From Klebsormidium nitens (taxonomy: Eukaryota > Plantae > Klebsormidiophyceae), in the NCBI GenBank assembly GCA_000708835.1, contig DF237081.1, forward strand, positions 116,136 through 180,135: a DNA stretch of 64,000 bases, in the 5' to 3' direction. A model generated the notes under the pieces. It saw only the letters and a list, made by a program, of their open reading frames with translations, was not told the DNA's origin and did not search any database. Positions within the stretch are counted from its first letter, which is position 1. Each line of letters starts with the position of its first letter. Shown one piece after another: positions 1 through 64,000 of this stretch. Both the position numbers and the translations under genes were made by a program.

Positions 1-1111
1 ATATCTTCTTGAAGAGGGTCTTATGCGTGGTGAGACAAAGCAGAGATCCGGCAACGGCTACTCTTTCTTCATGTTTTTCTATTGAATCTGCTCAACGTGC
101 TTTGTATGCGATGCAGGCTCTCGAGGATTTTCGTTAACCAGCCACGGTTATCCGCCTAGCACTATTGAACCGTTCTTCGATGGCGAGAAGCCTCAGGCTA
201 TGTCAGCAGACATGATGGTCTTCTGGATCAAGAAGCGTCTCTTCGCACAAAAAAGCGCGCTCCCAAAGCTCAACTAGTCTGCGCATAGCGGGTCCATGTT
301 TTTGTAGCTTTGAACAACGTCACCTGGCACCACTTAGCTGCTGGAATGTCCCTCGTGTTGCCTGAGTTCCAAGCACAAACAGGTGAATTGCAGAGGTATC
401 CTCAATTCTGTTTTCGTGAGAGGTTGAATGTAGGCCTGCCCTCATTCATCAATTCGTAAAGGTCTGACAGATCCATCCAGTCTTCACATGCAAGACATGA
501 GTCTGTTTCTACAGAAAACAAGTTTTTCCAAGCGCAGCATTTGCTGCTTCGAGCTCGACATATGGTTGGTCGATCAAGATAACGTGTTTGATCTCTGCAT
601 GCAGTGCTCGCTCTCTCTATCTGTCAAAGTCATGACGTACAAATGCAAATGCTTTCAAGTCATGTGCCTCATTGTGCGTGAGCCATGCATGTATGTATGA
701 TGATGTATCTAGCCGACACCCATGACTCAGTAGGTGTCCAGTTGCCAGCGCGGAGTCGCTATAGGATTCACAATATATATGGCGCAATTCCGAGCGGCCT
801 AGCTGCCCATGCAGAATTCTCTGCGGTTGAGTGCAGCCATGCATAAAATCTGCAATCTGCAAAATTTGACACATTCTGAGCATAATACTGGTAAGACAAT
901 TGTCTGTTGATGGTAACTTCCGGTTTATTGACGGCCTGAGTCACATAGAGCCATTGGGCAAAGTCTGCCGGTGAGACCGGGACGGTACAATGTTGATCAT
1001 GCACCCATTGAATGAAGTCTCACAAGCCCGCTTATCCTCCTCTAGCCTCTCCTAGTCTGAAATAACTTAGGTATCGGAAATTTGTCCAGGTCCAATCGCA
1101 GACCCTGTTCT

Positions 1112-4100
1112 TCAGTGTGGCGAGCGCATCAAATTTAAGATAGGTTGGTCATCAGATGTTGAAGGCCCGTTCTGTTCCAGAGGTGGGCGTTCGTGGAGCA
1201 AAGTTGGAGCGCCCCCGTTCGTGTCTCTTTGATGGTCGAACGGAGGCGACACAGACATGACACCGCCAGCTGCGCCAGACCCGCCGATGATCGGCGCTAC
1301 TTGATCTGGTGTCACGGGCGCCATGCTTTCCCGTTGTCGAAATCTGTACGAAAAAGAGTGCAAATGACCGTCAGCTGTAAAAGACGCGGGTCGCCTGGCT
1401 CGTGCCTCACCATCTTACAGTCTGTAGTGGTCGAGACTTCAAGTGAGGGCTCAAAGTCTGCGCTTCAATACGTTCATCTTGCAGACTCTTTCAAAGCACT
1501 CAGGAATGGTTCAATCCGTTCATCTTGCAGACTCTTTCAAAGCACTCAGGAATGGTCAGGCAGGAAAGGATAGATACGCACCTCTTTTGTTTGCGCTTCA
1601 CGGCCTCGTCTTCGAACGTCACGCGACCAGAAACCTTGCGGAGCTTCATTGATTGTGAATCAAGGCCGAAGAAAATAAACGTCCAACCAAGCGCCCACAA
1701 GAAGTTTCCCATGAGCCGGAATCCACGGGCCGGATTGTCTCAAGGACGTCTTTACCCGTCAGTGGAATCTGACTTGCCTCACCTTTGCAAGACGGGCCGT
1801 GCCACTGGAGCCTCCCTTTCCAAGCTCGCCGCCGCAGCCCGCTTCCATGCCCGCAGATTCGCCCGCAACTCTTCCTCTCGTATCCTTTTCGCGGATTTCG
1901 CGTCTAACATTGCTCCAAGCCGTTTTTCAACCCCTCCTCCGTCTACCAAATCCAATTCAATTTTACCGCTGCCGGGGGTCCCGGCGAGCCCGCCATCCGC
2001 CCCCCCGTTCGCCACCCCGCCGTGACCGGGGGGCACAACAAGCCCGTCATTTACCCCCCCGTTTGCCAGCTCGGCTCCTGCGGGCGAACCCGCTCTAATT
2101 TCTAACCCCAATCCGGACAACCGCTCCCCGTCGGCGGCAGTAAATGCGGCGACCGCGAAACCGCCGACGCCCGCTAGCCCGAGCGCCGCGAGGGGCCGGT
2201 AGCTGACGTCAGCTGCCAGCTGGATGAGCAGATCCTTGCCCCAGTCGGGGAGGGTAATAAAGACTTCGCACGTGGGACCTCCGGAAGCGATGGTTGTCGT
2301 GCGACGAGCGGGGAGGAGGCTGGGGGCTTTAGGGAGGGTCTGGAGGGCGGACTGGTCGAAGAGATGTCGCTTGAGGTGATACTCTAAGACCTGCACGGGG
2401 AGGTGAAGACAAGGTTCTCTGTGTCGAATCCAGCTTCCAAAGCTTTGTTGCGAGAACTCCCGGAGTCACGGTTACTTGATACGCAACTCGTCTGCTTCAA
2501 TGCCATCCGCTTTTGGAGGTGTTGTGCTGTGAGAATAGCTTATAAAAATGAGGCTCTTTGGAGCGTCCGAGGGAGAGACAAGTCAAAGAGGTCATCCTCT
2601 TGGTATTTGCGAAGTGGGTTGGGGCGAATGTTTTAAAAAAATGTAGGCAGCAAAATGCTGCAATCGCTCGGTTTACGATGAGGCGATATCATTTCAAATT
2701 TCAATCCATTCGAAAACAGCTGAATCATACAAATAGTATAGAAAGCCACTTCAGACGAATGAAAATAGTTTACCGTATAAGACCTGCAAACATACGCTTT
2801 ATACGTACTATAGCCATCCACCGCAAATAATTGTATAATCGATCGTGCGAGCATCAAATACGTACGTCAGATTGCGTGTGCTCCTGATAAGCTATGATAA
2901 ATCTAAAGCTTATCCCCGTTACGACTTTCTGGCGGGCGCGATTCAGAGAACGGCCGGCCGCGCGGCTCTGTCGGTAGTCGGGCGATGCAGACCCGACAGG
3001 CACGTGCAGAGTTCAGGGTTTAACCCCTAGAAAAAAGTTTTGCGAAGCATCGAACCTCAAAACCCGTCGAAAATGGGGGTCTGCAAAATCAGACCGTGAA
3101 TCACTGAATTCTACGTTCGACGGGCCGAACCGGGCTTAATAGAGTGATCCAGTCTGCATCGCCACTTCCCCCTTTTCTGAAACCCCGCGATTGCGACAGC
3201 TCGGTACTGACTTTGTCAGTAAACCGAGCTAAAAACTTTGGCTACTTCTAAATAGGAAACGGAGGATGCTTCGTATACTGGATGTCTGAAGCTGCAAAGC
3301 TTGGAGGGGTACTTTACCCGCCCCGACTTTGTGACTAGAACTAGACATATCCACGCCGGTATCGGCACACGTCGGAAAACACGAAGATCGCGGCAGGGAG
3401 GGGAGGTATGATCGTTGCGAAGCAAAGCTTCTGAATCAAGGGTCATGTTCCTAAACTCAGGAGACCGAAGATGGGTTGCCAAGTCTGCGCATGGCAACCT
3501 CCGGAACGGCTGTAGCAGCGTAAATCTAGGCACAAGAGAGCCGTTGGAAGCCTCATCATCCGCTGCGGTTGGAAGCCCATCTCTTCTCTCTACGCCTAAA
3601 TAGTCCCAAAGTCAGAAACTGACCGACTTTCTGCTTCTTTATATCCATACCCGCCCTTCGCGAGGCCCCTCCCGCTCACCTCTCGATCCTCAAACGCTTC
3701 CGCCCGTCCGACCGCCGTCACGGCCAGCCTCGCGCCGCTTCCCGTGCAAAGCTCACACCGCGCGAACGTCGCCCCGTTTCTTGCCCCGATCGCCGCGACC
3801 TCCTGATTTGGCGCCCCCCCAACCGCGTGCTGGGTTAGCCTCAAACCCCGCACCTCAGCCGCGAGCAAAACCCTTAAACCCTCGCCGAGGGCCTGCGTTT
3901 TCGGCGGCTCCAAAACCGCCGGCGCGCCAAAGAGCAACAGCCGCAGCTCTTGGTGCAGCTTGAAGAGGACGGACGCGCTGAGGGTTCCGTTGGGCGGAAT
4001 CCGTTGCTGGAGCTCGAGCGAGCAGGAAACGGAACGAGGGGGCGGAATGCCGGAGATGGAGGGGCGCGGAAGGGGGGTGGAGCAGTGGATCCGGTGGGCG

Positions 4101-6786
4101 GATTCCGCCAGGCGGAAGGCGTCGTGAGGGGAGACGGAAGGGTTCCGGAGGCAGGAGAAAAGGGCGGTGAAGAACTGGGCCGCAGCCGGGGGGGCGGAAT
4201 GGGTTGGCCAGTAGATAACGTGCTGGACCCCCTGCAAGAAAGAAACAGCGGAGCGGACATGACTCAGTTTGAAGGCTGATGTTCTCGGGAGACAGGGCAA
4301 CCGCCGGTGTCTTCAGCGATCATAGCAAGGGAGAAAAGCGGCGCAAAAAAAGACATCCGGTGACAATACCGGATGACGGCACGAACCAGAGAGTCGTTGA
4401 AGTGTCCCCGCAAACGCTTTGATCGCGTATCTCGCCCGAACAAGATCAAATTCCGAATCGCTTAGCTCCTCACCGGCCTTTCTCAAAGAACCTTCTGGCG
4501 ATCAGCCCGGTTGTTAAAGATCCGTCGTGAACCAAGTGTTCAATGCCGGCATAGCCTGTAATAAAAGGTTTCCAACTGGTAGCCTTGAGGCAGAGTCTCG
4601 AGAAGCATGGCTCCCATATCGGTCCATTGAAATATGATGGAATGAGAACTCTCAGATCGGACGTACATTGAGGTTTGGTGCCGAAACAAGCTTGTTACGA
4701 GCCGTTTTCTAGCCGAAAGAACAAGCGACGGGTCTACGACGCAGGCCTGGCCCCGGTTAGAGGGACTCACTTTGCTCCGCATCAGTTCTGCGTGCTTGGG
4801 TGTGAGGACGACGTTCGCCAAAACCTGCAGACACAAAATCTATTTTCATTAACTGGCTTCTGCTTAGTCCTCCAGCCTTCTTTTTCGATCCGAAGGTGCT
4901 CGAATAGACTTTTATTCCCGCCGATGAGCCCTGTACTTCGTGATCCAACGTGAAGCTTTCTCATTCGGTCAGAAGTCGCCGATGAGCTTTCACCCCTTGC
5001 CACCACCGAAGGCGAACTCGTTCATAGGCGTCCAAAATTGTATTATTGGAAACTCTACCCGGAGCTCAAAAAGCTTTTCCGCTCGGAATTGAAGTATTCC
5101 GACCCACCAGGTATGTATCTCTTAGAGCTCAAGCACCTCAAGTTGGCGAATGTTCAACATCCTTAGGGAAGAAGTTCCACAGTCCATCAAACAGAAAGCT
5201 CATCAGCACTTCGAGACTCTCAAGAAAGATCACAGCATCCAACGGTGGCCATCTATCTGGTAACTGACGAGTCAACCAACGGTTGACTTACCAAATCCGG
5301 GAAGTGGACCGAAAATATCTCAGCCAGATTCTCAGAGGAAGGAGGCTGTGCGTCTCCCAACATCAGCAGACCCGTGACACTCGCTTCGTTGGAAAGTGTG
5401 ACGATGGGTTCGGTACCCCAGGGGGAGTCCCGATGGCTGAAGAAAACTAGGTTGGGCTGCATGGCTTGAACGATGTTTTGGAGCATCTGCAATGTTGGTC
5501 GCTCGATGAACTGGACCTGTGAGAAGAGTCAAGCGTTTGGTCTCCTTTATAGAGACGTTCGAATCCGGACCAGATCTTATTCCGGATTGTTATCTTAGCA
5601 GGACAAGGTCAAATGGGAGGGGAAAACAGGGTTAAGGAAGTGGTTTGCGAAGTTACGCAGACTCTGCCAGACCCTTCTTACGAGACTTTTTCATGCAAGA
5701 CCACATTGCTCAGGTCTTTCTGCTCATTATAAATTAAGCGAAGCTCTGTCATCCGTCAACCAACACGGTGCAAAGCCAAACCACATAAGCAGGGGGTGAT
5801 CGGGGAAAGTGGCAACAAATATGTTGTTCACAATGGATAAGCAGCATTCAACAGGGTGTTGCTTTTCAAAAAACGTGCTGCCTCTCTTTTTAAAATATTT
5901 CCCAACACGAATCTGACCCTCATCATTGGACGGAGGACGCCTCGCCACTAACTAATTAGGCGGGGTTCAGCTTCCACTGACTATTCCCACTAGCCTCTGG
6001 CTTACTTAACTCACCTCTGCTTCCCCTCCCTGCAGCTCCTGGAGCCCTGGAAAGGAGCGGATGAAGTCGGCTGGGCTGAAGGACGATCCGGCTGGATTGC
6101 TGGAGGCCGGAGAGGGACCAACTGCAGGCAAAGATGACATTAGTCTGGGGTTAAGTTTTGACCTATGTGCTCATCAGTGAAATCAAGACTCTGTGATGCT
6201 TTTGGAGGCCATGTGAAGCCCCATGTGATCTGTCCCTTCCCTTCAGTTTGTACAAGCTGGTCGAAAGGCTTCACAGTATATTGACCGTAAAGCAATCCAG
6301 GAGGTATCAAAAGAAAGGTGAAAAGATGTTCTTAGCTTTAGAGCAGGACAACTTTCTTCAGCAGGTGACAGGCTCAATTGTCATAGCAAACTCCTTTGAA
6401 AGGCAGACACATTTTCACACGTTTGAATGAATCCTGCTGTTCCTTGGTTCAAGTACTTTGCACGCAAAATGTTCTAAATTCAGCAACTTGTTGTAAGATC
6501 ATTGTGCATTGATCAAAAAGAATCTTGCTTAGCCAGATTGACTACTTTCTGGAAAATCCATATGATGGAAGATTGTGCCACCAATCAATTGACAGCAACA
6601 AAGTACAATTACTTTTACACCACCCCACTCAAGAGTCACATTACATTACAGCAAGCAGTGAGCAAATAACCAGCATACAACCAGCGGCTTTCAACTGACC
6701 TTCAACTCACCTTCTAGTTGATCTGCTGGCGGCGGCCCACTCAAGACCGCCAGCACTTTCCATTTTGACCGCCTTCCATTGACCAT
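1112..6786 (-). CDS. ARID4: ARID4-like protein (conserved N-terminal/central region only), about 617 aa, 7 exons
   Basis: Exons 6786-6711, 6121-6015, 5516-5292, 4824-4771, 4231-3680, 2390-1783 and 1343-1112 are all GT-AG with consistent phases. Peptides KWKVLAVLSG, KGVQHVIYW, DAFRLAESAHRIHC, LGEGLRVLLAAEVRG, CEVFITLPDW and QLAADVSYRPLAALG are colinear with plant ARID4 as I recall it (KGVQYVIYW, QLAPDVSYRSLVVLG). The terminal exon is the least certain. Confidence 0.8.
1464..1556. repeat. 46-bp tandem duplication in the last ARID4-like intron
   Basis: TTCAAT(A/C)CGTTCATCTTGCAGACTCTTTCAAAGCACTCAGGAATGG x2, one mismatch. Confidence 0.95.
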
Positions 6787-7911
6787 GCTGAAAAGGACAG
6801 AAGCAGCTGCCAATGTGGCTGCTGGAAAGGTGACTCCACTACCACTAGAGGAGTCGCATTTTCGGTTGAAATTGAGGCTTCGATGCGTTGTTCTGAGCGA
6901 AAATGGCAGAAGAAAGACGGCCCAGCACAGGCTAAGCTCTGACTCTGAGTCTAGCTGAACACAAAACAGAGCTGGGCATGCGAGCTATTGTGGAGGTGTA
7001 ACGAGACCGGGAGGACATTTGTTTGCTATCGACCAAAACTTTCTGCACTCCATGCTCCACGTTCGAACTTCGTGATCGGACTGAAGAAGTAACCGCAACT
7101 TGAGCCGTCGATGTTGACGAACTCATGTTGAAAGCTGTACCATGCGAGAAGAGTACTCTACTTGGTAGGCCCGTCAGCAAGGCCTGCACAAACAACTTGA
7201 CGTGACGGAAGCTCAACAGAAGCCTGAGAAGGAGGAGGACAAGCCTGCAAGCATGGATGATGGAGTTGGGCGCCATTGCAATGCTCAAATGCGTTTTGTA
7301 GGTCCGACTCTGAGGGGCAATTGTTTTGCTGCTCCGCCTTCTTTTCTTTGTGAGGGGTAGCTATTCGGGAAGGTCATCCCGGTTAGGGGTGATGCCAAGA
7401 CTTCAGAGTTGTTTCCTGGTATTGAGTTGTGAAAGTCAAAGGCTGTGCGCCCGTGGACTACCGCTGGAATGATCATACTGGGTCCAGCAGGAGAATTGAG
7501 TTGTTTTCAGCTCTTGTTTGGTTGGGGGAGCCTTGCAAAGCGCACGTGAGCAACCCGTTGGATGCTGTCTATTGTAGAGTTCCACAGCTTCACTCCTTAG
7601 AAACAGGGTCAATTTGCAGGTCCTTGAGTTTGCTGTTTGCCGGCTGCAGGTTGCCTTGTTACTACTACTAGCAGCCCCATGGTGCAGTGCACTCACGGGA
7701 GACTTTGAATTGTCATTAGCAGGCCTGAAAAATAAAGCAGTATTAGGAACAGCAAGGAGGAAGGCATCATAAGTCATTTCAGTAGGATTGCTTATGTGAC
7801 AAGGAGCGAGCTCGTGTCTTGATGCCAGCAAGCTCACCCTAGGCAAACCATAGGGCACTGAAAAGTAAGAACTCTAAAAGGGGGTTGAAAGGCCACGGCC
7901 TGGAGCAGAAA

Positions 7912-10900
7912 ATGTCTATCGAGGGGGACTTGCTGTTCCCACAGCCAGACTACTTCTCAGAGTTGAACCATGAAAACGTGGGGTTCAACGAAGCTGACTT
8001 TGACAAGGATATTTTTGGGCCTGCAACATCTGGACTCAGCGAGCATTCGCAGGTGAGGAGCCTCAACAACTGCCCCTAGTATCTGCTCAGACATCTGTCA
8101 TGGTGTGGCTTCTTGCAGCTCTATTCTCTCAGGGTGAGGCACTCTGGTAATTCTGAGCAATTTGCGTGGGAGGATTCAGTTTACCAATGCCCTTTCATGC
8201 ATTTTCATGCAGACACTTATGTAGGGTCCTGTGGCAGCTAGTGAGATATTGAAGTTTGTAGGGTCCTGTGGCAGCTAGTGAGATACTGAGTTTCTGGGGC
8301 AACATGTGTGTGCATAGACAGAACACTTTTAAAAAAATTCAAAAACATTTATGTTCATTCTGTACGAAACTTGTTCTGAGCTTGGCTTATTCAGAGGCTC
8401 GTTATTTGGAAGCATGCAATGCCTCATGGAGGTTTCTCAGGTAAATTATGTTGCTTGTGACTAGCTTCTCCAGACTCGGTGTGCCTGAAGAAGCAGGATA
8501 ACTATCTGGTCAATGCTGTGACCTTCAGAAGCAGAAGCGTGTTGCTTCCTTGCACTTGCTCTGCAATGTCCTGAAAATCGTTCCTTTGAATTGCAATGAC
8601 CAGTCGCCTTCTCCCTGTTGCCTGGCCTGTCGGAAGAGTAGAATTTCACAATCGCAATTTTACCATGGTCAGGCCAGTGCTTTGGAATGTTGCAAAAGCC
8701 TGGCAGTCAGAATGCTGTCACAAGTGTCAATATACCAGCAAACTTCGGTTGCAGCAGAAAGGCCTGCTTCGGAAGCTTTGACAACTCTATCTCATTTAGG
8801 GAACCTTCAGCCAGGTCAATTATCCTACTTGAAGACTTCCGCACATGTACCGCGTAAGAAGGAAATTTTGCGTGGTGACTTGAATATGCATGGTACTTGC
8901 TTCAAAGAGAAGCTTGCCAGGTCCTCGCTGCCAGGTCGATGCCCCATGTTGAGCTGCATGTCCTGCAAGCCATAGCAGGTTGTGGCACACGGTAGTCTGG
9001 TACACTCGCTTAATGTGGAGGTTTTGAGGGAAAATTTTCTGGCAGAGCTTCTGGCTGTTTACAAAATGCCCGGAAATAGATTGCCATCGGAAAGCCCCAA
9101 CCACCGAGGTCTTTGGAGACTTTTCGTTTAGAAGTGCCGTACTTTCTCTGAGCTTCGCCATGGCCTAGGGGAGGAACCAAAACGTGCATAGCCATCCCCC
9201 TTTGTTGAATCCATTTCACATGGCTGCCTGCCTATACACTTTACCTTGGAACCTTTCTCCTAAAAAGGCCTCACAAGGGGTAAATTTGACGCAGGGTCCA
9301 TCCTCAAATCCAAAGAGGATGACTGTGCCAGAAGCTAGAATATCCCTGACTGGGTTTCTTCTTTGCAGGCTCCTGTTGGAAACTATGGCGGCCTTGTAAG
9401 TGACCCCCTAAACCTGGAGGAGGACCACTTCCTCCAGAGTCTCGGCCACCATGAAGAACTAGAGGTGGAGAGCAAGTCTTCGCACTCCGGGAGGTCAAAT
9501 CCGGAGAGTAATCCTCAAGGGGGCGCAGGACCCAAGCAAGAGATGCCCCCCCTGTATGGGAACGGCATGATGCCGATGAGCAGTGGGCCAATGTTCCAGT
9601 ACCCCGGGATGGCCCCAATGGGGGGGTACGTTCAGCAGGACCCGCACCCCCCCAGCACGACGGCGGCCACAATGGAGCAGTTTGACAGGATGGCGCTCGA
9701 GAACCAGCACATGCAATACCAGCAGCAACAGGAGTTGTTGCAGGCGCAAGCGAGGCAGCTCCAAGCGCAGCAGCAACAACTCCAAACCCTGCAGCAAGCG
9801 CAGTTTCTGTATGCGCAGGGTCAACCCCCCCAGCACATCGTGTTCCTCGCCCCCCCCCGTCCAGGGCCTCCGTACATGCTCCCCCCTCGCACAGGTGCCC
9901 CCCCCGTAATGTATGCGATGCCTCATCCGGTGCAGTTGCAATCGCTCCCCGGGGGGGTGGCGTATCACTCGGCGGTTGCCCCCATTCCCGTAGACCAAGC
10001 CCTCAACGGGAAGTATTACGCACCCATGGGCCCCCCGGGCGCGACCCCGCTTCAGATGAGCCCCACCCCAGTGCACCTGAACCCGACGTCGATGCAGCTG
10101 AACCCACCCCCTCTCCAGTCGCCCCTCGCCCCCCTGCATGTCACGGCCCCCGTCTCTCCTAGGGTTAGTGGTCCCATGACTCCTCGCTCCCCCCACCCCC
10201 GCGTCAAAACAGAAGAAGGCCTCGCCTCCCCTAGAATGAAGCCGGGGGGCCGGACGCACTCAGGGGGGGACACCAACTCGGGGAGGGCTTCACCTCCGGG
10301 AGACAAGAAGCCCCCCCGCTCGCCGACTGTTCCTGACCAGCACGCGCGTCCCCCCCTGCCGACATCGCACGCGGTCTACATGCCCGTGCAATACATTCAG
10401 GGGGGTAACCCGGGCTTTCCCAGGGTGGCGTCGGAAGACTTGCTGGCGCAGGTAGATGCGAACGGGGATGTGCTGCGGCCGTTACCCCCCATGCAGCAAC
10501 GAGGGGGTCACGGGATGTCGGCCCTTCAGCGGAGCCAGTCGAGCCACTCCCTCGGGCAGCTACAAATGGCGGGGGGGGCGCCGATGGTGGACGCCTCCCG
10601 CATGCAGCAGTAAGCAGACCTTGATGGAATTCGGTTGCTTGCTTTTGTCCGACTACATTGTTGCCCTTTTCTTTCTTGGACGTCAGGGTATTCCTTGGGC
10701 AGGTGAAATAGTCGCCAATGTCGGCCTGCTGGTTATTGTGGCTAAACATGATGTCAACTTCCAGCTCGTAATGGTTGAGTTGTGGAGCGCGCAGTCGGGT
10801 ATGCCTGAACATGACGGGACTGATCGCTGTCCTGTACGTCTCTCCATTCGGCAGGTTGTGTGGTTGAGTAGACTGTTGATTTGTCGCTATTCCAAAGTTT

Positions 10901-12776
10901 CCTGTGAAAATCCAGGCTTCCAGAAAAACTCAGACGGAGGGAATGGGTCCTTCTGTTGGTTGGGTACTTGCGCTATGTGCTACTCTGCCAGACGCTTTGT
11001 CAATTATTGCCCTCTTCACCTTCATTGCTCCGCTCTTCCCATCTAATGTAATTCTGTGTAACATGCAACAATTTCCGCGACTTGCAGGCTCGACACGTCT
11101 GCCCCATACCAGATTCCCAACCAGGGGCTCGGGGGCATGCCAGTGCGGCAACCAAGCGCCATAGGTGCTGCGGGGATGAGACGGGTGCAAAGTACTGGGG
11201 ACATCCAGGTCGGTCCTTGTGCTTGCAACTTAATTCGAAGCAACTCCTCGTCTCCTGACATCGTCTAGCTAGATACTGTTGTGTGTGATAGCCATTCTGG
11301 ACAAAATAGCTCTTTCGAATGATGAAGTGGCCTGATTAGAGTACGAAACAGGAAAAATGAACAGCCACAATGTCAACGTAACATCTCGAAACTCTCCACA
11401 TCAGCAATCCTACCACTGCCCCCGCTGAAAGTCAGAATTCTATCTTTCAAGGGTCTGTCTGAAATGTTGGAACATTCTGCTTCTTCAGTCGTGGAACCGG
11501 CCCGCTCAGAACGGGGATGCGACAACGGGGTTGCATTACGACGACTTCAAGGTGGGGCGGTACACGATTGAGGAGCGAAAGATGCGCATCCAACGGTACA
11601 GGCAAAAGCGGAACGAGCGCAACTACAATAAAAAGATCAAGGTACGTTGGTTGGGGTATGTCGATTCATTGAGGTCTAGAGGTGCATCATGATCGTAGTT
11701 CTCAAATGAGGGTTTGGACTGCTCAGTGTTGTACTGATAGGGTTTGCTCTGGCCCAAGTCGCGTAACGGGTACGCACTGCTGAACACATTTCTGGCCGAC
11801 GTCACTCACTCTCATCGCTGTTGGCATAACGAGTGCCGCGAAAACCACGTGCCTGGAATGTTCACCCAGATTTTCCTTTCGACCCCACGTTTTAATCTCA
11901 CCAAACACTTTATTTCAAATCTTGAGATTGCTTCCGGCAGGAAGTGAGCCAAAATTGAGGGCGCTGCCGAGAGTAACTCCGTTTAATGCGCTTTGAGAAG
12001 CGCCTCTTCGCTTCTCTCGAAGGGGATTGGTATTCTTACTCTACCAGTAAAGTTGCTGCTCTGTCTGCGAGGAGCTCGTGGCTTCTTAGGCGCTGACACG
12101 AAGTCCGTTGCTGACTGTGCAGTACGTCTGCCGAAAGACGTTAGCGGACAGCCGGCCCCGGATTCGGGGCCGTTTCGCCAAGAACGACGAAGTGCCGGGC
12201 CTGGCAGAGGCGAAGAAGGCGCTGGAAGAGGAGGACGACAGCAGCGACTTCGATGAGGTAAGCGTTGCCGTGTGCAGAAAGGTCTTCTTGGAAAGGTCTC
12301 TCTGCGCTTCCAGAAGGTTCGCTTGTTGCGTCCACCAGCTGGTCCGTTGAATCGGGGGCATTTGGCGAGTCACCTTGTGCACAGTAGTTGGCAGCTTTCC
12401 TGTCGCCTTTTGCGGTTTTCCTCTCCCTTCGTGCCTGCTGTTCACGAAGTGTGTAGCCATTAGTGGACTGTGGACCATTTTGTGTGGCAGCACGGGGAGG
12501 CTCACATGGTTGGGAAGGCTTTACGTATTTGCGGAAGCTCGCAGTCCTGAAACAACACATGCCGAGATGACGAGGCGACAAAGAACAAACACTGACGTCT
12601 GATGAGGTATGGGTATACCGGTTGCATGGATAACACAAACTCTTGCTTGCTCTGTCCAGGACATGATCATTGAAGAAGGAGGTGCGAATTTGCTGGGGAG
12701 TGCCGACTTCGATATCCTGGAAGCGGAACGGTCATTAGCTTCCTTAGCGTCTGCACCTGCTACTCTTAGCGCATAG
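7912..12776 (+). CDS. CCT-domain (CMF/ASML2-type) protein with a long Q/P-rich low-complexity region, about 635 aa, 6 exons
   Basis: Exons 7912-8052, 9369-10609, 11088-11208, 11489-11641, 12123-12257 and 12660-12776. The spliced CCT motif reads EERKMRIQRYRQKRNERNYNKKIK|YVCRKTLADSRPRIRGRFAKN, preceded by the MRRVQSTGDIQ and KVGRYT motifs typical of CMF proteins. Confidence 0.9.
8221..8293. repeat. 37-bp tandem duplication in CCT intron 1
   Basis: GTAGGGTCCTGTGGCAGCTAGTGAGATA(T/C)TGA(A)GTTT x2. Confidence 0.9.
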
Positions 12777-13606
12777 TCGAGTACCGAGTGGTATAGCAAA
12801 GTGGGGCCGCGCTGATAGTCAAGTGTGCTTATCGTGGGGACGTCCTAGCTGAGGACTGAGCCATGTCTTAAATTCTGCTTGAAGAGGGCGAGAAGTAAAG
12901 AGATAGTTGAGTCGTGTAAGTGGAGTGAGTAGGATCTTAGAAATCTGTGTTGCGATTCACATCCAGTTGAGTAAAAGCAAGGCTCTGTAACTTTGCGCTG
13001 GGAGGATCGAGTCGCGGTTGTGAAGTTGTACAGGTAGCAAAGACGGGCGTGTCTTAGGTCCGTTTGCGAAGCGGGCAACTATGCGGATTGTAGAATATCA
13101 CGACGTCCTCCAGATGTCGTTTACTTTTAGTACGGCCGAAGTTGGTTTGGTATTGCCTGGCTCATCCAAGGACTCAGCTTGCATGGTACTGTGGTGTCAG
13201 TTGACTCAATCAAACTCAGATCCGCGCCTGGAGGCGTTGGCATGTGTCGTACTTTGCTCGAACAGCAATTGGGGCGATGGCCGGGTTGAACTGGCAAGCT
13301 GCATTCATGCGTGCCCCATAGCAATGCTGCGCAGTATGTTGGTTACTTTGTATGCATGAGGGCCATGGAATCCTTAAGGGTCATGCAGATGAGACCCGCC
13401 ATATACTAATGTTTTAAGATTCACCAGTGCCGTGTGCCGGTGCCGACGGTCATGACGTGCACAATCTAGCTCATGATGCATGGGTCGCATAGGAACATGT
13501 GCGTACGTTGCCAGCATGAACGAACAATTGCATGGCACGGCAGCCAAGGGACTCATGTAGTACTCGAAGGTATACTTGAAATGCACATGAGTGCATTGTC
13601 AAAGTG

Positions 13607-13636
13607 CAGCTATATAGCTGAGCTATAGCTCAGCTA
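13607..13636. repeat. Overlapping perfect palindromes (14 bp and 22 bp)
   Basis: CAGCTATATAGCTG (13607-13620) and TAGCTGAGCTATAGCTCAGCTA (13615-13636) are each their own reverse complement. Confidence 0.9.
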
Positions 13637-14101
13637 ATACCAACCGAGGCTGCCCATGATGTCCACTTAATATCGAGATCTGATATCATCAAGTTCCATC
13701 AGCTATATGCGGCCTTTGACCATTCGTCATATGTTGCTGCTGTATACAAAATCATCTGAGCTAGTGAACATCGTGGTACGTGCTTGGTTAAGCGTTAAAA
13801 CGCTTATAAACCTTGCATTGGGCTGCCGCCCCTCAAACTTTTGAAGGGCCCATGTATCATATCAGACTCACGTGCATTGGAAGCCTTTCAGATGGTACAG
13901 TGCCGTCAATGAGCCTGACTCGCCATTCACTTCGCGAGGACTTGCTTGAGGTCAAAAACGAGATTTTCATTTGAGATGCACCATGCTTTGCATCGACTTG
14001 CAGCACAACAGGTCGACCGTTTGACAGAGAAGCATTGAACACCTGAAAGTTCTTCATCAGTCAGTTTGTACAAGGTCGGCAATTGCTCGATCGCTACATC
14101 T

Positions 14102-15648
14102 CTAAATGGGTGGTAAGTCGACTTGATTGACTGTGCCACTTTGTACTCCTCTGAACAGAGGATGTTGGTCGACTTGTCCATTCCGGACAAGCACTGCAAG
14201 GCTGAAGTTCTGGAAGAGGACCCAGACTCCAACGGCTATCGTCATGATAGCAACATTATAGATTCCATACATGACGATCAAGACGGCGATAGGAGTGGCT
14301 ATGCAAAGTGTGACGATCGCAGCAACCTTCGAAGAGACTCCACATGAGAGTAACAAGTCGGCCAAGATTCGGCCACCGTCAAGTGGGTAGGCAGGAAGCA
14401 GCAGATTGAAGCAGAAGAGCGCAATATTGACCCTGCAGCGACAAATCGAACTAAGTCTCGGCACGTCTAAAGATTCCTTTTCTTGCCAAGAAAGACTTTC
14501 TTTTTCGACTCTCATACGCAGAGTGTGAGTTGTCCAATCCTAGTGGTTAGAAGTCAGAGCAACCACAAGGAAACTGATACATGTGCGAAATTGCCCGCAC
14601 AACGAATCTGAAGAAACCTGCGTGCAGATGCCGGTGATCTGTATTGCCTTTGATAATCTCCACGTCTGCAAATGTGGGCGTCCCAAGCAAGGCACACGAA
14701 ACAATTGCAGAGAACCAAACCCATGTTTGAAGGCTGTTTGAAGTCTCCTTCAGGGTGTCAAACAGCGAATGTGGAGGACAATGAACCCAACAAGCGGAGT
14801 TAGAAGGGGGGAGGAAAGCAAGGAATAGCTCACATGATGGCTGCCGCCACTAAGTTTGTCCAGAAATGGTCCCCCACCGGAGCATACACGTTCAGCGACA
14901 CGTCGTCCGGCCGGGAGATTGCAAGGATGGCCAGCCAGATCGCTGTCTGCGGTATGTGCGTAAGAGGCCCGCATATGGCAACCTAGAAGAGGAGATCACC
15001 TGGCTTGAGTTGGAGGGAATTCCGGTGGAGCAAAAAGAAAAAAGCAGACGAACCAGCCATACCAATACCTTAGCTGACATGGATGGCCAAGCCATCGCAT
15101 GCTGGCAGCATGTCGAAACTTCATCATCTGTTGCTTCATTTCACTACTTTTCAGGAGCTCCCCCACTGATGTGTCTATGTTGTAATGCTTATTCCAGCTA
15201 GCATCATCTTTGAAATGGAAAAAGCAATGGCTTCCTATTCTGAAGCAGAACAGTCTTTTCACAAGGAAGCCAGTCAACTCACCTTAAAGTCGTCGATTGG
15301 AGACCCACCATGCCCGCAGTACGCTAGACCCCCCAGCGGCCAGAGAAGGATCTGGTCGACATGGCCGTTGGCCAGCTTGAGGCATGCCAAAGAGTGCCCA
15401 AACTCGTGTACCAAAACGGTGCCAAAGAGGAGCGGACCAAACAACGTGACATACCAGAGAATTGACATCCAGCCCTCGCTCAGCCCGTCAAGAACTGCAA
15501 GGACTATGACAATTGGGAAGAAGTAGGAGACGCGCACGGGTATGTTGAACAGCATGAAGAGGGCAAAGGATTGATCCGTGCGGATCCCGCCAGGCGCAGG
15601 GGCCGTGCTGGGAGCTGAGGTGTACAGCCTCTCGTCGTAGGAACCCAT
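14102..15648 (-). CDS. Peptidase M50 (site-2 protease family) intramembrane metalloprotease, about 281 aa, 3 exons
   Basis: Exons 15648-15283, 14982-14834 and 14432-14102. The protein has VLVHEFGH (HExxH), VAICGP, NLLLPAYPLDGG (NxxPxxxLDG metal ligand) and several hydrophobic helices. Confidence 0.92.
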
Positions 15649-16372
15649 TTTGGCACACAATTGAGGAACTTAGAAGCACCACCAACTCGCTCTTCTACAC
15701 GCCACCATGCGCCACGGATAGCTGGAGGGCCTGCATGTTTGCTGATTCAGGCAAACCCTAATTTTCACCAGGGGTACGGTATACCTTATAGGTTATGAAG
15801 CATAATCTAGGTACCTATACGCAAAATCAAACCTGGGCACCGCCCGGAGAAGCTTACCGGTCCTGTCAAAACCACAGTTTTTGCGTGAGCAGTGAGTCCC
15901 CGGCGTAACCTTAAGCTTGATCCGGGCACTTACGTTTTTGGGTCTAGAAAAGAAGCTCGCTCTAGTCCGCAGCCTGCTGTGGTGCTGCACAGGCTACAGC
16001 GCAGATCGTGTCCTTGGCCCTGGCCCTGGGCCTGGGCTTGAGTACGGTACCATGCAGTAGCCTTTGACATGGTTGACTGGCTCTGATCAGGGGAGTGCGG
16101 CGCCTTCCTTAGCTGCGTACCCCTGTGCCAGGGACCTGAGCCTTCCTTAAAATTTCTTGTCTTCGCAGCAGGGCAGGACAGAGGCGAAAGAAGCAAAGAG
16201 GACAACGGGCCAAGGTTCTCAACTTCTGGTGCCGTACCTGAGAAGGGTCTGTGCTGGTGCCGCTGCATGGGTTTGGGTTGTTAGACCAGGATCGTGTGTG
16301 ATTTGCGGGGAACCTCAACCGTCCGCTTTGCATGCCAGCGGATTGACAGGGAAAGGGGACAATTCACTGAAA

Positions 16373-19300
16373 ATGGTGGCCGATAAGAACTCCGTGACAA
16401 AGGAGCAGCATGAGCGCCATAAGAAGGTAATACCTGCCTCAGATTGGTTGTGCTTGTTGTTATCGTAGGGGTGTTCCTCCAATGTGACCTTGGCAGAAGG
16501 ACATGAGAATGCAAATGTTCTCCAGAGTCTTGTGGAATGCTGTGTCAAGAATCCAAGTGTTTATCAAATATTGGTGCAAGATGAATTGCTGACGCCTGCG
16601 GTTGGAGTGCTGGCTCTTGCACTGAGGTTCCATCCTTATGACCACATGTCACAATCGTCATGCAGATTCTTGATGCTCTCCTAAAGCAGCCTGAGAATCG
16701 GTGCTGCGCCGATTGTGGAAGCAGGTGAGAATGCACATGTGCCCAGTTTTGTTGCATCCCTCTCGGGGACGGAGAGAGGCGGCAGTGGTCTTGCAGGTCT
16801 TGTTAAGTGAGGACAATTTCCGAAAGGCTTGCATCGAAGATTATGTAAGATGCTCATTTGGTGAGACCAATTGGCAATGCCGGTTCACCTTTTCATTTCA
16901 GCAGACCACAGTGGAAATCTACAATTGAATGCCAACAGCAGCAACTCTGAGGAACCATGATATGCAGGAGTCCTGTGTTGGTTGTGGTGGCAACACACTT
17001 TGAGAACCCTGTCAAGTTTTGAGACCCGAAACTTAGTCATCAAGAAGAGGAACTCACTAATGGCATTTAGGGTTCTGCGACCATCCGACAGAACACCCTC
17101 TAAGTGTTGCTTATTCTCCAACAGGGGTCCAAGATGGGCCAGCGTCAACCTTGGGGTTTTCCTTTGCATTCAGTGCTCTGGCATTCATCGGAGCCTGGGA
17201 GTCCACATTTCGCAGGTGAGCAAAAATATTGGAATCATTTGTAACGCTTGGAGCGCAAAGTCAACTCAAGGATCTGTAGTCTAGAGCAAGCCCTTTCGGA
17301 TCGCACTCCCGTTCTCTGAACCGACCTCATCAATGTTGAGAGGTTACAGGATTGAAATTCTTAGAAGGACAAGGAGCATCATCTTCCGTACCAACAATTG
17401 TCTCAAGGATCAATAGGATTGTCCCAAAAATGTGGTGCTTCTTTGGTCATGCAGGTCCGCTCTGCGACGTTGGACACATGGCTGCCCGATCAAGTTGCAT
17501 TCATTCAGTGTAAGTCCATCAGAAGTCTCCAGAGTCCTGTGATGGTTGCCAACAGAGTCCTCAAGCAAAAATTGGCCAACAGTAGGCATGGGATTCGGCG
17601 CCCCTGCAAAAGTGCTCATTTCATGGACGCGTATGGTGCATATAGAAGTCAGGTCTGGAAGTCAGATCTGGATTTATATCGACAACAGATGGGTTCAGGA
17701 TTGCATTCTCGCTCCTAGGTCGCAAGGATCTTCTACCAATCCAGTAGTGATGGTGGTGGCTCGGGGTCGCGAGTCCCCGCTGAGCGATTTACGCCCTCAA
17801 TGAGCAGGCATATGAAGACGACAAAGGACTGACTTACATCATTCCCGCTTTCCAGCGATGGGGAACCAGAAAGCGAACGAGTATTGGGAGGCGGAATTGC
17901 CGAGTAACTTCAAGAGGCCCAGCGAGCAGGACCGGCCGGCTGTAGAGAGCTTCATTCGTGCCAAGTAAGTTGCCACAAGAAGCGTGCAGCTCGGTCCGTT
18001 GGTCGAGACGCTTGTACTTTGCTCTGGCAGGCTGGTTGGTTTGGGCCTTGCGTGCCTGCATGATTATTGATTGAGAATCGAATGTGGCCTCAATTGTGAA
18101 TCGTAAGCAAAAGGGCTTGACAAGGTACCCAACGCAAAGAGCCTGGTTCCTGAACCTGAGGTACCTGTGGTCTCTGTCAACCCGTCGTCTTCCCCTACTT
18201 TGCAAGCATGGTGAAATTGTGAGCATCATTCAAACACATCAGAGGTCGGTACTAGTCTCAAGGATGTTGAGGGTTGCACGAAAGCTTGCAATTCCTTGCT
18301 CTTTGGTTCTGGCATCATGGCGCACATATTGCTGAGTCGAGTGAGCAATTGATGTCAGGTATGAACGGAAGGCCTTCGTTGCGCGAGAGCGCCGCCGCTC
18401 GAAGGAGGACCGGCCCGCCTCCCGGCACGAAGGAGGCTACAACTCGGATCACGGGCCCGCCTCCAGACCTCCCCAGCATGAGGAGCGCAGAGGGGGCGCA
18501 GGGCCGTCACAAGCGGCGCCTGCAAGACCAACTATGGCAGTCAAGTAAGACAGAACGCATTTAGTCATAACACAGCTTCTTCTCCTTGATGACAGACTCT
18601 ATTTGGCCGCCAGTCGTGGCAAGAACCGAGTTGCAATTTTTGGACTATGCAGCTGGCTAGGAGTTTGCTCGTGATGTGTCTTGTCGTCCATCCTACTAAT
18701 CCTCACGGTTTGCTTTGTATCATCTTAATCACGCTCAGGTCACTACTCTAAATCATTGGAGTCTCATATCGTTTTTAGAGGATGACCAGCTCTTGGTCGC
18801 CTTTTGCAGACTGGAAGCAATATAAGATACTGGACATTGTAGCATTTGACCTCATGTTGTCTCTTCCCAACCTGTTTTTCTTTTAAGGGGTAGAATCCCG
18901 CATTTTTTCTGTGGTCAGAATCGCCAGATTCCATTCTGCTCACAACCTCCGTTCTGTTTCCCCTAGGGTCCCGCTCCCTCGCGCCGCTGCCTCGCCTGCC
19001 GCCGCTGTCCCCGCCCCCCGCGTTGCCACCTCGACCGCGCCCCCCCCAAAAGTGGAGTCCGCCCCCGCGCTTATGGACCTTCTCAGCCTGGCGGACTCTC
19101 CGCCCAAGGCCCCTACTTCGAATACGACAGCGGCCCCAGTACCCGCTGCTGCGCCTGCGGCGAATGCGGGGGGGTGGGCCGCGTTCCCGGAGCCAGGACA
19201 GGCTGCAGCGCCTGCGGCGGCCCCGAGTGCCGCCGCAACCGCACGTAAGTCCTGGCTTCATAGCATGGACGGGGCCTCAAGATTGAAAACTTGAAGCCCC

Positions 19301-22050
19301 TCGTAAACTATTAGATGCTCAGAAGGAGCATACTTTCGGTCCAACGATCAACGGACAAGTCGAAAGACTTTGGGTTCTTGCCTGAATACTTACAATGCTT
19401 ATGATGTCCAGGGTATCTGTCGACGCAGGAAAGCTTTCTCGTGGCGTGTTTACACTCTTGTCTTTTGGAAGCTCAAACTTTCTCCTGGTTTTGCCTCTTG
19501 GTTCTGTTGGCTGTTCCTCCGAAGATGGTGGCTGCCAACCAGCTTTTCAGTACATCTATCGACGACTCATTCTTTCCTTCACTCTGCAGCTGCCACGTCA
19601 GCACCCGCTGGCGTGCCTGCCAGCACAATGTCCGCGCTGACCGACCTGTTCACTGCCTCGACACCTGGCGGCCCTGCCACGTCAGCACCCGCCGCCGCCA
19701 CGCCTGAGAAGCCGAAGAAGAACGCTACTGACATTATGAGCCTGTTCGATCAGGTGAGCGACTGGGAATTACTCGAGTCACGGGGGACGTGCCTCTGACA
19801 AGGTACAGAGTAGCGCTAGAGCTTAAGGATTAGATCCGCCAGTTGAACTATGAAGGCGGCGCTGGGCGTGCTCAGAGGACCAAGCTTCGGAGGAGGCTCC
19901 TGATTCGACATCCAGACAGAGAAGCCACCGAGGGTGGAGAATAGGCTCTTGTTTTTAAGTATCGTTTGGTCACTTCAGGCTCTTACCTTTGTAATGAGTC
20001 GCCAACAGGCCATCTTGGGCCCGTCCAGTTACCCAGTTGGCATATGGAACACAACACTTAATGCCCCTTTTCACACCTGTCTTTTCCCATTCTTACAGGG
20101 CTCCCCATTCATGAACCCCCAACAGGCGCAGCTCCAGCAACAGATGATGTATATGCAGCAGCAGCAGATGGGCGGCATGCCAGGTGTCTACCCTGGCGCG
20201 ATGCCAGGTGTCGCTATGCCAGGTGTCGTGCCCGGATCCATGCCAGGTGTCGTTTCAGGAGCAATGCCAGGTGTCGTCCCAGGGGGCATGCCCGGCATGT
20301 TCCCTCAGCCGGGGGCGCACGCTTCGCCGGAGCCGTCGTCGAGCCATATGCCCGTGGTGAGGTGGTGTCAGAATTTGGTCTTCTGCGTTCGATTTGACCG
20401 TTTTCGATACTGGCCAACAGCTTTGAATTTTGGGCTGGGGGGACGGCATACGAGGGTCTACTTAAATCGCACCTGGTTCTGCGTCGATGTATGATTGTGC
20501 GGAAGTTTCTAGGCCGACCCAGTGACGGTGTCGAACCTGACGTCGGAAAAACACAAGAGGCCAGACGGTTGGTTCTATGTCAGCGTTCTAACGAGAACAC
20601 GCCGTCAAGTTCACCCTCACTGGCACTCACGCCGCCCCACTGAGCGTAGCATTCACAGCTCACCCAATCACCACTCACATGGCCCGCACTCATGCACGCA
20701 TTGGCACATTGACACAAGCCTCGGATCTCCAAGCGCTTTTTCACACTCACGCATCTGTTGCACATTTTCCACTCACCGCACATTCACACGGTCCATTCTA
20801 CCACTGTTCCAGCCGATGCCACCGCTGCCCCTCCCGCTGTCCCCCGTGCACGCGGCCCCCGGCTCGCCCCCATTCGCACCGATGCCCAATGGCACGTTTT
20901 CGCCCCCGAGCCCCCTCGTGCAAAACGGCACCTTTTCACCCCCTCAGTTCTCCCCGCCACAGTCGCCCCCCCACTCGCCCCCTCACTCACCGCCTGCGAC
21001 TAAGGGCGTCAACCCTTTTGCTGCACCCACTGCGTTCCAGGCCGGGCCAATCCCACAGGTACGCGTGGAATTTTCTGTAATCAAAAGGACAACTAGGTTG
21101 TTGCCAAACCTTTGTGTGAGTAAGTGGAGTCTGTGGGGGCACGGGTCAAGATGGGTCAGGAGTTTTGACCTGGGTTTGGTTCCAGCAGGCGCTGAATAGC
21201 AGTCACTATTGGTCCCTCCAGGCACCGGTTTCTCGGTTCCTGCCTTCGATGTACGTTGTCAACTTTATGCTTTTCTGTACGTTGAGGACGACTTAGCTTC
21301 GGACGCGCAACGCCGACTGGGGCATCCAAGCAGCGTTTAGTTAGGATAGTGAGCAGGTGTTTATCATACTTTACACCTTCCGATAGTGTGCCTCGCCTGA
21401 CTCTGTTGTGCGCCATCTTCTTCCAGGGGGGTCCTTTCGTGCCAGGGATGATGCCGGGTTTCGCTCCATACGCCCAGGGGATGCCACCGGCAGGCTTTCC
21501 AGGGTGAGCACAGCTCTTTCGTTGCGTTCTTCTTCCGGCAGCCACCAAGACGGCCGACCTCCGGAGACAGTCCGGGTATGATCGGTACAATGGGCAGGAA
21601 AATCCCGACTTACTTTCGATGCAAATGACTTCGTGTCAAATCGGGGCGGTAGTCATAAGATTCATTGGCCAATGCGGTTTGGGACATGGACACCATACTC
21701 ATCGCTGACTGAAGCCGCTGTCGAGTCTCAGAGAAGGTCCGTTCTGCTCCGGCCAGTTGCACATATCTTGTGGAACGGCGTGCGGTAATGATTGATTGGG
21801 TCTTTTCTCTCGATTTAGTCACGCCCTCGTTGTGCAAAGATGAGTTCCTTTCTGCAGGTTCTATGCTGCCCATCAACCGGGTTTCGCGGGCCCCTACAGT
21901 CCGGCACAGGCGGGCGGCCCTCTAGGAGGCCTTGGCGGGCCCGAGCAATATCAGCCCCAAGCACCCGCAGCGGTACCCAGCGGGCCTGCGAAAAAGGACG
22001 CCCCGGGGGCACAATACGATTTCTCAGATCTGCAGGCATTCGCCAAGTAG
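16373..22050 (+). CDS. AGD5: ArfGAP (SMAP/AGD5-NEVERSHED type) with a Pro/Gln/Met-rich tail, about 589 aa, 12 exons
   Basis: Exons 16373-16426, 16666-16724, 17125-17215, 17455-17509, 17856-17964, 18359-18544, 18967-19244, 19590-19753, 20099-20356, 20813-21058, 21427-21503 and 21858-22050. Motifs: [46 protein letters not shown] zinc finger, [31 protein letters not shown] and C-terminal YDFSDL. Confidence 0.92.
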
Positions 22051-23278
22051 GAGAGAAAGCATAAGTATGTAGGATGCACATTGACATTGGACTGTCAAGG
22101 TATTGAAACTCTGAAGAGAGGCTCTATACTGCAATTGGAGATGTAGGTTGTAGTTGTAAGGCGGCAGCAGCTACAGTAAACTGAGGATTGAAGGTCATCC
22201 TGATCAGTCGCAGGACGTAAAAGTGCGGCGTTATTCTTTCCGTGCTTAAGTAATGTGACCACGACTTATTCTGTGGCAATCAAGCAAAATGTATTGATGG
22301 GTCGTTTGGTAGCCCGTCAAATTGATGGCCATGCTATCATGGTACTATTCCGCCTTTTTACCGGACAGGAACAGATCCCTTCGGCCACGGACTTCGGAAA
22401 CAGTGCATTCTGGAACTGCACTGTTTCAGTCATGCATAACCGTCCGTGTAAAGTAGCACTGCTTCGAGCCAGGGCCAGCCCCCAATTGACCGTGAAATAT
22501 GCAGACTCATATACGCAATGACGAGCCGTCTCGGCCATGGCCGGAGCTAGCATGATCTATGCATGTGCTTTGCCAGTTGAAAGTGCGATCAGGCCAGGCC
22601 GGGCACCGATCTCAGCTTAGTACCGGCCGGAGGCTCAGGGCCATCGTGTACCGCGATTGCAATGATGTCGATCCTGCCGCAGTCTTGTTCAGTGCCATGA
22701 CACCATAATTGGCAAAGTGCACCATATATGTCGCATATATTGCCAAAACGTTCGATCAAGTTCAGCGGGTCATGCAATTTAAGCTATGCATGTGTATGGA
22801 CTCCTCGCTTTTATCATTAGGCTAGTGAACAGGTGCTCCAGCCTGAATATGTCGACTCACAAGTCAGTACGAATGCAAAAAGCAATGAGCGTCTTTGACC
22901 TTCAAAGCTGCCACGGTCATCTCCAAAATCAGTCGCGTCTTGCGACTTCTTTATCTGACCATGCCATTAAAATGATCGGAGAACTTGAGTTCACTGAGGC
23001 CGACTCTCAGCGTCTAAGCTGCTTGCAGAACTTTACTGGTAGCCTAATCCTAGCTTTTACCCATGGCACTTCTTCATTCAGACACCTAGACGCCCTTTCT
23101 AAATCATTGGGCCGCACGCTAAACAGCACTGAATCGCATCGAACTAGTCATTAATCTGCATATTTACGATAATGCCTTAATCCTTTCCACTGAACATCAC
23201 CTTAACCGCAAGTCCAGCCGAAGATGCTACCTCGCTCGACCTTCCATGTAACTAGACTGGGAAGCCAGCCGGCTCTGC

Positions 23279-26200
23279 TCAGCGTCTCAGGAAGCCATCC
23301 CGATCCCCCTGGTCCTGATCCTTATTGGCGTCGTCCGGTAGCTGGTCGGCCGGAACCGGAACCGCAACCGGAATGGCGATGGGCACCGGAATGACGTCGA
23401 TCTCGTACAGGCCGACGCCCACGCCGGAGCCGTCCTGCCCGCAGTTGCTGTTCGGACTCACGCCCTGCAAGAGAGAAATTGTTTGATATTACGATTCTTT
23501 CAAATCAACCCGTTATCTTTTGAAAGCCAAACTGCTTATCAATAACCAAAAGAAGAGACCCTGCTTTTGACTCACAGTACACAGTCTTGAATTCATTAGA
23601 AAGGCCCTTTCTCTTTTCAAGATTTCTCTGAGAAGCCTACGTTTTCTGCCGAGAAGCATATGCACATGAAACCCATGGGCTTCGATGAACCGAAGGACGA
23701 CTGCTCCCAAACCGGTTTGCTTGACGCCCTGCGATTTGGACGTTGAAGGACTGTTCCAGACAGAATCAGTCTGGTGCGCAACAATTCCGCGGACGGCCTT
23801 GTTTCGTAACAAGCTAAGGACGTCCCGCTCCCGGTACGCAAATTACTTTTCGTAGTGGTCAAAGCGTCCCGTTCCGTTGAGCCCCGTGAAAGAGAGTCGA
23901 AATGATTGAGCAGAGCGAAGAAGCAGGCAACAAACCTCCAATCTACAACTTTGGAGAAGCGGAATGATAGGAGATGAGCAAACGAAGCCGAAAGCAGGAG
24001 CCTCTCGCGCACTCCGATCAGCAATGACAACCGAGTCAGTAACGCTGACATACTCCCCAAACAGAGTCGAAAAACAGTGTTCGCTCCTCTCACCCCTTCA
24101 GGCCCTGGAGTATTCATCCTATCGCGCAGACAAAAGGCTGGCTAACTGCCCACTTGAGAAGCAGATAAACAGTTCTTATCCTCGCTCTAATTACCTCGTC
24201 GAGTCTCCTGGACGTCCTCCGGGTCTCTCATGTTGTTCTCGCTTTCTCTGAGAAAGTTTAGCAGCCATTCCGCGACGCAAGCAAATCGCCCGCTTTGAAG
24301 AGAAATGCTTAAGCTCCCGCTCTAGTCACCTCGTCGGGCCCCGGGATGTCCTCCCGGTCTCTGATGTTGTCCTCGATGTCGCCCCCGTCCTATTTTTAGC
24401 CAATCAGCGACGCTAGCACATTGAACTCGTGAAAAGAGAAAAGCCCTCGCTCTAGTTACCTCGTCGGGCCCGGGGATGTCCTCCCGGTCTCTGATGTTGT
24501 CCTCGATGTCGCCCCCGTACTTCTTCAGCAGCGACTCCACCAGCGTCGGGTCGATGTGCCGGTTCTCCGTGAACGACATCAGCAGCGTTGGCGCGCCCAC
24601 CGGGAGAGCGTCGCCGCGATCGATCTGCAAATGAAATTTTATTCATTATTTTTCTTTCCTTCTTTAGTTTTCCTTCTTTTCCTCTTCTTTTCCCCCCCCA
24701 ACTTTCATTTTCCCCCGCGCTGCCTTTCTCATTTGCGCAGCGTTGGGGCGCCCACCGGGAGAGCGTCGCCGCGATCTATCTGCACATGAATCTCAGATAT
24801 ACATCGGTTCGTCGTCTTTTTCTTTCCTATTTTTCCTTTCCACAACCGCTTTCTTGGTTTTGCGCAGCGTTGGGGAGCCCACCGCGAGAGCGTCTCCGCG
24901 ATTCACCTATGGAGGGACGTTAGATTTTCATCAATGGTCACTCAAGTCATCTCGCTATGTTTTTTCACCCCCGCTTTCTGTCTTCTGTGCAGCGCCGGGC
25001 CATCCACCGGAAGCGCGTCGCCGCGATTCCGACCCTGTACATGGAATCTGCGTTGATACGTAACAAGTTTTCTCTTTTTCTTTTTTACTCTTTCATCTTA
25101 CCCCCGCTTTTCGATTTCTGTGCAGCGCCGGGGCGCCCACCGGGAGAGCGTCGCCGCGATCTTTCTGCATAAGAGAAAAAATTCTTTCGTCAGCTTCTGT
25201 TTCTGTCATCTTCTTTCCTCCTGGTTTTCGCGCACGTTTCTCAGAATGCGTTTTCTGTGCATAAGTCTCGAAGAGTTGCGGAGCGCCCACTTCGGCCGGA
25301 AGGCTTCAGGATCAGACCGTCACCACGTCCAGACTTAGAGTCAAATTATTCGTAAAGGTCATCTAACAGTTTATGGCTTATAATTGCTTGCGGTCTTCCT
25401 AGCTCAATTCCGGGGTCGTGTGGAATCGAAGTCCGTTCAGCGGCGGGGCATTCCGCAGCACCTCGTTGATATTCCACGCAACTTCTCTGCCGTGCAAACA
25501 ATTATAATACCGACTTTCTCCCCCACTCACCGATCTCACAAAAATACGCCGCCAATGCGCCGCTTGGACACCCAGATCAAAGCCCAATTTACGAAATCAA
25601 ATCCATGCTTCTAGCGCCTTACATTCCAGGTCATCCACGCCTTGTCGTATTCACAACCAGATTCCTTTTTCGATTCTGCGAAGACCGTATGAAAGTCATT
25701 CTCGATTTTGCGCGCCCTCACGTTCCAGGTCATCCACTTTTGATTCTGCGGAGCCCGTATTGAATCAAATCTAATCAATATTGAAACCAGTCTTTCGAGC
25801 CTGTGTCAAAATTAATACCGACATTCCAGATAATTACGTTCCAGGTCATCCATTTTCAGATCACACCAATATTCAAACCAATATTCAAACCAATGTTCAA
25901 ACCAATATTGAAACCAGTATCAAAATCAGTATTGGATTCCCAGGTACTTACGTTCCAGGTCATCCACGCCTTGCCGTACGTCTTGGCAATCTCCTTGAGC
26001 TCGTCCCGCTCCTGGTCGCGCGAGGCACGTGGCGCGATCATGGTCCCCCCGCTGACGTCATTCACGTGCGTGTGCCACAGCTTCTTCTCGCGGTCCGGCA
26101 GGTTCTTGTACAGCCGCTCGCTGCAAATGTACTCCACGCCGATCAGCCGCGCGTCGGGGTCGTCCCTGCATATTTGGGTTATGATGCCGGTCACGATTCG

Positions 26201-29200
26201 GGTCGAGGCAAACTGAGGGTTTCAGTGTGTTTCCACAGTTGACTTCGTTTTACAGGTTATAGCTTTTTTTCAATGCGCCGAATATTCGCTCGCTGCAGAT
26301 GTGCTCCACGCCAATCAGCCGCGCGTCGGGGTCGTCCCGAGAGTTAAGAACTGTCTTAATATGAACGTCATGATCTGGGTAGCCGGAAACTGAGGTCCAA
26401 TACTTAGGATTGACACGTTGATGGCTGAATCGATGCGCCAAACAGTCCACGCCGATCAGCCGCGCGTCGGAGTCGTCCCTGCGGGTCAAGCTCTGGGTTA
26501 CTATTAACCATGAGGCTTTAAATCGCCACAGATATGGTCGCCACTTCGGATTCGAAATACTTTTTTCTTCAACCGCCGAGGTCGATGCGCCGATCAGTCG
26601 CTCGCTGCAATTGTAGTCCACGTGGATCAGAGCGCGTGGGGGTCGTCCTGAGGGTTCACGGCTACGATATGATGAGGGTCATTTCCTGGGTTCTCTTTAA
26701 GCTCAGAAATTCACGTCAAGAAATGGGTGCCAACAATTAACGGCTAAAAACGGGGCGCCGAACAGTCGCTCGCAAAAGTCGTTGTCCTGCGGGTTGAATT
26801 CCGGGTTAGGATCAAAACGAAGGTATGACTTGGGGCGTCCATGTTGTCCCTGCGGGTCAGGACTCGGATCGTCTTACCGAAACAACAGTATACGCTCCTT
26901 CGAATGTTAGCAATGACTATTGGTTGTCACGACTACTGGTTATCATCGATTTCTAGCCCACAGAGAGGGGCGTGCCGTGAAGGTCGGCATATCAAACGGA
27001 GCTCTAAACCCTGCTCTCCACAGAACTTTTTGGAAAAACAAGGAAACGGAGAGCTGAGAATGGACAACTCTTCGTTCTTTCGTGAAACTTCTGCTTCTTC
27101 TGGCAGCCCACCGGGCGGGCAGACCCCATCGACATAACACAGAAAGCGAAAGGCGGATTCGCAATCCAGTCTGATAATTTTCTATAAGTTTGAAAGAGAC
27201 AAAGGAAAGGAATCAAGACGCTTTGCTCACGAGTCGTAGAGGACGCACTGGATGAACTCGTCCGTGAGGTGGCTGCAGTAATGATGCGCCTCCAGCTGGC
27301 GGCTCTTGTCGCTCGCCGCGTGGAAGAACTGCGTGGCCAGAGCAAATTGGCAGGTTAGAAACTCGTTTTGCGTTCAGGGTTTAGAATCTGGTCCGGACAT
27401 GGTGATGAAACGGCTTTGCAAGAAAGGGGTCTTGGATCTCGCGAATGTAGGCTTGACACGCATTTTTGACCTCAGGCTGGGCTTTGGTTGCCGCATTGAA
27501 TATGCGCACCAGATTTCCGAATCTGCCATAGCAATTCGATTCCAGGCGTCGAGCCAACAAAAGGAAAGTCTTCGGTACAGATGTTGAAAGACGATTGATG
27601 GCAGCGTTGAACAACTCAAAGCTTATGAAAGCAGATACGGTTACAAAAGCAAGTGGTCTGCGCCCGACGGACGGATTGTCCGCCCCAAAGGATAAATGGC
27701 GGATGAAGCTTCTTTAAGTCTTCGAGGGATACGATTCAGATAAGATTTCAGGGTGATGGAAGGTCAAAGCCGTTATGCAGGTACGATCCGCGAAGCTTTC
27801 ATATCAACGACGCAGCGATGTCAGATTTATGAGACTCCGACGTTCTTCCGGCCCGTTCTTCTTTGACATCGTAACGAGCCGGCCCCATTTAGAATCACAG
27901 AATCCGGCGCGAGCCGACCCGATCTCTTCGACAGCAAACGACGCCACATAGCTTGACACTATGGCCCTGCATCTTCTAAAGCTTTTCAGGATTGCCTCGA
28001 ACCCACCAAATGTTGCGGGCCTGAGAGCAACTTCCTCTGAAACATCGAATTCCTTCCAAGCGAGAACCTAAAAACTACAAACTCAGCGTGCGCGCGCGCG
28101 CTTACCCCTGCCAGGTGCTGCCGGATCTTGTCGATGGGCCGCAGCAGCGTCGACTCCAGCTTCTTCGCGGTGCCCTTCGCCTTGTCCTCCGTCATGCCGA
28201 CGGCACTCTTGGCGGCGTCCTTCGTCTTTTCTGCCGTTTCTTTGGTCTTGTCCACGGCGCTCTCTGCCGTTTCTTTGGTCTTCCCTAGGACGTTCCCCGC
28301 CTTTTCTTTCGCTTTCTCGAGCAGGTCGTAGTACCGGTCTCCGCGGTCCCGGTCCCTGTCGTCGCGGTCCCTGTCGCGGTCCCGATCCCGGTCCCGGCTC
28401 CGGTCCCAGTCGCGGTACCTTTCCCTAAGCATACCAGCAAAAGTTGTGAGGCTAAGAAAAGAGTTGCCCATTTTGTCGCGCTTGGACGTAATGAGACTAG
28501 ACAAATCTAATACTGATTCGAAGGGTCGACTGCACTGGTCCGTCTGTAATGTGGTCAGGCCTTCTGCTTCAGACTCCTCCCGAGAAACTGCTTTCAGAAG
28601 CAAGAGATGATGTCGTTTTCTGCTGGTAGCTCCTCAATTGCCATGAAGGTACTCCGTCTGCAGAAAAGAGGTACCGGTCCAATGCTGAATCAAAACCTCT
28701 CAAGCCTCCTCGTAATCCGCAGTACCATTTCAGACTGAACAACGTCGGCCATTCGGTTTGTTGCAAAGTTGAGGAGCGCAAACCGACGGAATCAGCTTTA
28801 GGGGAACGATGAACGATACAAGCAGAAAGCTGCGAGGATACGACTGCTGAATTGCTTTTTTTTCGTAGAAAGTGTTTCAATCAGTCTTGACAGAAACCCC
28901 ATTTTCGAGTCGGCTTTAAGCAGCCCTAGATGCAACAAGAGCATCAGCCTTCGGCCTAACATAGCAGGTCGTTTGCATGCACCTTGCACAAACCTCTGAG
29001 CCCAAGAAGGTCTTCTGATTTTCCACTACGTCATGCACGAACTCAACCCGAACTCAAACCACTTCGAAGAAAAGCAAGTCCGAAAAGAAGCTCTGCTGAC
29101 TTTCCTGTCACCTTTCTTGGACCACGCAAAGTCACTTGCTCGGAAGCACGGCCATATGAACCCCCCACATGGAGCGACTTCTCACCTGTCGTCATCCCTG

Positions 29201-29577
29201 GACCTCTCCTCAGCTTGCGCCGCGAAGCTACTCGTCAGGCCGGTGGGAATAAGCCCCCCAATCTTCCCCACCTCTCTCGCCCTCCTTTCCCCTCCCCCCA
29301 CCGCACACTCGTTCGAACTCTTCGTCGTGCTCGGGTTCACTTTCTTCCAGTCGACCGCGCCTTCGACGCCCTTCGAACCGTCGCCCCCGGGGGGTGCCCC
29401 GTCAGCGGCCTGGCCGGAGGCCCTGTTGGCCTGGCGCAGCGCCAGAATCTCCCGCTCCTTTTCGGCGACCACCGGCATGAGCAGGGCCCCCGCGAGGCCC
29501 GCGCCCGCGATGGTGCTCGCGAGCGCCACCAGCGGCTCGCGCTTCACCGCGCGCCACGTGTCCCTCACCGCTTGCAT
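23279..29577 (-). CDS. OBAP: Oil body-associated protein (DUF1264) with an N-terminal hydrophobic segment, RD repeat and LEA-like repeats, about 410 aa
   Basis: Exons 29577-29341 (or -29309), 28424-28106, 27328-27231, 26165-25952, 24624-24460 and 23464-23279. DUF1264 motifs: PIDKIRQHLAGF, RQLEAHHYCSH, QCVLYDSDDPDARLIGVEY, EKKLWHTH, TYGKAWMTW and DRGDALPVGAPTLLMSFT. The exon 1-2 junction phase is uncertain. Confidence 0.85.
24181..24392 (-). repeat. Two intronic copies of the OBAP exon 24624-24460 3' end plus donor
   Basis: GACATCCC(C/G)GGGCCCGACGAG|GT recurs near 24330 and, more decayed, near 24195; spacing about 130-135 bp. Confidence 0.9.
24735..25170 (-). repeat. Four intronic copies of acceptor plus 5' start of OBAP exon 24624-24460
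   Basis: GATCGCGGCGACGCTCTCCCGGTGGGCGC-like units near 24780, 24905, 25035 and 25162, separated by purine-rich (sense strand) spacers. Confidence 0.9.
25618..25852 (-). repeat. Three intronic copies of the OBAP exon 26165-25952 3' end plus donor
   Basis: TGGATGACCTGGAA(C/T)|GT at 25618-25644, 25717-25738 and 25833-25852; all keep GT. Confidence 0.9.
25866..25925. repeat. 12-bp minisatellite, 5 copies
   Basis: CCAATATTCAAA x5 with variants, lying between a donor echo and the true donor. Confidence 0.85.
26290..26860 (-). repeat. Intronic copies of acceptor plus 5' start of OBAP exon 26165-25952
   Basis: GGACGAC(C/T)CCGACGCGCGGCTGAT-like units near 26340 and 26478, with weaker ones near 26648, 26785 and 26847. 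Confidence 0.8.
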
Positions 29578-31940
29578 GGCGGCGCAGGGGGGTGGTGTGT
29601 TGAGGCGCTCTTATCGTGCGGTGCTTTGAAGTTCTTCTGCTGTCACCGCAAGAGTAAGAATGCCCCTCCTCTCTATAAACTGCTCAGCTGTTCCCCTGCC
29701 AGCTCTACACAGGAGTCGCAGTTTTGCGGCTGAGCTCAATGCTATTTTTGGAGGGTTGTGCGCTTCGGTTGAAAGAGGTGGAATCAACGAAGCTGCTAAT
29801 GATTTCCCACCCGCTCTTTTGGAGAGAGGATCACATGGGCGAGGGAATCACCTGGCTAGGGTCGTCTTGCTTTCGGATCTTTCCCTTGCTGCGAAAACGC
29901 CGGTCCCACTATTCCGCATGCAGGCCTGATTGGGAACCACGCGCACGGGGGTTATGTTTTGACTAGAACGAGTTCACACGCTCTGCGCTCCTACCAACTC
30001 AAACCCAACACCTAAACGCGACCTCGCCGGCTACTTACTAAGCTTATGCAGCGCACATTGCATGGCGTGGATCGCCGCGCATGACAAGTTCACGATGACT
30101 CGGATATAAATAACCGGGATGCATCTCGATCTCGGAGGGCGGCCCGAGTGTCATGACGGACTAATTTAGGTATAATAAGAGCCAGGCATAATAAGCTCCA
30201 ACAAACACTAAAACCCTAACCCAACAATCTACCCGCTCCGCACCCATACCCACCCTAACCACCAAATAACCCTACCCGTCCCAGTGCGGTTACCTTATTA
30301 TTATCTCGGCTTACTATTATTATTCTTGAGTTTGATGCCCGAGTCCAGGCCTGGTCGAAACGTCATCCTGAGAGCTTTAGCTACTCGGTCGACTTGCGCA
30401 AGTCTGTCCTCAAGTGGAGGTTTGATTCAGGGACCTCTTCGAGATGATTGTTGGCAACCTCTTTTCTATACTATAGAATGGAACGGTCAGCTAGCCAACG
30501 GTTGCTGACGCTAGTCACTCATTGTTTGTGGCGGCGTAAATTTTGCAAGCCCCCACCTATATAGAGATTCGACTGCCCAGCCCAAAGAAAATGGACGGGA
30601 AACAAATGCGCATGCATTGGCTCATAAGCGCGCTCGGTGGAAGAGGGCTGTAGCGACCGCCTTCCGGTCTACTGATGATCCAGGCTCCTGCAGATAGTAC
30701 TGTGCGCGATACAAGCAATACCGTCAAGCATGACTTTGCTTTGGAACTTGGTCCAAGTCGGCGAGTTATAGCATACGATCGCTCTCGCTGCCTGCAGAAA
30801 CCGGTTTTGGAATTCGGCTAGAGCGCGCGCCAGAAAGTGTTTCTTCCGAGTTCGGACTCTGAGGCTGCGCAGTAAGCACCTCGTGCAAGTACGAGACGTG
30901 AGATTAATGAAGATTCGAGATGACAATTTGATTCGTCATGCATGGATCAATGCCACGGAATTTAGGCCCCGGGACTCTGCTTGTGTGCAATCAATGATGC
31001 CTGGCAGCCAGTCACACGCGCTAAACGGCCAAGTAATCAGCATGTAGAGGTTGTATGTGATTGGAAGCTTGGGCGCTGACGTCAGGGAAACTGCAGTTTG
31101 AACATGGAACTCAGATTAGGCCGCCTAAGTCCAAAGTGTTCAGATGGGTTGTTATCCAACTGAGCCGCTGTCTAATTACGCTTGACTACAACTACTAGCT
31201 ACGTGAAGGTGGCAGATTGTTACGTAAGGAAGGCAGCGTGATACGGACACCTATACTAAAGAATGCGAGCATAGTCCTTAAATCAGAGTTGAGTGTCAAA
31301 CTCGACTTCAAACGCGTCCTGAACGGACTGACTCTCTTGCAGCTCACACGGACACTACGAACGGACTTACTACCCAAGGCCTTTGCCTGGGGTGTGTACC
31401 TATCTGAAAATCTTGCTTCGATGCTAAAGAATGCAACAAAACCAAACAGTCTACTTCGGTTTCTTTGCTCAACCCGTCCTCAGATTGCAAAACAGTAGAG
31501 GGAGCAAACGGTTAGCTGCAATTCGGTAAGGCAATCACTTCGAGGACTGATTCTCTCGGGCTTGACTATATCCGTATGTGATCCAGATTCAACCCTGCCC
31601 GTAAAAGTCAATCTTCTGCGAGGGATGTGGCCCAATCTTCCCAGCTCCAGGCTAACCCGCCTCTCACCCGAAGAGGGTTTCGGGTTAACCATTCCCACCG
31701 TCCACGCCATCCTACAAACATTTGATTCGGAGGTCGACCTTCCGCAACCCTTCCCATCCACAAACTAACTCCTCTCATGACTACAGGAGTCTTCGTCCGA
31801 GAGAATCCGCGCCCAAATTCTAACCGAGAAACGGTTTTGCCTTAACCCACGACAGACTTCCACTTACACCTGATCCGGAAAGGGTTTCTTTTGACACCGC
31901 ACACACACCGATCCCGTTCCTTGACCGGTGAACGCTTCTA

Positions 31941-32045
31941 CTTAACCCTCCCCGCCCCGGCTCCTAAACCGAGAAAGGTTCGGGCTTAACCCTCCCCGCC
32001 CCGGCTCCTAACCCGGGAAGGTTTCGGGCTTTACCGTCCCCGCCC
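31941..32045. repeat. 44-bp tandem repeat (about 2.4 copies) overlapping the KCS stop region
   Basis: CTTAACCCTCCCCGCCCCGGCTCCTAA(A/C)CCG...TTCGGG starts at 31941 and 31985, with a partial copy at 32029. Confidence 0.9.
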
Positions 32046-35000
32046 AGATGCTATCCGGCTGGGGCTCGATCTTGCGCAGCGCGCGCCAGACCGCGCTGTT
32101 GCACTTAAAGCCGCTGCCGAACGCGATCTGCCACACGCGGTCGCCGCGCTTGACCCGGCCCTGGTACTCCGAGTACGCGAGCTCGTACCAGATCGAGGAA
32201 GATGACGTGTTGCCAAATCTGGAGGAGTAACGAAGTACGTTTCGTTTTGAGAGGTTTCAGGGATGGAGCCAGTTCGGACCTTGACCAATTGAGTCGGTGC
32301 CACAAGAAACGATGTGGTGCCCGACCTGGGGCATTGTAAAACATTCACGGTTTGGGTTTTTAGGGTTTTAGGGCTGGGGCCAGTGTGGACTTTGCTCCTT
32401 CTTTCGAGGACGAGAAGAAGCTCGTACCAGATTGACGATTGCGACGTGTTGCCGGACCTGAAATATCCTTTTGAGTTTCAAAAGTGTTGGCATTCTTGTC
32501 GCAGCTCGGGTCAAGTTTGAAGGTAATGGTTTCCTCCTGTCCTTTGCAAAGCAGGCGGAGCATGGTCGAAGAGGACGTGCTGTCGAAAAGGACAGAATCG
32601 GGAACGCAAGCATTAGGATTTCGTTCTTCGTGGCAGGTGCAGAAATCAAATCTCGACACGTCATCCTGGAAAGATGAGGACCTCGCGAGCTCGTATACAA
32701 AGGACGAAGAAGAGCTATTAGGCAGATCTGAATCAAAATTTGGTCTCAAATTGCGCAAGGATCGTCAGTCTTTCTTACGGGGCCTTTACTCACCTCGAAA
32801 ATGTGAGGGCTCACTTCAATCTGGCCGGCCATTCCTACGAACACAGACCAAGTTTTGTCCGGATGAACCATTCACGAAGCATCCGCAAACTTTCGTTGAC
32901 AGAACCCAGCACCTTGTTTAATCTCTGTTTAGGGACTCGAGCCCCGGGCTCAACCCAGGACATACGAACAGCCCAGCTGAACCGTTCGTAGTGCGCTCTA
33001 TGCAAAGGGCAATCTGAGAGTTGAAACGCCGCCCGTTGTACAGACCTAACCAGCTGCTATTCAACTTTTCGGACAAAGCCTCCAGACTTCTGACCCACCT
33101 CACGCCAGGTCTCCTCCAAGCTGAGTCCTAATCAACCCAACTCAACCGGTGAAGTTTCAGCTTTCACAAAGTGACCCTAAGACCGGAAGCGCGAGCTCCC
33201 CCGTGAGGTGCCATGCCGCTGGGCTCGACCTACCCTCGCAAGCTGCAAGTTCTTCTCCATCTCTTAGACCCGACTCCAAAAGTGAAATGACAAAAGTAAG
33301 ACAAGTAACTGCCTCTTTTGAGAAAGGATCTCGGATCCACAAGACTATGAAGAGGCGCCCACCTGTAAAGCGCCATGCGGCTTGGCTCGACCTGCTCCTC
33401 GGTGAGCTGCAAGTTCTTCTCCATTTCGTCCAGCACGCCTCGCCCCCCCGTGTGGATGCAAAAGTGCTCGAACGCCAGCTTGAAGTTCGGGATGTACGGC
33501 TTCATGTCGAGGCGGAGAACTTTGCGGCCAACCAGAACCAGGAAGAACAGGATCTGCTCCGAGAGGGGGAGAACTAGGGGCCCCAGAGTCGTGATGTTGG
33601 CCTTGAGGGCGTCACCTGGCAGAAGAGGTGACGTCAGCATCTTAGCACTTCCGCAACCTTATGGATTTTTTCTTTATAAACGAGCGCGACTGCCAGCTTG
33701 AAGTTGGGACGTAGGGCTTCATATCCAGGCGGAGGACTTTGCGCCCGACGAGAATTAGGAAGAAGAGGATCTGCTCCGAGAGGGGGAGAACGAGAGGGCC
33801 GAGAGTCGTGATGTTGGCCTTGAGGGCGTCGCCTGAAGAAAAGACGTGACGTCATCTTTCGAAAGAATGTGACATGAGATCTCGGAATGTTTGGTTCCGA
33901 GTTGAGGTGATTTTTTTTTTTCCGCCCGACGAGGACCAAAAAGAAGAGAATCTGTTCTGACAAAAGGGAGCACCACGGGGCCGAGCGTCGGGATGTTGGC
34001 CTTCAGGGCGTCCCCTGCAAAACAGACGTGGCGTGAGCATGTGACGTCAGAGTTAGGCTCACGGGCACAAAACTCTGCGCAGATTAGGACCAGGAAGAAG
34101 AGGAGAAGAGAGAATTGCTCCACGAGGGGAAGAATCGAGGGGAAGAGCGTGGTAATGTTGGCCTTGGCCGGCAGCTGGAAAAAGACGTGACGTCAGCATC
34201 GACGTCTGATCGAGGGTCACGGGCGACTTCAAGATACGGATATCAGGCCTGCAGTCTGGTAACGTCGCAATAACTATAGGTACTATAAGAAGACGTACTA
34301 TGTCCCAAAAATGAAGACAGAGATTCAGTCTTGAGCAGAAAAACCGAAGGCGACCGGGGTGTTGTGGAGGGCGTTGCCCACAAAAAGTTGACGTCAGGGT
34401 CTGGTCGGAGGTTCTCCAATTGGTCATATCTGCTTGAAGAGCGGTGAGTCAAGCAGGCCGAGAATGTTGTCCGTCTTGAGGGCGTCACATGGGAGGATCT
34501 GTGAAGACAGTGATCAAAGCTCAAACATTTTTAAGTCGCCACTTCTGATCGCCCACTAACAATCCCCTTCTTTCAGAGCAGAGTTGTGACCCAAGCAACG
34601 TCAGCGCTTGCAGTTTCTAAAAGTACGATCAGCACAAGACCAGGCTCTGAAGATTGAGCCTCAGGGAAGGCATCAAGACTGGAGATCAAGCGTCTTAACC
34701 CACCTGCGATGTCCACGATCCCCTAGGAAAGCGACACTCCGGGTGTGCCCCTGCCCGTTCTCCCACTGGGCAATTGCAAACATAGCTCTCGTCGCCCCCA
34801 CTTATCAAACCAATGAAATAAATCTTGTCTAAGAACAAGATTTCGAGTCGGTTAACAAAAGTTAAATAAACCTTCGCTACACCTGCCGACGGCCCTGACT
34901 TCGTTTGGAGAGCCGACACCCCCAGCCGTCGACCCTGCCTCCGNNNNNNNNNNNNNNNNNNNNNNNNNNNNNNNNNNNNNNNNNNNNNNNNNNNNNNNNN

Positions 35001-37509
35001 NNNNNNNNNNNNNNNNNNNNNNNNNNNNNNNNNNNNNNNNNNNNNNNNNNNNNNNNNTCACCTGCGACGGCCCTGAACTTCTTTTCGGAGAGCGACACCC
35101 CCAGACCGTTGCCCTGCTCGGTTTCCCTTTTGACAACCCCATCCGTGGCGCCTTTTCTTAGAGCCTCGATAAGAAGACTCCCCACAAAACAACAATTGTA
35201 TCAAGCTTGATCGATCGCTCACCTGCAATGGCCATAACTTCTTTGGAGAGCAACACCCCCGGCGTCCCCTGCTCGTCCTCTCTTCTCGGTTATTGCAACC
35301 ATGGCAGCTCTCAACGACCAACCACCATTTTCCACGCCCTCAACAGAGGTCAAGCGAAAACAGTCAACTATAACCAGAAATGCGCTCACCTGCGATGGCC
35401 ATGACTTCCTTGGAGAGCGACACCCCGGGCGTCCCCTGAGCGTCGTCATTTCATCTATCGCGACGTCATCGTTTGCTGTCTCTGAAGTCGAAATGGACAA
35501 CAGTCGTCAAAAATGAAGCTCACGAAAGTCATCAAACTTGAAATCAAACTTCTCAACCCACCTGCAATGGCCATGACTTCCTTGGAGAGCGACACCCCCG
35601 GCGTCCCCTGCTCGTCCTCCCGCTGAAACACGCAGCCGTAGCAGCGGTCGTCGCCCGCCTTGTTGGTGCGCACCGTGTGCTGCAGCGAGTACTTGGCGCG
35701 CCACCCGTCGCGGCCGCGGTTCGAGAGGAGGACCGCAGCCCCGCCCATGCGGAACAGGCAGTTGGGAATCATCATGGACCTGCGAAATGGATTCTGACGA
35801 TCCTTCAATCTCACTTTACAATGTAAGAAATCCTTGAATTTTGTCTGCTTCATTGTGGTCGAAGGGAAAAAGAAGCGTGCTTTCTGGGTTCGAGAGGAGG
35901 ACCCCAGGGCCACCCTGCAAAACAGGCAGTTGGCGATCATCATGGACCTGCGAAAGAGGAAACATAATCTGTTCAGCATGCGGTTTCTACGTTTCATCTG
36001 CTCCAATCAGGTCGGAGGAGAATACAAAGCCTCGTTTGTAAGTGTGAGAGGAGAACCGCGGCCCCGCCCATGCGGACCAGGCAGTTGGGGCTCATCATGG
36101 AACTGCGAAATCGGATCACAGATTGATTTGGAGGATGAAGGCCTATGACCTTGGACAAGTTCTTGATACCGTCAGAAGAGAGACTGGCTCAAATTGAGTC
36201 AGTCCTAGGAAATGAAAGTTCAAGAAGCACATGTTTCTCAATGGGACCGTGTAACATTCTCTGCCTTGCTTGTCAACAGTACTTTCTCTGATGAAAACCA
36301 GGCAACCGTCTCAGGGCAACCCAAACCTCCGGCAACCACAATTCTATCTTCACAAGCTTTTTTCAACGTTGACACCGGCTTACCTGTCGTTGCCAAAGGG
36401 CTTTCTTCAAGTAACATCAGGAACTCTTCTCAGGCCAACTCCCAGCAAACACACCCTACCACCCTCTGGTGAACGCCAGAAATGATGCTACGAGCTACCC
36501 TCGTCGTTGCTAGACTACCCTCATATAAACACAAGAGACTCTTTTCAGGCCAGCAAATTCAATTCCTCAGGAAAACGGATCCGTCTCCCTCTGCTAAACC
36601 GGAGACTTTGACACCGGCTCACCTGACGTTGCCAAAGTACCAGTTCTGTGTGATGTTCTCCATGCTGACCACCACCGCGATGGTGTTAGCGTGCACCTGA
36701 AGCAGGTCCTTCGCGAGATCCACGCCGATCACGCCCGCACTGCAGCCCATGCCCCCCAAACTGTACGTCTTCACATTCCCCCGCATCTTGTAGTGGTTCA
36801 CGATCATCGCCGAGAGCGACGGCGTCGGGTTGAACAGCGAGCACGTGGTTATCAGAACCCCGACGTCCTTTGGGTTAACCCCGGTCTTGCGGAACAGCTC
36901 GTCGAGGCACCCGTACATCACGTCTTCCCCCTCTTTCCGCGCCTCGGCCATGCCCGTCTTCGGCTGTTCCAACCACAGGTTTTCGGGGACGTAGGTCTCG
37001 TCTCCTAACCCCGTTTTGTAAACCAGCTTCTCCTGGAACGTCGCCCCCTTCTCGTCGCAGAGGCCGAGCCGCTGCGTGGTCTCCACGAAGAAGGACCGGG
37101 TTAGCTTTAACTTGTCGTCGGGTTTGTAGCACGCAAAGTCCACCAGGTACACCGCCCGGGCTCGTGACATCATGTAGATCGTCCCCGCGAAAACCAGCAC
37201 CGCCGAGGTTAAGACAACCTCAACGAGGTTAAACCGCAGCTGCTCCCAGAGCGCATGCAGGTCCGCCAGGGACATGCGGCTCAGTTCCGCGAGGACGGTG
37301 ATCACTAACCACGGCAGGATCAGCAGAGTTAGCGCGTGGTTAATCAGGAGCGAGTAGCCCTGGTAAACGTGTTTGAGGTTAACCGACTGCACGTAGTTTG
37401 GCAACCGGTGGTGCAGAGGCACGTCCAGCTGCCAGTGAGACTCCTTGGGCGGCGCCCCATTGGCGGCCTTTGGGGGGCCGTCCTTCGCAGTCTGATCGTG
37501 CCCCCCCAT
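32008..37509 (-). CDS. KCS: 3-ketoacyl-CoA synthase (FAE1/KCS, very-long-chain fatty acid elongase), about 522 aa, 4 exons
   Basis: Exons 37509-36623, 35779-35562, 33615-33363 and 32218-32008. Two N-terminal TM segments, [11 protein letters not shown], catalytic GMGCSAG (Cys), FCIHTGG (His) and [16 protein letters not shown] (Asn), plus [17 protein letters not shown]. Confidence 0.95.
32405..33268 (-). repeat. KCS intron 3 echoes (acceptor copies 32405-32462 and about 32680-32735; donor copy 33198-33268)
   Basis: GGCAACACGTCGCAATCGTCAATCTGGTACGAGCT echoes the exon 4 start. ATGGAGAAGAACTTGCAGCT...GTCGAGCCCAGC echoes the exon 3 end. Confidence 0.8.
33685..34490 (-). repeat. KCS intron 2 acceptor-side echo array (3 clear and 2 weak copies)
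   Basis: CAG|..GACGCCCT(C/G)AAGGCCAACATC copies start at 33832, 34014 and 34174, versus the true exon at 33615. Confidence 0.92.
34698..35445 (-). repeat. KCS intron 2 donor-side echo array (5 copies, interrupted by the N gap)
   Basis: GGGGTGTCGCTCTCC...GCC(A/G)T(C/T)GCAG|GT units with donors near 35389, 35221, 35060, 34881 and 34702; spacing about 160-180 bp. Confidence 0.92.
34944..35057. other. Assembly gap (114 N)
   Basis: Run of N inside the KCS donor-echo array. Confidence 1.
35895..36400 (-). repeat. KCS intron 1 echoes (acceptor copies near 35947 and 36102; donor copy near 36382)
   Basis: TTTCGCAG|(G/T)TCCATGATGA..CCAACTGCCTG x2, and CTTTGGCAACGACAG|GTAAGCCGGTGTCAA echoing TTTGGCAACGTCAG|GTGAGCCGGTGTCAA. 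Confidence 0.88.
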
Positions 37510-38167
37510 TTGTAGAAACGCCGCCCGCCAGCCCGGTTGGGGTGCGCGGATTGCCTCTGGTTACAGTGCCTCTCAAATCTCCAGAAAGGGCAATGCTGCG
37601 AGCTGGATTATGGCGCCTGGCGACAGGCAATCGTATCGCACAGCTTAAGTGGAGATCACAACGTGCTGTGGAAACCAGAGCTCAAAAGCTTGCACCTTCA
37701 ATAAGAGCAACCTACTCTAGCGCCCTAACGCTACATGTAACTCCCTTCCCGCATGCATGGATCAACTTCCTGAGACAAAAACGGGCACAGCCCAAAGCTG
37801 CAGTGCCGCATGCAACATCGAATGGATGCTTGCAAGTCGGCTCTTCAGCTAGCCGTCTACCTAGGCGCCTACGATTGTAGATTGCCCCTGTGCAGTACCC
37901 CTGCAATATTGTGCATGGGTGTTGATCAGCCCCTTTTGATCGTCCTTCAAGGCTTCATTCCGCCAGACTGAGAATGCAACGCGCAGATTGCAATGCGGCC
38001 TTTCAAGTTTCCCGGCATGACCACATCCTACTCCGGGGGCCTAGATCGGCCCGACGAATATAGCCCCCCTACTCGAAGTCGGATCTGATTGGATTTGTGC
38101 GAGACACGTGATAGGCCAGGCATACCTTGACGTGAGCAAATGATTGACGACATCAGCGAATTTGTTC

Positions 38168-38340
38168 AACCCTAAAACCCTAAAATGCCTAAACCGATGA
38201 CAAAGACGCGGCCGCGCTAGGGTTTGGTACCGCGGGCGGCCGCCCTGGCGCGCGTCCTATCCGGCCGCGGCCGCCACGCCTGGCCGCGCCCGCCCGCACG
38301 TCTTTGCGCGCGGCCGCCTTGAAGCCAATGCGCGGCCGGC
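38168..38340. promoter_or_regulatory. Telo-box-like repeats and a GC-rich island between the divergent KCS and FtsHi4 genes
   Basis: AACCCTAAAACCCTAAAA at 38168-38185, TAGGGTTT near 38218, then clustered GCGGCCGC. The regulatory role is inferred from position only. Confidence 0.4.
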
Positions 38341-38703
38341 TGGAACTGTACGTAGGGCTGTAGCATTCAAGGTTGCTGGCTGTCTTGTTAGGCTGCTTGG
38401 TCCTTCAATCAATGGCGGCGCCTTTCATATGAAGCACATGACAGCTTCAGTGATATCCAAGAGGAACCAGCTTCAGAAAAGCAGGGTGGTTGGCTGAAAG
38501 CTGGAGCTTGCTCGGAGCAAAGCCTGAGATGTAGGCAACGAAGAGCAGCATTGCGTTAACTACAGTTGGCAGCGCAGCTTGCAGGGGCGTTTGCAGCCCT
38601 GATGGTTGTGTGGTGGCTTCATGTGGGTTGCCTACAACGGAAATAATGTCAGTTTGAGGGGAACAGCTTCCAGTAGGTACCTTGTAATTTTCAGCAGATT
38701 AAC

Positions 38704-56927
<18,224 letters not shown>

Positions 56928-59062
56928 TCATAGCGAAGAGAAGTGACCGCCAATCATCAACCATAGGAATCTTCCTGCTCTGCTGATGGGGGCAGCTTGA
57001 GCCGGCTTTGACGTCGGAAAGTTTGTATCATGAAACCTGTCATCGGATTTGCCACTGAGGTTTGACAAGAGGTGCCGAGTAACGGGGAGCAATGCACCGG
57101 AGGGATTCGATATGCAGAGCATGTCGCTATTGTTGATATCGAGAAGGTGCATGTAATCTGGCAAGTCACGTGGAAAGGTCTGGCAGCTGAGCGGCCTCTG
57201 GACACAAGTATTCAAGTGCATAAATTTGCCGGGATCGGGGCCTTCCGAAGCAACCCCAGCGTCATCAAATGCATAAACACTTTGCACGTCGCATTCATGC
57301 TCAACATGCTTGCTGAAGGCCGGCTTCAAGTGCAAGGCGCTAGAAAGCTACGTGGATTGCCTGAAGCTTTGTGTCTTCATTTGTTGTAACAGCCACTCCA
57401 AATCACCATGTGTGAGCTGTACTCTACCTACGCAGTCTTGCACCCATGAAGCCAGGCAGGGACTTAGCTTCGAGTCTGAAATCACTCTCCAAACATGGCG
57501 CATGCATGCATGATTGTCACGGTCTGCCCGTTTGGTATAGCCGATGAGTTACGTGTGTGCGATGAATACGCCATGCACACGATGAAATAATTGCATGCTT
57601 GCAAGTAAGTGAAAGAAACTCGAACGTTGCCATATATGTTTCATGTAATACGATTTTGCGTTTAACCTTCGAGTTTTTCATTTTCTTTTGGGGGCCCGGC
57701 CGGGCTTTTAGTGACATACCGTCGCCTGATTAAGGAACCACCCATTGATCTGCATGATTGGTCGAGCATGCAACGCCGAGCTTAACGCAATACATCTCCG
57801 AGCTAGTTTTTTGATTACACAAGCGCTGCCATTGCGGATGGGTTGCATGGTGTTGATAAAAAAAGGACTAGGACACCGAAGGGGGTGGACCGGAAACTTC
57901 CATCTCAAATTCGCGTAGCCTAAGATCCGGCTGGGGCTGCGCCCTGCAAGTGAAAGGCCGCCAAGCCCCCCGACCCCTCCCCTACTTTCGGTTGGCTGAA
58001 GCACACCCCCTACAAACAGAATATATAAGGGGGTGCGCGACCGGGTGCGCCACTTCAAAGTGACGGGCCCTAAATTTAACACCATGGCCGCCGCCGTCAA
58101 GATCCGCTGCAGCCTGCCACCGAGCACCGACAATTTAGCGCCTTCGTCTTCATTTAGAGCCGTGTTCCCGCCGTGTTGGGCTGTCACTTAGGCGCATGTC
58201 CCGGGGACAGTAGGGTTCAGATTGGGCATGTGCAGAGCGCGTAATCTTGTTAGGTTAGGTTTTTGGGTTGTTTGTGCCCCGGCCGGGCAAAATGTTAAGT
58301 GAACACCATCTTATTGCCTCTCTTATTGACATGACATGTTTAGACTAAAACGGTAAGGCATTTTTATTCGTCAATCGTGATCCTATTTGCGGAACCCTTA
58401 CCGGGTTGATCGCGTTGACCGAGATTGAAACTTGAGCGAGTAACCTTTAGCATATTAACTGCTCCGAAACGAGTAATTCTTAACCCCATAATATATTCTT
58501 CATCGCAACAATACATGGGGAGGACATTCGATATAACAACAAACGGGCAATACAGCCGGCGGACGAACCACTAAAGTACAGTGTCAAGTGTCATCGGTCA
58601 CCTAAATAATTTGCCTCCGAACACACTTCTACGAAACGAAACACCACATGCTATCTCTTCACCTAAACCAACTTCGACTACCTCCACAAACCGCAGTAGG
58701 TCGCGTTACCAAACCCAATGTGAACTCTTCTTTCCAATGTACTAATACCCTCGAAACTTTGCTCCTTGTAAGCAGATTCCTACTTTTACCCTCGGAAGCT
58801 CCTTGTGAGCAGATTTCGACATTTACCCGTGGCTCACTTCCGAGCTTGCCTCTCTCTGCTTCTCTGGGCACTAGCACGTTTTGATTGCTTGAAGGCCAAT
58901 CAACTCCAAGGCCTCCGCCACTGTTGGCGAGCCGCTTTGGCAAGCAGACTATTCGCTTGTTTGAAGTAATTTTGCTGGCCCGGCCACGTTCATCTGAGTC
59001 TCACGGCGGCCCGGTGAGCTCTTTGTGCACAGCACTGCGGTTCGTAACAAGCCCCAATTTCC

Positions 59063-59372
59063 CATACTGAGCAAAGTTACATGGAGAAGCGCGGTAGCTC
59101 GGTAGGTCGCGGTACTAAAAACTAAAGTCACGGTAGCTCCGATTCCGATGAAAAACTTTCGCCAAGTCCCGTAACGTACCGCGAGCTACCGCGCTCACCG
59201 CATCGATTTTGATGCGCCGGAGCGGGACGTAACTACGACCTAGCTACCTGCCTGGTAAAATTTGAAGTTACCGCACCGTACCGCGGTCATATGTAACTTG
59301 CGGTAGCTCGGTAGCTCCACTGTTTGGAGCTACCGCGACTTATCGCGCTCATGTAGTTCTTCGCTCATTGTG
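59063..59372. mobile_element. Foldback/MITE-like element with degenerate terminal inverted repeats
   Basis: TGAGC..TACATG..AAGCGCGGTAGCTC on the left is mirrored by GAGCTACCGCGACTT..CATGTAG..GCTCA on the right. CGGTAGCTC/GAGCTACCG motifs recur internally in both orientations. Confidence 0.6.
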
Positions 59373-60503
59373 TGTTGCATGACGACAGAGTCATTATTGA
59401 CTCCAAGTTTTACAGTCCGACTGCGAATTCCCTATGTCCACAACCAGCCCGGACGGTGTCCGAAACGAAAATCGGGTACACGGCGCGAATTTTATTACCG
59501 GGCGTCCGAATCCAATGAACCGGGCGTTTCAGCGAGCCCGGTAGTAGAATGGGACCCGTGCTGGGCTCGGATTCTAAAGGCGGCATACATGCAGTGCGCC
59601 AAGAAGATGCATTGAAATGAGAGCATGCATCCATTGTCTGGTCATGCATTCATTCATGACTATGCAATGAAACATGTTAGTGCCCACTTCCGTGGCTTGT
59701 CTTGGACAGAAAGATGACATACCTTTTCGACTTAACTGATTACTTGAGGACTGCCGCTGTCCATACATACTGTGTACATATTAACGAAGGGGCAAGTCGG
59801 ATCGCGCCTGAATGTACACTTCTGGACCGGCCTATTGTAGCCTCTTCCTTCCTACATGTAATCCTCTCAGGTCTGCCAGGTGCAACAAACAATCTTCGGT
59901 TCAAGTCTACGCAACACTGCCAAATTATGATGGTGGTACAATTTGTTACAAGTTCTACAGTTCTGTCAAGAAGGCCAGGCGATCCGTATAAGCCGGTCAT
60001 GCTTCCCAGCCCCAAGCTAACTGGGCCTACCGCTGCAACTTCCTTTTCAATCACCGCCAGCATCCCCTCTTCTTTCAAGAGCATAATCTTTCAGAGGTTT
60101 GATTGGAGCGACAGCTCCACTTTGATCAGAACAGCCCAATTTGCGAACATGCCTGGAGTTCCTCGGGTTTAACGATCGCCAACACTACCAACTCAGGTCT
60201 AACATAACAGCGAGCGATCAGCTCAACTGACACAAACTTGCGACTCTGCAGACGGGCAATACAGCTGCAACATTCCAGCTGCCAAGCTGAGCTGACTACT
60301 CCGCAAAAATACCTGTCAGACACGACATCCACATACGAGGGACTTCGATGAATGGCAACTACGACAAAAGAGCTTTCACTGGCAAGCAACCAGAGCTGCA
60401 GTAATTGAGCGATCCCCGACAAAGAAAGGAAGGAAGACCGAAGGAAAGAAAGGACGGAAAAAAGAAAGGATAGAAAGTCGAACTTGTTATGACATTCCAT
60501 CCA

Positions 60504-60642
60504 TACTTCCCCTACATAAAGTCTGGATGATCCCCTGCGCAGTGCCTTTCCCTGCATAATGTTTGGATGATCACCTGTGCAGTGCCTTCCCCTGCATAAT
60601 GTCTGGATGATCCCCTGCGCATGACTGATCCCTGCGCAGTGC
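60504..60642. repeat. 40-bp tandem repeat (about 3 copies)
   Basis: GTCTGGATGATCCCCTGCGCAGTGCCTTTCCCTGCATAAT at 60521 and 60561, partial at 60601. Confidence 0.92.
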
Positions 60643-63600
60643 TGCAAGACAATCACATATACATGCAGCCTCTGGAAGAACACAACCCAGCAGTAAACAT
60701 TCTCGTACCATGTGATAGCAACGCCCTTCGCCATTCAGCCATTTCTGCGATTCTAAGAGTCTCTAAGATTACATTTTCTCCAACACAGAATCCTAGCGTT
60801 TCCAAACACGGATGCATATGAGGGTAGCCCGAAGACTGAACAGCTGGGCCTTTTGATGCTTACTAAACCAGGCGAGACTGCCACACAATTGAAGTAATAC
60901 AAGCGAGCTACAATATTCAGTTTGCCAGGCATTGGGGAAAAACCATCAAGGTAGACTCTGCTGTCCATCTTTCAAGGGCCCATGAAAGTCTGCTGTTCAG
61001 TATGTTTTGAACGGCTGCTTAGTATGCTTTTGAGTATCAAGTAATCTGACCGAAAGCATGAAACCACTGCAGAACCAAGCTTGGCTTGGACCCTGACTGA
61101 TCAGGTGCGTTGACTGGGTGAGGTTTCAGATACTTCCAGAATAAAATGCCATTGCTAGGATCGTTATAGAAGGACCTGACAGCAATCAACATGGTTACAA
61201 ATAAGGAAAGGAATGGCCAGATGGAAAAAGGTAGAAGAAACCATTGCAGAACTGCCTATCAAATCAAAGTCGATGAAAAGAGAAAAAGATCTCACATAAG
61301 CTACTCAAGTATCTGATCTAGTAACTGACCTTGTAAGGTATCACAATTCACAAGTCAAACCCTCTTCAAGACAACTCACCTTGGCCATCTTGTAAGCTCT
61401 CCAAACTGCAGCTTGGCATACTCAGACGCCCCCGGACACATTGAGACATCCCAGCACCACTGCTGCCACAATGTGAGGCAAGCAGACGGCGCAGACATCC
61501 ATATTCAGCAAAGTTGCCCCCCTTGTTGGCACCTCTCGCAGCAGGCAACTTCTCTGTAGATGCACTGATTCCAGAATCACTTGGATGAATCTGGCCATTC
61601 GCTCTGGTGAAGACCTGCCCCATAGAGTGTCCTTGGCGCTGCTTAAAATTCAGAGGCCAAAGAAATTCCTACTAAAACTACCCATCCAACTTGTCTCACT
61701 GCTCTGGTGGCAGGAAAGGCAGGCACAGGATGAGGCGGCTGACTTTGACACGACAAAGCACCATGCACCACTGCTTCCAGCGGCTAAGATGTTGCAGGCG
61801 CCTTGATCGAAGGGTGAACGTTGCGTGTACCAACTTACAAGTCGAGATGTTATTGGGTGATGAAGGCATCCGTTCAAAATTTGAATTCAAAATGGTGGCG
61901 TCGCGCCTGTCAAGAGCACCTTCTTCCTTGCTAAATCAGGTGTCCGCAGTCTCATGCCTCCTCTTTACGCGAATTTTCCGCTGCTTTAGAAACGGACGTC
62001 CAGGATCGCGCGCCGGACCTATATTGGGCCATCGTGCGGTGCAGATGTATCGGACGAACTTGAGTGAGGATGGTTGTGTCAGATGAGTGTCAGATTATGT
62101 GCATTCGACCTGCTTGCTGCTGATGTAAGTGAAGCATTACATGCACGGGAGGGCACCCCCTGGGTACCTTTTCCCTCTTCCTAAATATCGGGCGCAAAAA
62201 AACAGGGCATACTGGAAGAGGTTTTTCAATGGCCCGACACTTTCCCCGAGCTGCCAAGCAACGATAAGTATGACATGGCCTCGCTTGGTCCATTATTTGC
62301 ATGGACTACTGATATATGGAGAAAATTCCGCCCAAACTTTCTGCCCGGCAGATTTTTATTCCCCAACACATGTATTTGTCCTTCAACTTTCTTCGGAAGA
62401 GGTACCCTTCATCGACTTACGTATTGGAACTATAGGGGGACGCTTAGGGTACGCCAAGTTGATATAGAGTTCCCGACCGACCGGCCGGGATTTCAATTCT
62501 CATATTTGCCTCCCAGGGCCTTCAAGTATATGCAATTTTCATTGGGTTGCCCGTAGGTTTTTGCATCTTGTAAAGACACATTCAAATGATTGTATTGCTG
62601 TGGAATACCCACCGGAATGAGCAGAACCACTAGTGACGGAGCAGCACGGGAGCGGGCTAGCGGACGAAAGGGAGCGACGTAGCGGCCGCGGTGCAAAGGG
62701 TTTAGCGAGGATTTTGGGTGCCAGTGTGGGCCTCGGATTTATGGTTGGGATGAGGCCCACCGTTAGCGGAGGGTCACTAGTGATCGGCATGGTCAGTACC
62801 CTCGGGTGTTGCGGCAACGGTGACCAATCAGGACAGCCGGATTAGCCTAGGTGTCTAGCAGTGATTGGGCTCGACAGTGCGGGACTCCGAGGCCTTCGCG
62901 ATACGCTAGCTTTAAGCATTTGATACTCAAGAACTGTTCATGGTAATGTGCTTTGTTACTTAGCTCGCTAGAGTTTGAAGACCTCTGAGCGGACGCGATT
63001 TGCTAGCTAGCTTACTCTAACTTGGACATTGTTCACTTAAGGTCGCTTGTTTCTCAGGAGCTGAACTGCTTCTAGCTTTCCGTTCGTAGTATCGAAACTC
63101 TTGCCTCCGTAGCAGTTTGGCTGGCATCGCCAGTATTGCATATTAGTATATAAGTTGCCAGGTGGCACCCGGCAGCCTTTGTGCTGAGAAGACTCGGACG
63201 CTGTGACCAAGGCCGTGACATTTGGACGTGTACCCTTGCGGGAAGCTTATTCACCTTGTTCAAACTTTAGTCAACACTGATTACAATTGCAGCATATCGC
63301 ACGCAGAGGTTCGCCATGACTCAGGCAATGCAGACCTGATGGTGAGTCTATCTCGTGTTATATTTATTGCGTGTTGGACCGAGTGGAGTGGTCTGACCGG
63401 TTAGCTGGAGTGGTATGGGACACTCCTTTGTGCATTGCTCGCGTTAGTATTGCACTTGGAGTCCGGCTGACACACCATGAGCTAGTTTTGTCTATTTTCC
63501 GCTGCCTGCTAAGCTTAGTTGCAATGCACTGGTCTGAGCTCTACCTATCGGGGAATACGTTAGCGGTGGTTAACTCGGAATAGTGTAACTCCGATACCAC

Positions 63601-64000
63601 TAGCCCGTACAGGTCAAGAGGTCACGGGCAAGCGCGGGTGGGCTCGCGTGTTGTAGTGCAGTGGGTGAAGTGGGCCTAGTGACCCTGTGGTCTTTCAAGT
63701 TTCTAAGTGCAGCACAACATTCAATGATATTTTCGTCTTCTCAGAAGATTTTCTAGTAGAATATGGTTGCCGAAATCAATGCAACCAACATCAAAAACCA
63801 CAAACCACGAAAACCGAGCCCATTATCGTACATGAGGCTACGCGAATCTGATATGGGGTTTCCGGTCCACCTTCTTCGGGGGAGGGTCGGTCGGTCGGCG
63901 TAAAATAATTGTGACGGTTGGACAGGGTTCACACGCTGCCTGTCTACTTCACATGTGCGGAAACCATGCGAAGCTTCTCAGCACGCCTTGGGATCACCTC

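Follow-up and report, generated by a model that had tools for sequence, protein, structure and literature searches.

Two intronic copies of an exon boundary in a Klebsormidium nitens KCS gene carry silent differences that follow the genetic code

Introduction

How can a piece of exon sequence that lies inside an intron change codon after codon and still spell the peptide of the exon that it copies? The question is raised by a 3-ketoacyl-CoA synthase gene (KCS; a fatty-acid elongase) of Klebsormidium nitens, which lies in the window, a 64-kb stretch of eukaryotic DNA densely packed with genes. Copies of its 5' and 3' borders make up nearly all of KCS intron 2, and a sequence-only reading of the window had noticed that two of these copies, here called echoes, differ from KCS exon 3 mostly by synonymous changes. 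It had proposed four possible origins of this bias: (a) exchange of sequence with the present exon by conversion or recombination, (b) translation of the echoes through alternative splicing, (c) an exon end that mutates much faster than the intron, and (d) templating from a paralog or divergent allele. A literature search for junction copies in Klebsormidium found no paper. We find that the anomaly at KCS exon 3 is real and statistically strong, at one locus and over about 80 codons, and we weigh these origins against each other.

Results

The KCS gene and the copies in its introns

The KCS gene occupies the minus strand in four exons and encodes a protein of 522 aa. The first two bases of exon 3 finish a glycine codon started in exon 2, and the translation of exon 3, read in frame, ends in ...HTGGRG. 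RNA contigs contain the joints of 35562 to 33615 and of 33363 to 32218, with intron ends GT..AG, and a sister-lineage open reading frame matching exon 3 (P0001) carries Pfam domain PF08392. The exons and the copies of their borders are as follows.

37509-36626, minus strand: KCS exon 1
35887-36116, minus strand: copies H1 and H2 of the head of exon 2, pooled neutral-like
35782-35562, minus strand: KCS exon 2, supported by RNA-run contigs
between 34660 and 35447, minus strand: copies D1-D5 of the exon 2 donor, pooled neutral-like
34428..34510, minus strand: echo 5, old, with indels
34355..34402, minus strand: echo 4, old, acceptor AG gone
34075..34200, minus strand: echo 3, an ordinary decaying copy
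33924..34049, minus strand: echo 2 core, intron tail and codons 0-30, terminating in an A11 run
33880..33923, minus strand: echo 2 flank, the A-run and then the equivalent of codons ~34-43, neutral-like
33690..33857, minus strand: echo 1 core, ~25 nt of intron tail and codons 0-47, with coding-type divergence
33672..33689, minus strand: echo 1 flank, equivalent to codons 48-52/53, in exon register and heavily replaced
33615..33363, minus strand: KCS exon 3, working copy, 253 nt, from the reading frame and RNA contigs
33205..33270, minus strand: copy of the exon 3 end and donor site in the downstream intron, neutral-like (3 silent : 5 replacement)
32218-32008, minus strand: KCS exon 4, supported by RNA-run contigs

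The 5' half of intron 2 thus holds five copies of the end of exon 2 with its donor, and the 3' half is a ladder of five copies of the intron tail and the start of exon 3. Within the ladder, the exon 3 portions of echoes 1, 2 and 3 start at 33832, 34014 and ~34176, and the units measure 217 and 182 nt, as compared with 253 nt for exon 3 itself. The palindrome TGACGTCA is present, intact or decayed, in every copy of the 3' half. An intron tail with a branch-point-like motif, a pyrimidine run and AG stands on every echo (save that the acceptor AG of echo 4 is lost); in echo 1 it reads TGACGTCAC, a pyrimidine run and CAG. A processed retrocopy would lack such intron sequence. The echo cores of KCS are better kept than the spacers between them.

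Echoes 1 and 2 have not diverged as neutral DNA

The hand counts of the sequence-only reading were borne out on recounting. For echo 1 it had given about 14 synonymous and two conservative differences; codons 1-47 contain 14 silent and 2 replacement differences (V>I and I>V), which fall on codon positions 1, 2 and 3 as 2/0/14, and a 1-nt deletion lies at codon 42. For echo 2 it had given about 19 synonymous differences, two replaced codons and a 1-nt insertion, and we count 18 silent and 2 replacement differences over codons 1-30 (4/0/18 by position), with the insertion at codon 17. The 14-residue peptide that echo 2 was said to spell in spite of its recoding is indeed intact, with 11 of its 14 codons different, and the states said to be common to both echoes and absent from the exon occur at six third positions.

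The silent bias of echo 1 tracks the genetic code: fourfold degenerate third positions have changed at 13 of 28 sites, the other third positions at 1 of 18 (P = 0.003). At non-fourfold third positions, echoes 1 and 2 together show four changes, all four of them silent. A neutral copy, it had been argued, should carry more replacements than synonymous differences, and simulation upholds the suspicion that these two are not neutral. In our simulation a neutral copy evolved next to an exon open to silent changes only, with mutations drawn from the spectrum of 160 intron differences between two strains of a sister lineage (see below), and neutrality at KCS exon 3 was rejected for echo 1 and for echo 2 (P < 0.0005 each). 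With the silent sites of the exon set to evolve three times faster, the values were P = 0.005 for echo 1 and P = 0.001 for echo 2. A neutrally decaying copy is expected to have a silent share of about 0.46 and roughly double the divergence at third positions that it has at first and second ones; echoes 1 and 2 show neither. They have thus not diverged as neutral DNA.

The silent bias is not a general property of echoes in the window

A similar bias had been reported for echoes in FtsHi4 and OBAP. The individual counts, such as 5:1 and 3:1, were correct and yet too small to carry the claim, and pooled with the other echoes of the window they fit neutrality. We assembled 24 further echoes, comprising the exon 2 heads and donor copies of KCS, its exon 3 donor copy and echo 3, together with two families from FtsHi4, four from the OBAP-like gene and one from a gene near 55.1 kb. 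Their 61 silent and 68 replacement differences agree with the neutral expectation of a silent share of about 0.46 (P = 0.39) and depart from the 32:4 of echoes 1 and 2 (Fisher P = 6e-6). Echo 3, with 27 codons compared, differs at 4/4/11 sites by position, that is, by 8 silent and 7 replacement differences, and has several indels. Echo 3 and the pool therefore decay as non-coding DNA, and the silent bias is not a general property of echoes in this window. A scan of codon-phase mismatches across 45 local repeat pairs singled out the KCS exon 3 pairs alone; the scan is a blunt one, in that most repeat pairs are chiefly intron.

Each of the two echoes is a mosaic with discordant clocks

Echoes 1 and 2 are each a mosaic of a coding-like core, a sharp edge and a heavily replaced flank. 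Each core takes in about 25 nt upstream of the splice site and then runs on to codon 47 in echo 1 and to codon 30 in echo 2. First and second positions are changed at 2 of 94 sites in the core of echo 1 versus 5 of 12 in its flank at codons 48-52 (P = 1.5e-4), and at 4 of 61 sites in the core of echo 2 versus 6 of 18 beyond its A-run (P = 0.008).

First and second positions record only the decay of the echo itself. Their divergence rises from 2% in echo 1 through 6.6% in echo 2 to about 15% (8/54) in echo 3, in step with the positions of the echoes in the ladder. Third positions differ from the exon by 31% in echo 1, 61% in echo 2 (18/30, saturated) and 41% in echo 3 (11/27), and the intron tail has diverged by about 40% in echoes 1 and 2 and by 18% in echo 3, whose tail is 82% like that of the exon. 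Given the ages that first and second positions indicate, the silent sites and tails of echoes 1 and 2 are many times too diverged. The three clocks are out of step in these two echoes only, and echo 3 fits neutrality.

We also considered whether echo 1 is assembled from exon-like and echo-2-like blocks. This was rejected: the informative sites interleave randomly, as is expected from homoplasy at saturated C/G sites.

The silent differences bear the mark of codon bias

Recent neutral differences are chiefly transitions, and among recent intron differences only 6 of 160 are C/G. The corresponding share among third-position differences from the exon is 7 of 15 in echo 1 and 7 of 19 in echo 2, and so many C/G differences arose in simulation with P < 0.0005. 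Between species, the share at third positions of exon 1 is 53/112 (47%) in comparison with the sister-lineage ortholog, a value that results from third positions being 84% G+C and saturated. Third-position GC is exon-like in both echoes (83% in echo 1, 81% in echo 2). The silent differences hence point to prolonged evolution under codon bias rather than to a brief stay in an intron. Moreover, the split first codon is GGT in the exon, GGC in echo 1, GGG in echo 2 and GGA in the sister species; all four encode glycine, which implies that each lineage was under selection at a time when it was joined to an upstream exon whose last base is G.

A sister lineage provides a rate test

A search with the exon 3 reading frame found contigs of a related alga in Logan assemblies of three runs (L001-L003, L026), and a JGI metagenome contig (L004, L025) was a further source of the same lineage. 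Its exon 3 encodes an identical peptide with DNA 88% identical, and the gene as a whole differs at 196 of 517 third positions. The introns of the sister lineage do not align with those of the window. It has echoes of its own, with an intron-tail type of its own; these differ from their exon by 20 silent and 41 replacement differences, which is neutral-like, and similarity to the rest of the exon was looked for in these copies and none was found.

Two strains of the sister lineage differ at 20 of 440 third positions (4.5%) and at 159 of 4461 intron sites (3.6%), a ratio of about 1.3. At codons 10, 22, 27 and 29 the exon has the state of the sister species, and a different one is common to echoes 1 and 2. 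The branch leading to the exon is short, with one exon-only site versus eight each for echo 1 and for the sister species. At third positions, the exon differs to an equal extent from echo 1 and from the sister ortholog (15/48 in either case). Expressed as percentages, third-position distances are 31% between exon and echo 1, 48% between echoes 1 and 2 (15/31) and 61% between exon and echo 2.

Two further relationships were examined and dismissed. Orthology of echo 2 with the sister-lineage copy eA would rest on five shared states where roughly 2.5 are expected by chance, which is not significant. A chimeric origin of the KCS gene as a whole would predict a step between exons 2 and 3, and the third-position divergence of exons 1 to 4 (38%, 35%, 33% and 48%) has none there.

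RNA contigs cover the echoes and contain no splice into them

One RNA-run contig, 837 nt long, is identical to the window sequence over 33589-34425. The assembly gap in KCS intron 2 (34944-35057) is bridged by other contigs. RNA depth over the echo region is about 1.7% of exon depth and represents unspliced RNA only. Among the contigs of four runs, no joint of exon 2 to an echo acceptor was found; contigs drop rare forms, and use below about 1% could escape such a search. Echoes 1 and 2 each have one frameshift and neither has a donor site. On reading the sequence for in-frame paths from echo to exon through internal donor and acceptor pairs, we found none that keeps the protein. Present translation through alternative splicing, proposal (b), is therefore without support.

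Two exons occur together in run X15, the window-type one at a depth of about 100 and a variant at about 58, and in a ladder contig of that run a copy combines states of both. This hints that diverged versions of the junction may meet in one sample; an assembly chimera or a mixed culture is also possible.

Searches for a donor of the cores

Protein searches, which covered proteins of up to 518 aa and so excluded KCS itself and paralogs near its 522 aa, contained no donor for the cores, and the nearest other relative of KCS exon 1 within that size range is 58% identical. A metagenome scan for a donor gave none, its best match having 81% identity. Echo words were absent from runs of other organisms, and an exact look-up of the exon 3 reading frame returned no record.

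Discussion

What history could leave a copy old at its silent sites and intron tail and young at its replacement sites? That the echoes arise by chance, ascertainment or misassembly, as neutral copies or paralog reads placed in an intron, has a next to negligible probability. Echoes 1 and 2 were picked by eye, and the same intron contains an assembly gap; against this, the simulation rejects neutrality for each echo, the degeneracy-class test is independent of how echoes were picked, and independent RNA-run contigs match 33589-34425 exactly and bridge the gap, which refutes misassembled paralog reads as the source. It is hardly credible that the echoes are slow snapshots of a fast exon, which look recoded in that the silent sites of the exon outpace the intron. 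States shared by echoes 1 and 2 and missing in the exon would fit this idea, and third positions are indeed slightly quicker than introns. Barring an order-of-magnitude difference in rates between this lineage and its sister, the outgroup rate test nonetheless refutes it, for a ratio of about 18 would be needed where about 1.3 is observed; it is rejected in simulation even at a ratio of 3, and it is at odds with the exon's short branch and its agreement with the sister species at codons 10, 22, 27 and 29. Ongoing gene conversion between echo and exon, with replacements purged so that the echoes serve as silent cassettes, is very improbable, even though the contrast of core and flank does show patches written into the ladder and the cores are better preserved than the spacers. 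Because conversion removes silent differences no more slowly than replacement ones, exchange with the present exon could, in a simple model, raise the per-site ratio to no more than about 2, and so could not yield a bias that amounts to about 19 after correction for multiple hits. A rate of exchange high enough to be selectable would also keep third positions alike, whereas those of echo 2 are saturated and those of echo 1 are as distant from the exon as the sister species'.

Conceivably, though in our judgement unlikely, echoes 1 and 2 once served in place as alternative exons, having arisen as tandem duplicates of exon 3 that were long translated, were later truncated by deletions and are now dying. 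Such duplicates would have been used one at a time, since 253 nt is not divisible by three. This history is favoured by the acceptor signals, which are intact in both echoes, and by their coding-type divergence, as well as by the hierarchy of the three third-position distances (31%, 48% and 61%); it would account for the distal copy being the more diverged, and tandem duplicates with unannotated intronic copies are a known class (PMC9013439). Against it, homology covers only codons 0-52 and 0-43 of 84 with no donor site, units of 217 and 182 nt cannot hold an exon of 253 nt, and a coding-like core next to a neutral-like flank is unexpected if the whole copy was under constraint. Nor does it agree with four runs devoid of a splice joint into either echo, with sister-lineage copies that are neutral-like and have no trace of the remaining exon, or with the position of the neutral, younger-looking echo 3 outside echoes 1 and 2.

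Tentatively, we favour an import: quite possibly, the cores of echoes 1 and 2 were copied from another version of this junction, one that worked and evolved on its own, probably as a conversion or template-switch patch. Echoes 3, 4 and 5 would be ordinary copies of the gene's own junction, decaying neutrally. Possible donors are a homeolog, a close paralog since lost, or an allele or lineage that had diverged, and the silent differences would have built up while the donor and the present exon were both translated. We envision that the cores were then written onto the ladder, probably through gene conversion or template switching, and that each patch would on arrival already have been diverged at silent and intron sites and not at replacement sites. 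A patch of this kind points to another working version of the junction as its probable source. The decay after arrival would have been small, amounting to the 2% and 6.6% of first and second positions in echoes 1 and 2 and one frameshift each. Import corresponds to proposal (d), which fits the divergence of the echoes best, although a donor was not found.

Several points count against import. It requires two donors, given that 15 of 31 third positions distinguish echo 1 from echo 2. The distal echo is the more diverged, as in-place duplicates predict, and under separate imports this is a coincidence. A donor allele as distant as a sister species would imply a hypothetical hybridisation of deep lineages. 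The ladder contig of run X15, with its mixture of states, lends slight support to the import reading.

One known system is the tandem duplication of exons, with exons used in a mutually exclusive way and with unannotated copies in introns (Letunic et al., 2002, as cited in PMC9013439; Acta Naturae, 2022). KCS intron 2 resembles such loci in that copies of the adjacent exon lie in the intron, each with an acceptor, and in that echoes 1 and 2 have diverged as translated paralogous exons do (32:4). Unlike tandem exon duplicates, the echoes keep only the first 47 or 30 codons and about 25 nt of tail, have no donor and differ in length from the exon; and unlike mutually exclusive exons, they show no exclusive splicing and share their ladder with neutral copies. 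Those neutral junction copies, echoes 3-5 and the 24-echo pool, resemble echoes 1 and 2 in their head-to-tail units of 160-220 nt, in deriving from a boundary of their own gene and in being unspliced. What sets echoes 1 and 2 apart from them is being old at silent sites and in the tail and young at replacement sites.

In gene families, a pseudogene-like copy is known to receive sequence from a diverged working homolog through ectopic or interallelic gene conversion. Such conversion leaves, as at KCS, a sharp-edged patch with many silent and almost no replacement differences within an older repeat. The recipient here differs in being an intronic junction copy rather than a pseudogene, and no donor candidate was found.

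If import is correct, intronic junction copies preserve sequences of vanished alleles, homeologs or paralogs, and would offer a new means of reading past hybridisation or gene loss in a lineage near the origin of land plants. A broader proposition, which we regard as doubtful, is that ladders are sometimes templated from a deeply diverged working copy such as the homologous chromosome of a hybrid partner or a lost homeolog. Were ladders to use foreign templates in this way, some echoes would be fossils of lost alleles or subgenomes that record hybridisation or genome merger gene by gene.

There is also a lesson of method. Raw counts of silent and replacement differences in short echoes mislead, since most echoes fit neutrality when pooled. 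Real cases can be separated by combining degeneracy class, mutation spectrum, a sister-species rate test and the contrast of core and flank.

Two minor observations concern the remaining copies. Echo H2 of exon 2 had appeared to be biased towards third positions; a codon-by-codon count gives only 3 silent and 4 replacement differences, and we rejected it. Taken together, the copies nearest each exon lean silent, with 26 third-position differences versus 11 at first and second positions, a marginal tendency in a set picked post hoc.

Junction copies in the sister lineage

The gene for 3-ketoacyl-CoA synthase (KCS) in the sister lineage, a related alga, has junction copies of its own at each of its first three exons (L001:550-830, L025:6862-7052 and L025:9585-9643, on two of its contigs). 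These copies are of independent origin; they bear that lineage's own tail type, and their decay is neutral.

The exon 3 ladder and its palindrome

In the window, KCS intron 2 holds echoes 1-5, a ladder of dead copies of the intron tail together with the start of exon 3. The palindrome TGACGTCA, a bZIP C-box/CRE-type site that also encloses CTGAC, a branch-point-like core, occurs eight times in the window against 0.84 expected; five of these occurrences lie in this intron, one to an echo tail. It is absent from the junction and echoes of the sister lineage.

Occurrences of the palindrome TGACGTCA in the window
KCS intron 2, one per echo tail (5 of 8): 33629, 33847, 34042, 34188, 34389
Other sites: 2204, 26053, 31077

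The acceptor of exon 3 reads CAG/GTGACG (33612-33618), and a fresh copy of it, once spliced to exon 2, would therefore give a donor-like site, in the manner of a recursive splice site. The GT following the acceptor has since been lost in echoes 1 and 2, which now have GC and GG. The coding-like core of echo 2 ends exactly at an A11 run (33908-33923), where the exon has AAAG, and an A-rich stretch also follows echo 1. The intron tail (33616-33640) includes an ATG in frame with exon 3 (ORF 33640-33230), probably by chance.

Variation, copy order and assembly

Sequencing run X15 contains a second version of exon 3 (window 33392-33536) at roughly one-third depth, with 14 differences in that interval, nearly all at third positions. 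On a 506-nt contig from the same run, three copies of the ladder repeat every 209-215 nt, and one of them combines states of the variant with states of the window. The variant exon and ladder could come from a different lineage, from a hybrid or from a culture of mixed strains.

Of the two copies of the start of exon 2 (35887-36116), H2 (90% identical) lies farther from the exon than H1 and is better preserved, so ladder order does not always equal age order. The 114-N assembly gap in intron 2 (within window 34877-35058) is oversized, because contigs from two runs bridge it almost directly, leaving only about 0-13 letters between its flanks.
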